Source: an uncultured Candidatus Saccharibacteria bacterium (GTDB taxonomy: Bacteria > Patescibacteriota > Minisyncoccia > Phycocordibacterales > EsbW-18). Taken from it: DNA of 64,000 nucleotides. Of the stretch, positions 1-64,000 are shown one piece after another. The DNA lies in assembly GCA_964520295.1 (NCBI GenBank), contig CAZFMQ010000001.1, positions 84,604 through 148,603 on the forward strand, written 5' to 3'. Within the stretch, counting starts at the first letter, position 1. Each line of letters begins with the position of its first letter. The position numbers and the translations under genes are program-made. Under the pieces are notes generated by a model. The model was not told where the DNA came from, did not search any database, and saw nothing but the letters and a program-made list of their open reading frames with translations.

Positions 1-788
1 TCCAGAATCGCTTTGCTGATGGTGGCAAGATTGATATCGGTGCGTGGGCGTGGCGCAAACTATCTGTATTTTCAAATACCGTCGATGCACACACACCTGT
101 GGGCGCATTGGTGCGCACAAAAAATAATACTGATGTGTGGTCGTCTGCATTGCGCGAACGTATCCTCGGTGTACAGGAAAAGGGTGCCATTGGATTTTTG
201 CTTGCACAACGAATGGAGGGCGATGATTTGTTTTGGCATGTTGATTTTGACAACGCGCCTGATGGTTGGGTGTTTGCTGATATGTTGGCACGTGCACGAA
301 CGGATTTTGTAGCACGTATACGCTCGGTACTATGGTGGCTTTCCGGCATACTCTCGGTACTCGGCGGCGCAGTCGGGGTGTATTCATTCATTCGCTGGAA
401 AAAGATAACAAAACTACACCGCATGCAAATGCGCTTGTTGGAGAAAAAACTCACGCAGACAGATATAGCAGGCACGAACGTGCGTTGGGACCGTGTGGAG
501 GCCCTCGTTGCCTCTGATAACCCTGGTGATTGGCGCGTTGCCATTATTGAAGCGGACATCATGCTTGATGATTTAGTGACCAATATGGGCTATGGGGGAG
601 ATACGCTCGGTGAAAAACTAAAACGAATAGAAAAAAGTGATTTCACAACGCTGGAGAGCGCATGGGAGGCGCATAAAATACGCAATCGCATTGCGCACAG
701 TGGCTCTGACTTTATTCTCACTGCACGAGAAGCAAAACGCGTTATCGGTTTATTCCGTGATGTTTTTCGAGAGTTTGACTACGTCTAA
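1..788 (+). CDS. Hypothetical membrane protein, 5'-partial; the frame is open from the window start. Internal TM helix and a C-terminal alpha-helical domain with a HEPN-like R-x4-H motif (KIRNRIAHSG, nt 672-704).
   Basis: Frame of ORF 99..788 has no stop back to nt 3. Hydrophobic segment LWWLSGILSVLGGAVGVYSFI. The C-terminal RNRIAH matches the HEPN RNase consensus R-[NHQ]-xxx-H. Confidence 0.5.
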   Translation, partial: QNRFADGGKIDIGAWAWRKLSVFSNTVDAHTPVGALVRTKNNTDVWSSALRERILGVQEKGAIGFLLAQRMEGDDLFWHVDFDNAPDGWVFADMLARARTDFVARIRSVLWWLSGILSVLGGAVGVYSFIRWKKITKLHRMQMRLLEKKLTQTDIAGTNVRWDRVEALVASDNPGDWRVAIIEADIMLDDLVTNMGYGGDTLGEKLKRIEKSDFTTLESAWEAHKIRNRIAHSGSDFILTAREAKRVIGLFRDVFREFDYV

Positions 789-816
789 GTACACGTTATT
801 TGCTATACTACAACGT

Positions 817-2742
817 ATGGTTGATGCACTGGGAGGAGGCGACAGCCCTATTGAATCTCTCAACAAAAAAATCAATATGCCCGGTAATGAGGCACTGACG
901 AACGTACATCGTTCTGGTTTCCATGAGCCGCAGTATGATGTTGCAAATGATTTTCCACACGAACATGAGGTGCACCCTACTATGAAGCACATCACAAAAC
1001 ATCACTCAAAAGTGAAATGGTTTTTTATTGGCGCACTCGTGTTCTTTGTATGTGCACTGGGCTCCGCGTTCTTTTTCTTGTCAGGCAATCGCAATGTAGT
1101 ATCGGCAAGTAAAATTGATATTGCGGTATCGGGTCCAGTGATTATTGCATCGGGCGAGACCTTGCCACTTGCCATTGAGATACGAAACCGGAATGCGACC
1201 GCATTGCAAGTTGCAGATCTTATTATTGAATATCCTGAAGGTACGCGTTCTTCTGAGGATGTCAAAGTGAGCATACCACGTAAACGGTTGTCGTTAGGTG
1301 ATATTGGTGCTGGCAATCAGATTGCCACCGGAACAAGCGCCGTTCTTTTTGCAGAGGAGGGCACCGAACAGGCAATTCATGTAACACTTGAGTATCGTAT
1401 TGCGGGTTCTAATGCAATTTTAGTGAAAGAAGCAGAGTTTGTGGTTCGGGTTGGCGCATCACCGCTTGCGTTGTCAGTGAGTGCGCCAACACAATTCAAT
1501 GCAGGACAGGAAGCAACGATTACGCTTTCTATTGTATCTAATAGCTCGGTGTTGCTTGAAGATGTAGTACTTGCTGCAGAATATCCATTCGGCTTTGTGT
1601 TCAAGGAAAGCACACCGTCTCCAACGGTATCGGAGGGCGTGTGGTCACTCGGCGATATTGAACCAGAAGGTAAGCGCACCATTACTATCAAGGGGACTAT
1701 TGCTGCGCAGAACAACGAAGATCGTGTATTTCGTTTTCGTGCAGGTTTGGCGACGGCGGGCGATGATACCAAGCTCGGTACCGCCTTTGCGCAGGTAGAT
1801 CATGTCGTATCTATTTTGCGACCGTTTATTGAAACACGCGTTTTGGTGAATGGGCAAGCCGATGGCACCGCAAACATTTCGCCTGGTGGACAGACACGTG
1901 TAGACATTTCATGGCGCAATAATTTACCATCACGCATCACTGATGCGGTGGTAACAGCACGTATTGAAGGTGATGCAGTGAATGAACGCACAATCAGCGG
2001 ACTCAAAGGATTTTACAATTCCGCAAATAACACCATGACGTGGGACAAGCGCGACTCGCCAGAGTTAGGTGTCATTGCTGCGGGTGAAACGGGTGCGGTG
2101 ATGTTTACCTTCAATGCACAGACGGTAGCGCAAGGCGGTGGTCGTATTGATCCGAATATTACGGTAGTCGTTTCTATTGTTGGCAATGCAGTGTCTGAAA
2201 GCGGTACGCCACAGCAGGTTACCGCACAGGTGCAACGTGCGGTGCGCGTTTCGTCAGAGATTATGTTGTCTGCGCGTGCGGTGCGCACCGTTGGACCGTT
2301 GGAGACGATGGGACCGTTACCGCCAAAGGTTGAACAAAAATCAACGTACACAATTATTTGGAGTATTGCCAATGCGGTCAACGATGTATCGGGGGCGACC
2401 GTGCGTGCCGTTTTGCCGCAGTACATGTCATGGGAGAATGTACAGAGTCCGTCTTCGGAGGATATTCGCTACGACAGTGCAACACACGAAGTGGTATGGC
2501 GCCCCGGCCTCATTCGCTCTGGTGTTGGCTACAGCACGCCGGCACGTTCAGTAGCATTTCAGGTTGGTTTGACGCCGTCGCTGTCACAAGTTGGCACGCC
2601 ACCAACACTCATAGGCGCAGCCACACTCTCAGGTACTGATGATACCGCTGGTATTTCCGTCAGTGCACAGGCGCAATCACTCAACACGACGCTCTATACT
2701 GATCCAGGCTTCCAAGCGGGCTGGGATAATGTGGTTGAATAA
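817..2742 (+). CDS. Large surface protein with an N-terminal TM anchor and about 5 repeated Ig-like DUF11/CARDB-type domains
   Basis: ORF 637..2742 overlaps the upstream gene, so the likely start is ATG 817 (or 877). Repeated pattern L..I.N.G...A..V.v..lP.G, for example LAIEIRNRNATALQVADLIIEYPEG. Hydrophobic helix WFFIGALVFFVCALGSAFFFL. Confidence 0.6.
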   Translation: MVDALGGGDSPIESLNKKINMPGNEALTNVHRSGFHEPQYDVANDFPHEHEVHPTMKHITKHHSKVKWFFIGALVFFVCALGSAFFFLSGNRNVVSASKIDIAVSGPVIIASGETLPLAIEIRNRNATALQVADLIIEYPEGTRSSEDVKVSIPRKRLSLGDIGAGNQIATGTSAVLFAEEGTEQAIHVTLEYRIAGSNAILVKEAEFVVRVGASPLALSVSAPTQFNAGQEATITLSIVSNSSVLLEDVVLAAEYPFGFVFKESTPSPTVSEGVWSLGDIEPEGKRTITIKGTIAAQNNEDRVFRFRAGLATAGDDTKLGTAFAQVDHVVSILRPFIETRVLVNGQADGTANISPGGQTRVDISWRNNLPSRITDAVVTARIEGDAVNERTISGLKGFYNSANNTMTWDKRDSPELGVIAAGETGAVMFTFNAQTVAQGGGRIDPNITVVVSIVGNAVSESGTPQQVTAQVQRAVRVSSEIMLSARAVRTVGPLETMGPLPPKVEQKSTYTIIWSIANAVNDVSGATVRAVLPQYMSWENVQSPSSEDIRYDSATHEVVWRPGLIRSGVGYSTPARSVAFQVGLTPSLSQVGTPPTLIGAATLSGTDDTAGISVSAQAQSLNTTLYTDPGFQAGWDNVVE

Positions 2743-2762
2743 TTCTGCGCTATACTATATTT

Positions 2763-3818
2763 ATGAACAACATGACTATTCACATTTCTGCGGCATCTGT
2801 ACTCAAGACACTACTCATTCTTGTTGGTGCGTACGTGTTGTATGTACTGCATGATTTGGCGCTCATTGTCCTTGCCGCTATCGTTATTGCATCGGCAACA
2901 GAACCGGCAACGGCATGGTTTATGCGTTGGAAGTTTCCGCGCACTGCTGCAGTGGTGTCGGTATACCTTCTGGTCGCCGCCGCTCTTTCGGGCATCATCT
3001 ACTTCTTACTGCCTTCATTGCTTTCCGAAGTCGCTGCCTTCTTAGGGCAGATTCCACAATACATCAGTGCACTTGATTTCAAGCCACTTATTGAGCGTTT
3101 TGGCGCACCAGAATCAAGCATGACCGTACAAAATCTTTCAGAGACGTTGTCGGCAAATGATCTTGTATCTGCCGCGCGGTCGCTCCTTGCTATTCCGGGA
3201 AGCGCATTCCGCATTATTTCAACGGTGTTCGGTGGCGTGTTCTCATTCGTACTCGTGTTAGTGCTTTCATTTTACCTCTCTGTACAAGAGGATGGTATTC
3301 CAGATTTCTTGCGCTTGATTACACCACACAAGCATCAAGCATACGTTCTTGATCTCTGGAAGCGCTCACAGCGTAAAATCGGTCAGTGGATGCAAGGGCA
3401 GCTGCTCTTGATGATTATCGTGGGTTTGCTCGTGTTCCTCGGCCTCACCATTCTAGATGTAAAGCACGCATTGCTGTTCGCCATCATCGCAGGTCTACTT
3501 GAGCTTATTCCGCTCTTTGGTCCTATTCTTGCCGCTATTCCTGCAGCTGCTGTTGGGTTTAGCCAAGGTGGTGTAACGCTGACCCTTATGGTTATTGGTC
3601 TGTATCTCATCATTCAACAATTTGAAAATCACCTCCTGTATCCGCTTGTGGTGAATAAGGTGGTGGGTGTGCCTGCAATGGTGGTAATTCTCGCGCTTAT
3701 CGTCGGAGCAGAGCTTGCGGGCTTTCTCGGCGCACTCTTGTCGGTGCCTATTGCTGCCGCATTGATGGAGTTAGTGCATGATGCAAAACAGCGCGCACAA
3801 CAGCAACCGTCATCATAG
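2763..3818 (+). CDS. AI-2E family transporter (PerM/UPF0118)
   Basis: 351 aa polytopic membrane protein with a characteristic AI-2E topology and C-terminal half (LELIPLFGPILAAIPAA...). Confidence 0.8.
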   Translation: MNNMTIHISAASVLKTLLILVGAYVLYVLHDLALIVLAAIVIASATEPATAWFMRWKFPRTAAVVSVYLLVAAALSGIIYFLLPSLLSEVAAFLGQIPQYISALDFKPLIERFGAPESSMTVQNLSETLSANDLVSAARSLLAIPGSAFRIISTVFGGVFSFVLVLVLSFYLSVQEDGIPDFLRLITPHKHQAYVLDLWKRSQRKIGQWMQGQLLLMIIVGLLVFLGLTILDVKHALLFAIIAGLLELIPLFGPILAAIPAAAVGFSQGGVTLTLMVIGLYLIIQQFENHLLYPLVVNKVVGVPAMVVILALIVGAELAGFLGALLSVPIAAALMELVHDAKQRAQQQPSS

Positions 3819-3820
3819 TC

Positions 3821-4612
3821 ATGCAGTATCGTTTGTTTGATATACACTCACATCTCAACTTTCCGCAGTTTGATGCTGACAGGGAAGAGATTATTGCGCG
3901 CATGCGCACAGATGGCATCGGTACGATTACCATTGGCACGAGTTTAGAAACATCACGCCAAGCAATTGCACTCGCACGTCAACACGAGCATGTGTTTGCA
4001 ACCATCGGCATACATCCGACAGATACCGAAGTGTTTGATGCACCTGCGTTTGTCGAACTTGTTGCTGATCCAAATGTGGTGGCGATAGGTGAGTGTGGTT
4101 TGGATTACTATCGCGATCAATCCAGCGAGACAAAAGCACACCAACGAAATGTATTTCAACAACAACTGGTGTTTGCGCGTGAACACAACCTACCAGTGAT
4201 GATTCATGGCAGACCAAGCGCAGGAAGTATGGATGCGTACGAAGATACCATTGCATTGCTGAAGGAGTATGAGGTGAAAGGGAATGTGCATTTTTTTGTG
4301 GGTACAACAGCCATTGCACAGCAGTTTTTGGATTTGGGATTCACGCTTTCATTTGATGGTCCTATTACGTTTACACATGACTATGACGACGTCGTGCGCT
4401 ATGTGCCCGCCGACGCACTTATGGCTGAAACTGACTCACCGTTTGCCGCTCCAGCACCGTTTCGTGGCAAACGAGCCGATCCGACTATGGTGCAGTATGT
4501 GGCAGAGCGCATAGCGGAGATTAGGGGGGTAGAACAAGAGGAAATGAAGCGCCAATTGACCGAAAATGCCCTCACGGCGTTCGCCCTTCCACCCCGCGAA
4601 GGGAGGTTCTAA
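3821..4612 (+). CDS. tatD: TatD family Mg-dependent DNase/hydrolase
   Basis: N-terminal FDIHSHLNF, plus GECGLDYY and the FHGR..A/FDG motifs typical of TatD. Confidence 0.88.
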   Translation: MQYRLFDIHSHLNFPQFDADREEIIARMRTDGIGTITIGTSLETSRQAIALARQHEHVFATIGIHPTDTEVFDAPAFVELVADPNVVAIGECGLDYYRDQSSETKAHQRNVFQQQLVFAREHNLPVMIHGRPSAGSMDAYEDTIALLKEYEVKGNVHFFVGTTAIAQQFLDLGFTLSFDGPITFTHDYDDVVRYVPADALMAETDSPFAAPAPFRGKRADPTMVQYVAERIAEIRGVEQEEMKRQLTENALTAFALPPREGRF

Positions 4613-4680
4613 AATCCTGATAAAGTCCTTATTTTACGGTCTTGCGGGGTTTTTGCTTATGTGCTACTGTGTATCCCGCA

Positions 4681-5199
4681 ATGCAAGAATTTGAAAATAC
4701 AGTACATGACGGCGATGACGAGCTTCGTATCTACGAACTCGGCTTTCATATTGTGCCTACCGTCGGCGATGAAGGTGTCACAGGCGAAGTAGAAGGCGTT
4801 CGTGGCGTAATTGCCAAGAATGGCGGTTCAGTGCTTTTTGAAGAGGTGCCACAACTCATGCGTTTGGCATACTCACTTGAGCGCGTTATTGCCCGCAAGC
4901 ACCACTCATTTGATACCGCATATTTTGGTTGGATTGTGTTTGAAGCAACACCACGTGGTGCACACGCCGTAAAAGAAGCAATGCGCCACAATGAGCACAT
5001 TGTCCGTTCACTGATGGTTAAGACTGAACGAGACGCAGACATCGTGCGTCATCCCGCAACAGCACGCGCAGAGAAGCAAGTAGATGCATCACGCACCGAG
5101 GAGCGGGCAGAAGAGAAGCCAGCACCTGCAGCAGAAGCACAAGGAGAGCCAATGTCTACTGAGCAGATGGACGCAGAAATTGAGAAGCTCGTTGTGTAA
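4681..5199 (+). CDS. rpsF: 30S ribosomal protein S6 with acidic C-terminal tail
   Basis: S6 fold signature (YE..F....QLMRLAYSLERV...HSFDTAYFGWIVFEA...VKEAMRH.EHIVRSLMVKTE). Classical rpsF-ssb-rpsR order. Start taken at ATG 4681. Confidence 0.85.
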   Translation: MQEFENTVHDGDDELRIYELGFHIVPTVGDEGVTGEVEGVRGVIAKNGGSVLFEEVPQLMRLAYSLERVIARKHHSFDTAYFGWIVFEATPRGAHAVKEAMRHNEHIVRSLMVKTERDADIVRHPATARAEKQVDASRTEERAEEKPAPAAEAQGEPMSTEQMDAEIEKLVV

Positions 5200-5216
5200 T
5201 TTCGTAACAATCAACC

Positions 5217-5678
5217 ATGTATATCAATAAAGCGCTCTTGTACGGAAATTTGACTCGCGATCCTGAACAGCGCACGTTGCCTTCGGGAGCAGCAGTGACC
5301 TCATTCTCTGTTGCTACGAACCGCGTGTGGAAAGACCGTGATGGTAACCGCCAAGAATCTACCGATTATCACAATGTTGTGGTGTTCGGTAAGCAGGCAG
5401 AGACCGTTGCGCAATATCTTCGCAAAGGTTCCAGCGCATTTGTTGAGGGACGCATTGTCACAAGAAGCTGGGACGGTACTGACGGACAGAAACGCTATCG
5501 CACCGAGATTATTGCCGAGCGCGTGCAGTTTGGTCCACGAGCAGGAGGTGGTGCACCAGCGGCAGGAGGCTTCAATAAGCGCGATGATGCTCCGCAAGAG
5601 AAAGAGCCCGCACTTGATACCATTCAATATCCTGACGCAGAAGAAGAGGGTATCAATCCAGAAGATATTCCATTTTAG
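5217..5678 (+). CDS. ssb: Single-stranded DNA-binding protein
   Basis: OB-fold N-terminus (NKALLYGNLTRDPE...VVFGKQAE), Gly/Pro-rich linker, acidic C-terminus ending DIPF. Confidence 0.93.
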   Translation: MYINKALLYGNLTRDPEQRTLPSGAAVTSFSVATNRVWKDRDGNRQESTDYHNVVVFGKQAETVAQYLRKGSSAFVEGRIVTRSWDGTDGQKRYRTEIIAERVQFGPRAGGGAPAAGGFNKRDDAPQEKEPALDTIQYPDAEEEGINPEDIPF

Positions 5679-5699
5679 TAGACAGACACAGACATTCGT

Positions 5700-5906
5700 A
5701 TGACAAAAACAAACTGCTTCTTCACGGAGCACAACATCAAAAAAATAGATTACAAAGATACCGTATTGCTCAAGCGATTTCTCAATCCGTACGGTCGTAT
5801 CAAGACACGCCGTTACACAGGCGTCTGTGGCAAGCACCAGCGTCAGCTCGCACTTGCTATCAAACGTGCCCGCTTTATGGGTCTTATCCCATACATCACT
5901 AATTAG
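5700..5906 (+). CDS. rpsR: 30S ribosomal protein S18
   Basis: 68 aa. IDYKDTVLLKRFLNPYGRIKTRRYTGVCGKHQRQLALAIKRARFMGLIPY is the canonical S18 core. Confidence 0.93.
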   Translation: MTKTNCFFTEHNIKKIDYKDTVLLKRFLNPYGRIKTRRYTGVCGKHQRQLALAIKRARFMGLIPYITN

Positions 5907-5960
5907 TAGGATATAACAGGGTTCTGCAGGTGCAGGATTCTGTTTTTCTTTTTCTGACGT

Positions 5961-6521
5961 ATGCTCAACTACAACGAAATTACCGCCGGCAAAGTTATTC
6001 TCTTTAACGATGAACCCTATGCGGTGTTGGATTCTCATGTGTTCCGTAAACAACAGCGCAAGCCGGTCAACCAGACAAAACTCAAGAACCTCATTACGGG
6101 CAAAGTGACCGAGAACTCATTTCACGTATCTGAAAAAGCAGAGGAGGCAGAGATTGAGGACAGGGCGTTGACGTACATCTACAACAATCGCGGAGAATGG
6201 TGGTTCCACACAACAGGCAATCCCAGTGATCGCACCACACTTCCTACAGATGTTCTCGGTGATCAGGCACAGTTTCTCAAAGAGAAAATGGAAGTCGTTG
6301 GATTGTATTTCAATGACCGCGTCATCGGCGTGCGCCTTCCGATTAAGGTGGTGTATAAAGTTGTTGAAGCGCCTCCCACCATTCGTGGTAACACTGCACA
6401 GGGGGGCAACAAGTTGGTAAAAATTGAAACAGGAGCGTCCATTACAACGCCGATGTTTGTTGAAGAAGGGGATAGTATTGAAATTAACACGCAGACAGGC
6501 GAATACGTGGGTAGAGCATAG
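5961..6521 (+). CDS. efp: Elongation factor P
   Basis: 186 aa with the KPVNQTKLKNLITG loop region and three OB-like domains. Strong family resemblance. Confidence 0.9.
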   Translation: MLNYNEITAGKVILFNDEPYAVLDSHVFRKQQRKPVNQTKLKNLITGKVTENSFHVSEKAEEAEIEDRALTYIYNNRGEWWFHTTGNPSDRTTLPTDVLGDQAQFLKEKMEVVGLYFNDRVIGVRLPIKVVYKVVEAPPTIRGNTAQGGNKLVKIETGASITTPMFVEEGDSIEINTQTGEYVGRA

Positions 6522-6538
6522 AAAGAATATCAGAGTAA

Positions 6539-6574
6539 GAGCTCTAAGCGCTTGCAGCGCTTAGAGCTCTTTTG
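6539..6574. terminator. Rho-independent terminator: perfect 13-bp stem GAGCTCTAAGCGC/GCGCTTAGAGCTC, loop TTGCA, then TTTT
   Basis: Read directly at 6539-6573, between convergent efp (+) and recA (-). Confidence 0.8.
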
Positions 6575-6613
6575 CTATATGGTACGTGATTTCTGTTCCC
6601 TGTGTCCCTTATT

Positions 6614-7636
6614 TTACTGCACCTCCAACTTCTCGCGAATTGCTTTCATAAGTGCCTTCGCGGTGTCTTTATTTTCTTTATCTTTAAGGAAGAGACGTGC
6701 TGCATCATATCCGCGTCCGAGCATGAGATCACCATATCTGTATGATGAACCACTTTTCTCCACGATGCCGTATTTTTCTCCGAGTGCGAGCATTTCACCC
6801 TCACGTGAAATACCTTCGGGGAAAATCAAATCAAACTCGGCAACACGGAATGGGGCAGCGACTTTGTTTTTTACTACTTTCACACGAACGCGCCCACCGA
6901 TAACATCTTCACCTTTCTTGATTTGCGCAATACGGCGCACGTCCAAGCGTACTGAAGAGTAAAACTTTAGTGCGTTACCGCCCGGTGTTGTCTCTGGGTT
7001 GCCAAACATTACACCGATTTTCATACGGATTTGGTTGATGAAAATCACAATGGTCTTACTGCGCGCCACAATCGCGGTGAGTTTACGCAACGCTTGTGAC
7101 ATGAGGCGCGCCTGTTTACCAACGTGCTGTGCGCCCATCTCTCCTTCAATCTCATCTTTTGGTGTGAGTGCGGCAACGGAGTCTACCACGATGATGTCTA
7201 TCTTACCGGTGCGCACCAAACTCTCAACGATTTCAAGTGCTTGCTCTCCGGTGTCTGGTTGTGAAATGAGCAATTCGTCTACTTTGACGCCTAATTTACG
7301 AGCGTATTCAGGATCCATCGCGTGTTCGGCATCAACGTAGGCGCAAATACCACCTTCTTTTTGTGCTTCAGCAACGGCGTGCATCGCGAGTGTTGATTTA
7401 CCAGAGCTTTCAGGTCCGTAGATTTCTATGATGCGTCCGCGAGGGAAACCACCAATACCAAGTGCCGCATCCAATGAAAGAGAACCTGATGATATGGAGG
7501 CGACATCAACGCGCGGGCGCGTGCCGAGCATCATGATGGCGTCTTCACCAAACTTCGTTTTGATTTGTTTCAGTGTGTCTTCAATTTCTCCCGAGGTTTT
7601 TTTGGGCTCCGCGGAGGCCTTTTTCTTTAGTGCCAT
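6614..7636 (-). CDS. recA: Recombinase RecA
   Basis: Walker [19 protein letters not shown]-like [11 protein letters not shown], and conserved L1/L2 regions. 340 aa. Confidence 0.97.
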
Positions 7637-7692
7637 ATGTCGTTCTACTATGAATATACTTCTAATGGTATCACGTTGCTGATAAAGAATTT

Positions 7693-8202
7693 CTAAAGCG
7701 CATCAGGTGTCGTGCTTGCGTCAAGACGCTCTTCAGGCGCGTCAGACACGTCTGACGCGCCTGTATCCACACCATTGGCATCATCCGCCACGCTATCCTC
7801 AATATGCACGGTTGTGCTGGCAGTGCTAGATGCAACAGGAGGGAAGTATGAAGTGTCATCAGGCGTGTAGAGGCCACGCACAGATACCGTTTTTGTTCGT
7901 CCAAATCTATCGGTAACAGCCGCCTCAATGACCGCATAGCCGGGTACCAACGGCACGCTACGTTCAAAAGTACCTTCCTCATCTATAAAAATAGGGTTGC
8001 CATTGAGTGTGATGTGGGTAATGCGGTGTGCGTATCCGCGCACAATAACAGGGCTCGTGTGCACCGAAAATCCGTCTGTAGGTTCTTGAATAACGATTTC
8101 AGGCCCCATTAAATAGGGATGTGCCTCAAAGTACGCATAGCCGAGAATGATGCACAGCAGAAGGATGAGTGCGCCGCGTGAAATTGCTTTATACGTTGCC
8201 AT
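7693..8202 (-). CDS. Hypothetical membrane-anchored protein with a low-complexity acidic/Ser-Thr C-terminal tail, co-directional between ftsK and recA
   Basis: N-terminal TM helix ([14 protein letters not shown]). No recognisable family. Confidence 0.5.
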
Positions 8203-8204
8203 AC

Positions 8205-10424
8205 CTATGCCTCGTCATCCGCACCACCATCATCCGTTGCGGTGCCATGTGCTACCAAAATTTCACGCGGCTTGCTTCCATCGGCAGGACCGATAACGCC
8301 TCGTTCTTCCAAAATATCCATAAGACGTGCCGCGCGCGAATAGCCAATACGCAATTTGCGTTGCAAGTACGATGTAGACGCTTTGCCGGCGCGAATCACA
8401 ATGTCGCGCGCATCCTCAAACAAATCATCATCAATCTCATTATCGTCTTCTATACCGCTACCAGAACCGCTCTCACCACCGAGATCAATGGCATATTCCA
8501 TTTCCGTTGTGCCGTCATCATGGCTTCGCAAGAAATCAGTCACTTTTTTCACTTCTTTTTCAGAAATAAACGCTGATTGAATACGTCGCGGCTTTGCCAT
8601 CTCACCGCCTTGATAGAGCATGTCACCAGCACCGAGCAATTTTTCGGCACCACTGCTATCCAAAATAGTACGTGAGTCAATTTGTGATGCCACCTGCAGG
8701 GCAACGCGCGCCGGCACGTTCGCCTTAATAAGCCCAGTGATGACGTTGACTGAAGGACGCTGTGTTGAAAGTATGAGGTGAATACCCACGGCGCGCGACA
8801 TTTGCGCCAAACGCACAATGGCTGATTCCAGCTCACGCGGGAACGACGTCATGATGTCGGCGAGCTCATCAATAACCACCACGATATACGGCATTGCTTC
8901 AGGCGCGTCAGGTTGCTCGGCGCTACGAATAGCACCTGCTTCACCCACAACGCTTTCATGATATGAGGCAATATCGCGCACGCGATGTTCCTGCAACACG
9001 TTATAACGGCGTTCCATTTCTTTGGTGAGCCATTTGAGCGACAAAATTGCCTTCTTTGGATCTGTAATCACTGGAGTCAGCAAGTGCGGAATACCGTTGT
9101 ACAGCGTCAATTCCACGCGCTTCGGATCAATCATCACAAAACGCAATGTGTTCGGGCCATTTCGGAACAGCAGAGAATTGATGAAGGCGTGAATGGTAAC
9201 GGATTTACCAGAACCCGTTGCACCTGCAATCAATGCGTGTGGCATCTTTGCGACGTTGGCAAACACTGACACACCTTCCACATCACGTCCTACGGCAACC
9301 ATCAATGGATTGCGCGAGTTGGTGTACTCATCAGAGGCAAGGAGCGATGCAAGTCCAATAGTTGCTTTTGCAGTATTTGGTACTTCAATACCGACAAGTG
9401 CCTTGCCAGGGATTGGTGCTTCAATACGCACAGGGTGCGCCGCCAGCGCAAGTTCAAGATTTTTCTGCAAGCCGAGAATTTTGTTGAGACGCACACCTTC
9501 GGCGGGCTTCATGGCGTAGCGCGTTACCGATGGACCGATTGAGATTTCATCCATGGCCACATCAATACCAAAGTTTTGCAGTGTGCGTTTGATGATATTT
9601 GCATTTGCTTTGATATCACCGACGCCGGGTTTGCCGGAATCTCGCGCAAAGATAGAGAGTGGCGGTGGCGTGTATGCACCTGCAATTGCAGGAATGGCTG
9701 TCAGCGCCACCGCTTCTTTTTTACCAAATGAGAATAGCCCTGCTTTTTTGACGCGTGGCTCGTCATCTTCTGCATCATCTGCATCGGCATCATCCGACGC
9801 CTCATCATCTGCATCAGGCGTTTGTTGGGGAAGGGTAGAGACAACCTCTACATCATCATCTTCAAAATCTTCTTCGTCTTCTTCTTGCTCGGCGCGGAGT
9901 TCTGCACGACGCTCTTGCCATGCACGCCACGCTGCAACAGGGTGTGTGTTGAGGAGCACTAACAGAGAAATAGAGAAGAGTGCAAGCAATGAGACGGCGG
10001 TTCCAGCGATATCAAATAAATTGACAAGCGGATGTGTAATGAAAGCACCGATGAGCCCGCCACTTTCAGGAAATGCTAGCTCAAGCAATCCAAGACCTGC
10101 GAGCAAAAAAAGTGCAGAGCCGATGATATTGGTAGCGGCAAAGTTCGCCTTCTCTGATCTAAAGTAATTGATTGAGAGCAGAAGGGTGAGGGTGGGGAGG
10201 AGGAAGTAGCCGACGCCAAGTAGGTGTGAGAACCATGAAAATACGTGCGAACCAACAACCCCCGCTTTATTGAATGCAGAGAGAAAAAGGAAGAGTGTGA
10301 TAAGTAAAAAAACAACTGCGAGTACCGCGTACCAGGTCTCTTCTTGTAGTCCAAGAGAGAGAGAAGAACGTTCTTTTTCAACGATGCTGCGCTTGTCTTT
10401 CTTTGCTGATTTTTTCTTTGCCAT
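8205..10424 (-). CDS. ftsK: DNA translocase FtsK/SpoIIIE: N-terminal membrane domain, acidic D/E linker, C-terminal motor plus gamma domain
   Basis: Walker A AGATGSGKS, VVIDELADIM, and the C-terminal winged-helix gamma domain (RAARLMDILEERGVIGP). Confidence 0.95.
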   Translation of the reverse strand: MAKKKSAKKDKRSIVEKERSSLSLGLQEETWYAVLAVVFLLITLFLFLSAFNKAGVVGSHVFSWFSHLLGVGYFLLPTLTLLLSINYFRSEKANFAATNIIGSALFLLAGLGLLELAFPESGGLIGAFITHPLVNLFDIAGTAVSLLALFSISLLVLLNTHPVAAWRAWQERRAELRAEQEEDEEDFEDDDVEVVSTLPQQTPDADDEASDDADADDAEDDEPRVKKAGLFSFGKKEAVALTAIPAIAGAYTPPPLSIFARDSGKPGVGDIKANANIIKRTLQNFGIDVAMDEISIGPSVTRYAMKPAEGVRLNKILGLQKNLELALAAHPVRIEAPIPGKALVGIEVPNTAKATIGLASLLASDEYTNSRNPLMVAVGRDVEGVSVFANVAKMPHALIAGATGSGKSVTIHAFINSLLFRNGPNTLRFVMIDPKRVELTLYNGIPHLLTPVITDPKKAILSLKWLTKEMERRYNVLQEHRVRDIASYHESVVGEAGAIRSAEQPDAPEAMPYIVVVIDELADIMTSFPRELESAIVRLAQMSRAVGIHLILSTQRPSVNVITGLIKANVPARVALQVASQIDSRTILDSSGAEKLLGAGDMLYQGGEMAKPRRIQSAFISEKEVKKVTDFLRSHDDGTTEMEYAIDLGGESGSGSGIEDDNEIDDDLFEDARDIVIRAGKASTSYLQRKLRIGYSRAARLMDILEERGVIGPADGSKPREILVAHGTATDDGGADDEA

Positions 10425-10470
10425 GCTACTCGTATTGTAACACGCAATGCCTGTGGATAACTCAAAAATA

Positions 10471-10632
10471 GGGAACGGGGAACAGATGACAGGGAAGAGA
10501 AAATACGAAGAAGACCAAATCTCCCATTGGAGATTCAGTTTCTAGATATTCAGGGTTCGGAGCCCCACTTGGGGCTCCGAACCCCAAGTGCATTCACCCC
10601 GTTCCCTGTGAACTAGCCCCCGTTCCCAACCA
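10471..10632 (+). repeat. MITE/REP-like intergenic element, copy 1. Imperfect terminal inverted repeats (GGGAACGGGG...ACAGGGAA) enclose a perfect 13-bp hairpin (10554-10583) and the conserved tail AAGTGCATTCACCCCGTTCCCTGTGAACTAGCCCCCGTTCCC.
   Basis: Left end 10471-10498 gggaacggggaacagatgacagggaaga. The reverse complement of the right end 10595-10627 is gggaacgggggctagttcacagggaacgggg. The hairpin ggttcggagcccc-actt-ggggctccgaacc was read directly. Confidence 0.55.
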
Positions 10633-10745
10633 TTGGTGGACAACCCCCAGCATCTGTTTTTGAGTATATAAATCACACAAAAAACACTTGTCTTTTACGT
10701 GTCCGAGAGTAGTATTGAGTTGTCTTTGAAACTATATCGGACATT

Positions 10746-11528
10746 ATGGAACGCCAAAAAGACAATCAAAAAGACATTCTCCCCTCTTACCTTTCGGCAA
10801 ATGACTTTTATGACCATGCTCGTAAAATCATTACTGCTATTTACCTCCTCACGGACATACTCAAAGACGAGGAACCAATCAAGTGGACTCTACGAACGAA
10901 CATCATTGAAGTAATGTCTGATACGGGTGTTCTCTCTCGATCATTCGGTGCTCGTCAAACCGACGGTGACGAAAAGGACATTATTGAGAAAATTACCAGC
11001 ATCCAATCACTCCTTGATGCAGGGGTTTTTGCAGGTCTCGTTTCCCCTTCTAATCACGAGATTCTTTCCAAAGAGCTTGCTGTATTTCAGAGAAACGCTG
11101 TTCGCCACTTTCATGAAGTTGAAGGTAATCAATCATTGATAACAAGTGCACTATTCTCTTCATTCTCATGGGACGATGTGCCGCAGATTTCCGAACCTCT
11201 TAAAGGACATTCAGATACATATAAAGGACATATAAAGGACACTCAAACCAACATAAAGCATGTTGCCACAAAAAGGACTTCGGTAGCATCAAAAAAGACA
11301 ACCAAAGCGAAAAACGCAACAGAAAACAATGGTGCCACACAGTCCGATAGAAAATCAAAGATTCTCAGCCTTATCCGCACGAAAGGCAACGTCATGATAA
11401 AAGACATAACACCAGATTTCCCTGGTGTGAGCGAAAAAACCATTCAGCGTGATTTGTTAGACCTTGTTGCAAAAGGAAGTATCTCAAAGACGGGTGAACG
11501 CCGCTGGACCACATACTCTATTATATAA
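10746..11528 (+). CDS. Hypothetical protein: unknown N-terminal domain, K/T/S-rich linker, C-terminal DeoR-like winged-HTH (SEKTIQRDLLDLVAKGSISKTGERRWTTY). Visibly lower GC than its neighbours.
   Basis: ORF 260 aa. HTH pattern at the C-terminus. A-rich codon usage. Bracketed by repeat copies 1 and 2. Confidence 0.6.
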   Translation: MERQKDNQKDILPSYLSANDFYDHARKIITAIYLLTDILKDEEPIKWTLRTNIIEVMSDTGVLSRSFGARQTDGDEKDIIEKITSIQSLLDAGVFAGLVSPSNHEILSKELAVFQRNAVRHFHEVEGNQSLITSALFSSFSWDDVPQISEPLKGHSDTYKGHIKDTQTNIKHVATKRTSVASKKTTKAKNATENNGATQSDRKSKILSLIRTKGNVMIKDITPDFPGVSEKTIQRDLLDLVAKGSISKTGERRWTTYSII

Positions 11529-11538
11529 GCGTCTTCTC

Positions 11539-11613
11539 GTGGCTTAGCCTCCTCTTGGAGGCTAAGCCACTAAGTGCATTCACCCCATTACCTGTGAACT
11601 AGTCCCCGTTCCC
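11539..11613 (+). repeat. Repeat element copy 2: perfect 14-bp hairpin GTGGCTTAGCCTCC-TCTT-GGAGGCTAAGCCAC followed by the conserved tail TAAGTGCATTCACCCCATTACCTGTGAACTAGTCCCCGTTCCC
   Basis: Read directly. The tail is about 90% identical to copy 1 while the hairpin sequence is unrelated. Confidence 0.55.
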
Positions 11614-11805
11614 TAATGTGTAACTTTTTACCCCCTTTTTGGCATTCCCAGAGTAGATAGGAGGATAGTACCGAAACCTTGAAATAAGGCACCGTTTTGT
11701 GCTATAGTGGGCGCTGGGAACAGTCCCAAAAAATGCACAAAATAATCCTCAGAAAACCCGCAAAAAAGTCGCAAAAACGACAAGGGTTATCCACAAGGAT
11801 TTTTG

Positions 11806-11831
11806 GTGTTGTGTGCGGGTAAACCTATAAT
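11806..11831 (+). promoter_or_regulatory. Candidate sigma70-type promoter (TTGGTG-17 bp-TATAAT) inside the ~470 bp non-coding leader upstream of the secreted protein gene
   Basis: Sequence tttTTGGTGttgtgtgcgggtaaaccTATAATggg. Hexamer match only. Confidence 0.25.
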
Positions 11832-12096
11832 GGGTACACGCACGGAAAGAAAGTTTTGGGAGCTGACGACTGCACTTTGACAAATCAATAGAGAGTACGG
11901 AAAAAAGAAAGCGCACAAACGTTTTTCTTCTTTCTAAAATTATTTCTGCCACGATGATATGGGTAGAACGGCACATACTGTGAGTCAGTATTCACTTACG
12001 CAAACTATACCCCGAAGCGGTTGGCCGTCCGGGTGTAGTGATTAAAAAAGTTATTAGTTATCAGCTCCCTATAACCAAGGGAAAAAACAAAAAATT

Positions 12097-13929
12097 ATGT
12101 TAAAGAAAGTAGGCCTCGTAGGTCTTCTCGCCGCAGCTGCATTTGCACTTCCTGCATCAGCAGCAACGGTTGAAGAACTTCAGGCACAAGTAAACGCGCT
12201 TCTTGCACAGCTTGCAGGTTTGCAAGGTGGTTCAAGCAGCTCAGCAGGTTGTTTCACTTTTACCCGTGACCTTACAGAAGGTTCAACAGGTGCAGATGTA
12301 ACAGCACTTCAGAATTATCTCGCAAGCACTGGACACTTTTCAGTAGCCGCAACGGGATACTTCGGTTCAATTACTCGCGCATCAGTTGCTTCATGGCAAG
12401 CAGCGAACGGTGTTGCTCCAGCAGCGGGATACTTTGGCGCAATTTCACGCGCAAAGTACAACTCAATGTGTGGTAGCACAGGTTCAACTGGATCAACCGG
12501 TTCAACTGGCTCAACAGGTTTGAGTGGTGGTGAGGCGGATCTCTCAGATCTCTCACTCTCATCAGGCGACGACTCAACACTTGAAGAAGGTGAAGATGGT
12601 GATGTAGCAGAATTGGAGTTTGACGTTGACGACGCAGACGTAGAAGTTCAGCGTGTTGACCTCGTATTCAAGAACACATCATCACCTGCATCAGGTGATA
12701 AGAAGCCTTGGAAGGTTTTTGAAGACATCACACTCATGCTTGATGGTGATGATGTAGCAGATGTTGACGGTTCTGATGAAGATAACTGGAGCGAGCTCGC
12801 AAATGACGAGTACCGTCTCCGCTTCTCAGGTATTGGCGCAGTTGTAGAAGGTGACGAAACAGCATTGTTTGTTGTGAACGTTGCACTTCAGAACAGCGTT
12901 AAGGATTCAGACGACGGTGTTGAATGGAGCTTGTGGGTTGCAGACGATGGTATCCGCGCACTCGATGGTGAAGGTATTGACCACACTCTCGGTGATGCAG
13001 ATGAAATGGCGGATGCAGACGACGTAGTTTCATTTGACATTGACGAGGAAGGTGCAGACGAAGACCTCAACCTCAAGTCATCATCTGATGATCCAGATGC
13101 AACGACATTCCTCGTTGATGAAGACGACAAATCAGATTGGTTTGAAGCATTCATCTTCAACATTGAAGCTGAAGATGGTGATATTGACCTTGAAGATCTC
13201 GTAATTACTGTTACAACTGACTCAGCTGCATACAACATGGTTGTAGATGATGTTCGTGCCGTAATTGATGGTCGCACCATCAAGAAGGACACCGTAACAA
13301 ACTCAACCTCAACTACAGCTACTGTCTCATTTGATATCGATGGTAAAGTTACCGTTGATGCAGACGACACTGTAGAAGCAGTTATTGAGTTGCGCTTCCG
13401 CCCAACAGCAGAAGGTGCAAACTACGGTTCTGGAACAACAACTGTTGAAGTTGCAACTGTATCTATCACAGGTGAAGGTGCTATTGACCACACAGACACT
13501 GCAACTATCACTAGTGCAGAACACACACTTTCAACATCACCTGCAACGATCTCTAACGTAAGTTGGTCATCGTCAGAGTCAGGTAATGGTGCAACAGGTG
13601 TGATTGACTTCTTCTTCACTGTATCTGCAGATGAAGACGATGTTGATGTTCTTGGTTCAGAAATCATGGACACCATCACAGGTGCTGGTACATTTGACGC
13701 AGGTGTAGGTACTACATCAGCATCAACGTACGGTAACCTCTCACGTGTATCAGGTGATAGCGTAACACCTATCTCTGGTGGATATCGTGTGGGTGAAGGT
13801 GATTCTACCCGCTTCCGTGTTCGCTACAACGCATCAAGCGCTGGTGTATACGAAGTGACTATGATTTCAGTCGCAGGGCAAGCAGTTGCCGACGACGACC
13901 AGTTGTCACCTTCATTGATCCTCGAATAA
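12097..13929 (+). CDS. Secreted protein: signal peptide, two peptidoglycan-binding-like repeats, an (STG)5 linker, and a long D/E-rich beta-strand region
   Basis: Signal peptide MLKKVGLVGLLAAAAFALPASA. Repeats GADVTALQNYLASTGHF...ATGYFGSITRASVASWQAANGV and ...PAAGYFGAISRAKY resemble PG_binding_1 and recur in the M23 peptidase at 18663-19628. Confidence 0.7.
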   Translation: MLKKVGLVGLLAAAAFALPASAATVEELQAQVNALLAQLAGLQGGSSSSAGCFTFTRDLTEGSTGADVTALQNYLASTGHFSVAATGYFGSITRASVASWQAANGVAPAAGYFGAISRAKYNSMCGSTGSTGSTGSTGSTGLSGGEADLSDLSLSSGDDSTLEEGEDGDVAELEFDVDDADVEVQRVDLVFKNTSSPASGDKKPWKVFEDITLMLDGDDVADVDGSDEDNWSELANDEYRLRFSGIGAVVEGDETALFVVNVALQNSVKDSDDGVEWSLWVADDGIRALDGEGIDHTLGDADEMADADDVVSFDIDEEGADEDLNLKSSSDDPDATTFLVDEDDKSDWFEAFIFNIEAEDGDIDLEDLVITVTTDSAAYNMVVDDVRAVIDGRTIKKDTVTNSTSTTATVSFDIDGKVTVDADDTVEAVIELRFRPTAEGANYGSGTTTVEVATVSITGEGAIDHTDTATITSAEHTLSTSPATISNVSWSSSESGNGATGVIDFFFTVSADEDDVDVLGSEIMDTITGAGTFDAGVGTTSASTYGNLSRVSGDSVTPISGGYRVGEGDSTRFRVRYNASSAGVYEVTMISVAGQAVADDDQLSPSLILE

Positions 13930-13970
13930 TAATTCTTGGACAATGGTTCTCTGAAATGAGAACAACAAAA

Positions 13971-13996
13971 ACACCTCCGTAAGGGGGTGTTTTTGT
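13971..13996 (+). terminator. Rho-independent terminator ACACCTCC-GTAA-GGGGGTGT followed by TTTTTG
   Basis: Read directly after the stop codon at 13929. Confidence 0.75.
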
Positions 13997-14082
13997 ATTG
14001 GAGAAAATAACCTTAGTAACCGAACCACTCGTACGAATGGTTCAGTTACTACGTGGGTATATCTGGTATACTAGAGAGCAAT

Positions 14083-14262
14083 ATGAAGCCACTGTTTAAT
14101 CGCACATTCTTTAAGTTTGTGTTTGGGTTTTTGGGGATACTGCTCGTGGGTTTCCTCATTCTTTTTGCGGTTAATGCGGTCATGTTTGCGAAAGGCGTGC
14201 ACCTTGAAGATGATTCCAATGCTGTTCTGACGTGTATAACAAGCTCCGGTGTGCCCTGTTAG
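14083..14262 (+). CDS. Possible small membrane protein (about 59 aa)
   Basis: ORF 14053..14262 with internal ATG 14083 (MKPLFNRTFFKFVFGFLGILLVGFLILFAVNAV). Followed by a terminator. No homology recognised. Confidence 0.35.
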   Translation: MKPLFNRTFFKFVFGFLGILLVGFLILFAVNAVMFAKGVHLEDDSNAVLTCITSSGVPC

Positions 14263-14267
14263 GAAAA

Positions 14268-14312
14268 GAAAAAGCACCCGAAGCGCCCATGGGCGCTTCG
14301 GGTGCTTTTGAT
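14268..14312. terminator. Bidirectional terminator: about 18-bp perfect stem AAGCACCCGAAGCGCCCA/TGGGCGCTTCGGGTGCTT with A-run upstream and T-run downstream
   Basis: Read directly. Sits between the small ORF (+) and the YqeY gene (-). Confidence 0.8.
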
Positions 14313-14326
14313 ATAAGAAAGGGGAA

Positions 14327-14779
14327 TTATCCAAGCAATTCTCCCACGACTTCCTGCACGATTTTGCCATCTGCTTTACCTTTCAAATCCTTCATAAGCA
14401 GACCAATAAACTGACCCTTCTGCTCCGAAGCCGTTGGGATTTCTGCAATCTTTGTTTGCACAAAAGCCACAATCTCTTCTCGGCTCATCTGTGCGGGCAA
14501 AAATGACTCAAGAACAGCCAATTCCGCCTTCTCGGGCTCCGACAAATCGGTGCGTCCTGCGGCATCAAATTGTGCGATAGATTCTTTGTGTTTTTTTGCT
14601 TCGCGCATGATAACAGCCATGGCGTCATCATCTGAAAGCTCTCCATCTGGCTTTTGTCCCTTGATAACGAGCTCGTTGGTGAATGCAGCAGAAAGTGCAC
14701 GCAACACACTAAGCTTGGTGGTTTCTTTTGCCTTCAATGCGGCCATAATGCCTTCTTTTATATCCTGTTGTAACGACAT
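14327..14779 (-). CDS. yqeY: GatB/YqeY domain protein
   Basis: 150 aa all-helical. IKEGIMAALKAKETTKLSVLRALSAA ... EIVQEVVGELLG is typical of the YqeY family. Confidence 0.85.
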   Translation of the reverse strand: MSLQQDIKEGIMAALKAKETTKLSVLRALSAAFTNELVIKGQKPDGELSDDDAMAVIMREAKKHKESIAQFDAAGRTDLSEPEKAELAVLESFLPAQMSREEIVAFVQTKIAEIPTASEQKGQFIGLLMKDLKGKADGKIVQEVVGELLG

Positions 14780-14829
14780 AGTATTGTGTGAATTTCAATA
14801 AACGGATACATGATACCATATACTGCATC

Positions 14830-17457
14830 ATGGAAGAACGACCAATGCACGCGCATACTATTGATGAGGTTGTGGAGTGGTTTGGTTCAAATCTCACCAC
14901 GGGATTGACGGAGGCAGAAGCAAAACGCTTACAAAAGGTATACGGCCCTAACTTTTTTGAAAAGAAAATTCGTCTGACCTTTGTGCGTAAGATAATTCGC
15001 TTTCTTGCAAGTCCTTTGGTACTCATTTTGTTTCTTGCACTGTTTGCGGCATTTTTTCTTGGTGAATATACGGATGCGCTCGTAATTGCACTTGCCATCC
15101 TCATCAATGTGAGTGTGGGATTGTATCAGGAGGGACGTACCGATAGAGCATTTGAGCGTCTTTCGCTTTCGCAAGAGCACACGGCACTCATTATGCGCGA
15201 TGGACGAACGTACCGAGTGCTTGCGCATGAGCTTGTGCCCGGCGACATTGTGCTTATGCATGCAGGGGATGTGGTACCGGCGGACATGCGCTTGGTGTCG
15301 GTGCGCGAAATCTTTATGAATGAAGCACCACTGACAGGAGAGTCGGCACCTGTGGAAAAGGATACTGATGCTGTTGCCACCGACGCACCTATGACAGAAC
15401 AACACAGCATGGCATGGATGGGCACGCTGGTGGTATCTGGTTCTGCGCGCGGGATCGTGATTACCACAGGTGCACAGACCAAAATGGGACAGATTGCAGC
15501 GCAACTGCAAGCGTCACATGATATTGAAACACCTATTCAACGCAATATTTCGCACTTGGCACGCTTTCTTGCACTCGTCGTTGCATTCGTTGTGGTGGGA
15601 ATTTTTGTACTCGGCATTGTACGTGGGGAGGCGATGGGTACGATGTTATTGTTGGCGGTCGCTGTTGCGGTGTCTGCGGTGCCGGAAGGATTGCCTGCTG
15701 CCGTTGCTGTTTCACTTGCCATTGGTGTAGAGCGATTATTGGATCGTGGTGGATTGGTGCGCACGATTGTGACGGCAGAGACGCTTGGTAGTACAACTTA
15801 TATTTTGACAGATAAAACGGGCACGCTGACACGCGCCGAGATGGTATTCCGCGAAGCGTTTGTCCCAGCGGTAGGAGTGGTGACTGAGGGAGAACATGCG
15901 CTCGGTGCGTTGCGTCTCGGCGCGCTTGCATCTGATGTGGTATTTGAATACGCAGAAAAAGGCGAGGTGCATGTGGACGGTCGACCGATGGAGAAAATTA
16001 TGACGGAGAGTGCTGTTCGTCTCGGCATGCCAAAAGATTTTGATATTACGCACCCCGTCGTTGGTGACCGTCCGTTCAATTCAAAATATAAGTTCAGTGC
16101 GTATGTGCGTGAAGATCGAAAAACAAAAGCGCGGATAGTGTACGTGGCGGGTGCTCCTGAAATACTATTGCAGAAAGCGGGGGCGCATGGTTTGTACAAT
16201 CGCACCCCCATGACTGAAGCGGTACGCGCCGAAACAACGGAGATATTCGAGTCCCAAAGTGAGCGTGGGTACCGTATTTTGGGTACAGCATGGAAAGAAG
16301 TTACAAAAGAGTTTGATATTGATGCATCTTCTGACGCCGAGATTCTTGAAAATCTTACCTTCGGTTCGCTCTTGTTATTTGAAGATCCGCTACGTGCTGA
16401 TGCGCGTGAATCGGTGCTTCAGGCGCGAGAATCGGGGGCGGAGGTGCGTATGCTCACCGGAGATAATCCTGCCGTTGCACGCACTATTGCACGAGAGGTC
16501 GGCATTGATGGCCATGAGGAACCGATAACAGGGCAGGAAATTGAAGAAATGTCTGATGCAGAATTACTTGCCGCACTACGTACACACCATGTGTTTGCTC
16601 GTGTACTGCCGTTGCAGAAAATGCGCATGGCGCAAGTATTGCGTAAAGCAGGAGAGGTGGTGGCGATGACAGGAGATGGTATCAATGATGCGCCTGCACT
16701 TAGAGCGGCTGATATCGGCATTGCGCTTGGTAGTGGCACTGAAGTGGCAAAAGAAGCATCCGATTTGGTGCTCATTCATGACAGCTTCTCTATTATTGTA
16801 TCGGCGATAGAAGAAGGTCGGCGCATCATGGATAACCTAAAGAAAATGACAACGCACTTGCTCGCTACATCGTTTGGTGAAGTAATGATTATTGTGAGTG
16901 CTGTTGTGGGAGGATTTGCACTGCCGATTTTGCCGGTTCAGATTTTGTGGCTCAATATCGTACAGGAAGGATTTTTGTCATTTGCATTTGCATTTGAGCC
17001 AGCAGAACCAGGTGTGTTGAAGCGTAATCCGCGTAATAAAAACGTGCGGCGCTTGCTGACAACTGAAGTGCGACAAGGTATTTTAGCCAGCGGTATAATT
17101 TCTGGCGCACTCGCTATTTTGGTATACATTGTACTTACGCGACAGGGTTTTTCTTTGCCATATCTGCAAACGATTATGTTCGGCGCACTGTCGCTGGATG
17201 CATTGGTATTTGCATTTTCACTCAAAAACTTCACGGTGCCTATTTGGCGCATCAATCCCTTTTCAAATAAATATCTCGTTGGTGCGGTATTGATTAGTGC
17301 CGTACTCCTCATCGCAGCATTTCTCATGGCTCCGTTGCGCGATGTGTTGTCGCTGGTGCCATTAGATAGTTTCGGCATCGGACTCCTCATAGTGTTGGCA
17401 TTCCTCAATCTGTGTATTATTGAGGGCACAAAATTCTTTGTATTTCGGGCTCGGTAG
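14830..17457 (+). CDS. Cation-transporting P-type ATPase (P2-type, Ca2+/Mg2+-like)
   Basis: Phosphorylation motif ILTDKTGTLT, hinge MTGDGINDAPALRAADIGIALG, about 10 TM helices. Start placed at ATG 14830, divergent from yqeY. Confidence 0.93.
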   Translation: MEERPMHAHTIDEVVEWFGSNLTTGLTEAEAKRLQKVYGPNFFEKKIRLTFVRKIIRFLASPLVLILFLALFAAFFLGEYTDALVIALAILINVSVGLYQEGRTDRAFERLSLSQEHTALIMRDGRTYRVLAHELVPGDIVLMHAGDVVPADMRLVSVREIFMNEAPLTGESAPVEKDTDAVATDAPMTEQHSMAWMGTLVVSGSARGIVITTGAQTKMGQIAAQLQASHDIETPIQRNISHLARFLALVVAFVVVGIFVLGIVRGEAMGTMLLLAVAVAVSAVPEGLPAAVAVSLAIGVERLLDRGGLVRTIVTAETLGSTTYILTDKTGTLTRAEMVFREAFVPAVGVVTEGEHALGALRLGALASDVVFEYAEKGEVHVDGRPMEKIMTESAVRLGMPKDFDITHPVVGDRPFNSKYKFSAYVREDRKTKARIVYVAGAPEILLQKAGAHGLYNRTPMTEAVRAETTEIFESQSERGYRILGTAWKEVTKEFDIDASSDAEILENLTFGSLLLFEDPLRADARESVLQARESGAEVRMLTGDNPAVARTIAREVGIDGHEEPITGQEIEEMSDAELLAALRTHHVFARVLPLQKMRMAQVLRKAGEVVAMTGDGINDAPALRAADIGIALGSGTEVAKEASDLVLIHDSFSIIVSAIEEGRRIMDNLKKMTTHLLATSFGEVMIIVSAVVGGFALPILPVQILWLNIVQEGFLSFAFAFEPAEPGVLKRNPRNKNVRRLLTTEVRQGILASGIISGALAILVYIVLTRQGFSLPYLQTIMFGALSLDALVFAFSLKNFTVPIWRINPFSNKYLVGAVLISAVLLIAAFLMAPLRDVLSLVPLDSFGIGLLIVLAFLNLCIIEGTKFFVFRAR

Positions 17458-17487
17458 AGAGGATTCACGTCGTGGTATACTGCTTGC

Positions 17488-18540
17488 ATGATGGATATTG
17501 TGTTAATCATTTTTTTGGCGATTGTGGCGCTTGGTATGGGTGTGCTGATTTGGTTATTTGCGCGCGGTAAAAAAACAACCACTGCCGACGATGCAGGGTT
17601 ATCACTCATTCTGCAGCAGCTTAACGAAGTATCGCGCACCGTAGATCAAAAACTCGGCGAAAGTACCAAGACACTGCACGAGTCATTGCGTGGTCAGCTG
17701 TCAGAATCAACACGCATTGTGCGTGAGGTAACGGAAGGGCTGACGAAGCTTGATGAAACGAATAAGCAGGTGGTGTCGTTTGCCGATCAACTCCAATCAC
17801 TGCAAGATATTCTGCAAAATAGCAAACAACGCGGTGCACTTGGTGAGTACTATCTTGAAAAAGTGTTGCAAGATGTCTTTGCACCAACGCAGTACGCATT
17901 GCAGTACCAATTCAAAAATGGGGAAGCGGTTGATGCGGCGCTCTTTTTGCAGGACAAAAAGATTTTGCCGATTGACTCAAAGTTCTCTCTTGAAAATTAT
18001 CGTCGCATTTTGGAATCACGTGATCCCGAAGAGCGCGCACGTTTGGAGAAGGCATTTGTGAATGATTTGAAATTGCGCGTCAAAGAAACGAGTAAGTACA
18101 TTCGTCCTGCAGAAAACACCATGGATTTTGCATTCATGTTCATTCCTTCAGAGGCGATTTACTATGATTTGCTCTCCAACAAGGTGGGCGTTATAGATTT
18201 AGAAGAATCAATTATCCAGCGTGCGTATAAGGAATATAAGGTGATTATTGTTTCTCCTACGACATTCGTGGCGTACTTGCAGACCGTGATGCAAGGGTTG
18301 CGCAGTTTGCAGATTGAGGAGCAGGCAAAGGATATCCAGAAGCGTGTCGGCGATTTAGGCAGGCACCTGACAAGCTACAACGAGTACATGACCAAACTGG
18401 GTAACGCGCTTGGTACGACGGTGAATCATTTCAACACTGCGCACAAAGAGCTCGGCAAGATTGATAAAGATGTGGTGAAAATCGCGGGTGGTGCCGTTGG
18501 TATTGAAACCCTTACACTCTCAAAGCCACAGCAAGAGTAA
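17488..18540 (+). CDS. rmuC: DNA recombination protein RmuC
   Basis: N-terminal TM helix, long coiled-coil, and the conserved C-terminal RmuC region (FAFMFIPSEAIYYDLL...IVSPTTFVAYLQTV). Confidence 0.88.
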   Translation: MMDIVLIIFLAIVALGMGVLIWLFARGKKTTTADDAGLSLILQQLNEVSRTVDQKLGESTKTLHESLRGQLSESTRIVREVTEGLTKLDETNKQVVSFADQLQSLQDILQNSKQRGALGEYYLEKVLQDVFAPTQYALQYQFKNGEAVDAALFLQDKKILPIDSKFSLENYRRILESRDPEERARLEKAFVNDLKLRVKETSKYIRPAENTMDFAFMFIPSEAIYYDLLSNKVGVIDLEESIIQRAYKEYKVIIVSPTTFVAYLQTVMQGLRSLQIEEQAKDIQKRVGDLGRHLTSYNEYMTKLGNALGTTVNHFNTAHKELGKIDKDVVKIAGGAVGIETLTLSKPQQE

Positions 18541-18544
18541 ATAG

Positions 18545-18606
18545 TAGGGAGCAGAGACTAGTTCACAGGCCCGCCCGTACCGACTGGTACAGTCGGGCGG
18601 GGAACA
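18545..18606 (-). repeat. Repeat element copy 3, inverted orientation: GC-rich imperfect hairpin (18570-18601) adjacent to CCTGTGAACTAG (as CTAGTTCACAGG, 18558-18569) and GGGGAACAG
   Basis: Read directly, between convergent rmuC and the M23 peptidase gene. Confidence 0.5.
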
Positions 18607-18662
18607 GAAAATATACAAGCCCGAAACACCAATTGGTGTTTTGGGCTCGTATCCCAACCGTA

Positions 18663-19628
18663 TTATTTCTCGTGCGCGAGGATGTAGGCACGTGTCAGAG
18701 GGCCAAAATAGCCCACTGCAGGCGTAATGCCGACACTTCGTTGATATTCGGCCAATGCTGCTTGTGTGATAGGGCCGAAGTATCCCGTTGCACCTGCACC
18801 TGCTAATTTTTGTGCGTTTGGTCCGCTATTTTTCAAAATAAGAAATGCTTGCAGTGCGGTAACGAGTGGACCTTCCGCACCTACTTCAAGGTCCAAAGAT
18901 GTTTGCGCTGTTTCTGGAGTTTGTGTGGTGGTGCCAAATACTTTTGTGATATCGGCAGGAAGTTTGATACCCGCCATGGTCGCTTGGCGTAATTCGCTGG
19001 CATACTGTGCAACAACAAAATCAATAAGCTCGTCTTCATCCGAAACAGTATCAAGTGCTTCTTCAAGATAGGTTATTTTATCGCGTAGCGAGAGTTCTTT
19101 GGTAATGCGTGGGTATGGGTCTGTGGCACTTCGTCCATCGCGAATTTCGAAGTGCAGGTGTGCTGGTCCTCCTGCGGCATTGCCGGTATTGCCGACGTAG
19201 CCGACGATGTCTCCTGCATCTAATTCGTCTCCTGCATCAACAAGTATTTCGTCTAGATGCATGTAGCGGAATGTCTCACCACCTGGATTTGCGGTGTATA
19301 CATATTTGCCGGAACCCGAACCATTACCGGTGCGCGTGACAATGGCTTCAGTGGGGGAGATAATCGGCGCGCCTTTTGGTGCCATGATGTCCAGGCCCTC
19401 ATGCGAACGTGCCCCTCCGTCACGCGGGTCGCCAAAATTCTCGGTGAGGTGTACGAGTTGTACACCAAAAAGGATAGGAATAAATAATTTTTCTACACGA
19501 TCATCATCAAGGTTGTTGATTTTTCGTTGGATTGAACGTGATACGCCACGACCACCACCATATTGCGCGTATGAAGCAAGAGGAATAATAAGTGCGCAGA
19601 GTACTACGCCAATTAATATTTTTTTCAT
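18663..19628 (-). CDS. M23 family metallopeptidase (LytM-like) with signal peptide and C-terminal peptidoglycan-binding-like repeats
   Basis: Signal peptide MKKILIGVVLCALIIPLASYA. M23 catalytic motifs HEGLDI and GYVGNTGNAAGGPAHLHFEIR. C-terminal ATGYFGPITQAALAEYQRSVGITPAVGYFGPLTRAY. Confidence 0.9.
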   Translation of the reverse strand: MKKILIGVVLCALIIPLASYAQYGGGRGVSRSIQRKINNLDDDRVEKLFIPILFGVQLVHLTENFGDPRDGGARSHEGLDIMAPKGAPIISPTEAIVTRTGNGSGSGKYVYTANPGGETFRYMHLDEILVDAGDELDAGDIVGYVGNTGNAAGGPAHLHFEIRDGRSATDPYPRITKELSLRDKITYLEEALDTVSDEDELIDFVVAQYASELRQATMAGIKLPADITKVFGTTTQTPETAQTSLDLEVGAEGPLVTALQAFLILKNSGPNAQKLAGAGATGYFGPITQAALAEYQRSVGITPAVGYFGPLTRAYILAHEK

Positions 19629-19702
19629 ACTGTACAGTATAGCATTTGTGATGTGCGATTTTGTTTTGCCAATTGCATTTTTTCTGATATACTGCGTGGT
19701 AC

Positions 19703-19774
19703 TGCGGGGTGGAGGAGAGGTACCTCACCAGGCTCATAACCTGGGGATCGCCGGTTCGATTCCGGCCCCCGCTA
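19703..19774 (+). tRNA. tRNA-Met (anticodon CAU), initiator-like: U1xU72 mismatch, A11:U24
   Basis: Hand fold. Acceptor TGCGGGG/CCCCGCT, D-stem GAGG/CCTC with 7-nt loop, anticodon stem CCAGG/CCTGG with loop CTCATAA, T-arm GCCGG-TTCGATT-CCGGC, discriminator A. CCA not encoded. Confidence 0.65.
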
Positions 19775-19790
19775 CAACAATGCAAAAAAC

Positions 19791-19816
19791 AAAAAAAACG
19801 GCATACGTCGTTTTTT
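19791..19816. terminator. A/T-flanked short hairpin (AAAAAAAACGGC-ATAC-GTCGTTTTTT), bidirectional terminator-like. Copy 1 of a twin.
   Basis: Read directly, 3' of tRNA-Met. Confidence 0.55.
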
Positions 19817-19938
19817 GTTTTCTGGGCGGAATCTTTGATTTAAAAAAGACTTGGTCACACATCGTTTTCTGTTGAAAACGCGCGCGACCCCGCCTCGGCC
19901 CGTCGGCCTCCGGCTTTCAAGTCCCGTCAGTCCAAAAT

Positions 19939-19964
19939 AAAAAAAACGGCATACGCCGTTTTTT
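19939..19964. terminator. A/T-flanked short hairpin (AAAAAAAACGGC-ATAC-GCCGTTTTTT). Copy 2 of the twin, immediately 3' of tRNA-Asp on the - strand.
   Basis: Read directly. Nearly identical to the 19791-19816 copy. Confidence 0.55.
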
Positions 19965-19967
19965 CTG

Positions 19968-20042
19968 CGGAACCGACGGGACTTGAACCCGCAACCTCTT
20001 CCGTGACAGGGAAGCGCTCTAACCAAATTGAGCTACGGCTCC
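19968..20042 (-). tRNA. tRNA-Asp (anticodon GUC)
   Basis: Reverse-complement fold. Acceptor GGAGCCG/CGGTTCC (one G-U), D-arm GCTC-AATTTGGTTA-GAGC, anticodon stem CTTCC/GGAAG with loop CTGTCAC, T-arm GCGGG-TTCAAGT-CCCGT, discriminator G. Confidence 0.85.
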
Positions 20043-20140
20043 AGATACCGTGGCATATAGTACCCAAAAATGAACTAAAAATCAATCGTGCCTATGCACG
20101 CGCGCCTGCGGCCTTCGATTCATATACAGTGTGGTGGTTG

Positions 20141-20214
20141 TGCCGGGGGGCAGAATCGAACTGCCGACCTAGGGCTTATGAGTCCCTCGCTCTAACCGAC
20201 TGAGCTACCCCGGC
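20141..20214 (-). tRNA. tRNA-Met or tRNA-Ile2 (anticodon CAU), elongator type (C11:G24)
   Basis: Reverse-complement fold. Acceptor GCCGGGG/CCCCGGC, D-arm GCTC-AGTCGGTTA-GAGC, anticodon loop CTCATAA, T-arm GGCAG-TTCGATT-CTGCC, discriminator A. Confidence 0.8.
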
Positions 20215-20340
20215 AAGTGAGGAAGAAAGAAGGTGCTTGCACATTCTTTACTTCCGAACGCCGCCGAGGCAAGAGGGCGTAGCCCGATTACCCCGGCAAG
20301 TGAGGAAGAAGGGATATGTTCACACATTCTTTACTTCCGA
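20206..20340. repeat. Direct repeat of the tRNA 5' end plus leader: TACCCCGGCAAGTGAGGAAGAA...CACATTCTTTACTTCCGA at 20206-20258 and 20289-20340
   Basis: Read directly. The second copy includes a degenerate extension of the tRNA 5' end (GGGCGTAGCCCGATTACCCCGGCAAG). Confidence 0.6.
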
Positions 20341-20472
20341 CCTGCACGTAGCGCTATTTTACAACAAAAAATGACTTTATGCACTTCTGTGGGCGGGCGG
20401 TATTGTACCGTGGTGAGCATATCGTATACTAGAGGTACGGTGTAACCGTTTTTATCATTTACCTAGGTTTTT

Positions 20473-21102
20473 ATGATTTCAATTAAAGAGATGTTGCATT
20501 CAGCATGGACAGTGTTCAAAAAGCATGCACTAGTCTTGATTGGTGCGACATTAGTTATTGGTGTGGTGTCTGCAATTAGTGGCAGAACAGATTCGCTCAT
20601 TCAACTCATCCTCGTGCTCGTCATGTGGTGGTTGCAGATTGGTTTGTGGCGCATGATATTGGGTGCACACAACGGTGCCCCTGTAAGAATCAATGATTTG
20701 ATTACAGGAAAGCCGATGACACTCTTGCACTTTGCTATCGCCTCAATTCTTTCAGGTCTCATTGTGGGTGTTGGTCTTATTCTGCTTATTGTACCTGGTG
20801 TGATTGCAATGACCGGTTTGGTATTTGCACAGCTTTTCGTTGTAGATAAGGGTATGAAAGGTATTGCCGCTATGAAGGCAAGTTGGGCTTTGACGAAAGG
20901 ACACCGCTGGGAACTTTTCCTCGCGTTGCTCGTATTGTTGTTGGTGAACGTATTTGTTGCGTTTGTCACATTTGGATTTGGTCTGCTTGTGACTATGCCA
21001 ATTTCAATGCTTGCGATCGCATACTTGTACCGAAAGCTTGATCGTGGCATTCAGCCAGCGGCACCTGCTTCTCCAGCAGAGGCTGTTCCCCACATTGCGT
21101 AA
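20473..21102 (+). CDS. Hypothetical integral membrane protein (about 5 TM helices)
   Basis: 209 aa hydrophobic ORF, followed by a strong terminator. Confidence 0.55.
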   Translation: MISIKEMLHSAWTVFKKHALVLIGATLVIGVVSAISGRTDSLIQLILVLVMWWLQIGLWRMILGAHNGAPVRINDLITGKPMTLLHFAIASILSGLIVGVGLILLIVPGVIAMTGLVFAQLFVVDKGMKGIAAMKASWALTKGHRWELFLALLVLLLVNVFVAFVTFGFGLLVTMPISMLAIAYLYRKLDRGIQPAAPASPAEAVPHIA

Positions 21103-21124
21103 ATAACGTATTGGTAGGGTGTAT

Positions 21125-21165
21125 AAGCACCCGAATCCCGCTGTGCGGGATTCGGGTGCTTTTCT
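21125..21165 (+). terminator. Rho-independent terminator: 17-bp perfect stem AAGCACCCGAATCCCGC/GCGGGATTCGGGTGCTT, loop TGTG, then TTTTCTG
   Basis: Read directly. Confidence 0.8.
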
Positions 21166-21191
21166 GACTACAGAATTGCTATACTGCTTGC

Positions 21192-21728
21192 ATGGATACC
21201 AAACGACTGGCAGTGTTTGCGAACGGTTGTTTCTGGTGCTCTGAAGCTGTATTTTCGCGCTTAAAAGGTGTACATGCTGTTGTACCCGTGTACACAGGCG
21301 GTACGGTGGAGAACCCAACATACGAACAGGTGAGCACAGGCACGACTGGGCACGCCGAGGCACTACAGATTACGTATGATCCGTCAGTACTCTCCTACGA
21401 TGATTTGCTTGCAGTATTTTTTAATACACACGATCCTACAACACTCAATCGTCAAGGTGCAGATATTGGTACGCAATATCGTTCTGCTATTTTCTACAGT
21501 ACAAACGAAGAGAAACAGAAAGCAGAGCACCTCATTGCAGAATTGAATGCGACACACGCGTACCCCGGATCGGTAGTAACGGACGTGGTGCCGTTAGGAG
21601 CTCTGTATCCCGCAGAGGAGTATCATCGCCAGTATTATGAACACAATCCTGACGCGCCGTATTGCGTTTTGGTGATTGCGCCAAAATTGGAAAAAATACA
21701 AAAACGTTTTGCTGCATTACTCAAATAA
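21192..21728 (+). CDS. msrA: Peptide methionine sulfoxide reductase MsrA
   Basis: Active-site GCFWC near the N-terminus. Conserved MsrA core (YTGG....PTYEQVSTGTTGHAEALQITYDP). Confidence 0.93.
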   Translation: MDTKRLAVFANGCFWCSEAVFSRLKGVHAVVPVYTGGTVENPTYEQVSTGTTGHAEALQITYDPSVLSYDDLLAVFFNTHDPTTLNRQGADIGTQYRSAIFYSTNEEKQKAEHLIAELNATHAYPGSVVTDVVPLGALYPAEEYHRQYYEHNPDAPYCVLVIAPKLEKIQKRFAALLK

Positions 21729-21738
21729 TCACACAACC

Positions 21739-22143
21739 ATGCACGAAGACGAGTTTAAAGAAAAATTAACACCAGAGGAGTACAGTATATTGCGTGAAAA
21801 GGGTACAGAGACGCCGTTTTCAGGCACACTACTTCATGAAAAGCGTGACGGAACGTATGCATGCAAAGCATGCGGTGCTACGTTGTTTTCTTCAGATGCA
21901 AAATTTGACTCTGGGACTGGATGGCCTTCATTTGATCAGGCACTGCCAGGAGCAGTGCGCGAAGTACCCGATGATAGTTATGAGATGCACCGCACCGAAG
22001 TAGTGTGTGCACAGTGTGGCTCGCACCTCGGGCATGTATTTGATGATGGGCCAACAGACACAGGCAAACGCTACTGTCTCAATTCTGTGTGTCTTGATTT
22101 ACAGACGACGAATCCTACAGATAACACCGCATCCCTTTCGTGA
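21739..22143 (+). CDS. msrB: Peptide methionine sulfoxide reductase MsrB
   Basis: Two CxxC pairs (CKACGATLF, CAQCGSHLGHVFDDGP), which is the SelR/MsrB signature. Start at ATG 21739, overlapping the msrA 3' end. Terminates with TGA. Confidence 0.92.
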   Translation: MHEDEFKEKLTPEEYSILREKGTETPFSGTLLHEKRDGTYACKACGATLFSSDAKFDSGTGWPSFDQALPGAVREVPDDSYEMHRTEVVCAQCGSHLGHVFDDGPTDTGKRYCLNSVCLDLQTTNPTDNTASLS

Positions 22144-22215
22144 GCCACCTCCGAGGATCGAACTCGGGACCCCGGCTTTACGAAAGCCGTGCTCTACCAA
22201 CTGAGCTAAGGTGGC
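22143..22215 (-). tRNA. tRNA-Thr (anticodon CGU)
   Basis: Reverse-complement fold. Acceptor GCCACCT/AGGTGGC, D-arm GCTC-AGTTGGTA-GAGC, anticodon stem CGGCT/AGCCG with loop TTCGTAA, T-arm CCGAG-TTCGATC-CTCGG. Confidence 0.85.
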
Positions 22216-22243
22216 ATCTTTCTCCACTTATTCTAACAACGTA

Positions 22244-22293
22244 CTACCAACTGAGTTTACCCGAATGAACTTTCAGGCGGGCTAAGGTGGCAT
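22244..22293 (-). pseudogene. tRNA-Thr 5'-fragment or pseudo-tRNA. CTACCAACTGAG ... CTAAGGTGGCAT duplicates the 5' half of the adjacent tRNA-Thr with a 26-nt insertion.
   Basis: Direct comparison with 22191-22215. Confidence 0.5.
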
Positions 22294-22331
22294 GGGCTCG
22301 TTTGCCGCATCATACGGACCGGTGAGAAACC

Positions 22332-22407
22332 TGGAGCCGATGGCCGGGATTGAACCGGCGACCTCGTCCTTACCATGGACGCGCTCTACCAACTGAGCTA
22401 CATCGGC
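22332..22407 (-). tRNA. tRNA-Thr (anticodon GGU), CCA encoded
   Basis: Reverse-complement fold. Acceptor GCCGATG/CATCGGC, anticodon stem CGTCC/GGACG with loop ATGGTAA, T-arm GCCGG-TTCAATC-CCGGC, 3' TCCA. Confidence 0.85.
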
Positions 22408-22500
22408 TTGTACCACTGAGGAGCATGTTGGACACTGCCTCAAACGCAGAAATAATACCTAAAAATAGCCTAAAATGGAAGCCAAAAGAGTGTACTGGCT

Positions 22501-23415
22501 TTGCTATACTATAGTGCTGTGGAAAAAGCCGATATTGAAAAAAAGATTACCGCACTTGAGGCGGTCATGGGGCAGGCGAATTTTTGGAATGACAAAGAGA
22601 GTGCTCAACAGGTGATTCGCGAGTATCAAGAATTGAAGTTGCAGGCAGAGGGCAAAGAGAAGCATGATCTCGGTCATGCGCTTGTCACTATTTTTTCTGG
22701 TGCGGGCGGTGTAGATGCAGAAGATTTCGCGCGTATGCTCACGCAGATGTATTTCGCGTATCTCGCGAAGAAGGGGTGGGTGTATGAGATACGCCACCAA
22801 AACGAAAACGATCACGGCGGTGTGCGTAACATTACCTTTGAAGTGCAGGGCAAGGGTGCGTACGGTGCACTCAAACATGAAAATGGTGTGCACCGTCTCG
22901 TGCGTATTTCGCCGTTCAATGCGGCGCAACAGCGTCACACTTCATTTGCAATGGTTGAGGTGTTGCCGAAATTAGATGAGCACGGCGATGTTGAAATTCC
23001 CGACACTGATTTGGATATTCAGTTTACACGTGCAGGTGGTCCGGGTGGCCAGAATGTGAATAAACGCGAAACAGCCGTGCGTATTGTGCATATACCAACT
23101 GGTATTGCAGTACACGCCGCCACAGAGCGAAGTCAAGCGCAAAATCGTTCCTACGCACTGGAGATTTTGCGCGGAAAGTTGTATCATAGACAACAGGAAG
23201 AGAAGTTACGTGCCGCGCGTGGTCTCTCTATCTCAGCAACGACAGACGCGGAGTGGGGAAATCAGATTCGCTCGTACGTTTTGCATCCGTATAAACTCGT
23301 GAAAGATCACCGCACCAATCTTGAAGTACGTGACACAGGCGCCGTGCTTGAAGATGGCGACATTGAGCAATTCATTGATGCGCATGCGCGTCTAGAAACA
23401 GACACTGCACACTAA
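22501..23415 (+). CDS. prfB: Peptide chain release factor 2, with a non-ATG (TTG 22501 or GTG 22519) start and no canonical CUU-UGA-C frameshift site
   Basis: SPF tripeptide (RISPFNA) and GGQ ([12 protein letters not shown]) motifs. The prfB-ftsE-ftsX order. Confidence 0.85.
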
Positions 23416-23427
23416 CCATAGAATCCT

Positions 23428-24108
23428 ATGATTACATTTGATAAGGTCAGCAAGATATATTCAGACGATTCACGGGCACTTGAAGAAGTAACTTTTGCTA
23501 TTGATCCAGGGGAATTCGTATCCATCGTTGGACATTCCGGAGCGGGCAAAACCACATTGCTCAAATTGCTCCTACTTGAAGAATATCCAACGGAAGGTTC
23601 TGTGCTGTTGGGAGAAACAGATATTCATGAACTTGATAAACGTGAAGTGAGCGATTTGCGTCGTCGCATTGGCATGATTTTCCAGGACTTCCGCCTCTTG
23701 CCGCACAAGACCGCATTTGAAAACATCGCATTTGCCATGGAGGCAGCAGGTCGTGAAGATCAAGATATTGAGAGTGATGTACCCTACGCGCTTGAGCTCG
23801 TGGGGTTATTGGATAAGGCGTGGAAGTTTCCAAACCAGATGTCAGGAGGTGAAAAACAGCGTCTTGCAATTGCGCGTGCAATCGTCAATCAGCCTGACGT
23901 ACTCGTTGCCGATGAACCAACAGGCAACCTTGACCCACTCAACACGTATGAAGTAGTGCAGATTTTGAAAAAAATTAACGACCTCGGCACAACGGTGTTG
24001 CTTACCACACACAACAAAGGTGTGATTGATGGTCTTGGTAAGCGCGTGATTACTATGGATCGCGGTCGCATTACGAGAGACGATAAAGAAGGGCGCTACG
24101 TTTTATAA
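23428..24108 (+). CDS. ftsE: Cell division ATP-binding protein FtsE
   Basis: Walker A GHSGAGKTT, ABC signature MSGGEKQR, Walker B VLVADEPT. Adjacent to ftsX. Confidence 0.92.
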   Translation: MITFDKVSKIYSDDSRALEEVTFAIDPGEFVSIVGHSGAGKTTLLKLLLLEEYPTEGSVLLGETDIHELDKREVSDLRRRIGMIFQDFRLLPHKTAFENIAFAMEAAGREDQDIESDVPYALELVGLLDKAWKFPNQMSGGEKQRLAIARAIVNQPDVLVADEPTGNLDPLNTYEVVQILKKINDLGTTVLLTTHNKGVIDGLGKRVITMDRGRITRDDKEGRYVL

Positions 24109-24153
24109 AATAGATAACGAAGCGACCACACACGTTCGCTCATAACATCAGCT

Positions 24154-25080
24154 ATGCTTTGGACAAAAATAAAACGAGTATCAAAAGCAGGTTTCGTGAA
24201 TTTCTGGCGCAATGGTTTCGTGTCATTTTCTTCGGTCTTGATTATGGTAGTAACGCTGTTTACCATTGGCTCCGTTGTATTCCTCGGCGCGGTACTTGAA
24301 TCGTCACTTCTACAACTGCAAAACAAAGTGGACATTAACGTTTACTTCATGACCGATGCACCCGAAAGCGATATTCTCTCACTCAAATCATCACTTGAGG
24401 CACTGCCAGAAGTGGCACAGGTGGAATATGTAACGCGCGAAGATGCACTCGCGTTGTTCCGCGAACGTCACGCGGGCGACCAAATCATTATCGGTGCGCT
24501 TGCAGAGTTGGAAGATAACCCACTCGGTGCAGTGTTCAACATTCGTGCAAAAGAAACATCACAGTACGGCGCGGTGGCAGAATATCTTAGTGGTGATGCA
24601 GCGCTCGGGGCGGGGAATATACCGATAATCTACAAGGTGAACTACAACGACAACAAAATGGTGATTGAAAAGTTGTCTGACATTATTGATTCAACAGAGC
24701 GTCTCGGCTTCGCACTTCTGCTCGTGCTTGTTGCACTCTCCGTTATTATTACGCTCAACACCATTCGTCTTGCAATTTACACCGCACGCGAAGAGATTTC
24801 GGTGATGCGCCTCGTAGGTGCAAGTAATCGCTACGTGCGCCTGCCATTTATTGTAGAAGGTATTTTGTGCGGATTGTTTGCAGGCGTGATTGTACTCGTG
24901 TTGTTTTATCCGCTTACGTTGTGGCTCGGCCCTATGACAGAGCGTTTCTTCGGTTCCATCAACCTCTTTGATTACTACCTTGAACACTTCGGTCAAATGT
25001 TCCTTATCGTTATTATGTCCGGTGTAGTGCTCGGTGCACTTTCAAGTGTACTTGCGGTGCGACGCTATCTAAAAGGCTAA
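24154..25080 (+). CDS. ftsX: Cell division permease FtsX
   Basis: Four TM helices and a large periplasmic loop, typical of FtsX. Follows ftsE. Confidence 0.88.
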   Translation: MLWTKIKRVSKAGFVNFWRNGFVSFSSVLIMVVTLFTIGSVVFLGAVLESSLLQLQNKVDINVYFMTDAPESDILSLKSSLEALPEVAQVEYVTREDALALFRERHAGDQIIIGALAELEDNPLGAVFNIRAKETSQYGAVAEYLSGDAALGAGNIPIIYKVNYNDNKMVIEKLSDIIDSTERLGFALLLVLVALSVIITLNTIRLAIYTAREEISVMRLVGASNRYVRLPFIVEGILCGLFAGVIVLVLFYPLTLWLGPMTERFFGSINLFDYYLEHFGQMFLIVIMSGVVLGALSSVLAVRRYLKG

Positions 25081-25081
25081 T

Positions 25082-25309
25082 ATGTGGTTCAGAAAAAAAC
25101 CGCGTAATCTTCTCAAGTATTTCACAAAAGATTTATCTACCGTGCTCGGATTGGTATTAATATGGCGCGGTATCTGGTATGTGCTAGACGGTATCGATCT
25201 GTATTTCTTTGACGGACATCACGGCTGGCTCGCACTAATTACTATTGTACTCGGTGTATTTATTTTGTACGCACCTGACGGCGATCTCAAAGAAATTGAG
25301 AAGCTATAA
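25082..25309 (+). CDS. Small hypothetical membrane protein (2 TM helices)
   Basis: 75 aa ORF starting 2 nt after the ftsX stop. Confidence 0.4.
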   Translation: MWFRKKPRNLLKYFTKDLSTVLGLVLIWRGIWYVLDGIDLYFFDGHHGWLALITIVLGVFILYAPDGDLKEIEKL

Positions 25310-25310
25310 G

Positions 25311-25724
25311 TTATGCAATAAGATCGGAAAGATCTGGGGGAGCATAGTTTGGCCCTTTGAGCACTTTGCCGTCCTCACGAAAGAGTGGCTTACCTTGGTC
25401 GTCTAATTTACTCATATTTGACTTGTAGACGCGCTCAAACGCTTCAGCAAGGCGCTGGAGGGGTTTAAGCGCTACAGAAGCCCCAGAGGTGACCACCTGC
25501 ACATCGGCAAGCTCTTTGAGCATATTCACCAACAGGGTAGGTGGGATTTCTTCACCCCGCTTCAGGTGTTCAATGGCACTGTCCATATCAGCAAAAAGTT
25601 CTTTGACCTCTTCTTCAATGAGTGTGCGACGCAACTGCAATAGTTCCACAGTCGGCTCTGCGTTGATGTCCTGCCCAAATGCTTCATGAAATGCGCGAAT
25701 ACAATCCTCTCGATGCGTGTGCAT
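25311..25724 (-). CDS. MazG/HisE-like all-alpha nucleotide pyrophosphohydrolase domain protein
   Basis: 137 aa helical. EE..E...A / ELADV-type acidic motifs. Family-level resemblance only. Confidence 0.55.
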   Translation of the reverse strand: MHTHREDCIRAFHEAFGQDINAEPTVELLQLRRTLIEEEVKELFADMDSAIEHLKRGEEIPPTLLVNMLKELADVQVVTSGASVALKPLQRLAEAFERVYKSNMSKLDDQGKPLFREDGKVLKGPNYAPPDLSDLIA

Positions 25725-25733
25725 AGATATATT

Positions 25734-25994
25734 CTAACTTAATAGAGCAGGATTGGCATTACGAATTAAAGTAAGTTTCTTTTCTCTCCGCCAGCCCTTC
25801 AATTGTGCCTCTCGTTTCAATGCAGAACTTCTGTTTGGGTGCTCTTCACTATACAGTAACCTGCGGACTCCACTAGATCTAGTGTAGTGTCCACCCTTTC
25901 CATTTTTATGTTCGCTAAATCTACGACTCACGTCTGTGGTGATGCCTGTATATAGTGCTCCATTTTTACACTCTAAAATATATACAAAATACAT
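25734..25994 (-). CDS. GIY-YIG nuclease family protein (UPF0213/YhbQ-like)
   Basis: MYFVYILECKNGALYTGITTDVSRRFSEH...KGW is the canonical GIY-YIG motif. Start at the internal ATG. Confidence 0.88.
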   Translation of the reverse strand: MYFVYILECKNGALYTGITTDVSRRFSEHKNGKGGHYTRSSGVRRLLYSEEHPNRSSALKREAQLKGWRREKKLTLIRNANPALLS

Positions 25995-26251
25995 AATGTG
26001 CCCTTCGACAAGCTCAGGGCACTTCGCCTCGCTCAATAGAATACGGCTCGCACTGAGCGAGCGTAGCGAGTCGAAGTGTTGCTGGACTAGGAGTCTCTCC
26101 TTCGACTCGATTATGCACCGTCGTGCATAATCGGTCTAGGCACCGACTCCTAGACTGTCACTGGTGTGACAGTCTCAGTCCGTCGTTCGAGTCCTATCCG
26201 TGCAAAGAACTAGTAATCCTCCAATGCTCCGCATCGGAGCATAACTATTTC

Positions 26252-26325
26252 TGGTTGCCGGACTAGGACTCGAACCTAGATTCTATGCTCCAGAGGCATA
26301 TGTCCTACCATTAGACGATCCGGCA
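26252..26325 (-). tRNA. tRNA-Gln (anticodon CUG), CCA encoded
   Basis: Reverse-complement fold. Acceptor TGCCGGA/TCCGGCA (U1:A72), anticodon stem TATGC/GCATA with loop CTCTGGA, T-arm CTAGG-TTCGAGT-CCTAG, discriminator A, then CCA. Confidence 0.85.
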
Positions 26326-26437
26326 GATTTTCTAAACTGCATCTCTACCACGCAATCTGGAAGATAGTGCTGTTCGGAGAGCATTTTACGCCATTTTCGT
26401 ACCTTTTTCAATCACAAAAGGATAGATATTTGCTACA

Positions 26438-27379
26438 ATGTTTTCTATGTTATTACAGGTATTTATTTTCGCATTAGCATTGGTGGCGCTCGTGCACGGT
26501 GCAACGGTGTCTACAAAGTACGCTGAACGCCTTGCAAAATCGTTCCGACTTTCTCCATACACTGTTGGTTTTATTGTCATTGCAATTATTTCTATTTTGC
26601 CGGAGACATTCGTGTCGGTTAGTGCTGTGTTTCAAGGTATCCCATCCTTTGGGTTTGGTACGCTCCTAGGTTCAAACATTGCAGACCTCACGTTGGTGTT
26701 TGCAGTACTGACTCTTTTAATTGGTCGGGGTATCAAGGTAGAGAAAAAAATTCTAAAAGAAGATGCACTCTACCCATTTTTACTCATTATGCCACTCGTG
26801 CTTGGCTTTGACGGTAAATTTTCTCGCATTGAAGGTTTGGCGCTGATAGCTGCGGGCGTCGCATTTTATTACCTGTCTTTAAAAAGTGGTACACGACATG
26901 CAGAAGAGCAGAAACCAGATACGACAGAGCGTTTGAAGAATGCGGGCATGCTACTCGTCGGCATGACGCTCCTTACCGTCGGTGCGCACTTCATTGTGTC
27001 TTCAGCAACATATTTTGCTGTATTCTTTGAGGTAAAACCAGTACTTATTGGAATGCTTATTGTTGGTCTTGGAACGGTTATTCCTGAATTTTTATTTGCG
27101 TACAAGTCAGTCAAGAGCAACAACGACTCATTGGCGATTGGTGATATTCTCGGTACTGTACTTGCAGATGCCACTGTGGTCATCGGTATTATTGCCGTAT
27201 TACAGCCATTCACGTTTTCAAAAACAATTATTTATGTTGCGGGCGTGTTCATGGTGGCCGGCTGCTTTATGCTGTTCTCGTTCATGCGCTCCGGAAGGAT
27301 GATTACGCGCAGGGAAGGATTCGCACTCTTCTTGTTCTGGCTCACCTTCATTCTTGTGGAATTTATTGTAAACGGATAA
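26438..27379 (+). CDS. Ca2+/cation antiporter (CaCA / sodium-calcium exchanger family, YrbG-like)
   Basis: Two alpha-repeats (GSNIADLT...; ...GDILGTVLADATVVIG). About 10 TM helices. Confidence 0.8.
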   Translation: MFSMLLQVFIFALALVALVHGATVSTKYAERLAKSFRLSPYTVGFIVIAIISILPETFVSVSAVFQGIPSFGFGTLLGSNIADLTLVFAVLTLLIGRGIKVEKKILKEDALYPFLLIMPLVLGFDGKFSRIEGLALIAAGVAFYYLSLKSGTRHAEEQKPDTTERLKNAGMLLVGMTLLTVGAHFIVSSATYFAVFFEVKPVLIGMLIVGLGTVIPEFLFAYKSVKSNNDSLAIGDILGTVLADATVVIGIIAVLQPFTFSKTIIYVAGVFMVAGCFMLFSFMRSGRMITRREGFALFLFWLTFILVEFIVNG

Positions 27380-27423
27380 GGGGGGGGCGCGAAAAACCCC
27401 ACTTTTCTGCTATACTCGGTGCT

Positions 27424-28824
27424 ATGGAGAAGTTTTACGTCACCACACCGATATATTACGTCAATGACAAGCCCCATCTCGGGCATGCGTATTCCACGTT
27501 GATGGCGGATGTGTTTGCGCGGTACTGGCGTGGGCGTTTGGGCGCCGATAATGTATTTTTTCTTACCGGCACCGATGAGCACGGACAGAAGATTGCCGAA
27601 GCAGCAGAAAAAGCAGGGAAGCAACCACAGGAATTTGTAGACGAGGTATCGCAACAATTTAAAGATGCATGGAGCACGCTCAATATCTCGCACGATTATT
27701 TTTTCCGTACGACTGATGCACAGCATAAAAAAATTGTGCAGGATATTTTACAGGCGCTTTATGATCGAGGACTCATTTATAAAGATATCTACCGTGGTCT
27801 GTACTGTGTAGGGTGCGAACGCTATTTGCAAAGTGACGATATCGTTGATGGTCATTGCCCACTGCATCCAAACGGTACGCTTGAAGATAGGGAAGAAGAA
27901 AATTACTTTTTGCGTCTCACACAACTTGCACCGCACGTTTTGGAAGCGCTTGAACGTGACGAGTATCGTGTGCTTCCCGTAGAAAAAAAGAATGAGATTG
28001 TATCTAAAGTGCGCGGAGGCATCAAAGATGTATCTATCTCTCGTGCGGGCGTGTCGTGGGGTATTCCTATTCCGTGGGATACACAGCATACCGTGTACGT
28101 GTGGATTGATGCACTTTTCAATTACTTCACTGCAACGCGTATTGTGCCGGGCAAAGAGCAATTCTGGCCTGCTGACATCCACATTCTTGCAAAAGACATT
28201 TTATGGTTCCATGCATTTATTTGGGAGGCGTTGCTCATGGCTTCAGAATTGCCACTGCCGAAGGTGGTGTTTGCACACGGCTTTTTCACCATTGATGGAC
28301 AAAAGATGAGCAAATCTCTTGGTAATGCGGTAGATCCAAAAACGCTTGTAGAAAAGTACGGTGTTGACGGTGCGCGCTACTTACTCTTGTCGGCGTTTCC
28401 GTTCGGTAATGATGGTGATATTTCACTGTCGCGTTTTGATGAGAAGTTCAACGCGGATTTGGCAAATGGTATTGGTAATCTCGTATCGCGCGTTGCAACG
28501 TTATGCGAGAAGGCACAACTGACGGGCTTGCCCGAACCTGAAGTAGACACGGTGTCATCAGATGCATTTGATCGCTTTCAACCCGATGAAGAACTTGCGC
28601 GCATTTGGAATGACATCAGAACGTTGGATAAAAAAATAAATGATGATGCACCGTGGAAGTTGGAAGGTGCGCAACTCAAAACGGTCATTGCTGTGTATGC
28701 AAAAGCATTGTTGCGCATTGGGGTGGCGTTGAAGCCATTCCTTCCAGAGACAGGGGATCGTGTCGTGGAGATTTTCACAAAGCCCGCGGTGACAAAGCCA
28801 CACCCACTTTTTTCACGAGTGTAA
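27424..28824 (+). CDS. metG: Methionyl-tRNA synthetase, short form without the C-terminal tRNA-binding (Trbp111) domain
   Basis: HIGH motif (PHLGHAYS), FFLTGTDEHGQKI, Zn-knuckle CVGCERY...CPLH, and KMSKS. Confidence 0.95.
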   Translation: MEKFYVTTPIYYVNDKPHLGHAYSTLMADVFARYWRGRLGADNVFFLTGTDEHGQKIAEAAEKAGKQPQEFVDEVSQQFKDAWSTLNISHDYFFRTTDAQHKKIVQDILQALYDRGLIYKDIYRGLYCVGCERYLQSDDIVDGHCPLHPNGTLEDREEENYFLRLTQLAPHVLEALERDEYRVLPVEKKNEIVSKVRGGIKDVSISRAGVSWGIPIPWDTQHTVYVWIDALFNYFTATRIVPGKEQFWPADIHILAKDILWFHAFIWEALLMASELPLPKVVFAHGFFTIDGQKMSKSLGNAVDPKTLVEKYGVDGARYLLLSAFPFGNDGDISLSRFDEKFNADLANGIGNLVSRVATLCEKAQLTGLPEPEVDTVSSDAFDRFQPDEELARIWNDIRTLDKKINDDAPWKLEGAQLKTVIAVYAKALLRIGVALKPFLPETGDRVVEIFTKPAVTKPHPLFSRV

Positions 28825-28883
28825 CCTTTATCCCCACTTCGGGCATGTTGTCGTTGTGCGGGTTGCTGGTAGCATACAGATAT

Positions 28884-29303
28884 ATGAAAAAAATAATTCT
28901 TATTGTATGTGTTCTTGCTTTGGCATTTTTTGTGTATACCAAGGTTGCACAGTCGCCCGAACAAGTGACACCCACGAATGAAAACATTACTGTGCACACA
29001 CCGATGTCTGGTGGATTAGTAACATCACCGTTGACCATTACTGGAGAGGCACGCGGTCCTTGGTTTTTTGAAGCATCATTCCCTGTAATGCTCACGAATT
29101 GGGACGGTCTGATTATTGCAGAAGGTGTTGCCACAGCGCAGAGTGATTGGATGACGGAAGAGTTTGTACCGTTTACAGCAACGCTGACGTTTGAGAAGCC
29201 AAAACTGTATCCAGAACGTGGCACATTGATTCTCAAGAAAGATAATCCGTCGGGATTACCAGAACACGATGCGGCGTTTGAAATGCCCGTACGATTTGAA
29301 TAA
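28884..29303 (+). CDS. Secreted Gmad2-like Ig-fold protein
   Basis: Signal/anchor MKKIILIVCVLALAFFVY. Beta-rich domain (VTSPLTITGEARGPWFFEASFPV...). Start at the internal ATG 28884. Confidence 0.6.
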   Translation: MKKIILIVCVLALAFFVYTKVAQSPEQVTPTNENITVHTPMSGGLVTSPLTITGEARGPWFFEASFPVMLTNWDGLIIAEGVATAQSDWMTEEFVPFTATLTFEKPKLYPERGTLILKKDNPSGLPEHDAAFEMPVRFE

Positions 29304-29333
29304 TTATCCATACCATATAACAATCTCTCTATC

Positions 29334-29651
29334 ATGCTTGATCTTTCACACGCAGTAGATGTCTTCTTTGTAGTCATGGCGATTTCTGCGGTCGTCTCCA
29401 CCATTATTGGCGCACTTGTTGGCTGGCACGTGCTCGGCATCGTGCGGGAAACACATCAGGTTATTCGTGTGGTACGTGAGGAGGGTAAGGAGGTGGTGCA
29501 TCGTGCCGCAACTGCTGCACAGGAGGTCATTGAACAGCGTGTGGGCGATATCAACGAACGAGTAAAAGCGCTCGTTGCCACAAAGCCGCGTCGCAAACCC
29601 GCTTCTCGTACAAAGAAATCAGCACCAGTATCTGACACACCACACTCATGA
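29334..29651 (+). CDS. Hypothetical small membrane protein with a basic C-terminal tail
   Basis: 105 aa with one TM helix. Stop overlaps the next start (ATGA). Confidence 0.5.
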   Translation: MLDLSHAVDVFFVVMAISAVVSTIIGALVGWHVLGIVRETHQVIRVVREEGKEVVHRAATAAQEVIEQRVGDINERVKALVATKPRRKPASRTKKSAPVSDTPHS

Positions 29652-30034
29652 GCAAGAAACGAATTATCATTGGCGTTATAGTGGCATTTGTTGTAGGCGT
29701 ATGGGTATATGCGACATTTATTGCGCCCAAAAACGCTCCTGTATCTGAAGAAAAAATTTTTTCTGAAGCACAAAAAGAACTTATTTTGGAACGTGTGGGA
29801 AAGCACGTGGTGTTGCCACATGAAGATCCGACGATCGGTATTATTGGCGCGCGTGATGTGGAATTACTACGTGCCTCACATCCATTTTATGCGCGTGCTA
29901 AGGCAGGGGATGTACTCTTGTTGTACCCAAGCGTATCGCAAGCGATTTTGTTTGACCCAAATCGCGATGAAATATTGGAGATGGGGCCTATCGTCTTTGA
30001 AAATCCAGAAGGCGGTCCTGAGGGAACGTACTAA
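29648..30034 (+). CDS. Hypothetical membrane-anchored protein
   Basis: 128 aa with an N-terminal TM helix. Translationally coupled to the previous gene. Confidence 0.5.
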   Translation: MSKKRIIIGVIVAFVVGVWVYATFIAPKNAPVSEEKIFSEAQKELILERVGKHVVLPHEDPTIGIIGARDVELLRASHPFYARAKAGDVLLLYPSVSQAILFDPNRDEILEMGPIVFENPEGGPEGTY

Positions 30035-30035
30035 C

Positions 30036-30067
30036 TAAAAACCTCCCCATGTCGGGGAGGTTTTTTG
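30036..30067. terminator. Bidirectional terminator AAAAA-CCTCCCC-ATGTC-GGGGAGG-TTTTTT
   Basis: Read directly. Confidence 0.8.
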
Positions 30068-30076
30068 TGTTTAGAT

Positions 30077-30352
30077 TTAGATACCGAGCAATTGCCCAAG
30101 ACGACCTTCGTCAAAACCGATAATGATTTCTTCATGTCCGGGCTGGCCATCCGGGATTGACGGGTCAACAATGGAAATAACCGGTACGCCTAATTGATTC
30201 GTTTTTTCTACCATCTCCTTTCTCTTATCCAAATCTTCAGCGACGTTGTAATCAGTGTAAGTGATATTTTTGTCCGCAAACAAATCCTTCGTCATGTGAC
30301 AGAAGTGACAAGATGGTGTTGAGTAAATGGAAACTGTTTTTGTTTGTGCCAT
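30077..30352 (-). CDS. Glutaredoxin-like protein (NrdH/Grx family)
   Basis: TVSIYSTPSCHFCHMTKDLF, with a CxxC in a thioredoxin-fold context. About 92 aa from the internal ATG. Confidence 0.75.
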   Translation of the reverse strand: MAQTKTVSIYSTPSCHFCHMTKDLFADKNITYTDYNVAEDLDKRKEMVEKTNQLGVPVISIVDPSIPDGQPGHEEIIIGFDEGRLGQLLGI

Positions 30353-30426
30353 AGCAATATTATTACTACTTGTATGTGCAGGAGAGTATACCACGTGCGC
30401 ATGGCATCAGTGTGTTGCCAACACCC

Positions 30427-31584
30427 TTATTTGGTGTCCTGGAGGCGTAGGGTGGGGATAAGTGCAAGAAAGATGGCGCCACCAAGCGCAAAAAAGATGT
30501 AGTGCATTGGATATGCAAGAAATAGCAGGGATGCAAGGAGAGGAGCGACGATGTACCCCAACGGAGAGATGGTGCGATAGAGGCCGATAATGTTTGTGTC
30601 GCTAGCGTTGACCTGCTTGAAGAAATAGGATTCTGTCATACTTTCTACGGTTGCGGCTCCAATACGCGTGCAAAAGAGTGCAATACCCCACACGACAATG
30701 CTCGTGCTCGTAATAAAACCAAGTGCGATGGTTGCTAATCCCATAACAATAAAACCGAGAGAAAGTATTTCCTTTTCTCCTATGCGCGTGTCAGCAAGAC
30801 GTCCAAGTGGATATTCAAGAATGAGGAATGGCACAAGCATGATGGCAAAAACGACACCAATTGCATCCCACTCCATGCCAATGGTGTCGTGCAAGTATAG
30901 ACCCATGTACACCACCATGACTGCGTAGAATGCGCGCAGTAATACATTGGCAAGGAAGATGTTGCGCAGATTGGGCTTGGTGAGTACCGCACGCACTGCA
31001 GGAAGTATGCGTCCTCGCACGTGCTTTGGTTCTTGGTAGGCGCGTGCAATGGAAAGTAGTGGTATGAGTACAGGGATGAGGGCGAGGACAGCGATGATGA
31101 ACACACGTTCAAATGCAGTGGTGTCGCCAAGCACGAAGCCAGCGAAGAGGGAGGCGATGAGAATACTTGCGTTTACCAGAGAAATGAGCAGGCCACGCAG
31201 TCGCCCTGTTAATTCATTCAAGGACAATGACTCAAAAATGATATCGAGTTGCAATGAGAGCGTGTAGATAAGTATCTGATACGCAAAGAATGAGATGATA
31301 ATGAGAGCAACTGAGTGCGAAAACACCATGCCGAAGAGTGCAACTACTTCCAGTATGAGGGCGATAATGGTTGCTCGTATGGTACCTACGCGCTCTAGTA
31401 TTCTCGGTACGTACAACAGTGCACACATCGTGCCGAGTGATGCGAGCGAAAAGAGCAATCCAACCTGTGCTACTGAAAGATGCTTCTCTAGAACGCTCGC
31501 ATTTATGTAGAGAAACAAATTGAGATGCAGGTAGACGAAAAACGAGAAGAAAAACGTTGTGTTGAGAAGAGAGGAGCGCTTCAT
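30427..31584 (-). CDS. MFS transporter
   Basis: About 12 TM helices with the 6+6 arrangement. Short overlap with the rnj stop. Confidence 0.8.
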   Translation of the reverse strand: MKRSSLLNTTFFFSFFVYLHLNLFLYINASVLEKHLSVAQVGLLFSLASLGTMCALLYVPRILERVGTIRATIIALILEVVALFGMVFSHSVALIIISFFAYQILIYTLSLQLDIIFESLSLNELTGRLRGLLISLVNASILIASLFAGFVLGDTTAFERVFIIAVLALIPVLIPLLSIARAYQEPKHVRGRILPAVRAVLTKPNLRNIFLANVLLRAFYAVMVVYMGLYLHDTIGMEWDAIGVVFAIMLVPFLILEYPLGRLADTRIGEKEILSLGFIVMGLATIALGFITSTSIVVWGIALFCTRIGAATVESMTESYFFKQVNASDTNIIGLYRTISPLGYIVAPLLASLLFLAYPMHYIFFALGGAIFLALIPTLRLQDTK

Positions 31585-31585
31585 G

Positions 31586-33628
31586 CTATACACCGATAAC
31601 TACAGGAATTACAATAGGCGATTTCCCAGTTTTTTGGAAGAGGAACTTACGCACATCATCGGTAACCGATGCTTTGACAATATCAAAGTTGATAGGGTGC
31701 ATGCCACGTGTGGTGCTTTCCACCGCTTTTGTGACGAGTGAGCGAGCGCCCGAAATGAGCTCCTGCTGTTCTTTGAGATAGACGAATCCACGCGAAATAA
31801 TGTCAGGTGATTTGCGTAGTTTGCCGGTTTTTGGGTTCACCGACACGACCACAACAAAGATGCCGTCTTCTGAAAGCGTTTGGCGATCACGTACAACGAC
31901 GTGCTGCTGCTCACCAACAGAGAAACCATCTACCATCACAGAACCTGAAGGTGCTTTTTCTTTACGCACTGAGATTTTCTCTCCACCTTCGCTGATTTCA
32001 ATGAGTGCGCCGTTTTCAGGAATGACAATGTTTTCTTTTGGTGCACCCAGTTGCTCTGCCATTTCTGCGTGAATACGCAACATGAAGTGATGTCCGTGGA
32101 GCGGTATGAAGTATTTGTAGTTGAGTTGCTGGTGAATCCAACCGAGCTCATCGCGGTTGCCGTGTCCTGACGCGTGCACTGCGGAATCTTGGTAGGTGAT
32201 GATGCGTGCTTCCTGGCGGTACAAATTGTCTTTCAGTTTTGTAATTGCACGCTCATTGCCCGGGATAACTGATGATGAGAACACAACAGTGTCGGTGCGT
32301 GAAAGCGTAATATATTTGTGTGTTTTGTTTGCGATGCGATCAAACACAGAATACTCCTCACCTTGTGCGCCTGTCGCAAGTACGATGATGCGATTTGCAG
32401 GATAGTCGTTGATTTCTTCAATCGGGATAATGTTGTCAAACTTCACCAAATCAAGTTGTTTGACAATCTCTACGTTGCTCTTCATGGAGCGACCGTCAAT
32501 GGCCACTACTTTGTTGTATTTTTGTGCAAGCTTGATGAATTGAATCACGCGCTCCACCTGTGATGCGAAGGTACCAATAATGAGGCGACCAGGCACACCC
32601 TTGAGGATACCTTCAATCGTATCCATTGCTTTTGATTCTGGAAGCGAGAAGCCTGGTTTTTCTACTGACGTTGAGTCCAATGTGAAGAGCACAATCTTTT
32701 TGTCTTTAAACATTGCCCAGTGCTCTTTTTCTTTGTCGGTTGGCTTGCCATCTACGTGGTCAACACGAACGTCTTCAACAAAGGCTACGGTGCCGACAGG
32801 TGTATCAATAAGCAAACCCATTGAATCAGGAATAGCGTGTGAGATAGGGAAGAAGCTCACTGAGAAGTGTTCCCCTACTTGTATGGTTTCTGTACCGCGC
32901 ACTGTTTTGATATCCAACGGCGCCACATCAGGAAACTCAAGTTGACGTTTCTGAATGATGAGTGAACCAAATTCACGTGAGTAGATAGGTGGGTTGCCGA
33001 TATCTTCGATGATATAGGGAATAGCACCGATGTGGTCGTAGTGACCGTGTGTAATAAAGAGTGCTTTGATTTTTTCCTTACGCTCTTTCAAGTAGGTAAC
33101 ATCGGGCAAAATATAATCAATGCCAGGTGTTTCTGCTTCTGAAAATTGAAAACCTGCATCGACGACAATGATTTCATTACCGTACTCCAAGAGTGTCATA
33201 TTCTTACCGATTTCTTCTGTGCCACCGAGTGGTACGACGCGAAGCGTGCCTGGCTCTGGAGGAGGAATGTGTGTACTACGATTACCGGTGCTCGGTGATG
33301 TTTTTTGAATACGTGTTTTGTCGGGACGGCGCATGCGCATTTTGCCACCACCACGACGTGCGTCACCTGAACCTGCTCCGCGGCGAAAACCGCCACGTGA
33401 GCTGCCGCCACGTCCGCCACGTCGTGGCGGACGTGGACCACGTTCTTGTTGGTTGGGTCCAGCTTGTCCTACAGCAGAAAAGACACGTCGCTTGCGTGGT
33501 GCACTTGTGCTGCTTTCTGTTTTTGCATTTGCCGTGGCACCTGATGTAGTGCGCGCGCTATGTGGTCTCATAACTCGAATACGCCCACGTGAACGTCGAG
33601 GACCGGAATGACCTGAGTGTTGTTCCAT
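31586..33628 (-). CDS. rnj: Ribonuclease J (metallo-beta-lactamase/beta-CASP) with a ~115 aa Arg/Gly-rich N-terminal extension
   Basis: HxHxDH motif (ALFITHGHYDHIGAIP), beta-CASP region, and C-terminal domain. N-terminus PRRSRGRIRVMRP...RGGRGGSSRGGFRRGAGSG. Confidence 0.92.
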   Translation of the reverse strand: MEQHSGHSGPRRSRGRIRVMRPHSARTTSGATANAKTESSTSAPRKRRVFSAVGQAGPNQQERGPRPPRRGGRGGSSRGGFRRGAGSGDARRGGGKMRMRRPDKTRIQKTSPSTGNRSTHIPPPEPGTLRVVPLGGTEEIGKNMTLLEYGNEIIVVDAGFQFSEAETPGIDYILPDVTYLKERKEKIKALFITHGHYDHIGAIPYIIEDIGNPPIYSREFGSLIIQKRQLEFPDVAPLDIKTVRGTETIQVGEHFSVSFFPISHAIPDSMGLLIDTPVGTVAFVEDVRVDHVDGKPTDKEKEHWAMFKDKKIVLFTLDSTSVEKPGFSLPESKAMDTIEGILKGVPGRLIIGTFASQVERVIQFIKLAQKYNKVVAIDGRSMKSNVEIVKQLDLVKFDNIIPIEEINDYPANRIIVLATGAQGEEYSVFDRIANKTHKYITLSRTDTVVFSSSVIPGNERAITKLKDNLYRQEARIITYQDSAVHASGHGNRDELGWIHQQLNYKYFIPLHGHHFMLRIHAEMAEQLGAPKENIVIPENGALIEISEGGEKISVRKEKAPSGSVMVDGFSVGEQQHVVVRDRQTLSEDGIFVVVVSVNPKTGKLRKSPDIISRGFVYLKEQQELISGARSLVTKAVESTTRGMHPINFDIVKASVTDDVRKFLFQKTGKSPIVIPVVIGV

Positions 33629-33676
33629 AATTGAAAAATAGAGTGTGTACCGCACGTAAAAAAGCGGCACGGGTTA

Positions 33677-35383
33677 CTAATGAATAAATATTTTGAAAAT
33701 ACGTTGTGTATGTACGTACCACGAGTATGCATCAAGAAATCGTTCGCTCGGATCTTGAATTGGACCTGTATCTATACCCTGTATATACGAAGGGAGTACA
33801 TAGACCATATCGGGAACGTAGAGGAACACCGATGGCACATCTGCTAGCCACTCGTCCAGAAACGATTCGTACAATGTAGTACGTTCGTCAGGGGAAAGGG
33901 TGGTTCGTAACTCCTCCAGTGTAGCATCAACATCTACGTTTGTATAGAGCGCTACATTCAGCCCTGGATCATTGCGTTGGCTGGAATGCCAGAATGGATA
34001 CAAATCGCCGTCTCGAGAGAGCACTTGCCCGAAGAGAAGTACATCATAATCACGTGTGCGGATTACATTTTGGTTGAGTTGGGCAAGGTCAAATAGTTCA
34101 ATGGTTACTTCTGCGCCTAGTTCATTGAATTGCTTTTGGAGCAGTTCAGCAACAAGTTTTAGTTCGGAGCTGTTCACTGTTTTGATAGAAAATGAGAGTG
34201 TTGTGTCTTTTTTCTTATATACACCAGTGTCTGTATCACGACTCCAACCGTTCTTCTCAAGAAGGATGCGTGCATCTTCAATGGTGTGCGGTGTGGTGGT
34301 TCCTGCATCATACAGATGAGGAGGGAGTGGTGTTGCAATAGGGGTACCGTAGTGTCCAAGTGCGTGTGTGATTATTTCTTCGCGGTCAACGGTGTAGTGC
34401 AATGCTTTGCGCACTGCAACGTCGGTGAACAAACTGTTGTGGTTGTAGTTGAAAAAGAGACCAAAGGTGCGCGGGAGTGGGTAACGCTGTACATGCGCCT
34501 CATCTTCAATATGTGACGCAACGCCATGAGCACGCGTATCTCGGAATGCGTCTATGTCACCATCTTGATATGCTTCTGCAAGTTCAGTATCGCTACCAAA
34601 TATATCAATATAGAGTTTTGAAATGTATGGTGTGCCGAGCGCATAGTGTGTAAAGGGAAGTAGAAGGTAGGAGCTGACAACACCACCACGCTCTTTGATG
34701 TCGCCCACTTTGAAGGGACCAGAACCGACAGGGTGTTCATTGTAGAGGGAACCGCGAAAATCATCTGCAGGGATTGTTTCCCAGATGTGCTGAGGAATGA
34801 TGCCGAGCGTTGTATTGGTGAGAAAACCAGTGTACGGACGAGATAACGTAAAGATAACCGTGCGTGCGCCGTCTGTTTCTACCGTGACGCCATCCCATGT
34901 ACCTGCCTTCGGGCTATTGATGCGCGGATCTTGCACGCTCTTGATGGTGAACATAACATCGCGAGCTGTAATTGGTGTATCGTCGTGGAAGTAAATATCG
35001 TCGCGAAGTGTAAAGGTATAGACGGTGCCATCATCAGAGACGGTATACGATTCGGCAAGGTCGGGAATGAGTGTACCGCCCGGCAATGCTCGCATTAAGC
35101 CTGCATACGTCAGCATGGTGAGGTCACGATCGGCATCGGTTTGTGCTACAAGCGGGTTGATGAAGCGTGGTGTGCCTACAATACCCTCATGGAGCGTGCC
35201 GCCAGGGGCAGGGATAACAACTGTCGCGCGCGTGTGTAGGACTGATACGAGCCACAGACCACTGACAATACCTGCAATGCCACATACTATGACAATAGCG
35301 CGTTCCAAAAATGAAAAACGAGAAAAAGCGGAGCGTGCGTATTCGCGAAAACGGTACGGTCTACCATCGTACGAGTCGTGCAT
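33677..35383 (-). CDS. ABC transporter substrate-binding protein, family 5 (OppA/DppA-like). No adjacent permease genes.
   Basis: N-terminal signal anchor. SBP_bac_5-type core (GGTLHEGIVGTPRFINPLVAQTDADRDLTMLTYAGLMR...). Confidence 0.8.
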   Translation of the reverse strand: MHDSYDGRPYRFREYARSAFSRFSFLERAIVIVCGIAGIVSGLWLVSVLHTRATVVIPAPGGTLHEGIVGTPRFINPLVAQTDADRDLTMLTYAGLMRALPGGTLIPDLAESYTVSDDGTVYTFTLRDDIYFHDDTPITARDVMFTIKSVQDPRINSPKAGTWDGVTVETDGARTVIFTLSRPYTGFLTNTTLGIIPQHIWETIPADDFRGSLYNEHPVGSGPFKVGDIKERGGVVSSYLLLPFTHYALGTPYISKLYIDIFGSDTELAEAYQDGDIDAFRDTRAHGVASHIEDEAHVQRYPLPRTFGLFFNYNHNSLFTDVAVRKALHYTVDREEIITHALGHYGTPIATPLPPHLYDAGTTTPHTIEDARILLEKNGWSRDTDTGVYKKKDTTLSFSIKTVNSSELKLVAELLQKQFNELGAEVTIELFDLAQLNQNVIRTRDYDVLLFGQVLSRDGDLYPFWHSSQRNDPGLNVALYTNVDVDATLEELRTTLSPDERTTLYESFLDEWLADVPSVFLYVPDMVYVLPSYIQGIDTGPIQDPSERFLDAYSWYVHTQRIFKIFIH

Positions 35384-35414
35384 AGTGAAAAGATGAGTAT
35401 AGCAAACGAGCGAC

Positions 35415-35636
35415 TTAGCGAAGGAGAAGTGTGGCAACTGCTGATGCAACGAAGAGCGTAGCAACAATAATGGTTGCGTAGAATAGAGTACGCTCTGCGC
35501 CACGGCGTGTGCGCTCAATACCTCCTGAGTCTTCTCCAAAAGCTGAACCCATGCCAGCATCTGACTGCTGCATAAGCACAAGTGCTATGAGAAGGACGGC
35601 AAGTCCGATTTGTATGAATGGAATCAATGCAATCAT
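35415..35636 (-). CDS. secG: Preprotein translocase subunit SecG
   Basis: MIALIPFIQIGLAVLLIALVLMQQSDAGMGSAFG is the canonical SecG N-terminus. Confidence 0.88.
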   Translation of the reverse strand: MIALIPFIQIGLAVLLIALVLMQQSDAGMGSAFGEDSGGIERTRRGAERTLFYATIIVATLFVASAVATLLLR

Positions 35637-35681
35637 AGATGGCTGACAGTATACCACAGTGTATTTTGATGGTGAAGATGC

Positions 35682-37379
35682 GTGCTACACTACACCATAA
35701 TGATATCTAAAGCGCTTATAGATACACTCTCGTCAACATTTTCAGGTGATATTCGTACTGATGATGCCATTCGTACGTCGCGTAGCACCGATACTTCGTT
35801 GTTTTCGGTACGTCCACAAATGGTGGTGTTTCCAAAAACAGTTGCTGATGTGTGTGCACTCGTACACTGGGCTCGTGCAGCGGGTATTACACTGACAGGG
35901 CGTTCAGCAGGTACGGGTATGGATGGTGGATCACTGACGGAAGGTGTGGTGGTTGATTTTTCGCAATACTTTACGCGCATGGGGCAGGTGATGATACGAA
36001 AGGATGAGGAGCCACGAGTGAGTGCGCAACCTGGCGTGTTCTATCGTGATTTTGAACGCGAAACTATGAAGCACAACTTGCTGATGCCATCGTACCCGGC
36101 ATCACGCGAGCTCTGCATGATCGGTGGCATGGTATCCAATAATGCTGGTGGGGAATTGACGTTACGTTATGGCAAGGTGGAGCGCTTTGTGCGACAGTTG
36201 CGTGTCGTACTTTCAGATGGCCATGAGTATGTGTTAGAACCGCTGAACGAAGAACAGTTACATAAAAAATTATTATTGAAAGGGTTTGAAGGTGATATGT
36301 ATCGTGCCGTGTACAAACTTCTCAATGATAACTACGAACTCATTCAAAAAGCGCGCCCGAAGGTGTCAAAAAATTCCGCAGGATATTTTTTGTGGAATGT
36401 GTATGATCGCGAGCGCGGTGTGTTTGATCTCACACAATTATTTGTTGGTTCACAAGGTACACTTGGATTATTGACTGAAGCAACCTTTGGATTAGTCACA
36501 CCGCCCGCACACTCGCAGATGGTGATTGTGTTTTTGGATTCACTCAAACATATCGGCGAATTGGTACGCGTGGTACTTTCGCATGCGCCGACCACATTTG
36601 AGTCATACGATGACAAGACATTGTCGCTTGCGCTGCGTTTTTTCTGGGATTTTGTGAAGCGTCTTGGTGTACGTAACATTTTTTCTTTGGCGTGGCATTC
36701 GCTCGGGGAGGCATGGTCTATTGTGCGTGGCGGTGGTCTGCCAAAATTGGTATTGCAAATTACGTTTGATGGCGATGACAAGCGCGCGCTTTTGCAAAAA
36801 GCGCGCGCCCTCTCTGCAGATTTGAAAACATTCTCGCCGCGTTATGTGGAAGTGGTATCAAATGCGCATGAAATGGACGAATACTGGCTCATTCGTCGTG
36901 AAAGCTTCAATTTATTGCGTCATAAAGTGAAGGGGATGAAAACCGCACCGTTCATTGATGACATTGTAGTGCCTCCAGCTGTATTGCCGGAGTTTTTGCC
37001 AAAACTGTACGACATTTTGGAGCGATATCGTGCACACATGATTCATAATATCGCAGGACACATTGGTGATGGTAACTTCCATATTATTCCACTCATGGAT
37101 ATGTCGCGTGAGGAAAACCGTACCGTGATTTTTGAAATTGCACAGCAGGTGTACGATCTCGTGTTTGCATACGGTGGTTCCACCACAGGTGAACATAATG
37201 ATGGACTCATTCGCACACCTTTTATAGAACAGCAGTACGGCGCAGAGGTATACAAACTGTTTGTGGACATCAAACGTATTTTTGACCCAAAAAACATCTT
37301 CAATCCAGGCAAAAAAGTTGCACTCGGCAATGACGGAGCGGGCACGCTGGCGTACGCGCAGGCGCATATAAAGCACTAG
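35682..37379 (+). CDS. FAD-linked oxidase (GlcD/D-lactate dehydrogenase family, PCMH-type FAD-binding domain)
   Basis: FAD-binding region (VVFPKTVADVCALVHWARAAGITLTGRSAGTGMDGGS) and C-terminal FAD-oxidase domain. The start could be 35700. Confidence 0.8.
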   Translation: MLHYTIMISKALIDTLSSTFSGDIRTDDAIRTSRSTDTSLFSVRPQMVVFPKTVADVCALVHWARAAGITLTGRSAGTGMDGGSLTEGVVVDFSQYFTRMGQVMIRKDEEPRVSAQPGVFYRDFERETMKHNLLMPSYPASRELCMIGGMVSNNAGGELTLRYGKVERFVRQLRVVLSDGHEYVLEPLNEEQLHKKLLLKGFEGDMYRAVYKLLNDNYELIQKARPKVSKNSAGYFLWNVYDRERGVFDLTQLFVGSQGTLGLLTEATFGLVTPPAHSQMVIVFLDSLKHIGELVRVVLSHAPTTFESYDDKTLSLALRFFWDFVKRLGVRNIFSLAWHSLGEAWSIVRGGGLPKLVLQITFDGDDKRALLQKARALSADLKTFSPRYVEVVSNAHEMDEYWLIRRESFNLLRHKVKGMKTAPFIDDIVVPPAVLPEFLPKLYDILERYRAHMIHNIAGHIGDGNFHIIPLMDMSREENRTVIFEIAQQVYDLVFAYGGSTTGEHNDGLIRTPFIEQQYGAEVYKLFVDIKRIFDPKNIFNPGKKVALGNDGAGTLAYAQAHIKH

Positions 37380-37455
37380 ATACACAACGCTTGCGTCAAG
37401 ATTGATGCACGGCGTATACTACAGGCGCTTATAAATCTATTAATGTTGTTTTCAT

Positions 37456-37839
37456 ATGAAAAAGAAAAAAACTCATGCAAAAAAGAAGACAGCGCGTGCT
37501 GTTTCAGTGGCAAAAAAATCCAATACAAAAAGCAACACATTAGGTATCGAGCCACTTGGAGATCGGGTTGTATTGAAACCATTTTCTGTAGAGGAAACAG
37601 CAGCAAAAACTGTCTCTGGCATTATTCTTCCTGAATCAGACAAGCAACAATTTCCCGAGCAAGGAAAAATTGTCGCTATTGGCGAAGGCACATATAGAGA
37701 TGGCGTGCTCGTGCCAATGCGTGTACGTGTCGGAGATACCGTGGTGTTCTCTAAATACGGCTTTGATGAAATAAAAATAAATGGTACGGAGTACTACATT
37801 CTCAAGGAGGATGCCATTTTAGCGATTATGAGTCACTAA
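37456..37839 (+). CDS. groES: Co-chaperonin GroES with a ~28 aa Lys-rich N-terminal extension
   Basis: LGIEPLGDRVVLKP...GKIVAIGEG...VGDTVVFSKY core. Immediately upstream of groEL. Confidence 0.9.
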   Translation: MKKKKTHAKKKTARAVSVAKKSNTKSNTLGIEPLGDRVVLKPFSVEETAAKTVSGIILPESDKQQFPEQGKIVAIGEGTYRDGVLVPMRVRVGDTVVFSKYGFDEIKINGTEYYILKEDAILAIMSH

Positions 37840-37852
37840 CAAAATCAATCAC

Positions 37853-39481
37853 ATGGCAAGTAAAAAAATCTTATTTGATACAGAAGCACGTGAAGCACTG
37901 AAGCGAGGCATTGATGCCGTTGGTAATGCCGTGCGCGTTACACTCGGTCCACGTGGACGCAATGCAGTACTTGAAAAATCTTATGGTGCACCGACTATTA
38001 CCAATGACGGTGTGTCTATCGCTAAAGAAATAGAATTACCTGATCGTTTTGAAAACATGGGTGCAGAGATTGTGAAGGAAGTTGCTACAAAAACAAACGA
38101 TGTGGCGGGTGATGGTACGACAACGGCGACCGTGCTCGTGCAAGCGCTCGTGCATGAAGGTGTTCGTCACGCCACGCTCGGTGTCAACGCGATGGCCTTG
38201 CGTACGGGTATGGAACAGGCGCGTGAAGATGCCGTTGCCGCATTGAAGGCACTCGCAAAGCCGATAAAAGGTTCTGAAGAAATCAAGCAGGTTGCTACTA
38301 TTTCTGCAGAATCAGAAGAACTCGGCACGATTATTGCAGAAACTATTGAAAAAGTGGGGAAGGACGGCGTAGTAACTGTTGAAGAATCACAAACACTCGG
38401 TATTGATTCAGAGGTTGTTGAGGGTTTGGAGTTTGATAAGGGCTATGTGTCGGCGTATCTCGTGACAAATAGCGAGCGCATGGAGGCGGAATATCGCGAC
38501 GTGCCGGTATTGGTAACGGATAAAAAGATTTCGGTGGTGAAAGATATTCTTCCACTGTTGGAGGGGTTAGCACAGAGTGGCACAAAAGAGCTCGTTATTA
38601 TTGCTGACGATGTTGATGGTGAAGCGTTGACGACATTTGTATTGAACAAATTGCGTGGTGGGTTCAATGTACTTGCAATCAAGGCGCCAGGGTACGGCGA
38701 TCGCAAAAAAGAAATGTTAGCTGACATTGCCATTACGGTTGGTGCACAAGTTGTGTCAGATGAGACGGGTACCAAGCTTGAGAATGCAACGGTGGAGATG
38801 CTTGGACGTGCACGGCGTGTGGTATCTACAAAAGACAAGACCGTCATTGTTGGTGGTAAGGGTAAAAAGGGAGACATTGATGCGCGCGTTGCACAGCTTC
38901 GTTCTCAACTCGCAAAGACAGATGCAAAGTATGACAAAGAAAAACTTACGGAGCGTATTGGCAAACTGACGGGTGGTGTTGCGGTTATTCGCGTGGGCGC
39001 TGCGACAGAGACGGAAATGAAGTATCTCAAACTCAAAATTGAGGATGCGGTCAATGCAACGAAGGCGGCTATTGAAGAGGGTATTGTGCCGGGCGGTGGG
39101 AGTGCATTGGCGAAAGTTTCCAAAAAATTGGAAGCAAAAAAGCTCGGCACAGATGCAGTGTCAGTAGGATACGGCATCGTGATTCGTGCATTGCATGCAC
39201 CACTGCGTCAAATTGCGGTGAACGCTGGCAAAGAAGATGGTCTGGTTATTGTGGATAGGGTGAAGAATGGAGAGAAGCATTCTGGATACGATGCCGGTCG
39301 CGATGAGCTTATTGAGGATATGCTCGGCGCAGGTATTGTTGATCCGGTGAAGGTAACGCGCACTGCGTTGCAAAATGCGGTCTCTGCGGCGGCAATGCTC
39401 ATTACTACTGAAGTAGCCGTTGCCGAAGAACCAAAAGAAGAAAAAGACGTGCCGCACGAACACGGGCAAGGCGGATACTAG
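37853..39481 (+). CDS. groEL: Chaperonin GroEL
   Basis: 542 aa. [30 protein letters not shown], and GGG-M-like C-terminus. Confidence 0.97.
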
Positions 39482-39494
39482 GAGAGGGGAATAC

Positions 39495-39526
39495 GCCCCG
39501 CCCCGACATGTCGGGGCGGGGCTTTC
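39495..39526 (+). terminator. Rho-independent terminator GCCCCGCCCCGACA-TG-TCGGGGCGGGGC then TTTCC
   Basis: Read directly after the groEL stop. Confidence 0.75.
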
Positions 39527-39565
39527 CGTATGGTATACTAAACATATATACAGTAACCTTTTAGT

Positions 39566-40126
39566 ATGTCATTTCTTTCACTGGTACTTATAGCTGTCGC
39601 GGTTGTCGTTGTGTGGGCAATCTTCACCTATAACCGCTTTATACGTTTGAATGGTAATGCCGATGAGGCGTGGTCGGATATTGATGTGCAACTCAAACGT
39701 CGATACGACCTAATCCCTAATTTGGTAGAAACCGTCAAAGGGTATGCAACACATGAGCGAGAGGCATTTGAACAGGTAACGAAAGCACGCGCCAATGCGA
39801 TGGGTGTATCTGCGCACGCAGGTGTGCAGGAGCACGCACAAGCAGAAAATATGCTTTCGAGCACACTGAAATCACTCTTTGCGATTGCCGAAGCGTATCC
39901 GGACTTGAAGGCAAACCAAAACTTTTTGGAATTACAGCGTGAATTATCCGACACCGAGAACAAAATCCAAGCGTCACGCCGATTTTACAATGCGAGCGTG
40001 CGTGATCTCAACATCGCAGCGGACTCATTTCCGGGCAATGTCATCGCCCGTCTGTTTACGTTCGTAAAGCGAGAGTTTTTTGAAGTGCTTGAAGAGCAGA
40101 AAGAGCCGGTAAAGGTGCAATTTTAG
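39566..40126 (+). CDS. lemA: LemA family protein
   Basis: N-terminal TM helix. LemA signature (YNRFIRLNGNADEAWSDIDVQLKRRYDLIPNLVETVKGYATHE...). Confidence 0.9.
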   Translation: MSFLSLVLIAVAVVVVWAIFTYNRFIRLNGNADEAWSDIDVQLKRRYDLIPNLVETVKGYATHEREAFEQVTKARANAMGVSAHAGVQEHAQAENMLSSTLKSLFAIAEAYPDLKANQNFLELQRELSDTENKIQASRRFYNASVRDLNIAADSFPGNVIARLFTFVKREFFEVLEEQKEPVKVQF

Positions 40127-40130
40127 TTTT

Positions 40131-40307
40131 ATGGTGGGTTTGTACGCACGTCACAACCGTACAGTAAGCTCGGTGTGGTACATCGTTTTTATTTTCGTGT
40201 GTGTCGTTGGTTTTACGACGTGGCGTACATACGAAACCATTCAAGACATTGAGATGAATAATAGTCATATGGTGTCGCATATGCGCGATATTATGGCGAT
40301 AGAATAA
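40131..40307 (+). CDS. Possible small membrane protein (58 aa) between lemA and htpX. Not in the ORF track because it is under 60 aa.
   Basis: ATG 40131 to TAA 40307. Central hydrophobic helix WYIVFIFVCVVGFTTW. Tightly packed between the neighbouring genes. Confidence 0.35.
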   Translation: MVGLYARHNRTVSSVWYIVFIFVCVVGFTTWRTYETIQDIEMNNSHMVSHMRDIMAIE

Positions 40308-40309
40308 GT

Positions 40310-41218
40310 ATGGCGTCACTGTATTCGTATAGAGATAGCAACATCAGCAAGACATGGGCGCTCATGCTCGCGTTTTTCACGGTTGTTATTGGTATCGGGT
40401 GGGTATTTGCACAGATATACGGCTCATCACATATTTTGTATATCGCGGTGGCATTTTCACTCATTATGAACGTTGCGAGCTACTGGTTCTCTGACAAGGT
40501 GGCGCTTGCGGTGTCGGGCGCTCGGCCAGCAACACGCAAAGAATTTTTTGATGTGTATACGGTCACTGAAAATCTTGCCATTACCGCTGGTCTGCCAATG
40601 CCAAAACTCTATGTCATCAATGATCCAGCACCGAATGCATTTGCGACAGGACGCAACCCACGTCATGCAAGTGTCGCAGTTACCACAGGGCTTTTGGAAC
40701 GATTGTCTAGAACAGAGTTGGAGGGTGTGATTGCACACGAATTGGCGCACGTAAAAAATTGGGATATTTTACTTTCGTCAGTTGTTGTCGTACTCGTTGG
40801 TTTCTTGAGTTTGCTGGCGGATTTCTTTTTGCGCTCTATGCACTTTCAAGGAGGTAACAATGATCGTGGTGGCAACGCATTGTTTGCACTAGTGGGTATT
40901 GTGTTGGCAATGTTGACACCGATTGCAGGCACCATTATGCAACTAGCGATTTCTCGCAGACGAGAATCACTTGCAGACGCGTCAGGAGTACTGCTGACAC
41001 GCTATCCCGAAGGGTTGGCATCGGCGCTTGAAAAAATTGGGTCGTATAGTGCGCCGATGCGTCGAGTGCATAGCGCTACTGCGCACTTGTTTCTTTCTGA
41101 TCCGCGCGGGAAAGAGGCACAACAAAAAACAAACAAAGTAAGCTGGGTGGCGCGCCTCTTCATGACGCATCCGCCGATACATGAGCGCATTGCCGCATTG
41201 CGTGACGCAGACAGATAG
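40310..41218 (+). CDS. htpX: Zinc metalloprotease HtpX (M48)
   Basis: HEXXH (GVIAHELAHV), TM helices, and the C-terminal HPP. Confidence 0.92.
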   Translation: MASLYSYRDSNISKTWALMLAFFTVVIGIGWVFAQIYGSSHILYIAVAFSLIMNVASYWFSDKVALAVSGARPATRKEFFDVYTVTENLAITAGLPMPKLYVINDPAPNAFATGRNPRHASVAVTTGLLERLSRTELEGVIAHELAHVKNWDILLSSVVVVLVGFLSLLADFFLRSMHFQGGNNDRGGNALFALVGIVLAMLTPIAGTIMQLAISRRRESLADASGVLLTRYPEGLASALEKIGSYSAPMRRVHSATAHLFLSDPRGKEAQQKTNKVSWVARLFMTHPPIHERIAALRDADR

Positions 41219-41220
41219 AT

Positions 41221-41973
41221 ATGACAGATCAAAAACCAATAGCACTTACACCGGAAATTCTTTCACACGCACTACATCATGCACGGGCGCTTATTTTGGT
41301 TGATGAACAAGTGTTTGATGATACAAATCACCTTAAGAAGGTATTGCGTGAGTATGCCATTGTGTTTGATGAGAGTGATGAGCACGAAAAGGCACTTACA
41401 AATCTGCAACAACAGTTGAAGGTACTCAAGCGTATGGTGTATAGAGACGAATTGACGGGTATTCTCAATCGCCGTGGTATTGAAGAAGAGTTCGGCGGTC
41501 TTTTTCGGGAGGCGCTTTCGTATAAAGAACATAAAACGCAACGGCATGGCGTGGTTATCACTGATTTCTCCATCATTTTTCTGGATATTGATAATTTCAA
41601 AAGTATTAATGATCGCTTTGGCCATGCAGAAGGTGATCGCATACTGCAAGCATGTGCACGGGTGTTGAAAGAAAGCGCGCGAGAAACTGACATGGTCGGT
41701 CGTCTTGGTGGGGAAGAATTTCTTATCGGGTTGCTCGGTGCCACAGAATCAGAAGCATATGAGAAAGCGGAGGAGGTTAGAAAAAAGATTGTAGAGACCA
41801 TCAAAACCACAGACGGTAGTGCGGTAACTGCAAGCATGGGCGTGGCATCACTCGCTGCGTCGTCAGCCAATACGCTTGATGCCTTGATTAAAGCAGCTGA
41901 TACAGCGATGTATGAGGCAAAGCACGAGAAGGGTAAAAATACCGTGGTACAATATAGTACTATAACGTCATAA
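41221..41973 (+). CDS. GGDEF-domain diguanylate cyclase
   Basis: RDELTGILNRRG, DIDNFKSINDRFGH, and RLGGEEF (GGEEF active site). Confidence 0.88.
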   Translation: MTDQKPIALTPEILSHALHHARALILVDEQVFDDTNHLKKVLREYAIVFDESDEHEKALTNLQQQLKVLKRMVYRDELTGILNRRGIEEEFGGLFREALSYKEHKTQRHGVVITDFSIIFLDIDNFKSINDRFGHAEGDRILQACARVLKESARETDMVGRLGGEEFLIGLLGATESEAYEKAEEVRKKIVETIKTTDGSAVTASMGVASLAASSANTLDALIKAADTAMYEAKHEKGKNTVVQYSTITS

Positions 41974-41974
41974 T

Positions 41975-42361
41975 ATGTCGCGTGTTCCGTTCGTTTCGTA
42001 TTCGTGGAAAGAGGGGAGAGTGTGGGATTTATGGATGTTTGTGCATTTTCTATCAGGCACGACCATCGGTTTTGCAAATGCATACCTGTCCCTTCCTACA
42101 ACATACCTATTTGGCCTTTGTGCACTCGGTATGATTCTATGGGAGATTGTTGAGATTGTCGGCGGTGTGCATGAAGTGGCAGAAAATCGTTTGCTGGATG
42201 TTGCAACTGGCTTGTTAGGGTTGTTTGTGGCAAGCGAGTTGATTATGTCGCGCGTCTCACTTGATTTCGCACAGGCGTGCTTCTACATCAGCGCCGCTCT
42301 TTTGTTGCTTGGCTGCTATTTTGGTTGGAGTGCATACCAAAAACGCATGCAGGGGATGTAA
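41975..42361 (+). CDS. Hypothetical membrane protein (3-4 TM helices)
   Basis: 128 aa hydrophobic ORF. Confidence 0.5.
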   Translation: MSRVPFVSYSWKEGRVWDLWMFVHFLSGTTIGFANAYLSLPTTYLFGLCALGMILWEIVEIVGGVHEVAENRLLDVATGLLGLFVASELIMSRVSLDFAQACFYISAALLLLGCYFGWSAYQKRMQGM

Positions 42362-42649
42362 AGGTGGTGTAGTGTTTCTCCCGCTCTTTCAAATTAAAAA
42401 CCAAAAACTGGCGGGCTACCTCGGGCTGGAACCGTGGTCGGTCAAGCCCGGGTTGGTTATTTTCATTGATTTTATTGTAGCAATTTAAGGTTCTAACAGC
42501 TCACCATTATTTTCAAAAAGTGACAAAAGTGACAGTACTTTGAGTATATTCGTTACAGCCATTTGTCACTTTTCTTCTAGTGACCATGCGACGAAACGCT
42601 AGTTCTGCATAGTCTATGCACCACCAACTGGTCTGTCATCAATAGGTGT

Positions 42650-43938
42650 ATGGAAACAACAGCGCCAGAGAAGTTGAAATACGTTCTGTATGCTCGAAAA
42701 AGTACCGAGAACGACGAACGACAGGCACTCTCGATTGATTCGCAAGTAAAGGAAATGTTACAGATTGCCGAGCGAGAAAGTCTTGAAATAGCGGATATAC
42801 GAAGAGAGGCGCATTCCGCAAAAGATTCAGGACAGCGACCAGTCTTCAAAGAACTTCTTAGCGACATTAGGCAAGAGAAGTTCAACGCGATTCTCACTTG
42901 GGCACCAGATCGTCTTTCGAGAAATGCAGGAGATCTGGGTCGATCGTAGACCTTATGGACGAGAAGAAATTGATATCCATTCGCACTTATGGACAGACCT
43001 TCTCCAACTCCCCGAACGAAAAGTTCCTCCTCATGATTCTCTGTTCTCAAGCGAAACTAGAGAACGATAATCGAGGCATCAATGTAAAACGAGGTCTACG
43101 CGCGCGGTGTGAGCTAGGACTATGGACGACTACGCCGCCAACAGGCTACCTCAAAGAAAAGCGGCTCGACAGGAAGAACGAATGCTATCCAGATCCAGAC
43201 AGAGAAGCCGTGATACGGCAGATATTTGAGAAAGTGGCGTACGAAAAATGGTCAGGACGCAAACTCTATCACTGGCTCACGTTCGAGCTGAACTTTAGAA
43301 CTGCCGCAGGAAAGAAACATTTAAGTCTTGGAAATATCTACCGCATACTTGAGAACACTTTTTACTACGGAGCATTTGAGTATCCGCGAGACAGCGGCAT
43401 CTGGTATCAAGGCAAGCACAAACCGATTATCACTAAGGAACTTTTTGATTTAGTCCAAGAGCAGATAAAGAACTCTCAGCTCGTCCGCAAGGAAAATATC
43501 GAGTTTGCCTTCACGAAGATTATGAAGTGCGGACTATGTGGCTCTGGTGTATCGGCAACCGAAAAGTTTAAGAAGCAGAAGAATGGACCATCGAAACGGC
43601 ATGTCTATTATGGTTGTACCAAAGCGAGAGACAAGAATTGCAAATGCGGGTATATCAACGAAACGGAGCTGATCGAGCAACTGCAAGATCTTACCGATAA
43701 GCTGGACCTCAAGAAAACGCCAATGCAGAACAAAATCAAAATGGAGATCAGGAGATTCAAGAAGTTCCAGGGAATGGTCACCGGAAAGAGCGACAGCATC
43801 GATGTCGATGATGTGGATATTCAGAACTACGCAAGATTTCTACTCAAAGAGGGTGATGATCAGGAGAAACGAGATTTGCTTGGTTGTTTAAAAGGAGAAA
43901 TATTATTAAGTAATAAGCTCATTTCATTAAAGCTTTAA
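42650..43938 (+). pseudogene. Large serine recombinase: resolvase catalytic domain, recombinase domain and zinc ribbon, interrupted by a 1-nt frameshift at about 42940-42950
   Basis: ORF 42650..42949 has catalytic YARKSTE and ends ...LSRNAGDLGRS*. ORF 42898..43938 continues IVDLMDEKK... in another frame with CGLCGS...YYGC...CKCG. The join needs one extra nucleotide in GGTCGATCGTAGAC. Confidence 0.75.
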
Positions 43939-44019
43939 TCGTAAAATTGACCGTAAGTGCCTACAGGTATATACTTTCTTTATAAAGCTATGAATGTGAA
44001 TAGTAAGTCGCAAGACTGA

Positions 44020-44202
44020 ACCAACCCAGGAGCTGCCTGCGATGAGCAGAGACGGAAATCCCAACCGTAAAATAGGGTGGCTGTATTTACAGCTGACAAG
44101 GGTTGTAATAGTGATATTGCAACCAAAGCAAGGTGGTACCACGAGTGATCCTCGTCCTTGCAGAGCCTATTCTTTTAGGTTTTGCAAAGACGGGGATTTT
44201 TC
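44020..44202 (+). promoter_or_regulatory. T-box riboswitch leader (proline specifier CCC) with a terminator, upstream of csaA-like and proS
   Basis: Stem I GA/K-turn motif GCGATGAGCAGAGA (44038-44052). Specifier loop ...GAAATCCCAA (CCC at 44060-62). T-box sequence AAAGCAAGGTGGTACCACGAG (44124-44145). Antiterminator A1 GCAAGG/CCTTGC flanks the bulge TGGTACC and the A2 hairpin ACGAG-TGATC-CTCGT. The terminator CGTCCTTGCA...TGCAAAGACG then TTTTT (44153-44201) shares its 5' strand with the antiterminator. Confidence 0.7.
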
Positions 44203-44226
44203 ATTTTATAATTAACCTACAACATC

Positions 44227-44559
44227 ATGATTACATATGACGATTTTACAAAAGTAGACATTCGCGTCGGGAAAATCACAAAGGTCGAAGATTTTCCCGA
44301 AGCTCGGAAGCCAGCATATAAAATCTGGATTGATTTTGGAGTAGAAATTGGTACTAAAGTTTCTTCTGCCCAAATCACAAAGCATTATTCAAAAGATAAC
44401 CTTATCGGCAAGCAAGTAATTGGTGTTGTGAATTTCCCACCAAAACAAATTGGTCCGTTTAAATCAGAAGTACTGACTCTTGGATTAACAGATGAAAATG
44501 GCGATGTTGTCATTGTTGCACCAACTAAAGAAGTTCCATTAGGCGGAAAACTATTTTAA
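44227..44559 (+). CDS. csaA: tRNA-binding protein (CsaA/Trbp111-like OB-fold, EMAP/MetRS C-terminal-domain type)
   Basis: DFTKVDIRVGKITKVEDFPEARKPAYKIWIDFG...IGKQVIGVVNFPPKQIGPFKSEVLTLG is the canonical Trbp111 domain. Confidence 0.88.
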   Translation: MITYDDFTKVDIRVGKITKVEDFPEARKPAYKIWIDFGVEIGTKVSSAQITKHYSKDNLIGKQVIGVVNFPPKQIGPFKSEVLTLGLTDENGDVVIVAPTKEVPLGGKLF

Positions 44560-44564
44560 CTATT

Positions 44565-45995
44565 ATGAAGTTTACTAAAAGAGACTTGCCAAAAAAATCA
44601 GAAAACCTTTCTGATTGGTATAACAAAGTAATTTTGATGGCTGAGCTTGCTGACTATGGCCCAGCAAAGGGAACGATGATTTACCGTCCCTATGGTTATG
44701 CTATCTGGGAGCTTATACAAAAAGAAATGGATAGTTTGATAAAGGAGCGCGGAGTTGAGAATGGATATTTCCCTCTTTTTATCCCTGAATCTTTGCTCAA
44801 AAAGGAAGAAAGTCATATTGAAGGATTTTCTCCAGAGCTAGCAGTTGTAACAATTGGCGGAGGTGAACAATTGACAGAAAAGTTGGTAGTAAGACCAACC
44901 AGCGAAACAATAATGTATGACGCTTATTCACGCTGGATCCACTCTTGGCGTGATTTACCGTTGATGATTAATCAGTGGAATAATGTCGTTCGATGGGAGA
45001 AAAGAACTTATATGTTTTTGCGCACAACAGAATTCTTATGGCAAGAAGGACATACTGCTCATGCGACACATGATGAAGCATGGGAGATGGTTTTATGGGC
45101 GATGAAAATGTACCAGAAAGTTTATCGTGAACTTTTTGCAATGCCTGGATATGTGGGAAGAAAATCTGAGTCAGAAAAATTTGCAGGCGCTGACAAGACT
45201 TTGACCTTTGAATCACTTATGCCTGAGGGAAAAGCTTTACAAAGCTGTACTTCGCACGATTTAGGTCAAAACTTTTCAAAGACATTCGATATTTCCTTCC
45301 TTAATTCAGAAGGAAAATCAGAGAATGTATGGCAGACGAGTTGGGGTCTATCTACACGCTCAATTGGTGGCCTTATTATGATGCATGGCGATGATGCGGG
45401 ATTGGTCTTGCCGCCTCGTCTAGCTCCAATTCAAGTTGTAGTTTTGCCAGTAAAAGGCGATGAAGAAATCATGGTGATATGTAAAGATATACAAGAGAAA
45501 TTAAAGGCCAAAAGTATTCGGGTAAAAATTGATGACTCAGATAATGAGACAATTGGATTCCGTATTAATAAGTGGGAATTAAAAGGTGTTCCTCTAAGGA
45601 TTGAAGTTGGCATAAAGGAAGTTGAGCAAGGCAAAATCACGGCTGTTCGCAGAGATAATGGAGAAAAGTTTAGCTTCTCAAATAATGAGTTGATCGAAAA
45701 GACTAGCGAACTCTTGCACACGATTCAGAGCGAGTTATATCAAAGAGCAGAAAAGTTTCTGCAGGAAAATACTCGGAACGTAAAAACGTACGAGGAGTTT
45801 AAAGAAACTTTGTCTGAAAAGCGAGGATTTATTTCTGCATTCTGGTGTGAGAATGAGGAATGTGAAAAAAATATAAAAGAAGAAACAAAAGCAACTACTC
45901 GGTGCCAACCAATTGATTCAGAAGAATTGGACGGAAAATGTGTCTATTGTAATAGGCCTGCAAAATACAGCTGGCTCTTTGGCCAGGCTTATTAG
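44565..45995 (+). CDS. proS: Prolyl-tRNA synthetase, archaeal/eukaryotic type (no INS editing domain, C-terminal Zn-binding domain ending in Tyr)
   Basis: Class II motifs, anticodon-binding domain, and a C-terminal CxxC...CxxC...Y (CENEECEKN...CVYCNRPAKYSWLFGQAY). Length 476 aa. AT-rich codon usage. Confidence 0.9.
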   Translation: MKFTKRDLPKKSENLSDWYNKVILMAELADYGPAKGTMIYRPYGYAIWELIQKEMDSLIKERGVENGYFPLFIPESLLKKEESHIEGFSPELAVVTIGGGEQLTEKLVVRPTSETIMYDAYSRWIHSWRDLPLMINQWNNVVRWEKRTYMFLRTTEFLWQEGHTAHATHDEAWEMVLWAMKMYQKVYRELFAMPGYVGRKSESEKFAGADKTLTFESLMPEGKALQSCTSHDLGQNFSKTFDISFLNSEGKSENVWQTSWGLSTRSIGGLIMMHGDDAGLVLPPRLAPIQVVVLPVKGDEEIMVICKDIQEKLKAKSIRVKIDDSDNETIGFRINKWELKGVPLRIEVGIKEVEQGKITAVRRDNGEKFSFSNNELIEKTSELLHTIQSELYQRAEKFLQENTRNVKTYEEFKETLSEKRGFISAFWCENEECEKNIKEETKATTRCQPIDSEELDGKCVYCNRPAKYSWLFGQAY

Positions 45996-46056
45996 CCACC
46001 CAAACTCAAGTGTTACTTGAAGCGAACACGAGCTTCCTCGTGCTAGCTGTTAAATG

Positions 46057-46143
46057 CGGAGACAAGAGGATTCGAACCTCTGGTCGGATTTCTCCGACAC
46101 CACCTTTCCAAGGTGGCGCATTCGACCGCTCTGCCATGTCTCC
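46057..46143 (-). tRNA. tRNA-Ser (anticodon GGA), type II with long variable arm
   Basis: Reverse-complement fold. Acceptor GGAGACA/TGTCTCC, 3-bp D-stem GCA/TGC, anticodon stem CCACC/GGTGG with loop TTGGAAA, variable arm GTCGG...CCGAC, T-arm AGAGG-TTCGAAT-CCTCT, discriminator G. Confidence 0.85.
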
Positions 46144-46166
46144 GTGTGTAGTGTTATACCACACCA

Positions 46167-47057
46167 CTATTCTTTCAAAAAATTCTTTGAAAGTGTTTGG
46201 ATTTTTGAAAACGCGGTAGGTGGGAACCAGTGTATGGATTGATTGCGTTTGAACCACGTCATTTGCCGTTTAGCATAGCGATAAATCTCTGTTTCAAGTT
46301 TTGCGAGCATTGCTTCGCGAGACAGTTTTCCTTGCAGATGTTGTGCGATATATCTGTACTCAAGCCCTAATTCCTCAAGACGTTTCCACGACACACCGTG
46401 CGCATGCAAGCGACGCACTTCAGCGACCATGCCGTGCTTCATACGTTCATGCAGGCGCGTATGTATTTTTTGTTTCAGTTTCGCCATGGGAAGTGTAATA
46501 CCAATATAGAGTGCATCATACGGGGATTGTGTGTGTTGTTTCGGCACTGCACCAAGTGCGTTTATGATTTCTAATGCACGTATGAGGCGGCGTTTGTTGT
46601 GTTTGTCTATGTCATGCGCGCGTTGCGGGTCTTTTTTCTGCAACATGACGTACAACTCTTCAGCGCTTTTTTTCTCAAGACGTGCGCGTAGTATCTTGTT
46701 CGGTGGCACATTTGGCAGTACGACACCTGCAACCAATGCATCAATGTAGTGTCCTGTGCCACCAACAATAATTGGTGTTTTGCCCCCGTTGCGTATTTTT
46801 GTAATTGCTTTCTGCGCATCACGAGTAAAGTGTTGCGCGGTGTAGGTGCGCTTTGGTGACGCGACATCAAGAAGATAGTGGGGTATACCCTGCATCTCTC
46901 GTTTTGTAATTTTGCCACTGCCGATGTTCAATCCTTTGTATACCTGACGAGAGTCGCCAGAGATAATTGCACCACCAAGGGTGCGCGCGAGCCGAATGGC
47001 GAGCGCACTTTTTCCAACTGCAGTTGGCCCGACAATGACAATGAGTTTTGGTTTCAT
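46167..47057 (-). CDS. miaA: tRNA dimethylallyltransferase MiaA
   Basis: P-loop GPTAVGKS, DSRQVYKGLNIGSGK, and conserved MiaA core. Start at the internal ATG (MKPKLIVIVGPT). Confidence 0.92.
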   Translation of the reverse strand: MKPKLIVIVGPTAVGKSALAIRLARTLGGAIISGDSRQVYKGLNIGSGKITKREMQGIPHYLLDVASPKRTYTAQHFTRDAQKAITKIRNGGKTPIIVGGTGHYIDALVAGVVLPNVPPNKILRARLEKKSAEELYVMLQKKDPQRAHDIDKHNKRRLIRALEIINALGAVPKQHTQSPYDALYIGITLPMAKLKQKIHTRLHERMKHGMVAEVRRLHAHGVSWKRLEELGLEYRYIAQHLQGKLSREAMLAKLETEIYRYAKRQMTWFKRNQSIHWFPPTAFSKIQTLSKNFLKE

Positions 47058-47107
47058 TGTTGAGAACATACCGCATGTGGTGTATTTCAGCAATATGAAA
47101 GATCTAG

Positions 47108-47150
47108 AGACCGAAACGCCAATGGGCGTTTCGGTCTCTTTTAAAAAGGA
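47108..47150. repeat. Perfect 15-bp-stem hairpin AGAGACCGAAACGCC-AATG-GGCGTTTCGGTCTCT. Copy 1 of a 2-copy hairpin family, in the miaA 5' region.
   Basis: Read directly. A related copy is at 50625-50672. Confidence 0.6.
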
Positions 47151-47416
47151 AGGACCCGGCTAAACGTTTACCAGATAGAGCTTTAGCGAAGGCGGGCTCG
47201 CTCAAAGCCGTCGCTTCTCGTAATAGAAGAGGGACTCGGTCACGAATCACTAAGTATTTTACTCGCTGGCGCTTCGTAAAATCCTAAGTGTTCGCGACCC
47301 CACCTCGGCGACAAGCACTCGCTACGCTCGTCTTGTATACCGCCTACGGCTTTCTCGTCCCTTCCCAGTGACAAACAAAATCGCCCCATGCGTTGCATGA
47401 GGCTCATTTGTTTGTT

Positions 47417-47498
47417 GTGCCGGAGGAGGGACTCGAACCCTCACCCCTTGCGAGACACGATTTTGAGTCGTGCGCGTATACCATTCCGCCACTCCGGC
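47417..47498 (-). tRNA. tRNA-Leu (anticodon CAA), type II
   Basis: Reverse-complement fold. Acceptor GCCGGAG/CTCCGGC, 3-bp D-stem, anticodon stem CACGA/TCGTG with loop CTCAAAA, long variable arm, T-arm GAGGG-TTCGAGT-CCCTC, discriminator A. Confidence 0.85.
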
Positions 47499-47609
47499 AA
47501 AAACAGCACCAGTATACGGTTCTTTTTCCATTTTTGCACGCCTGCTCTATGCTGAAACGTACACGGCAATACACACGCATAGAGGGTATTTTTTTGGTAC
47601 AATAAGCAC

Positions 47610-48560
47610 ATGGCGTTTCATAATGACTCAATTTTTTGGGTGGAGGTGGAGAAAATCGTACCGAACCCATTTCAGCCACGACGCTTTTTTGATGAACAAA
47701 AACTGAAGGAACTTTCCGACTCCATTCGTCAGTACGGTATTTTGCAACCGTTGGTGGTAACACGCCGTGAGAAGTTGCGCGATGATGGAGGATTGCGTGT
47801 TGAGTACGAGTTGGTGGCAGGTGAACGTCGTTTGCGTGCAAGTAAGCTTGCGGGTGTGTCGCTTGTGCCGGTGATTATTCGTGATGAGGATGAGAGCGAG
47901 CAAATGAAGTTGGAGCTCGCCATTATTGAAAACCTTCAGCGTGAAGATATCAACGCCATTGAACGCGCACGCGCTTTCCAGCAGCTTGCGGAACATTTTC
48001 ATCTTACCCATGCAGATATTGCACGCAAAGTAGGGAAGAGTCGCGAGTACGTCTCCAACACTATTCGTTTGCTCCGTTTGACGGAGGAGATGCAACAGGC
48101 GCTTTCAGAGGGAAAAATAAACGAAGGGCACACACGTCCACTGCTCATGTTGGCAGATAGACCAGAAGAGCAGGCGGTATTGTTCAAAGAAATAATTTTG
48201 AAGAAGTTGAATGTGCGCGATGCCGAGCAAATCTCTCGTCGTATTGCGGTGGAGAAAATCCGCAGGCGTGATAAGGCATACGATCCAGAGATTTTGGAGC
48301 TTGAAAAACTCGCATCACAAAAACTTGGTACACGCGTGCAGATTGAACCACGCGAGGTGGGTGGGCGTGTTTCCATTGAATTTGGCTCAGAAGATGATTT
48401 GCGTAAGATTTTGGCAATGCTCAACGAAGAGCAACAGGCGGCACAACATACACAAGCAGAATCAGAAACAGACGGTGGTACTCCTTCAGAATACACACCC
48501 TCCCCAGAGGAGAAGAAAGCAGATGACGATTTGTATTCTATCACCAACTTCTCTGTTTAG
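47610..48560 (+). CDS. parB: Chromosome partitioning protein ParB/Spo0J. No parA adjacent.
   Basis: ParB box GERRLRAS, HTH region (ADIARKVGKSREYVSNTIRLLRL), and an acidic C-terminal extension. Confidence 0.9.
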   Translation: MAFHNDSIFWVEVEKIVPNPFQPRRFFDEQKLKELSDSIRQYGILQPLVVTRREKLRDDGGLRVEYELVAGERRLRASKLAGVSLVPVIIRDEDESEQMKLELAIIENLQREDINAIERARAFQQLAEHFHLTHADIARKVGKSREYVSNTIRLLRLTEEMQQALSEGKINEGHTRPLLMLADRPEEQAVLFKEIILKKLNVRDAEQISRRIAVEKIRRRDKAYDPEILELEKLASQKLGTRVQIEPREVGGRVSIEFGSEDDLRKILAMLNEEQQAAQHTQAESETDGGTPSEYTPSPEEKKADDDLYSITNFSV

Positions 48561-50044
48561 TGTTTTTCCAGCGCGATCTTGATACGTTTTCGCGCCGCAC
48601 TCGTCTTGACCCATTCCAACCATTTGTGTGAGGGTTTTGCGGTGCGATGTTTTTCAATGTGCACGACATCACCTTGTGAGAGTTTGGTGGAGAGTGCGAC
48701 GAACTTTCCATTGACGCGCGCACCTGATGCGTGATTACCTAAATCCGAGTGCACCGCGTACGCGAAATCAAGTGGTGTTGCGCCGGTGGGCAGATCAATC
48801 ACTTCACCTGTTGGTGTAAATACCAAAATACGATCATTGAAAAAGTCACTCTTGAGATCGCGGATGAATGACACAGAGCGTTCAGTGCCCGCTTGTGTCT
48901 TCGTCATATCTTCAAGCCAAGATGCTGTTGGTGTCGCAGGGCGTGTGTTTTTTCCGAACACCTGTGTTGCGAGCGTTGCGCTGGATGTGCCACGCACTTT
49001 TTCACGTTCTTTGTATGAGACGTGTGAGGCAATACCGTATTCAGCAATGTGATGCATCGCCTCTGTTCTGATTTGTACTTCCACGAGTGCACCGTCACCG
49101 GTGAAAATTGTGGTGTGTAAACTTTGATAACCGTTTTTCTTTGGCATGGCGATGTAATCTTTGATGCGTCCAGGGAGCGGTTTCCATGCGCTGTGTACGA
49201 TACCGAGTGCGACATAACATTCTTCAATGGTGTCAACGATAATACGCAGTGCGGCTATGTCGTACACCTGCTCTATGTTCATGTCTTTCTGTTTTAATTT
49301 TTTGTACAGAGAATAAAGATGCTTGATGCGATAATCCATGGCAACGGTCTTGATGTTTGCCTGTGCAAGACGCTTCTTAAGTTCGTGTGAAATGGTGTGC
49401 AGTTGCTCAATGGTTTCTTTGCTTTTTTCTTCACGTAACTTTAGTGTGCGTGCATACTCATCAGGAAATGCCACCATGAATGCACGGTCTTCAAGTTCGC
49501 CCTTGATGTTACCGATACCGAGACGGTGGGCTATAGGTGCATAGATTTCAAGTGTCTCATGCGCGATGCGTTCTTGTTTTGCGCGCGGCAAAGGCTCTAT
49601 AGTTTCAAGGTTGTGGAGGCGATCGGCAAGTTTGATGAGAATGACGCGCGGATCTTGTGCGGTTGCAAGAAACAGTTTACGCAATGTTTCCACATGCCGT
49701 TTCAATCCACGATACTTGAGCTTGCCGAGTTTGGTGACACCATCAACAAGAAATGCAACTTCGTCACCAAACTCGGTGCGAATATTGTGGAGTGTTACAT
49801 CCGTATCTTCTACAGTATCGTGCAAAAGACCACCAATGATAGTTTCAGTATCGGCACCGATGCGCGCCAAATTGATGGCGGTGGCAACCGCATGGGTGAA
49901 GTATGGTACGCCCGACTCTCGCACGTGACCTTCGTGTGCTGACTGTGCATACGCATACGCACGGTTGATGCGCGTTTCATCACCCGCGGAGCATGCTCTT
50001 TGTGCATGAGACAGTATCTGTTGTACGTTCGGTGTTGCGGTCAT
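48557..50044 (-). CDS. rel: RelA/SpoT-family (p)ppGpp synthetase/hydrolase, short form (HD + synthetase + TGS)
   Basis: HD motif (LLHDTVEDT), synthetase motif (RIKDYIAMPKKNGYQSLHTTI), and C-terminal TGS (GEVIDLPTGATPLDFAY). 495 aa. Confidence 0.92.
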   Translation of the reverse strand: MTATPNVQQILSHAQRACSAGDETRINRAYAYAQSAHEGHVRESGVPYFTHAVATAINLARIGADTETIIGGLLHDTVEDTDVTLHNIRTEFGDEVAFLVDGVTKLGKLKYRGLKRHVETLRKLFLATAQDPRVILIKLADRLHNLETIEPLPRAKQERIAHETLEIYAPIAHRLGIGNIKGELEDRAFMVAFPDEYARTLKLREEKSKETIEQLHTISHELKKRLAQANIKTVAMDYRIKHLYSLYKKLKQKDMNIEQVYDIAALRIIVDTIEECYVALGIVHSAWKPLPGRIKDYIAMPKKNGYQSLHTTIFTGDGALVEVQIRTEAMHHIAEYGIASHVSYKEREKVRGTSSATLATQVFGKNTRPATPTASWLEDMTKTQAGTERSVSFIRDLKSDFFNDRILVFTPTGEVIDLPTGATPLDFAYAVHSDLGNHASGARVNGKFVALSTKLSQGDVVHIEKHRTAKPSHKWLEWVKTSAARKRIKIALEKH

Positions 50045-50141
50045 TGGTGCATGATACTACGTCCACGTGTGTGTTGACAGTAGAGCGAATGTTTGCATAA
50101 TTTCCATACAGAAGCAATCTCAACGGAAAGGGGGAGGAGGT

Positions 50142-50591
50142 ATGAAGATTCCAAAGATAGATGCCGAGCGAATGCGAAACGCATTCGCTGGTACCGTACT
50201 TGAGCTGTTTGATTTCGAGAAGCTCAAGTCACACGGGCTGTACATTCGTGACATGGAAGATGTCGCGGAGCTCTCTGCAATGCTTGAGTACACCCGTGAC
50301 CTGCAGGATAGGTGCATCATCCTGGACATGTTGCGTGTGCGTGTGGGTGCATTCTTGCACAAGCATCCGCCGTTGGAAGCATGTCTCCAGCTCTCACTGG
50401 ATGTTGCGGAGGATACCGAGGCGGATAAATACCTCAGCCATTACATCGTGAAGCTGTTGCACGATGGGGTTGAGCAGAGTACAGACCCGATGGCAACGAT
50501 GGGTGCGTACTATCCGCTCGTGTCCCCGTACCCCCAGGTGTTGCATACATTTATGCGACTGCTGGGAGAGAAGTTCTTTACGGAAGAGTAA
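50142..50591 (+). CDS. Hypothetical protein preceded by an unusually strong SD (AAAGGGGGAGGAGG)
   Basis: ORF 50067..50591 with internal ATG 50142 after the SD. No family recognised. Confidence 0.5.
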   Translation: MKIPKIDAERMRNAFAGTVLELFDFEKLKSHGLYIRDMEDVAELSAMLEYTRDLQDRCIILDMLRVRVGAFLHKHPPLEACLQLSLDVAEDTEADKYLSHYIVKLLHDGVEQSTDPMATMGAYYPLVSPYPQVLHTFMRLLGEKFFTEE

Positions 50592-50624
50592 TCAGAGGGC
50601 TCAAAGCACCAACGGTGCTTTGAG

Positions 50625-50672
50625 CCCTGTACACACAGAGACCGAAATGCCCACAGGCGTTCCGGTCTCTTC
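50625..50672 (+). terminator. Hairpin AGAGACCGAAATGCC-CACA-GGCGTTCCGGTCTCT then TCTTTGTT. Copy 2 of the hairpin family, acting as a terminator between convergent genes.
   Basis: Read directly. Stems differ from copy 1 at 2 positions. Confidence 0.65.
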
Positions 50673-50683
50673 TTTGTTATGTG

Positions 50684-52873
50684 CTATTTCTCTGCCTTCT
50701 TTTTCTTCGCAAATCCGCGACGCTTTTTCGGTTCTTTCAAGATTTCTAATGCGCGTTCCAATGTGATGGTGTACACATCATCAGTTTTTAGTGAGCGAAA
50801 ATCTCCATCATGACCAATGTACGGACCAAATCGTCCAATATTTGCCATAATATCTTTTCCGGTGTCAGGATGCGCACCAAGTGTGCGAGGTAGTGAGAGA
50901 TAGTGCAGTGCGTCTGCAAGCGTTACGGTTAGAATGTCTTTATCTTTCGGAATACTTGCACGTCGCGGTTTCTTGTTTTTTGCAGTTTTGGTGCCAATTT
51001 GCACATACGGACCATACGGACCTTCAAGAATAAAGATAGGTTCACCGCTTTCTGGATCGTTACCAATGGCTTCTGGTGCTGTTACCTCCTTACCTTCTGC
51101 GGTACGCGCACCATCACAATCAGGGAAGCGCGAGCAACTCATGAAGGTGCCTTGTCGCGAAAGCTTCATAACCATCGGGTTGCCACACTTCGGGCATAAA
51201 AACTCTGCGGGCGCAGGGCCAAGGTCGGTAAGTTTTTTCACCGCTTTGTCTTTTTTAGCAACATCTTTGGTGAATGGATCATAAAAATCTTTCAGTGTTT
51301 TTACATACGCACGTTCACCACGCGCGATTTCGTCTAATTCGTCCTCCATTTCTGATGTGAACGAATCGCTGATGTATTCGCTGAAGTTTTGTTCAAGGAA
51401 TGTAGAGACGACGTCGCCCGTAGCTGTCGGTGTGAGCGTGCGGTTTTCTCGTGTGACATACCCACGGTCTTCGAGTGTCTTGATGATTGATGCGTAGGTA
51501 GACGGTCGGCCAATACCACGTTTTTCAAGTTCTTTGATGAGACCTGCTTCTGAATAGCGTGATGGTGGCTGTGTTTGTTTTGCCTCTGACAACAATTCTT
51601 TCAAGGTGAGCGGTTCACTTTCAGCCAGCTTCGGCATTTCTACATCTTCACCACGCGAGCGCGGGTCAGCAGCGAGCCAGCCGGGGAATATAACGCGTGA
51701 GCCCGTTGCAGAGAACGCGGGTACAACAGACGCATCAGTAGTTGCGGTTACTTTCGTTTGTAGCAATTTTGCTGGTGCCATTTGTGATGCGACAGCACGT
51801 TGCCAGATGAGTTCGTAGAGACGCTTTTCATCATCAGTTGCACCAGCACTGCGTGTGCCTGCGTTTGTGGGACGTACTGCTTCATGCGCCTCTTGCGCGT
51901 TTTTGCTCGCGCTTTTGTAGTTGGTAGGGGAGACGTACTCTTTACCATACTCGCTGGCGACGATGGCAATGATTTGTTTCTGTGCCACAGATGCAAGGTT
52001 AGTGCTGTCGGTGCGCATGTACGTGATGTGTCCTTTTTCGTAGAGTTTTTGCGCCGCGCGCATCGTGCGTGATGGTGAAAAACCGAGGCGCGTGGACGCG
52101 CTCTGTTGGAGTGTTGATGTGGTGAATGGTGGGCGCGCGCGACGCGACACCTCTGTTTCCTTTGTATGTGCGATTGACCATGATGCACCCTTGCCGGTCT
52201 CAACGATTTCATCGACACGTGCCTGTGTCGTTGGTTCTTCTTCACACGTCAATGTGATAGATGCTCCCTGTTTTGTACTCACGTTGGCTGTGAGTACCCA
52301 AAAATCTTCTGGTGTGAATGCACGGATTTCACGCTCGCGTTCCATGAGAATACGTAACGCGGGGGATTGCACGCGACCCGCTGACAGTCCGTAGCGCACT
52401 TTTTTCCAAATGAGGCCAGAGAGATCATACCCTACGAGACGGTCCAGGACGCGCCGCGCCTCCTGCGCGGCGCGCAAATTATCATCAATATCGCGCGGGT
52501 GTTTGATTGCTTCTGTAACGGCACCCTCAGTAATTTCGTGAAAGACCACACGCTTTGGTTTGCGTTTTCCTTTTGCCAAATTGAGCGCTTCGGCGAGGTG
52601 CCATGCGATCGCTTCTCCTTCACGGTCGGGGTCAGTGGCAAGCAACACCTCATCAGCATCTTTTGCCGCCTCTTTCAATTCCGCAATCACTTTCTTTTTT
52701 TCAGGAACGATTTGATAGTTCGGTACAAATCCACCAGGGATATCAATGGCATTCTTATTGCTTTTTGGAATATCGCGAATGTGTCCCACTGATGCTTTTA
52801 CGACAAAATCGCCACCGAGATATTTCTCAATGGTTTTTGCTTTTGCAGGTGACTCTACAATAACGAGTTTCAT
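50684..52873 (-). CDS. topA: DNA topoisomerase I
   Basis: TOPRIM N-terminus (MKLVIVESPAKAKTIEKYLG...VGHIRD), active-site Tyr region, and C-terminal C4 zinc ribbons (CPKCGNPM..., CSRFPDCDG). Confidence 0.96.
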   Translation of the reverse strand: MKLVIVESPAKAKTIEKYLGGDFVVKASVGHIRDIPKSNKNAIDIPGGFVPNYQIVPEKKKVIAELKEAAKDADEVLLATDPDREGEAIAWHLAEALNLAKGKRKPKRVVFHEITEGAVTEAIKHPRDIDDNLRAAQEARRVLDRLVGYDLSGLIWKKVRYGLSAGRVQSPALRILMEREREIRAFTPEDFWVLTANVSTKQGASITLTCEEEPTTQARVDEIVETGKGASWSIAHTKETEVSRRARPPFTTSTLQQSASTRLGFSPSRTMRAAQKLYEKGHITYMRTDSTNLASVAQKQIIAIVASEYGKEYVSPTNYKSASKNAQEAHEAVRPTNAGTRSAGATDDEKRLYELIWQRAVASQMAPAKLLQTKVTATTDASVVPAFSATGSRVIFPGWLAADPRSRGEDVEMPKLAESEPLTLKELLSEAKQTQPPSRYSEAGLIKELEKRGIGRPSTYASIIKTLEDRGYVTRENRTLTPTATGDVVSTFLEQNFSEYISDSFTSEMEDELDEIARGERAYVKTLKDFYDPFTKDVAKKDKAVKKLTDLGPAPAEFLCPKCGNPMVMKLSRQGTFMSCSRFPDCDGARTAEGKEVTAPEAIGNDPESGEPIFILEGPYGPYVQIGTKTAKNKKPRRASIPKDKDILTVTLADALHYLSLPRTLGAHPDTGKDIMANIGRFGPYIGHDGDFRSLKTDDVYTITLERALEILKEPKKRRGFAKKKKAEK

Positions 52874-52933
52874 GTGTGTATCAGTAGTACCACGATATGC
52901 AACGGATGTGCAACCGCTGTACGATGCGTGATA

Positions 52934-53800
52934 CTACACGTACCTTTCAATTTTGCCAAGTCGGACAGCAACAAGACGCTTCAATTCAAGCATAGAAATA
53001 ATAATATTGAGTTGTGTAATTGACAGCCCTGTTACGCGCGCAATTTCGTCGGCGGTCGCGGGTTCCGCGACCGCTTCTAGCACCGCGCGCTCCTCGGGAG
53101 ATACTGTGTCAGGGATGGGCGCCACTGCGCTCTCGCGTATGGGGATAGCGAGTGCCTGCAAAATGTCTGCACCACAGGTAACGGCTTGCGCGCCGTTGCG
53201 CAATAATTGATTAGAGCCCGCGTGTTGTGCACTGTAGATTGCGCCGGGCACAACGAGCACATCTCGATTGTATTCCATGGCGAGGCGCGCGGTAATGCAG
53301 GTGCCAGATTTTTCGCGCGCCTCAATGATGAGTGTTGCATGACACATGCCCGCCATAATTCTATTGCGACGCGCAAACACCCATGCACCGCCGGCATCAT
53401 CATTACTGAGTTCAGAGATGAGTGCGCCACCAGCACCGCAGATGGCGTGTGCAAGTCCGAGATGTGCACGCGGATACAATCGCTCATCTGTTATCGGCGA
53501 GCCGGGAACCGCGACGGTCTTCAATCCCGTGGCGAGTGCCGCTTCATGTGCGATGCTATCAATGCCGAGCGCTAATCCCGATACAATCACCACAGGATAG
53601 CCGGCGAGTTCTTGAATGAGTTTTCGGCATACCGATGCGCCGTAGGGGGAGTAGGCGCGCGAGCCGACCACGCAGAGCCAGACGCTTTGCTCGTCGGGGA
53701 GCGTGCCGCGCATATATAATTGTGTGGGTGCATCGGGGATTTCGCGCAAAAGCGCGGGAAAATCCTTACGGCGCAGTGTCAGTATCGGGTTGTCCTTCAT
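52934..53800 (-). CDS. dprA: DNA processing protein DprA (Smf)
   Basis: Rossmann-like DprA core (LCVVGSRAYSPYG...VVIVSGLALGIDSIAHEAAL...GGALISE). ORF-track start at 54304 rejected; start set at ATG 53800. Confidence 0.88.
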   Translation of the reverse strand: MKDNPILTLRRKDFPALLREIPDAPTQLYMRGTLPDEQSVWLCVVGSRAYSPYGASVCRKLIQELAGYPVVIVSGLALGIDSIAHEAALATGLKTVAVPGSPITDERLYPRAHLGLAHAICGAGGALISELSNDDAGGAWVFARRNRIMAGMCHATLIIEAREKSGTCITARLAMEYNRDVLVVPGAIYSAQHAGSNQLLRNGAQAVTCGADILQALAIPIRESAVAPIPDTVSPEERAVLEAVAEPATADEIARVTGLSITQLNIIISMLELKRLVAVRLGKIERYV

Positions 53801-53867
53801 GCGGTCACTATGCCACGGGGGATATGAAGAATAGATAAAAACCATTTTTACGCTATAGTAGAGGCAT

Positions 53868-55139
53868 ATGTTGGATATCAATTTCATTCGAGAAAACAAA
53901 GAAAGCGTCGCCGTGGGTGCAAAAAAGAAGCGCATGGAGGTGGACATTGACGCACTCATCGCACTTGATGACACACGCCGCACACTCACGCAGGTGGTGG
54001 ACGATATGCGCGCACAACAAAACACTGCAAGCGAAAAAATCCCACAGGCATCAGCAGAAGAGCGCACCGCACTGTTGGCAGATATGAAGACGTTGAAAGA
54101 AGCACTGCAGGCAAAAGAAGAAGAACTCAAGGGCGTGATGGAAGAATGGAAAACACTGATGTTGCAGGTGCCGAATGTGCCCGATATTTCGGTGCCAGAT
54201 GGCGACAGCGATGCAGACAATAAAGAAATAAAAGTATGGGGTGAGCCGAAGCAATTTGATTTTGAACCGAAAACCCACATTGAGATTATGGAAAATCTCG
54301 GCATGCTTGATTTGGAGCGCGGTACAAAGGTGCACGGCTTTCGAGGTTACTTTCTCAAAGGTGATGGTGCACAGCTCACATTTGCCATTTGGAATCATGC
54401 GCTCAACTTTTTCATGCAGAAAGGATTTGAATTGATGATTACACCTGCAATTGTAAAAAAACAATTGCTGTATGGCACGGGGCATTTGCCAAATGATGTT
54501 GAAGATATTTTCCGTACACAAGATGACGATTATCTTGCGGGGACCGCCGAGGTGCCGGTGATGGGATATCACAGCGATGAAGTGTTGGATCTAAAAGGAT
54601 TACCAAAAAAGTATCTCGCATTTTCTCCTTGCTATCGTCGCGAAGTAGGCAGTTACAGCAAAGATGTGAAGGGACTTATTCGTGTGCACGAGTTTTATAA
54701 GTTTGAACAAGTTATTCTCTGCGAAGCAAATCACGAAGAGTCAGTGAAGTGGCACGAATGGCTCAATCGTAATGCCGAAGAGTTTATTGAAAGTTTAGGT
54801 ATTCCGTATCATACCGTGTTGAATTGTGGTGGTGATTTAGGATTGGGACAGGTGAAGAAGTACGATATTGAGTTGTGGGTGCCTCTGGAGCAAAAGTATC
54901 GCGAGATCGGGTCGGCATCGTATTTCCACGATTTTCAATGTCGTCGTTTCAATATCAAATATACTGATGCAGAAGGACAGCGCCGATTTGCGCACTCACT
55001 CAATGACACCGCAATTCCCACACCACGTATTCTCGTCTCATTGATAGAAAATTATCAGAATGCTGATGGGTCGGTTACTATTCCTGAAGTATTGCGTCCG
55101 TACATGGGTGGTCGCGAGAAAATAGAGAAACGCTCATAG
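53868..55139 (+). CDS. serS: Seryl-tRNA synthetase
   Basis: N-terminal coiled-coil arm and class II motifs (FRGYFLKGDGAQL, GLIRVHEFYKFEQV, GSASYFHDFQCRRF). Confidence 0.95.
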   Translation: MLDINFIRENKESVAVGAKKKRMEVDIDALIALDDTRRTLTQVVDDMRAQQNTASEKIPQASAEERTALLADMKTLKEALQAKEEELKGVMEEWKTLMLQVPNVPDISVPDGDSDADNKEIKVWGEPKQFDFEPKTHIEIMENLGMLDLERGTKVHGFRGYFLKGDGAQLTFAIWNHALNFFMQKGFELMITPAIVKKQLLYGTGHLPNDVEDIFRTQDDDYLAGTAEVPVMGYHSDEVLDLKGLPKKYLAFSPCYRREVGSYSKDVKGLIRVHEFYKFEQVILCEANHEESVKWHEWLNRNAEEFIESLGIPYHTVLNCGGDLGLGQVKKYDIELWVPLEQKYREIGSASYFHDFQCRRFNIKYTDAEGQRRFAHSLNDTAIPTPRILVSLIENYQNADGSVTIPEVLRPYMGGREKIEKRS

Positions 55140-55143
55140 TGCT

Positions 55144-55983
55144 ATGTTTAGAAAGTTTACATCCGAACGCGTGCGCCGTGTTCGCCGTAAACGGTTTGCG
55201 CGAACAACACTCTTGCATATTGTGCTTGCATTGTCGGTCGTGACAGTGTTGTGGCAATTGTCGTATGCACCATGGTGGCGCGTTGATGCGTTGTCTGTGC
55301 GTGGTACCAAAGCAGTGTCACATGATGAAGTATTTGCAACAGCATCTGGCGTATTGGAGGGTTCGTATCTTGGTCTCTTTTCAAAACGCAATATCTTTTT
55401 AGTACCGCGGGGCAGTATCGTGCGCGCACTACGATCAACATTTCCGCGCATCAGTAGTGTGTCGGTTGCACGCTCAGGCCTGCACATATTGGCTATATCA
55501 GTACACGAGCATACTGCAGAGGCATTATTGTGTCGTACCACAGGAGATGAGTGTTATTTCATGAACAAAGATGGATTTGTGTTCAGTGAGGCACCACAAT
55601 TTTCCAGTGTCGCATTTAGTACGTACAGCGCGAAACTTGTAGATAACCCAATAGGGAAAACTTTTTTGGCATCGGATAATGGTTTTGCTCGGCTTGATGC
55701 ATTTGTTTCTTCGCTTGCATCACTGTCACTGGCACCTCAACGAACAGAAATAACAAATGAGTACATCACCGTAACCGCGCGCGTCGGTGCATCAGCCATT
55801 GCACTACTCTTTAGTCGTGCCGTTCCATTTGAACAATCGTATAGCAATCTTGAAGCGGTACTGCGCGATCCAGGTTTTGATGTACACGAGGTGTCGCGCA
55901 TTGATGTACGTTTCGGCAATAAAATCTTTTTTGTACCGCGTGGTGAAGAAGTGTTTTCAGAGGATGCAATGACAGAGGAGTAG
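55144..55983 (+). CDS. Hypothetical membrane-anchored protein, possibly FtsQ/DivIB-like (POTRA)
   Basis: N-terminal basic segment plus TM helix, followed by a beta/alpha domain (VDALSVRGTKAVSHDEV...). Weak resemblance only. Confidence 0.45.
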   Translation: MFRKFTSERVRRVRRKRFARTTLLHIVLALSVVTVLWQLSYAPWWRVDALSVRGTKAVSHDEVFATASGVLEGSYLGLFSKRNIFLVPRGSIVRALRSTFPRISSVSVARSGLHILAISVHEHTAEALLCRTTGDECYFMNKDGFVFSEAPQFSSVAFSTYSAKLVDNPIGKTFLASDNGFARLDAFVSSLASLSLAPQRTEITNEYITVTARVGASAIALLFSRAVPFEQSYSNLEAVLRDPGFDVHEVSRIDVRFGNKIFFVPRGEEVFSEDAMTEE

Positions 55984-55992
55984 GAAATGAAA

Positions 55993-56030
55993 AAGCCCCG
56001 CCCTGTACCACAGGGCGGGGACTTGTACTC
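55993..56030 (-). terminator. Terminator CCCCGCCCTG-TACCA-CAGGGCGGGG with T-run on the - strand (complement of GAAAAAG)
   Basis: Read directly. Sits downstream of the small - strand ORF. Confidence 0.7.
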
Positions 56031-56039
56031 GTGCGATGC

Positions 56040-56231
56040 TCATTCATCGAATTCGTGCCGTGTGTACGAGAAGAGGCGGCGATACAATATCTTGTTGTAA
56101 TCACGACCCCACGTTGTTTTATTGAAGCGTGACGCGTTTTCTCTACGAAGTTTCCGTTTCCGCCGCTCTTGACGGCGACTCTCGTGCTGGGTTTTGCGCA
56201 CACGCTTATGCTGTTTTTCGCGCTTCTCCAT
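56040..56231 (-). CDS. Small highly basic protein (63 aa, K/R/E-rich). Candidate ribosomal-type or nucleic-acid-binding small protein.
   Basis: ORF 56040..56282 with internal ATG 56231 (MEKREKQHKRVRKTQHESRRQERRKRKLRRENASRFNK...). Followed by a - strand terminator. Does not overlap the corrected dus start at 56298. Confidence 0.4.
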   Translation of the reverse strand: MEKREKQHKRVRKTQHESRRQERRKRKLRRENASRFNKTTWGRDYNKILYRRLFSYTRHEFDE

Positions 56232-56297
56232 TGCACCCCTCCCGTGTTTGGTACGTCTCTCTGTAGTATAGTACACGGACAACTGAATGCGCCAGCT

Positions 56298-57245
56298 ATG
56301 TCATTTTGGAACACACAACACAAACCAAGTATGTGCCTTGCGCCGATGGCGGACGTTACCGACCCGGCATTTCGCCGCTTGATTGCAAAGTACGGCGCGC
56401 TTGATGTGCTGTGGACGGAGTTCGTTTCTGCTGACGGTTTATTCCGCGGTGGCTACGATGCGCTTTCAAAAGATTTGCAGTACAGCGAAGATGAACGACC
56501 AATTGTTGCGCAATTTTTTACCGCGCACCCCGAGTACATGGAAAAAGCAGGGGCGTTGGCACGCGAGATGGGTTTTGATGGTGTTGATATCAACATGGGG
56601 TGCCCTGACCGCTCGGTAATGAAACAAGGTGCCGGTGCATCACTGATTGGCAACGGTTCATTGGTGCAAGAATTACTCGCAGCAACACAACAAGGAGCGG
56701 GCGATGTGCCTGTGTCAGTCAAGACGCGCATCGGCAACACAAAAAATGAATTGGACACGTGGTTGCCGATGCTGTTGGAGGCGCGCGTGTCTGCCATCAC
56801 CGTGCACGCACGTACGCGCAAAGAAATGTCTAAAGTGCCCGCGCAGTGGGAGACCGTTGCACAAGCAGTTGCTATTCGCGATGCATTTGAAAAAAACAGC
56901 GACCACCACACGTTGATTATTGGCAATGGCGATGTTGTTGATTTTGCAGATGCGCGTGCGAAAGCAGAAGCGTCAGGCGCAGATGGTGTGATGCTGGGGC
57001 GCGCGGTGTTTGGCAATCCATGGCTTGGTAATGCGCGCCCCGAAGTGCTTTCGGAGCGTCTCGCCGTACTCGCGGAGCATATACGATTATTTGATGAATT
57101 ACTGCCACACAAATCATTTGCATTGATGAAAAAGCACTTCAAATCATACTTCCACGGGGAGGGGAATGACAAACAATTACTCGCTGCGCTCATGGAAACG
57201 AGGAATGCAGGCGACGCGCTCGCCGTGTTACAATCACACGTATGA
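56298..57245 (+). CDS. dus: tRNA-dihydrouridine synthase
   Basis: LAPMADVTDPAFRRL, FDGVDINMGCP, and TIM-barrel FMN motifs. Start at internal ATG 56298. Confidence 0.9.
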   Translation: MSFWNTQHKPSMCLAPMADVTDPAFRRLIAKYGALDVLWTEFVSADGLFRGGYDALSKDLQYSEDERPIVAQFFTAHPEYMEKAGALAREMGFDGVDINMGCPDRSVMKQGAGASLIGNGSLVQELLAATQQGAGDVPVSVKTRIGNTKNELDTWLPMLLEARVSAITVHARTRKEMSKVPAQWETVAQAVAIRDAFEKNSDHHTLIIGNGDVVDFADARAKAEASGADGVMLGRAVFGNPWLGNARPEVLSERLAVLAEHIRLFDELLPHKSFALMKKHFKSYFHGEGNDKQLLAALMETRNAGDALAVLQSHV

Positions 57246-58279
57246 AGCACGACCACGTAGCGTTGTACCGTAAATATCGCCCACAAGCATTTGCTGATGT
57301 GCGTGGTCAGGAGCAGGTGGTGCGTGTACTAGAGCGCGCGCTAGAGCAGGGGCATGTCGGACATGCATATCTTTTTACTGGCAGTCGCGGTACGGGCAAA
57401 ACATCAGTGGCGCGCATTTTTGCGCGCGCTATTGGCACACAAGACACTGATTTGCACGAATTAGATGCCGCATCTAATCGTGGTATTGATGACGTGCGTG
57501 CATTGCGTGAAGCGGTGAACACATTGCCGTTTTCGTCACCCTACAAGGTTTACATCATTGACGAGGTGCACATGCTCACAAAAGAGGCATTCAACGCATT
57601 ACTCAAAACGCTTGAAGAGCCACCCGCACACGTTGTCTTTATTTTAGCGACCACAGAAACCGATAAGTTGCCCGAGACCATCGTGTCGCGCTGCGAGGTG
57701 CACCACTTCAAACAGCCATCGCGTCAGATTTTGAAAGACCACGTCACCACGGTAGCGGACGAAGAAGGATTTACACTTGAACACGCTGCTGCTGATTTGA
57801 TTGCATTGCTTGCAGACGGTTCATTCCGTGATGCACATGGTATTTTGCAAAAGATTTTGTTTGCGTCATCTGATAAAAAGGTGAGTGTTGATGAAGTATC
57901 ACTTGTTACCGGTGCGCCAAGTAATGCACTCGTCAACGAAGTGCTCTCGGCGTTGCAGGAGCGCGATGCATCAAAGGGAATTGCGGCGCTGGTCAGCGCC
58001 GCAGACGCAGGTGTGGATATGCGTGTCTTCGCCACACTCTTACTTGAAAAACTACGTGCCGTGTTGCTCTTGCGTTACGCCAGCGACATGAAAGAGCGTT
58101 TTGCTGAAGAGTTTTCTCCCGAAGATTTGGCATTGTTGACGACACTATCGGCAAAAGACAGCGCCATTACATCGGCAGTATTGTCGCGTTTTTTGGAAGC
58201 GTACGCGTCAGTAGGACGCGCGCATGTGGCCCACATGCCACTTGAGTTGGCACTTCTTGATTGCGTTGGTGAAAAATAA
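57242..58279 (+). CDS. dnaX: DNA polymerase III subunit gamma/tau, short form (clamp-loader AAA+)
   Basis: YRKYRPQAFADVRGQEQVV, P-loop GSRGTGKTS, DEVHML, and SRC sensor (IVSRCEVHHF). 345 aa. An alternative call is delta' (holB). Confidence 0.8.
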   Translation: MKHDHVALYRKYRPQAFADVRGQEQVVRVLERALEQGHVGHAYLFTGSRGTGKTSVARIFARAIGTQDTDLHELDAASNRGIDDVRALREAVNTLPFSSPYKVYIIDEVHMLTKEAFNALLKTLEEPPAHVVFILATTETDKLPETIVSRCEVHHFKQPSRQILKDHVTTVADEEGFTLEHAAADLIALLADGSFRDAHGILQKILFASSDKKVSVDEVSLVTGAPSNALVNEVLSALQERDASKGIAALVSAADAGVDMRVFATLLLEKLRAVLLLRYASDMKERFAEEFSPEDLALLTTLSAKDSAITSAVLSRFLEAYASVGRAHVAHMPLELALLDCVGEK

Positions 58280-58367
58280 AAGTGCCTAATCGGTCTGGCG
58301 TTCGAATCCTACCCGAACAAAGACCAGCGACGCCTTGGTGCTTCGCACCCAGTCGAAGCTGCTCTAG

Positions 58368-58438
58368 TTGCCGGACTAGGATTCGAACCTAGATACCCTC
58401 CTCCAAAGGGAGGTGTCCTACCATTAGACGATCCGGCA
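58368..58438 (-). tRNA. tRNA-Gln (anticodon UUG)
   Basis: Reverse-complement fold. Acceptor TGCCGGA/TCCGGCA, anticodon stem CCTCC/GGAGG with loop CTTTGGA, T-arm CTAGG-TTCGAAT-CCTAG, discriminator A. CCA not encoded. Confidence 0.85.
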
Positions 58439-58547
58439 GATGCGGCGCCATTGTAACATTTTTAGGCGTGATTGGTATACTATGAGTGAGGGAACAGGGA
58501 ACGGTTCATGGGGAACGGAAATCACATAGCACGTAACACATATCATT

Positions 58548-59282
58548 ATGGCAACAAAAATTATCGCAGGTTTGGCACTCCTCTTTGCACTCGGCGCAGG
58601 TGCCTTTTACTACTCTGAGAAAAACACAGTCAACACACCAGCAGACACCGATGAGCAAGTATTCTGTACCATGGACGCACTCATGTGTCCTGATGGTTCT
58701 GGTGTTGGACGCGTTGGTCCTGCGTGTGCATTCCAAGCATGTCCGCAACAAGCATCATTTGTCGGCGAATTGCAGAGCACAACAGGCGGTTTTCAATTGG
58801 TGTTTGAGCCAACAGACGCCACGATGCCAATGCAGGAGTACACAATGCCACTAATTGTGGAGGATGCAGATGCGTTCAAAAACTTTGTCGGCAAACGAGT
58901 AGTTGTACGTGGTACTTTCACACACGGAAGCACCTACAACGTTGAAAGTATGGAACTTGCTACAGAAGCAAACACTACGCACGGTATTGTTGCACTCGGT
59001 GAGACGAAAGTAATCAATGGTGTCAGCATCACACTCAATGCAGTGACACAGGATAGCCGTTGCCCTATTGATGCGGTCTGTATTCAAGCAGGTTGGGTTG
59101 AAGCAGATGTGACACTCTCACGCGGTCCTGATACAAAAACAGTGACACTTGATTCTCGCGAAACCTACCCGTTCACTATTTTTGATATTGCCATGATTTC
59201 TATTGCGCCTGCACGTATGGCAAGCGAACCATTTGATGACAATGCGTACCGCATTACGTTTGAAGTGACCCTTCGTCGCTAA
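58548..59282 (+). CDS. Hypothetical secreted or membrane-anchored protein with a Cys-rich N-terminal segment
   Basis: Signal anchor [20 protein letters not shown]. Beta-rich. Confidence 0.55.
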
Positions 59283-59349
59283 CGCTCCTCAGGGTCTTCG
59301 ACACCCTAGCAAAAGATTAGTGCGAGCCGTACTCTGGTACACTGTGGGT

Positions 59350-59721
59350 ATGAAGCCAACCAGTGAAGCAACACTGAAGCGTGTATATGGATACATCTTT
59401 GCAAATGTGTATCCGATGTATATTGCCAAGGCAGAAAAGAAAGGTCGCACCAAAGAAGAAGTCGATGCGATTATTCGCTGGCTTACGGGATACACACAAA
59501 GCAAACTGAATGCACAGATACAGAAAGGGATGGATTTCAAAACATTTTTTAAAGAAGCGCCTGCACCTAACCCATCGCGCACACTCATCACGGGTATGGT
59601 TTGTGGTGTGCGCGTAGAAGAGATTAAGGACAAGGTTATGCGTGAAGTGCGGTATCTTGATAAACTCGTAGATGAGCTCGCAAAAGGAAGGCCGATGGAG
59701 AAGATTTTGCGAAAGCCATAA
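59350..59721 (+). CDS. DUF2200-like protein
   Basis: [38 protein letters not shown] matches the DUF2200 family pattern. Confidence 0.6.
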
Positions 59722-59731
59722 TGAAACACAC

Positions 59732-60037
59732 ATGCTTAAAAAATATATAGCGTATGTAAGAAAGAATCCGGAACGCTACTGGTTCAAGCGAAAGATTTGG
59801 GGGTGGGGCTGGGTGCCGGTGACGTGGCAAGGATGGTGTGCCACAGCATTGTATCTTGTGTTCGTTTTTTTGCTTGTCTATAGCAGAGAAGAGGCAATTC
59901 CAGGCAATCCTGATTCTGGAAGCAATTTCTTAGTGTTTGGACTACCGTTTATTGTGCTCACCGCTCTTTTTCTTCTCATCGCTTATAAAAAGGGGGAGAA
60001 GCCGAAGTGGCAATGGGGAGTACCAAAAGAGAAATAA
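59732..60037 (+). CDS. Hypothetical membrane protein (Trp-rich N-terminus, 2 TM helices)
   Basis: ORF 59672..60037 with internal ATG 59732. Confidence 0.45.
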   Translation: MLKKYIAYVRKNPERYWFKRKIWGWGWVPVTWQGWCATALYLVFVFLLVYSREEAIPGNPDSGSNFLVFGLPFIVLTALFLLIAYKKGEKPKWQWGVPKEK

Positions 60038-60063
60038 TTACTACTAACTAATTTTTTAATGTT

Positions 60064-60507
60064 ATGGAAAAGCTTACGTTCACAACAGTTATCAACGCAC
60101 CGAGAGAAAAAGTGTGGAATACTATGCTTGAAAAAGAGACCTACCAACAATGGGTTGCACCATTTCATGAGGGTTCTACCTATGAAGGGACCTGGGAGGA
60201 GGGAAGCGAAATAAAATTTACCGGACCAAGCGAAGATGGAAGTGTTTCGGGTATGTATGCAGTCATCGCAGCCAATCGACCGCATGAGTTTATATCAATA
60301 AAGCATCAAGGAGCATTCAAAGATGAAGAAAAAACACCATGGCCTGTTGTAGAAGGACAAGAGGGATACGAAAACTATTCATTCAAGGATGTTGATGGTG
60401 GTACAGAGGTACTCGTTGAGTTGCTGGTGCCTGCAGAATGGAAAGATATGTTTACTGACACGTGGCCAAAAGCATTGGCCAAGCTCAAAGAAATCACTGA
60501 AAAATAG
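60064..60507 (+). CDS. SRPBCC-fold protein (AHSA1/Activator-of-Hsp90-ATPase-like)
   Basis: 147 aa. VINAPREKVWNTMLEKETYQQWV..F is typical of the AHSA1/START-like superfamily. Confidence 0.65.
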   Translation: MEKLTFTTVINAPREKVWNTMLEKETYQQWVAPFHEGSTYEGTWEEGSEIKFTGPSEDGSVSGMYAVIAANRPHEFISIKHQGAFKDEEKTPWPVVEGQEGYENYSFKDVDGGTEVLVELLVPAEWKDMFTDTWPKALAKLKEITEK

Positions 60508-60562
60508 TGAGCGTACAAGAGGTGTTATTCAGTAATTTTTTGAAAAGCGATATACTTAATTT

Positions 60563-61114
60563 GTGAATGAAACCGACATCCTTAATTTGATAAAAAGCGA
60601 CCCAGGAATGATGCGAATTCTTGAAGTAGCTGAAAGTATGAATCTTCCTGATTGGTTAATAGGTGCAGGATTCGTTCGTAATAAAGTATGGGATTATTTG
60701 CATGGATATAAGAAGAACACTCCTCCTACTGATATTGATTTAGTTTATTTTGATAAAGAAATTAGATTTAACGAAAAAGAAATTGAAAAAAGACTAAGTA
60801 CTCAAATACCAAATGTTGATTGGGAGGTAGTTAACCAAGCTACTGTCCATGGTTGGAATGAAGAAGAGCCATACACTTCAACCACTGATGCTATATCCAA
60901 ATGGCCAGAAACAGCAACAGGAGTTGGTGTGGCTCTAAAAAACGGTGAGCTTGAACTGGTCGCGCCGTTAGGTATAGATGATTTGGTGCATATCATTGCT
61001 AGACCAACCCCAGCCTTTCAAGTATCTGATAGGAAGAGGGCGAGAGTACAAGAAAGGATTATCCAAAAGAGATGGAAGGAGAAATGGCCGAAACTTCAAA
61101 TTCTTGAGGACTAG
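60563..61114 (+). CDS. Nucleotidyltransferase family protein (pol-beta-type GS...DxD motif)
   Basis: LIGAGFVRNKVWDYLHG...TDIDLVYFD. AT-rich gene. Confidence 0.6.
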   Translation: MNETDILNLIKSDPGMMRILEVAESMNLPDWLIGAGFVRNKVWDYLHGYKKNTPPTDIDLVYFDKEIRFNEKEIEKRLSTQIPNVDWEVVNQATVHGWNEEEPYTSTTDAISKWPETATGVGVALKNGELELVAPLGIDDLVHIIARPTPAFQVSDRKRARVQERIIQKRWKEKWPKLQILED

Positions 61115-61222
61115 TAATTATGCGCATATTGTTTGGGAAAGGGCATAGGTTCTGCTTTTAGTAATCCACAGAATTGAGGGGAGGGGGGTCGGCAGGGCGA
61201 GTGAGTGTGCTATGCTTTTTGT

Positions 61223-61465
61223 ATGACTATCATACCTATTGTTTCCATTGCGCTTGAGGCAGTGATTGCCATTGTGGCACTGTACAGTGCGATGCGCGGG
61301 CGCTCGTACATGGCGGGTCTCGCCGTTACATTTGGTATTTATGTGTATTACGATCTTGCACGGCACTACGCATGGGCGACAGCAGAACAGACGCTTCAGC
61401 TGATGTTCCTCGTTGCGACGGTTGCCGCGTTCTGGTCGGTTATGAGTATCGTTCGTAACAAATAA
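61223..61465 (+). CDS. Hypothetical small membrane protein
   Basis: Two TM helices. Confidence 0.4.
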   Translation: MTIIPIVSIALEAVIAIVALYSAMRGRSYMAGLAVTFGIYVYYDLARHYAWATAEQTLQLMFLVATVAAFWSVMSIVRNK

Positions 61466-61467
61466 CT

Positions 61468-61704
61468 ATGTTTGCATCTATTGGACTTGGTATTGTCGTA
61501 CTTGCGTGGATATCGCAACTCGTTGCATTGATTTCGAAACAGAATCATCGCATTCAACCATTGTTTGTGTTGCTGTATGCGCTTGGTGTTGTACTCCTTG
61601 TCATTGATGGATTTTCAGCAGGGCTCACGACACTTGCGTATTTGAATCTCGCCTCGTTGGTCTGTGCGCTTCTCGTGTTTGCATTTGCAATACGCAGAAA
61701 CTAA
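61468..61704 (+). CDS. Hypothetical small membrane protein
   Basis: 78 aa with 2-3 TM helices. Tightly packed after the previous ORF. Confidence 0.4.
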   Translation: MFASIGLGIVVLAWISQLVALISKQNHRIQPLFVLLYALGVVLLVIDGFSAGLTTLAYLNLASLVCALLVFAFAIRRN

Positions 61705-61709
61705 TACGT

Positions 61710-62285
61710 ATGCACACAAAACAATCAGTGCTCGCCGTGCTCTTGTTAGTTGTGGGTTTTTTTGCAGTGCGCTCGTTTCTCTCGCGGCAACCACACGTAG
61801 GCATATCCACTGAGTATAAGAGTGTTGCGTACATGATTGAGGGACAGCGCATACAACTGGAGCATGGTGTGGCAGAAACTCCGCTTGCACCAGATTCCGC
61901 GTTGAAAAGTATCACCCAGTATTTTGGTAATGAACTCATTACCGATCTTGATGGTGATGGCGACGATGATGTTGCTTTTGTTCTCTCACACACAACAGGC
62001 GGAACGGGTACGTTTTACTACGCTGTGGCTGCACTTGCCACTGAAAATGGCTATGTTGGATCGGATGGTTATCTCCTTGGGGATCGTGTTGCACCACAAT
62101 CAGTGGAGCTTAGTCCAAATCCTAGACATGTATATGTTGTGGTCTTCAACTATGCTGATCGCGCACTCGGCGAGCCGATGGCTGCGCAACCATCAGTGGG
62201 CAAGAGTGTGTATTTGAAAATGGTGCCCGAAACAGCACAGTGGGCAATTGTAGAGCCAGATTTTGAAGGCGAGTCTAATTTTTAG
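61710..62285 (+). CDS. Hypothetical secreted or membrane-anchored protein
   Basis: N-terminal anchor LAVLLLVVGFFAV. DGDGDDD segment. Confidence 0.5.
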   Translation: MHTKQSVLAVLLLVVGFFAVRSFLSRQPHVGISTEYKSVAYMIEGQRIQLEHGVAETPLAPDSALKSITQYFGNELITDLDGDGDDDVAFVLSHTTGGTGTFYYAVAALATENGYVGSDGYLLGDRVAPQSVELSPNPRHVYVVVFNYADRALGEPMAAQPSVGKSVYLKMVPETAQWAIVEPDFEGESNF

Positions 62286-62297
62286 TACAGAAAATCT

Positions 62298-62338
62298 CCG
62301 CGTCTCGCCCTGCACACAGGGCGAGACGCGGGTTTTTT
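62298..62338 (+). terminator. Rho-independent terminator: 15-bp perfect stem CCGCGTCTCGCCCTG/CAGGGCGAGACGCGG then TTTTTT
   Basis: Read directly. Confidence 0.85.
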
Positions 62339-62519
62339 ATATTCAAGAATATCGCCGTGTTGGCGGGAGCGTGCAGTGTGGACAACGCACATGAAGAGCA
62401 TATATGCCCAGCATACATAACGAAAACGGACTTTATAATTTTTTTATCACGCATCCGTATACTGTGCTTCAGATAGTTCGTCATGGTGACGACTGTTCTT
62501 TCACAAAAAGGAGAAGAAG

Positions 62520-64000
62520 GTGCGCACACTCACGCAGTACCTCTGCAAGATCATCATCGGTCTTGCGGTGCTCGCCGGCACGGCCGCGAGTGCCAACGTC
62601 ACGGTCAAACTGCAGGGCAACTACACGGTTACATCTGGCACCACGAGAATCACGGTGCCGCTGACGCTCCTGCAGGCAGGCCACGTCTATACGATGACGG
62701 CGGCTCCTGTATCCGGCAATGTTACCGCGTACGGCGACCCGTATCTCTGGGGCCTCGTGTACAAGGAGGGCTCCACCACTGCGCGTGTCGTCAGTCAGTC
62801 GCGTCACAGCCCCGATCTGGGCGAGCGCGTCTATCTCCGCAAGGAGATGCTGAACTCCGGTGAGAACAAGGCGGAGTTCTGGGCGCGTTGCGAGACATCG
62901 TCCTGCTACATGCGTCTGACGATCTACGAACGTGCCAAGGGTACATTCGACAAACGCACGTTCTATCGTGAGGGCGTCGAGCCCGGTGTCATCGACGGCC
63001 AGTTCTCACTCTACAAGGATTTTTATCATCCAACGGAGAAGAACGGCACATACGGTCTGCAGGTGGATTACCAGACGAATCGGTACATCTATCTCTATCG
63101 TGATGACAACTTCAGCACGAGTGGTATGAACGCGCTGTCGTTCTGGGTGCGGAGCAGTGGTTCCATCGATGATGGCGACTTGTATGTCGCACTCACGACG
63201 AGCAATCACGGCATGATCACGAGCTGGATACCGCTGTCGTACTACGTGGACATGCCACAGAGCCACACGTGGTATCGCGTGCTCATTCCGTTCTCGGATC
63301 TGAACCCCTCGGGTCAATCCGTGCGCGGTCTCGCTGTTCTGAGCACTCATTCCGGCTTCGTGTACTTCGACGACATGGAGTTTGTGTCGACATCGCTTCC
63401 GGAGCCGTTCAAACTACGTCTGCCGGTATCTGGCTACACGCCTTACTCGGTGCCTATCAGTGCTGTGATGGACAACAGCCTCAACACTCCTGGTGTTATC
63501 ACCGCGTACAACGGTCAACAGGGTCTGTTCAGTAACGGTTGTAAGGAGTATCTCGTTTCAGGCTCCTACATCAACTGTTCTGGTTCGGTGAATAATTACG
63601 AGCCTCCGGACGACGTTCTGGGCTACCGTAGGGCCGGTGGTGGGCTGTTTACTCTCGGCATCAACTACAATGACGGTGTGTCTGCAAGTGGAAAGGAATA
63701 TCTTTTCTACGACGAACACACTGGGTACGATTTTGTACCTGCCGGAGCGTCGAATCTCAACGTTCCTGTGTACGCCGCAACCAGCGGAACGGTGAGCTAT
63801 GGGCAGGCACCGTGGAATGAAGTCATCATCACGCACGGTGATGGGTGCTCAACACATTACCTGCACATGATGTATGACAGCTACCTCATTTCAAGCGGGG
63901 TAACTGTTACCAAGGGTGCTCGCATCGGCACAGTCGGGAACACCGGCGGTGTGAGCCCTCATTTGCACTTCACAGTGAAGTGCAACGGTAATCGGGTTGA
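62520..64000 (+). CDS. Secreted M23 family metallopeptidase with a large (~390 aa) N-terminal domain. 3'-partial, running off the window. High GC.
   Basis: Manual translation from GTG 62520 after the SD AAAGGAGAAGAAGG. Signal peptide MRTLTQYLCKIIIGLAVLAGTAASA. C-terminal M23 motifs (YDF...NVPVYAATSGTV; THYLHMMYDS; GNTGGVSPHLHF). No in-frame stop to nt 64000, so it is absent from the ORF track. Confidence 0.8.
   Translation, partial: MRTLTQYLCKIIIGLAVLAGTAASANVTVKLQGNYTVTSGTTRITVPLTLLQAGHVYTMTAAPVSGNVTAYGDPYLWGLVYKEGSTTARVVSQSRHSPDLGERVYLRKEMLNSGENKAEFWARCETSSCYMRLTIYERAKGTFDKRTFYREGVEPGVIDGQFSLYKDFYHPTEKNGTYGLQVDYQTNRYIYLYRDDNFSTSGMNALSFWVRSSGSIDDGDLYVALTTSNHGMITSWIPLSYYVDMPQSHTWYRVLIPFSDLNPSGQSVRGLAVLSTHSGFVYFDDMEFVSTSLPEPFKLRLPVSGYTPYSVPISAVMDNSLNTPGVITAYNGQQGLFSNGCKEYLVSGSYINCSGSVNNYEPPDDVLGYRRAGGGLFTLGINYNDGVSASGKEYLFYDEHTGYDFVPAGASNLNVPVYAATSGTVSYGQAPWNEVIITHGDGCSTHYLHMMYDSYLISSGVTVTKGARIGTVGNTGGVSPHLHFTVKCNGNRV

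What the first reader, a model, noticed from the sequence alone, without database searches (positions are those of the whole stretch)
44020..44202. Canonical T-box riboswitch with proline (CCC) specifier upstream of csaA-proS
All hallmark elements are present in the right order. Stem-I GA/K-turn motif GCGATGAGCAGAGA. A specifier-loop CCC followed by a purine. The T-box sequence AAAGCAAGGTGGTACCACGAG (consensus AANNNGGGUGGNACCGCG). The antiterminator folds as A1 GCAAGG/CCTTGC, a 7-nt bulge UGGUACC and the A2 hairpin ACGAG-UGAUC-CUCGU. It competes with the terminator CGTCCTTGCA...TGCAAAGACG plus U5. The bulge UGGU would pair with an ACCA end carrying discriminator A73, as in bacterial tRNA-Pro. 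T-box leaders have rarely, if ever, been described in CPR-like genomes.
Basis: seen in the sequence. Interest (0 to 1): 0.7.

Follow-up and report, generated by a model that had tools for sequence, protein, structure and literature searches.

The report
Minimal proline T-box in CPR bacterium
A tRNA-sensing "T-box" RNA switch for proline sits in front of the csaA-proS operon of an ultra-small (CPR/Parcubacteria) bacterium, but it is a stripped-down version that lacks the arm normally thought essential for switches that work by stopping transcription.

Summary
Rfam's T-box model matches 43981-44162 end to end (66.4 bits, E=3.5e-12 over the whole window), below the curated cut-off of 93 because Stem I is ultrashort: 53 model positions are replaced by a GCAA tetraloop. 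The antiterminator (-12.6 kcal/mol), the UGGUACC bulge and the overlapping terminator (-36.6 kcal/mol plus U-tract) are confirmed. A sigma70-like promoter sits just upstream. Fourteen related leaders, all upstream of csaA(-proS), support the fold: 95% of cells paired versus 72% in shuffles, and 35 of 44 pairs change on both sides. Each carries CCN plus a purine at the specifier position. GroEL places the host in Parcubacteria (CPR). I found no paper describing T-boxes in CPR, and reviews say transcriptional T-boxes need a long Stem I. Most likely it is a tRNA-Pro(UGG)-responsive transcription attenuator and a new architectural variant of a known family.

The parts
43947..43975 (+). Sigma70-like promoter: TTGACC (43947-52), 17-nt spacer, TATACT (43970-75). 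The predicted transcription start is about 43982-43984, just 5' of Stem I.
   Evidence: 10 of 12 matches, the best site in 43600-46200. No promoter-like site lies between the leader and csaA. Similar TTGAC(N)-17-TAnnnT sites sit at the same place in L057, L062, L138, L110, L100 and L072 (read by eye).
43987..44033 (+). Ultrashort Stem I. K-turn: GC-UAUGAA (43987-94) with GGA-GC (44029-33). Lower helix: UGUG/CCCA (43995-98/44025-28, one U.C mismatch). Specifier internal loop: AAUAGUA (43999-44005) opposite GAA-CCA-A (44018-24). It is capped by AGUC-GCAA-GACU (44006-17). There is no distal platform.
   Evidence: Rfam alignment: 53 model positions are replaced by 4 nt. RNAalifold recovers both helices without my annotation. 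All 4 lower-helix pairs change on both sides in the family.
44021..44024 (+). Specifier codon CCA (proline, read by tRNA-Pro anticodon UGG) followed by the conserved purine A44024.
   Evidence: Rfam register. CCA is the only Pro codon in the window's specifier loop. CCN plus a purine sits at the 3' end of the Stem I loop in all 14 related leaders and in L093.
44036..44051 (+).
   Evidence: All 5 pairs change on both sides in the family. The purine-rich pentaloop (GAUGA, GAUAA, GAAUA or UAAGA) recurs across members.
44053..44077 (+). Stem IIA: CGG [AAAUCCCAA] CCG, followed by an F-box-like CCGUAA.
   Evidence: All 3 IIA stem pairs change on both sides. The pseudoknot has only weak support: the summed loop-tail complementarity was reached by 94 of 5000 shuffles.
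44079..44094 (+). Extra hairpin GGCUGU-AUUU-ACAGCU between IIA/B and Stem III. It is an insertion relative to the Rfam model.
   Evidence: G-C, G-U and A-U exchanges occur among the window, L057 and L062.
44101..44124 (+). Stem III: a 10-bp helix with a GUGA tetraloop. It is flanked by ...CAAG on the 5' side and AAA on the 3' side.
   Evidence: All 10 pairs change on both sides among the members that have a Stem III.
44128..44161 (+). Antiterminator (discriminator core): A1 GCAAGG/CCUUGC, 7-nt T-box bulge UGGUACC (44134-40), A2 ACGAG/CUCGU with loop UGAUC.
   Evidence: It folds alone as predicted at -12.6 kcal/mol. The bulge is UGGUACC in 13 of 14 family members and UGGUAAC in one. In the family, 4 of 6 A1 pairs and 4 of 5 A2 pairs change on both sides.
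44147..44207 (+). Intrinsic terminator. The hairpin is 44147-44198; its 5' strand reuses the 3' halves of A2 and A1. The tract UUUUUCAUUUU (44197-44207) follows and ends 20 nt before the csaA ATG.
   Evidence: -36.6 kcal/mol, z=-8.15, 0 of 200 shuffles as stable. Equivalent hairpin plus U-tract in L057, L062, L071, L098, L100, L110, L113, L129 and L138.
44227..44559 (+). csaA: a 110-aa CsaA-family protein with the tRNA_bind fold. It is the first regulated gene.
   Evidence: Pfam PF01588, E=4.8e-15. Best PDB matches are CsaA proteins 2q2i and 2nzh (E=1e-42 to 1e-36), with more distant matches to the MetRS C-terminal domain and Trbp111.
44565..45995 (+). proS: a 476-aa archaeal/eukaryote-type prolyl-tRNA synthetase. 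It starts 5 nt after csaA, so the two form an operon.
   Evidence: Pfam tRNA-synt_2b, HGTP_anticodon and ProRS-C_1. Relatives at 66-85% identity are found across CPR.

Best explanation
The 43981-44207 leader is a functional, proline-specific T-box riboswitch of a reduced architecture. It controls the csaA-proS operon by transcription attenuation.

Proposed mechanism:
1. Transcription starts at about 43982 from the TTGACC-17-TATACT promoter.
2. The nascent RNA forms an ultrashort Stem I. This has a K-turn, a 4-bp helix and an S-turn-type specifier loop presenting CCA-A, capped by 4 bp and a GCAA loop. A small Stem II hairpin, Stem IIA (and probably the IIA/B pseudoknot), an extra hairpin and Stem III follow.
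3. Uncharged tRNA-Pro(UGG) pairs its anticodon with CCA (44021-23) and its 3' ACCA end with UGGU (44134-37) in the 7-nt bulge.
4. That binding stabilises the weak antiterminator (-12.6 kcal/mol) against the much stronger terminator (-36.6 kcal/mol), so RNA polymerase reads through into csaA and proS.
5. Charged Pro-tRNA cannot do this, so transcription stops in the U-tract at about 44200-44207.

Shown here computationally: the motifs, the two alternative folds and their energies, covariation, conservation of the Pro codon, the promoter and the gene context.

Inferred from the established T-box mechanism: tRNA binding, charge discrimination and the readthrough itself. Also inferred is that Stem II/IIA-B and the G+C-rich CCA:UGG duplex compensate for the missing tRNA-elbow contact.
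For: - **Rfam match:** RF00230 matches the full length of the model, 66.4 bits, E=2.4e-14 and 3.5e-12. It is the only T-box hit in the window.
- **Alternative folds:** the antiterminator and terminator fold as predicted.
- **Independent structure prediction:** RNAalifold recovers Stem I, Stem II, the extra hairpin, Stem III, A1 and A2 without my annotation.
- **Family:** model R1 finds 13 further leaders, all upstream of csaA.
- **Covariation:** on their alignment 95.0% of cells pair versus 72.1% in shuffles (0 of 500 shuffles reach it) and 35-45% when partners are slid. 35 of 44 pairs change on both sides.
- **Specifier and bulge:** every member has CCN plus a purine at the specifier position, and the bulge is UGGUACC in 13 and UGGUAAC in one.
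- **Cognate tRNA:** a CPR tRNA-Pro(UGG) in L141 has A73, complementary to the U of UGGU.
- **Gene context:** the leader tracks csaA-proS. It is present in 7 of 17 csaA loci with proS downstream and 1 of 54 without (Fisher p=1e-4). That one exception, L138, turned out to have a bacterial-type proS.
- **Promoter:** a conserved promoter sits directly upstream and none lies downstream.
- **Expression platform:** terminator hairpins plus U-tracts recur in the family.
- **Canonical relatives:** standard long-Stem-I Pro T-boxes precede the homologous proS in Clostridia.
Against: - The score is below Rfam's gathering cut-off (66.4 versus 93).
- The window's Stem I lower helix has a U.C mismatch (UGUG/CCCA). 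L057 and L062 have a perfect UGGG/CCCA.
- The A2 closing pair is A-U, not the canonical G.U wobble described as the steric sensor of the aminoacyl group (PMC7583486). In the family it is A-U in 11 members and G-C in 3.
- The specifier ends in A, against the 'C rule' (PMC7583486).
- Stem II is only a short hairpin without a recognisable internal-loop S-turn.
- Pseudoknot support is weak.
- The review states that the Stem I distal platform is essential in transcriptional T-boxes (PMC7583486, section 6.2), so kinetic competence without it is unproven.
- No tRNA-Pro gene lies in the window, so the cognate anticodon in this genome is unknown.
- The A5 alignment was fitted to the model structure, which inflates pairing percentages.
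- There are no experimental data.
Confidence: 0.8

Rival explanations
1. This would be a canonical T-box whose Stem I K-turn is GCGAUGAGCAGAGA (44039-52) and whose specifier is CCC (44060-62), read by tRNA-Pro(GGG).
For: CCC is a Pro codon followed by a purine and obeys the 'C rule'. GAUGAG superficially resembles a GA motif (sequence).
Against: - The Rfam alignment assigns these bases to Stem II and Stem IIA, and places a proper K-turn and specifier loop upstream at 43987-44033.
- In 11 more distant family members the IIA loop is not CCC (for example AGUCCACU, AAACUCA, UGGAA, AGACUGC, AUUGC). The Stem I loop always carries CCN plus a purine.
- The lower Stem I helix covaries at 4 of 4 pairs.
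Confidence: 0.03
2. It acts at the level of translation, like the actinobacterial class II (short Stem I) ileS T-boxes. On this view the 3' hairpin sequesters the csaA ribosome-binding site rather than terminating transcription.
For: Truncated Stem I is the hallmark of translational T-boxes (PMC7583486; TBDB, PMC7778990). In relatives L110, L129 and L138 the 3' strand of the hairpin contains GGAGG about 7-9 nt from the AUG, so dual control exists in the family.
Against: In the window the hairpin is followed immediately by UUUUUCAUUUU, a classic intrinsic terminator. It ends 29 nt before the AUG. No SD-like GGAGG lies in or after it; the only G-run (GGGG, 44192-95) is more than 30 nt from the start codon. 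L098, L100 and L113 have a separate SD downstream of the terminator.
Confidence: 0.07
3. It is a decaying, non-functional remnant of a T-box that arrived by horizontal transfer with the low-GC csaA-proS block. On this view the operon is expressed constitutively or is simply attenuated.
For: - The block has 39% GC versus 47-49% around it, and lies next to a frameshifted serine recombinase.
- The T-box is patchy. Close ProRS relatives at 81-83% identity lack it.
- Several canonical features are missing or altered: the distal Stem I, the G.U wobble, the 'C rule' and one helix mismatch.
Against: - Leaders at about 88% identity (L057, L062) differ mainly by structure-preserving changes.
- Family-wide covariation, an invariant bulge and a conserved Pro codon indicate purifying selection on the fold.
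- With a -36.6 kcal/mol terminator and no antitermination, an essential single-copy-type proS would be nearly silenced, which makes a dead switch unlikely (inference).
Confidence: 0.07

Closest known systems
Class I transcriptional T-box leaders (Rfam RF00230), for example B. subtilis glyQS and tyrS, and the canonical proS T-boxes of Clostridia seen here in L017-L046
   Same: - K-turn and specifier loop with AGUA/GAA S-turn.
- Codon followed by a purine.
- Stem II, Stem IIA and Stem III.
- UGGNACC bulge and A1/A2 antiterminator.
- An overlapping intrinsic terminator with a U-tract.
- Location upstream of an aminoacyl-tRNA synthetase gene matching the specifier.
   Different: - The whole distal half of Stem I is missing (AG bulge, distal loop and tRNA-elbow platform; 53 model positions replaced by 4 nt).
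- Stem II is reduced to a 5-bp hairpin.
- The specifier is CCA rather than NNC.
- The A2 closing pair is A-U instead of G.U.
- There is an extra hairpin before Stem III.
- The host is CPR rather than Firmicutes.
- The score is below the Rfam gathering cut-off.
Class II 'ultrashort/short Stem I' translational ileS T-boxes of Actinobacteria (M. tuberculosis, N. farcinica; Sherwood et al. 2015 as cited in PMC7583486)
   Same: Stem I is truncated just above the specifier loop, so there is no elbow contact. The K-turn, a Stem II domain and a IIA/B element are retained, and in the actinobacterial case these compensate for the missing platform.
   Different: - The expression platform is an intrinsic terminator, not an SD sequestrator.
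- The amino acid is proline, not isoleucine.
- The host phylum is CPR.
- Stem II here is much shorter and has no evident internal S-turn.
- Some relatives (L071, L110, L113, L138, L008, L129) go further and present the codon in a 7-nt terminal loop.

I could not read the primary paper (not held), so this comparison rests on the review.
Glycine glyQS T-boxes (which naturally lack the Stem II domain)
   Same: They are a precedent for natural module loss in T-boxes. The review attributes it to a G+C-rich codon-anticodon duplex (GGC:GCC) that needs less lateral stabilisation (PMC7583486). Pro codons CCN are similarly G+C-rich.
   Different: glyQS keeps the long Stem I and loses Stem II. The present leader does the opposite.

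Membership tests
T-box leader (RF00230) | Significant match to the family covariance model, reaching the curated gathering score | tested here: inconclusive
   66.4 bits, E=3.5e-12 over the window, full-length alignment, but below the gathering score of 93. Bona fide long-Stem-I Clostridia proS T-boxes also fall below it at 48-79 bits.
T-box leader (RF00230) | K-turn (GA motif) at the base of Stem I | tested here: met
   GC-UAUGAA (43987-94) with GGA-GC (44029-33), aligned to the model's K-turn. NNUGAN...GGA-GC recurs in most family members.
T-box leader (RF00230) | Specifier loop with a codon matching the regulated gene, followed by a purine | tested here: met
   AAUAGUA opposite GAA-CCA-A. 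The downstream gene is proS. CCN plus a purine is conserved in 15 leaders.
T-box leader (RF00230) | Distal Stem I platform (AG bulge plus distal loop) that stacks on the tRNA elbow | tested here: not met
   53 model positions are replaced by the 4-nt GCAA loop. It is absent in all the CPR relatives but present in the Clostridia proS leaders. This feature defines class I, not the family as a whole, because actinobacterial members also lack it (PMC7583486).
T-box leader (RF00230) | Stem II domain with S-turn, and the Stem IIA/B pseudoknot (F-box) | tested here: inconclusive
   The Stem II and IIA helices are present and covary (5 of 5 and 3 of 3 pairs), and an F-box-like CCGUAA is present. There is no clear internal-loop S-turn. 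The CCC/GGG pseudoknot is only weakly supported.
T-box leader (RF00230) | Stem III with flanking purines, adjacent to the antiterminator | tested here: met
   A 10-bp Stem III (44101-24) with flanks ...CAAG and AAA. All 10 pairs change on both sides. An exact RRRxG register could not be assigned.
T-box leader (RF00230) | T-box sequence forming the A1/A2 antiterminator with a 7-nt UGGNACC bulge | tested here: met
   44128-44161 folds as predicted. The bulge is UGGUACC in 13 of 14 family members.
T-box leader (RF00230) | G.U wobble closing helix A2 (steric sensor of the aminoacyl group) | tested here: not met
   The window has A44141-U44155. In the family it is A-U in 11 and G-C in 3, never G.U.
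T-box leader (RF00230) | Mutually exclusive, more stable terminator (or sequestrator) overlapping the 3' half of the antiterminator | tested here: met
   Hairpin 44147-44198 at -36.6 versus -12.6 kcal/mol, followed by a U-tract.
T-box leader (RF00230) | Fourth bulge base complementary to the discriminator base of the cognate tRNA | tested here: met
   UGGU pairs with A73. The tRNA-Pro(UGG) of a related CPR contig (L141) has A73. The window genome's own tRNA-Pro was not available.
T-box leader (RF00230) | Uncharged-tRNA-dependent antitermination | not testable with these tools
   This needs in vitro transcription or in vivo reporters.
Class II translational T-box (Actinobacteria ileS type) | Truncated Stem I lacking the elbow-binding platform | tested here: met
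Class II translational T-box (Actinobacteria ileS type) | Expression platform that sequesters the Shine-Dalgarno sequence (no terminator U-tract) | tested here: not met
   The hairpin is followed by UUUUUCAUUUU, and there is no SD in or near it in the window.

The most novel reading that the evidence does not exclude
The CPR leaders are a distinct, protein-assisted class of T-box. Because Stem I has lost its tRNA-elbow platform, the CsaA protein that is always encoded as the first gene takes over. CsaA shares the fold of Trbp111 and the MetRS C-terminal domain, and from my own recollection Trbp111 binds the outer corner of tRNA. On this reading CsaA binds the exposed elbow of the T-box-bound tRNA-Pro (or delivers it). 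This would speed capture or stabilise the complex and create a feedback loop on csaA-proS expression.
Probability: 0.08. Interest if true: 0.85.

Novelty: new variant of a known kind. Interest (0 to 1): 0.6.

Why it matters
1. **Wider distribution.** It extends T-box regulation to the Candidate Phyla Radiation. Surveys list Firmicutes, Actinobacteria, Chloroflexi, Deinococcus-Thermus and a few Proteobacteria (PMC2494555; TBDB preprint). Four full-text searches found no paper linking T-boxes to CPR, Patescibacteria or Parcubacteria. It suggests that these ultra-small, nutrient-dependent bacteria monitor tRNA charging directly.

2. **A challenge to a current view.** It pairs an ultrashort Stem I with an intrinsic terminator. 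The field's current view is that the elbow-binding platform is essential for transcriptional T-boxes, because tRNA must be captured before RNA polymerase reaches the terminator (PMC7583486, section 6.2). These leaders are a natural test of that idea. Some relatives reduce Stem I to a K-turn plus a 7-nt codon-bearing loop and also lack Stem III (about 120 nt in total), which makes them attractive minimal parts for engineering.

3. **Missed by annotation.** They score below Rfam's gathering cut-off, so standard annotation misses them.

4. **A clue to CsaA.** The invariable T-box-csaA-proS order, with either type of ProRS, points to a tRNA-Pro or ProRS-related role for CsaA, whose function is debated.

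Tried and rejected
- **Rfam at the gathering threshold:** no T-box. The permissive mode was needed.
- **Simple terminator scan:** it did not flag the T-box terminator because of its internal C.A mismatch. RNAfold did.
- **Plain MAFFT alignment of the 11 diverse leaders:** unusable around Stem I and Stem III. I replaced it with a seed plus covariance model.
- **Pseudoknot (CCC/GGG) test against shuffled loops:** only weakly positive, so it is not claimed as shown.
- **Search for more window-type leaders through the closest ProRS homologues (P0004, P0005, P0006, P0008, P0009):** none has csaA or a T-box. Only L057/L058 and L062 share the window's exact architecture.
- **The window's own contig:** Taxonomy was inferred from GroEL.
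- **Papers not held:** Sherwood 2015, Vitreschak 2008 and Henkin 2014. I therefore cannot exclude an earlier report of short-Stem-I transcriptional T-boxes.
- **Readings considered and rejected:** an ACC (Thr) reading of GAACCAA, because it would use the last A of the S-turn GAA and does not fit proS. Also the 71-aa minus-strand ORF 43927-44142, which has no support as a real gene.
Full report
**What is in the sequence.** A whole-window Rfam scan at gathering thresholds finds only nine tRNAs and no T-box. In E-value mode, RF00230 (T-box) matches 43981-44162 on the + strand over the entire model (positions 1-219) at 66.4 bits. The E-value is 2.4e-14 for the local search and 3.5e-12 for the whole 64-kb window, where it is the only T-box hit. 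The curated gathering score in this Rfam release is 93 bits. The shortfall comes mainly from one place: 53 consensus positions of distal Stem I are replaced by four bases.

**Corrected anatomy.** The Rfam alignment and my structure-annotated seed give the following layout.
- **Promoter:** TTGACC-17-TATACT at 43947-43975. It scores 10 of 12, the best site in the region, and no promoter-like site lies between the leader and csaA.
- **K-turn:** GC-UAUGAA (43987-94) with GGA-GC (44029-33).
- **Stem I lower helix:** UGUG/CCCA (43995-98/44025-28), with one U.C mismatch.
- **Specifier loop:** AAUAGUA on the 5' side, and GAA-CCA-A (44018-24) on the 3' side.
- **Cap of Stem I:** AGUC-GCAA-GACU (44006-17).
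- **Stem II:** the hairpin C-CUGC[GAUGA]GCAG-A-G (44036-51).
- **Stem IIA:** CGG[AAAUCCCAA]CCG (44053-67), followed by UAAAAUAGGG.
- **Extra hairpin:** 44079-94.
- **Stem III:** 44101-24, 10 bp with a GUGA loop.
- **Antiterminator:** A1 at 44128-33/44156-61, the UGGUACC bulge at 44134-40, and A2 at 44141-45/44151-55.
- **Terminator:** the hairpin 44147-44198, followed by UUUUUCAUUUU up to 44207.
- **Start codon:** the csaA ATG is at 44227.

The register GAA-codon-purine-helix is the same as in the textbook glyQS leader (my own knowledge of that sequence).

**The two folds.** On its own, 44127-44163 folds exactly into A1, a 7-nt bulge and A2 at -12.6 kcal/mol. The segment 44143-44212 folds into a long hairpin at -36.6 kcal/mol (z=-8.15; none of 200 shuffles is as stable) that consumes the 3' strands of A2 and A1 and ends at the U-tract. 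The whole leader's minimum-energy fold is the terminated form. Termination is therefore the default state, and the antiterminator needs outside stabilisation, as in every T-box. The simple terminator scan missed this hairpin because of its internal C.A mismatch.

**Genes and host.**
- The 110-aa ORF at 44227-44559 has the tRNA_bind domain. Its best PDB matches are CsaA proteins (E down to 2.5e-42), with more distant matches to the MetRS C-terminal domain and Trbp111.
- The ORF at 44565-45995 is an archaeal-type ProRS (tRNA-synt_2b, HGTP_anticodon, ProRS-C_1). It starts 5 nt after csaA.
- ProRS relatives at 66-85% identity come from many CPR lineages.
- The csaA-proS block is a 39% GC patch in a 47-49% GC window, and lies next to a split serine recombinase. 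I therefore checked an independent marker. GroEL (37853-39481) has Candidatus Campbellbacteria (82%), Wolfebacteria, Taylorbacteria and Paceibacterota as its closest named relatives. The host is a Parcubacteria-type CPR bacterium.

**Related leaders.**
- Of 13 CPR-like proS loci from species-representative genomes, Rfam at E<=0.01 found a T-box only in L012.
- The contig of the closest ProRS (85% identity; L057, and partially L058) has csaA-proS and a leader 88% identical to the window's.
- A metagenome scan with a CsaA alignment gave 80 csaA loci.
- A covariance model built from the window, L057 and L062 with my structure (R1) found leaders in L062, L071, L072, L098, L100, L110, L113, L129 and L138, plus L012, L008 (Blackburnbacteria) and L019. 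A looser motif search added L093.
- All of them lie directly upstream of csaA.
- By tblastn, proS follows csaA in 17 of 71 csaA loci with downstream sequence. The T-box was present in 7 of those 17 and in 1 of the other 54 (Fisher p=1e-4). The single exception, L138, in fact encodes a bacterial-type ProRS further downstream.
- L110, L113 and L129 also pair the module with a divergent ProRS (23-27% identity to the window's). The module T-box-csaA-proS therefore exists with both ProRS types.
- Caveat: other bacterial-type proS genes may have escaped my archaeal-type query.
- ProRS relatives at 81-83% identity (L059-61, L142-145) have neither csaA nor a T-box, so the leader is patchy.

**Covariation.** On the model-guided alignment of 14 leaders (A5), 95.0% of pair cells are standard pairs. 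That compares with 72.1 +/- 1.2% in column shuffles (0 of 500 reach the observed value) and 35-45% when partners are slid by 1-3 columns. 35 of 44 pairs show changes on both sides.

| Helix | Pairs changing on both sides |
|---|---|
| Stem I lower helix | 4 of 4 |
| Stem II | 5 of 5 |
| Stem IIA | 3 of 3 |
| Extra hairpin | 5 of 5 |
| Stem III | 10 of 10 |
| A1 | 4 of 6 |
| A2 | 4 of 5 |

The alignment was fitted to the model's structure, which favours pairing. However, RNAalifold run on the three collinear sequences without my annotation recovers both Stem I helices, the Stem II inner helix, the extra hairpin, Stem III, A1 and A2. The upper Stem I stem exists only in the three window-type sequences and does not covary. 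Complementarity between the IIA loop and the downstream tail (CCC/GGG in the window; CUC/GAG, UGG/CCA, ACUGC/GCAGU, UUGC/GCAA and GGC/GCC elsewhere) exceeds shuffles only modestly: a sum of 33 versus 27.8 +/- 2.2, reached by 94 of 5000 shuffles. I treat the pseudoknot as likely but not shown.

**The specifier.** Read directly from the sequences, the Stem I interiors are as follows.

| Leader | 3' end of the Stem I loop | Closing helix strand |
|---|---|---|
| window | GAA-CCA-A | CCCA |
| L057, L062 | GAAC-CCA-A | CCCA |
| L071 | [UUCCCAA] | |
| L110 | [AUUCCCA] | |
| L113, L138, L008, L093 | [UUUCCCG] | |
| L129 | [UUUCCUG] | |
| L019 | [UUCCUA] | |
| L012 | [UACCCAG] | |
| L098 | [AGAUCCGAC] | |
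| L100 | [CCACCGAA] | |
| L072 | ...GGUUCCCG | CCAAA |

Every leader has a proline codon CCN followed by a purine at the 3' end of the loop. In the window, CCA is the only Pro codon in the loop. The third codon position is A, C, U or G in different leaders, so the 'C rule' of canonical T-boxes (PMC7583486) does not hold here. The fourth bulge base is U in all 14, and the tRNA-Pro(UGG) gene found in L141 has A73. The window itself has no tRNA-Pro gene.

**Expression platform in the family.** A hairpin overlapping the 3' half of the antiterminator and ending in a U-tract is found in these leaders.

| Leader | Hairpin energy (kcal/mol) |
|---|---|
| window | -36.4 |
| L057 | -37.4 |
| L062 | -33.0 |
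| L071 | -33.4 |
| L098 | about -16 |
| L100 | -32.6 |
| L110 | -20.1 |
| L113 | -28.5 |
| L129 | about -14 |
| L138 | -16.6 |

In L110, L129 and L138 the 3' strand also holds the SD, so control may be dual there. The window has no SD in or near the hairpin, so attenuation of transcription is the best reading. L072 and L093 lack a clear terminator.

**Comparison with what is known.**
- The same kind of ProRS in Clostridia (about 50% identity) is preceded by canonical T-boxes. These have a long Stem I (AGAGA bulge, GGCUGAAAG-type distal loop), mostly CCC-purine specifiers, ACCGCG and terminators. They too score below the gathering cut-off, at 48-79 bits.
[quoted passage not shown] - The same review says intermediate or 'ultrashort' Stem I's belong to translational T-boxes of Actinobacteria, where the Stem II domain compensates.
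- TBDB likewise treats a truncated Stem I as putative translational class II (PMC7778990).
- The window's leader combines a class II-like Stem I with a class I terminator. It also has an A-U pair in place of the G.U wobble closing A2, and a much-reduced Stem II.
- Known phyla with T-boxes are Firmicutes, Actinobacteria, Chloroflexi, Deinococcus-Thermus and a few Proteobacteria (PMC2494555; TBDB preprint).
- Searches for T-box together with Candidate Phyla Radiation, Patescibacteria or Parcubacteria returned no paper. A Patescibacteria perspective mentions riboswitches only as future tools.
- I could not read Sherwood 2015, Vitreschak 2008 or Henkin 2014, so an earlier description of similar variants cannot be excluded.

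**Verdict.** It is wrong in calling the element canonical and in placing Stem I and the specifier. The most likely mechanism is tRNA-Pro(UGG)-dependent antitermination by a minimal T-box (confidence about 0.8). It remains unexplained how the leader captures tRNA co-transcriptionally without the elbow contact. Possible contributors, none tested here, are the G+C-rich CCA:UGG duplex, the extra hairpin and Stem III acting as a delay, slow polymerases, or help from the co-encoded CsaA. I rate it a new variant of a known kind, with interest 0.6.

Noticed in passing
window 42650-43938 (+), with 43000-46000 and 46056-46143 (-): A large serine recombinase is split into two overlapping frames: a resolvase-like N-terminal part at 42650-42949, and Recombinase plus Zn-ribbon domains at 42898-43938. 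It lies directly upstream of the T-box promoter. The csaA-proS block has 39% GC versus 47-49% around it, and a tRNA-Ser(GGA) gene follows it. This may be a small acquired island.
   Followed up: partly
window 27424-28824 (+): MetRS is only 466 aa and ends before the C-terminal tRNA-binding domain (it matches profile positions 4-475 of 648). Meanwhile a free-standing protein of that same fold (CsaA) is encoded in the proS operon.
   Followed up: no
L141 1406-1480: In this csaA-proS locus a tRNA-Pro(UGG) gene with A73 sits 20 nt upstream of csaA, in the place where other loci have the T-box.
   Followed up: partly
L071, L110, L113, L138, L008, L093, L129, L019, L012 (Stem I regions): In these relatives Stem I is reduced to a K-turn, a 4-5 bp helix and a 6-7 nt terminal loop carrying the Pro codon (for example UUUCCCG). 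L072, L100, L110, L113 and L138 also lack Stem III, giving leaders of about 120-190 nt. These are more minimal than the 'ultrashort' type described in the review.
   Followed up: partly
L110, L113, L129, L138 (downstream of csaA): The same T-box-csaA module is followed by a bacterial-type ProRS rather than the archaeal-type enzyme of the window. csaA, not a particular proS lineage, is the constant partner of the leader.
   Followed up: partly
L093 about 1360-1500; L072 866-926: These T-box leaders have intact Stem I and bulge, but no clear terminator hairpin with a U-tract before csaA. They may be degenerate or may work differently.
   Followed up: no
L012 1830-1950: A 40-codon ORF and about 340 nt lie between the T-box and csaA in this Saccharibacteria-labelled MAG.
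   Followed up: no
L017-L046 (Clostridia proS loci): Canonical long-Stem-I proS T-boxes score only 48-79 bits against RF00230, whose gathering score here is 93. Gathering-threshold annotation would miss them too. L035 and L036 also carry cobalamin and TPP riboswitches 1.2-1.6 kb upstream.
   Followed up: no
A5 alignment, columns 363/421 (window 44141/44155): The pair closing helix A2 is A-U (11 leaders) or G-C (3), never the G.U wobble described as the steric sensor of the aminoacyl group in canonical T-boxes.
   Followed up: partly

What the first reader, a model, noticed from the sequence alone, without database searches (positions are those of the whole stretch)
62520..64000. Edge-truncated, high-GC secreted M23 peptidase missed by the ORF track
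A continuous ORF of at least 493 codons begins at GTG 62520 behind a strong SD and runs off the window. It therefore has no stop and is absent from the provided track. It encodes a signal peptide, a ~390 aa beta-rich N-terminal domain of unknown function and a C-terminal LytM/M23 domain (HLHF). Its GC content is clearly above the surrounding AT-rich accessory genes (59.3-62.3 kb), suggesting separate acquisition. A second, compositionally typical M23 peptidase is at 18663-19628. A secreted lytic peptidase of foreign composition could be an offensive or host-interaction factor.
Basis: seen in the sequence. Interest (0 to 1): 0.5.

Follow-up and report, generated by a model that had tools for sequence, protein, structure and literature searches.

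The report
Horizontally acquired secreted M23 wall peptidase
A real, almost complete gene in a tiny-genome (Patescibacteria) bacterium encodes a secreted cell-wall-cutting enzyme with two unusual targeting domains. It was clearly picked up from an unrelated bacterium, which is interesting but an ordinary kind of gene.

Summary
GTG 62520 is the only possible start, six bases after a GGAG, and the frame stays open to 64000. An identical database protein (P0001) is 502 aa, so the window lacks only 9 codons and the stop.

The "390-aa unknown domain" resolves into three parts:
- a PPC/collagen-binding-like beta-jelly-roll (aa 27-146)
- a CBM30/CBM8/CBM11-like carbohydrate-binding-type jelly-roll (aa 147-296)
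- about 100 aa that belong to an extended M23 domain (aa 297-399)

The M23 core (aa 400-502) keeps all catalytic residues: H400, D404, H449, H481 and H483.

The foreign-composition claim is confirmed. GC3 is 0.69 against a window mean of 0.44 (z about 4). The gene lies in a block with no counterpart in the sister lineage. Its nearest relative (68%) sits in a non-CPR, apparently Holophagales-like context.

The N1+CBM module is very rare, about 3 clusters among 1.84 billion representatives. It is fused to three different M23 catalytic types, as expected of shuffled lytic enzymes. A Saccharibacteria genome independently carries a GC-rich copy.

An offensive or host-directed role is plausible but not shown. 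This is a new member of a known kind, of moderate to low interest.

The parts
62297..62332 (+). Intrinsic terminator of the upstream 191-aa gene; marks the left edge of the peptidase transcription unit
   Evidence: 16-bp stem with 12 GC pairs followed by a T-run
62508..62513 (+). Shine-Dalgarno sequence AAGGAG, 6 nt before the GTG start
   Evidence: Sequence context TTCACAAAAAGGAGAAGAAGGTG
62520..64000 (+). Peptidase CDS, codons 1-493 of 502; the last 9 codons and the stop lie beyond the window
   Evidence: Open frame; identical 502-aa protein P0001; only possible start
62520..62594 (+). Sec-type signal peptide, aa 1-25 (MRTLTQYLCKIIIGLAVLAGTAASA|N)
   Evidence: n/h/c regions and AXA motif by inspection, hydropathy peak 2.65; no predictor was run
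62598..62957 (+). Domain N1, aa 27-146: beta-jelly-roll resembling the PPC / collagen-binding / protease accessory domains; conserved Cys124 and Cys129
62958..63407 (+). Domain N2, aa 147-296: carbohydrate-binding-module-type beta-jelly-roll (CBM30/CBM8/CBM11-like), ending in the ...GFVYFDDMEF strand
63408..63716 (+). N-terminal extension of the M23 domain, aa 297-399: first strand motif LRLPvSGYTPYsVPISAVMDNS, then a ~75-aa Cys-containing insert (C341, C353) before the HxxxD motif
   Evidence: Alignment A1: canonical M23 types (P0008/P0010) run straight from this strand to HxGxD, whereas P0001/2/5/7/9/11/12 carry the insert. The same motif occurs in P0156 and P0159
63717..64000 (+). M23 catalytic core, aa 400-493 of 400-502; zinc and catalytic residues H400, D404, H449, H481, H483
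   Evidence: Pfam PF01551 at 61.3 bits. Alignments to Pgp3 6jmx, ShyA 6ue4 and TagE 5j1l. Residue positions
18663..19628 (-). Context only: the window's second, compositionally typical M23 peptidase (M23 + PG_binding_1), the likely housekeeping enzyme
   Evidence: 31% identity to the finding over the core
59289..62285 (.). Context only: mosaic accessory block (DUF2200, membrane protein, AHSA1/SRPBCC, NTP_transf_6, two small TM proteins, 191-aa TM-anchored protein) with no counterpart in sister-lineage contig L013
   Evidence: Pfam; tblastx synteny ends at about 59.27 kb; gene GC ranges 0.388-0.483

Best explanation
The gene encodes a Sec-secreted, four-part peptidoglycan metallo-endopeptidase:
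- a signal peptide
- a PPC-like beta-jelly-roll
- a CBM30-like carbohydrate-binding-type jelly-roll
- an extended but catalytically intact M23 (LytM/lysostaphin-type) zinc peptidase domain

**Shown**
- The architecture, the intact active-site residues and the CBM fold.
- The rarity of the N1+CBM module and its fusion to three different M23 catalytic types.
- The gene's foreign composition and its position in a non-syntenic accessory block of a Patescibacteria (CPR) genome.

**Inferred**
- After export, the two N-terminal jelly-rolls dock the enzyme on a cell-surface polymer, either peptidoglycan glycan strands or a wall-associated polysaccharide.
- The M23 domain then cleaves peptide cross-links in peptidoglycan.
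- The window also holds a compositionally native M23 + PG_binding_1 enzyme that can serve self-wall remodelling. This gene is a recent import from a higher-GC, non-CPR donor (Holophagales-like context). It therefore most likely acts on the wall of another cell, the episymbiont's host or a competitor, rather than in the bacterium's own division.
For: - **Gene integrity.** ORF, start and SD; full length 502 aa.
- **Catalytic domain.** M23 HMM and catalytic residues.
- **Recurrent CBM-M23 fusion.** The nearest CBM relatives, P0153, P0154, P0156 and P0159, are tandem CBM-like repeats fused to M23. Pfam CBM30 hits were found in P0153 and P0154. P0156 and P0159 carry the same extended M23 type as the window protein.
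- **Domain shuffling.** The N-module is 62-74% identical in P0003, P0004, P0008 and P0010, while their C-terminal domains are only 28-38% identical and of other M23 types.
- **Horizontal transfer.**
  - GC3 is 0.69 against 0.445, z = 4.
  - Homologues keep GC 0.53-0.60 in host loci whose GC ranges 0.47-0.615.
  - Synteny with the sister lineage ends before this block.
  - The best homologue, P0002 (68%), sits beside a kinase-TPR gene homologous to that of a Holophagales genome.
- **Second CPR acquisition.** A Saccharibacteria MAG carries a GC-rich copy, 0.605 against 0.519.
- **Host lineage.** Patescibacteria, by SerRS.
- **Precedent.** The CPR predator Vampirococcus has two DD-endopeptidases, one proposed for the prey wall and one for its own (PMC8080830). 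Antagonistic M23 hydrolases in archaea show shuffling and horizontal transfer (PMC12356512).
Against: - No activity, substrate or localisation data exist.
- The closest solved M23 relatives (Pgp3, ShyA, TagE) are self-wall remodelling enzymes.
- The ligand of the CBM-like domain is unknown. The domain does not reach any Pfam CBM threshold by itself.
- Downstream neighbours of the window gene could not be retrieved, so an immunity or partner gene is neither shown nor excluded.
- The signal peptide was judged by eye.
- The family also occurs in a free-living 8.4-Mb Holophagales genome, so it is not specific to episymbionts.
Confidence: 0.5

Rival explanations
1. It is simply a second housekeeping autolysin (DD-endopeptidase) that the bacterium uses to remodel or split its own wall. 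The jelly-roll domains would anchor it to its own peptidoglycan.
For: The nearest solved M23 homologues, Pgp3, ShyA and TagE, are self-wall enzymes. NCBIfam best hits are MepM/ShyA/Pgp3-type. Many bacteria have several M23 paralogues.
Against: A native-composition M23 + PG_binding_1 is already present at 18663-19628. This gene is a GC3 outlier in a non-syntenic accessory block. No orthologue was found in related CPR genomes despite many SerRS relatives. The N-module is swapped between catalytic types, which is atypical for housekeeping enzymes.
Confidence: 0.25
2. It is the wall-breaching hydrolase of a mobile genetic element, an accessory to DNA transfer (as PrgK or CwlT are in conjugative elements). 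It would have been carried into the CPR genome as part of that element.
For: In four homologue loci the peptidase lies within a few kb of a TrwB_AAD_bind/DUF87/TraG-D_C ATPase (L001, L007, L008, L010). L007 also has a large serine recombinase directly upstream and an HTH_3 regulator.
Against: None of these partner genes occurs in the 64-kb window or in the Saccharibacteria locus (tblastn). No relaxase or VirB4 hit appears in the Pfam annotations obtained for these loci. The protein has a cleavable signal peptide rather than a membrane anchor. The ATPases also match a defence-system component, mad8, so a conjugation role for them is itself unproven.
Confidence: 0.12
3. It is a secreted protease acting on a non-peptidoglycan substrate, for example Gly-rich extracellular proteins as LasA does. 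The PPC-like and CBM-like domains would bind a polymeric nutrient substrate.
For: PPC/collagen-binding-type domains are typical of secreted nutritional proteases such as collagenases and subtilisins. Some M23 enzymes cleave elastin or other Gly-Gly bonds (established knowledge of MEROPS M23A).
Against: Sequence hits are all to M23B peptidoglycan hydrolases, phage endolysins and tape-measure lysins. There was no match to LasA or beta-lytic protease types.
Confidence: 0.08
4. The GC-rich ORF is an assembly or binning chimera joined to the CPR contig, not truly part of this genome.
For: Two independent Logan contigs of the same genome stop at 62523 and 62366, at or just before the ORF start. No independent contig spanning the junction into the gene body was recovered.
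Against: The ORF starts exactly at the only available start codon, with a well-spaced SD and a proper signal peptide. The independent contig L003 is 100% identical through the SD and into the first four bases of the ORF. A random chimeric join would not produce this. GC3 of 0.69 lies between the donor-like copies (0.77-0.81) and the host (0.445), consistent with partial amelioration. Logan contigs of this genome are all short, 1-2 kb.
Confidence: 0.05

Closest known systems
M23B peptidoglycan DD-endopeptidases with solved structures: Campylobacter Pgp3 (6jmx), Vibrio ShyA (6ue4), TagE (5j1l)
   Same: The catalytic core aligns at E 2e-10 to 1e-9, with identical HxxxD, H and HxH zinc/catalytic motifs.
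   Different: Those enzymes have LysM or other N-terminal regulatory domains and act on the cell's own wall. The window protein has PPC-like and CBM-like jelly-rolls and a ~75-aa Cys-containing insert between the first strand and HxxxD. It is also horizontally acquired.
Secreted bacteriolytic M23 enzymes (lysostaphin, zoocin A, and the archaeal zoocin-like hydrolases of PMC12356512)
   Same: A secreted M23 catalytic domain joined to a separate wall-targeting module. The family shows domain shuffling and horizontal transfer.
   Different: The targeting module here is N-terminal and of CBM/PPC fold, not a C-terminal SH3b, target-recognition or PG-binding domain. No FemABX-type immunity gene was seen next to homologues. 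Killing activity is untested.
Uncharacterised tandem CBM30-like-M23 proteins (P0153, P0154, P0156, P0159)
   Same: The same CBM-like domain family (profile E 5e-43 to 9e-21) fused N-terminally to M23. P0156 and P0159 share the extended M23 type, with the PLxGYxPYTxPIxAVxDHS and YDGHTGYDYP motifs.
   Different: They carry 2-4 CBM repeats and lack the N1 (PPC-like) domain. None has a known function.
The two murein DD-endopeptidases of the CPR predator Vampirococcus lugosii (PMC8080830)
   Same: A CPR genome with two M23-type endopeptidases, where one is proposed to attack the prey wall and the other to remodel the cell's own wall. The window likewise has one native and one foreign M23.
   Different: No sequence comparison with the Vampirococcus proteins was made here. 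The parallel is functional and conceptual only.

Membership tests
Peptidase family M23 (Pfam PF01551; MEROPS M23B) | Match to the family HMM above the curated gathering score | tested here: met
   61.3 bits against a cut-off of 28.7, aa 400-493, profile positions 3-94 of 96
Peptidase family M23 (Pfam PF01551; MEROPS M23B) | HxxxD motif supplying two zinc ligands | tested here: met
   H400-T-G-Y-D404; D404 is nearly invariant in the family alignment
Peptidase family M23 (Pfam PF01551; MEROPS M23B) | HxH motif (catalytic His plus third zinc ligand) and the additional conserved catalytic His | tested here: met
   H481-L-H483 and H449, all nearly invariant; they align with the same residues of Pgp3 and ShyA
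Peptidase family M23 (Pfam PF01551; MEROPS M23B) | Zinc-dependent cleavage of peptidoglycan peptide bridges | not testable with these tools
   Requires a biochemical assay
Carbohydrate-binding module, beta-jelly-roll type (CBM30 / CBM11 / CBM8-like) | Beta-jelly-roll fold superposable on solved CBMs | tested here: met
Carbohydrate-binding module, beta-jelly-roll type (CBM30 / CBM11 / CBM8-like) | Sequence membership in a curated CBM family | tested here: not met
   CBM_11 scores 13.7 bits against a cut-off of 27, and SGBP_B_XBD 14.1 against 26.4. The link is only transitive: profile relatives P0153 and P0154 reach Pfam CBM30 at 46.6 and 27.9 bits
Carbohydrate-binding module, beta-jelly-roll type (CBM30 / CBM11 / CBM8-like) | Demonstrated glycan binding | not testable with these tools
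   Needs glycan arrays or pull-downs with purified sacculi
PPC (pre-peptidase C-terminal) / collagen-binding-domain-type jelly-roll | Fold similarity to PPC/CBD domains | tested here: inconclusive
PPC (pre-peptidase C-terminal) / collagen-binding-domain-type jelly-roll | Match to the Pfam PPC model | tested here: not met
   No Pfam family hit for any of 10 N1 sequences at E up to 10, except two isolated chance-level hits; no PDB sequence hit below E 0.19
Lysostaphin / zoocin A-type bacteriocin with immunity gene | Adjacent immunity gene (FemABX-like) protecting the producer | tested here: inconclusive
   The window ends before any downstream gene. Homologue loci have a convergent 175-205-aa TM-anchored protein (two unrelated families, no Pfam hit), not FemABX
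Lysostaphin / zoocin A-type bacteriocin with immunity gene | C-terminal SH3b or target-recognition domain | tested here: not met
   No such domain is present; the targeting modules are N-terminal jelly-rolls
Conjugative-element peptidoglycan hydrolase (PrgK / CwlT-like) | Encoded within a T4SS or conjugation gene set (VirB4, coupling protein, relaxase) | tested here: not met
   No homologue of the TrwB/DUF87 ATPases or other cluster partners in the window or in L002. The partners occur only in non-CPR homologue loci
Phage endolysin / prophage lysis gene | Relatives on viral contigs, or a prophage context | tested here: not met
   No relative in 2.9 million IMG/VR contigs. PHROG hits cover only the generic M23 core. 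The neighbours are not phage genes

The most novel reading that the evidence does not exclude
The N1+CBM module may be a host-recognition device. It may travel, together with a small membrane-anchored partner gene, as a 'lysin plus immunity' cassette that swaps M23 warheads. Two separate CPR lineages (this Paceibacteria-like genome and a Saccharibacteria) would then have captured it from free-living, higher-GC bacteria to breach the wall of their hosts. If so, the CBM specificity would help set the episymbiont's host range.
Probability: 0.15. Interest if true: 0.6.

Novelty: new member of a known kind. Interest (0 to 1): 0.3.

Why it matters
Patescibacteria live attached to other microbes, and how they open the host envelope is poorly understood. 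A recently imported, secreted, glycan-targeted wall peptidase is a concrete candidate for that step, or for competition with other bacteria. It would be easy to express and test.

The rare N1+CBM module, found with three different M23 catalytic types in three phyla, is a small and clean example of modular evolution and cross-phylum transfer of lytic enzymes.

On present evidence, however, it remains an uncharacterised member of a very large and well-known enzyme family.

Tried and rejected
**Extending the window past 64000 (all failed)**
- An exact look-up of P0001 found no record.
- Look-ups of the upstream neighbour and of SerRS returned only 1-2-kb Logan contigs that stop at or before the ORF start.
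- An exact-DNA scan of JGI metagenome contigs found nothing.

**Other dead ends**
- Prophage link: no relative on viral contigs.
- Defence-system link for the peptidase itself: no PADLOC hit.
- Homology between the two families of downstream small TM proteins: hhalign probability only 21%, so not demonstrated.
- Whether the downstream protein tracks the catalytic type (an immunity signature): tested with P0152, P0007 and P0002, but their contigs were too short.
- A word-indexed search with the pre-M23 insert alone gave one fragment, which was uninformative.
- The afdb50 fold library was unavailable.
- Sequence-profile searches of N1 and of the whole N-module against PDB and Pfam gave only chance-level hits; only structure comparison was informative.
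- I considered the TrwB-like ATPase and kinase-TPR cluster as the explanation for the window gene and rejected it, because none of those partners is present in the window.

Full report
**1. The observation**

The frame starting at GTG 62520 is open to the last base of the window, 493 codons. An in-frame TGA lies at 62487 with no other start codon in between, so GTG 62520 is the only possible start. GGAG (62510-62513) lies six bases upstream. A strong intrinsic terminator (62297-62332: 16-bp stem, 12 GC pairs, T-run) closes the upstream gene, so the ORF heads its own transcription unit.

A database protein identical over all 493 residues (P0001) is 502 aa long and lies on a 181,055-bp NCBI contig. 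The window therefore lacks only 'DPYAANLWE' and the stop. The gene is intact, not a fragment.

**2. Anatomy**

- **aa 1-25** form a Sec-type signal peptide ending ASA|N. This was judged by inspection and hydropathy only.
- **aa 400-493** match Pfam Peptidase_M23 at 61.3 bits against a cut-off of 28.7. H400xxxD404, H449 and H481-L-H483 are all present. They align residue for residue with Pgp3 (6jmx) and ShyA (6ue4); TagE (5j1l) scores alongside them. The domain therefore looks catalytically competent, unlike degenerate LytM factors.
- **The '390-aa unknown domain' is three things.**
  - By sequence it stays below the Pfam thresholds (CBM_11 13.7 bits, SGBP_B_XBD 14.1 bits).
  - aa 297-399 are not a separate domain. 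The alignment shows the canonical first M23 strand (LRLPvSGYTPYsVPISAVMDNS) followed by a ~75-aa Cys-containing insert before HxxxD. This feature is shared with P0002/5/7/9/11/12 and absent from the canonical M23 domains of P0008/P0010.

**3. The family**

A word-indexed search of 5.8 billion proteins found only about ten clusters that carry the N-module. An exhaustive HMM search of 1.84 billion representatives found the complete N1+CBM module in just three 50% clusters: P0003, P0009 and the fragment P0152. The CBM-like half alone has 209 relatives, 41 of them below 1e-10.

The closest of these relatives (P0153, P0154, P0156, P0159) are proteins with several CBM-like repeats fused to a C-terminal M23. 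Pfam CBM30 scores 46.6 bits in P0153 and 27.9 in P0154. P0156 and P0159 carry the same extended M23 type as the window protein.

The N-module is fused to three distinct M23 types:
- The window type: P0002 at 69% in the C-domain, and P0005/7/9 at 50-55%.
- A second type in P0003, P0004 and P0152.
- A third type in P0008 and P0010.

Across the second and third types the N-module stays 62-74% identical while the catalytic domains are only 28-38% identical. This module shuffling is typical of targeted lytic enzymes. The literature describes the same pattern for antagonistic M23 hydrolases (PMC12356512).

**4. Host and acquisition**

The window's SerRS has its named relatives in 'Patescibacteria group' and 'Candidatus Pacebacteria' MAGs, with unnamed relatives at 75-85% identity. 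The host is therefore a CPR bacterium.

Four lines of evidence point to recent acquisition:
- **Composition.** The peptidase gene has GC 0.558 and GC3 0.690, against means of 0.470 and 0.445 (sd 0.061) for the other 56 ORFs. This is z = 4.0, the highest GC3 in the window.
- **A composition of its own.** Homologous genes hold GC 0.53-0.60 in loci whose background ranges from 0.47 to 0.615. They are richer than the background in the window, L001, L002, L006 and L009, and poorer in L007 and L008.
- **Broken synteny.** A sister-lineage contig (L013, SerRS 85% identical) is collinear with the window from ~46.3 kb to the end of dnaX (58.3 kb). The next gene is inverted, and nothing from 59.3 to 64.0 kb has a counterpart there.
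- **Nearest relative outside CPR.** The best full-length homologue is P0002 (68%). Its upstream neighbour is a Ser/Thr-kinase-TPR gene homologous to the one beside P0004 in an 8.4-Mb Holophagales MAG.

A Saccharibacteria MAG (L002) carries another copy with a different M23 type. It too is a local GC peak, 0.605 against 0.519. Acquisition from a higher-GC, non-CPR donor is well supported, and it appears to have happened at least twice in CPR.

**5. What it most likely does**

The combination points to a secreted peptidoglycan endopeptidase docked to a cell-surface polymer by its N-terminal domains:
- an export signal
- two binding-type jelly-rolls
- an intact M23 centre

Which wall it attacks is inference. 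Several points favour a foreign target, either host or competitor:
- The native M23 + PG_binding_1 at 18663-19628 (minus strand, GC 0.483) is only 31% identical over the core and can cover housekeeping.
- The gene is accessory and recently imported.
- The catalytic domains are shuffled.
- There is a second CPR acquisition.
- In the CPR predator Vampirococcus, one of two DD-endopeptidases is proposed to attack the prey wall (PMC8080830).

Against this reading, the nearest solved relatives remodel the cell's own wall, the family also lives in a free-living acidobacterium, and nothing was measured. I put about 0.5 on the foreign-wall reading and 0.25 on a plain autolysin.

**6. Other readings considered**

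- **Mobile-element hydrolase.** This reading arises because homologues in L001, L007, L008 and L010 lie near TrwB/DUF87/TraG-type ATPases, and L007 has a large serine recombinase next door. None of these partners is in the window or in L002.
- **Prophage origin.** Not supported.
- **Assembly chimera.** Two Logan contigs end at 62523 and 62366. This reading is unlikely because the independent contig L003 is identical through the SD and into the start codon. The start, SD and signal peptide are also perfectly arranged.

**7. Limits**

I could not obtain sequence beyond 64000. No signal-peptide predictor was available, and the ligand of the CBM-like domain is unknown.

**8. Verdict**

The 'unknown' N-terminus is largely resolved into PPC-like and CBM-like targeting domains plus an extended M23. 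The offensive or host-interaction role is plausible but unproven.

This is a new member, with an unusual and very rare targeting module, of a well-known kind: modular secreted M23 peptidoglycan hydrolases. Interest is moderate to low, 0.3.

Noticed in passing
L001 7171-13535; L010 4762-10839; L007 3-7400; L008 3-9945; L009 3-3868; L006 8001-10093: Around non-CPR homologues there is a recurring cluster. A Ser/Thr-kinase-TPR (or TPR-only) protein comes first, then the N-module-M23 peptidase, then a convergent 175-205-aa TM-anchored protein, then a TrwB_AAD_bind/DUF87/TraG-D_C ATPase. L001 and L006 share only the peptidase + TM-protein pair, with unrelated flanks. In PADLOC the kinase matches mad6 (4.9e-57, though generic kinases match too) and the ATPases match mad8 (8e-18 to 5e-26), both components of the MADS defence system. 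The nature of this cluster (mobile element, conflict system or neither) is unresolved.
   Followed up: partly
L001 11468-12058, L006 9497-10093, L010 9065-9592 versus L007 3212-3766, L008 9328-9945: The small downstream TM-anchored proteins fall into two families: 49-53% identity within the first and 36% within the second. No relation between the two could be shown (hhalign probability 21%). The first family accompanies the P0004-type M23 and the second the window-type M23. That pattern would fit an immunity or inhibitor protein, but it is confounded with phylogeny.
   Followed up: partly
L010 7917-9100: The peptidase copy P0006 (344 aa) is decayed. The M23 core is deleted, and the family's C-terminal tail (LDEIEADGRLLTDYQVGCRLNVPPTGFYSS) is still readable in another frame just downstream.
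   Followed up: yes
window 62366 and 62523 (ends of Logan contigs L004 and L003): Two independent short-read contigs of the same genome are 100% identical to the window but stop just before the peptidase ORF or four bases into it. This may reflect strain-level variation or a coverage drop at the gene boundary. It was not resolved.
   Followed up: partly
window 58367-59282: Synteny with the sister lineage breaks right after dnaX. The window has a tRNA-Gln (58367-58438, minus strand) there, and the next gene (244-aa secreted protein, 58548-59282) is inverted relative to its homologue in L013.
   Followed up: partly
window 60563-61114: The NTP_transf_6 nucleotidyltransferase gene is a low-GC outlier (GC 0.388, GC3 0.299) only 1.4 kb from the high-GC peptidase. 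The 59.3-64 kb block is therefore a compositional mosaic, probably assembled from several acquisitions.
   Followed up: no
window 44227-45995: Two adjacent ORFs (111 and 477 aa) have the lowest GC in the window (0.366 and 0.392; GC3 0.25 and 0.35). They sit next to tRNA-Ser (46056-46143) and may be another foreign island.
   Followed up: no
window 52934-54304 (minus strand): The mechanical ORF for dprA (456 aa) overlaps the serS start. The sister lineage's DprA is 287 aa, so the true start is probably internal, near 53.8 kb.
   Followed up: no
window 59320-59721 and 59672-60037: The DUF2200 gene and the following membrane-protein ORF overlap by 50 nt in different frames on the same strand.
   Followed up: no
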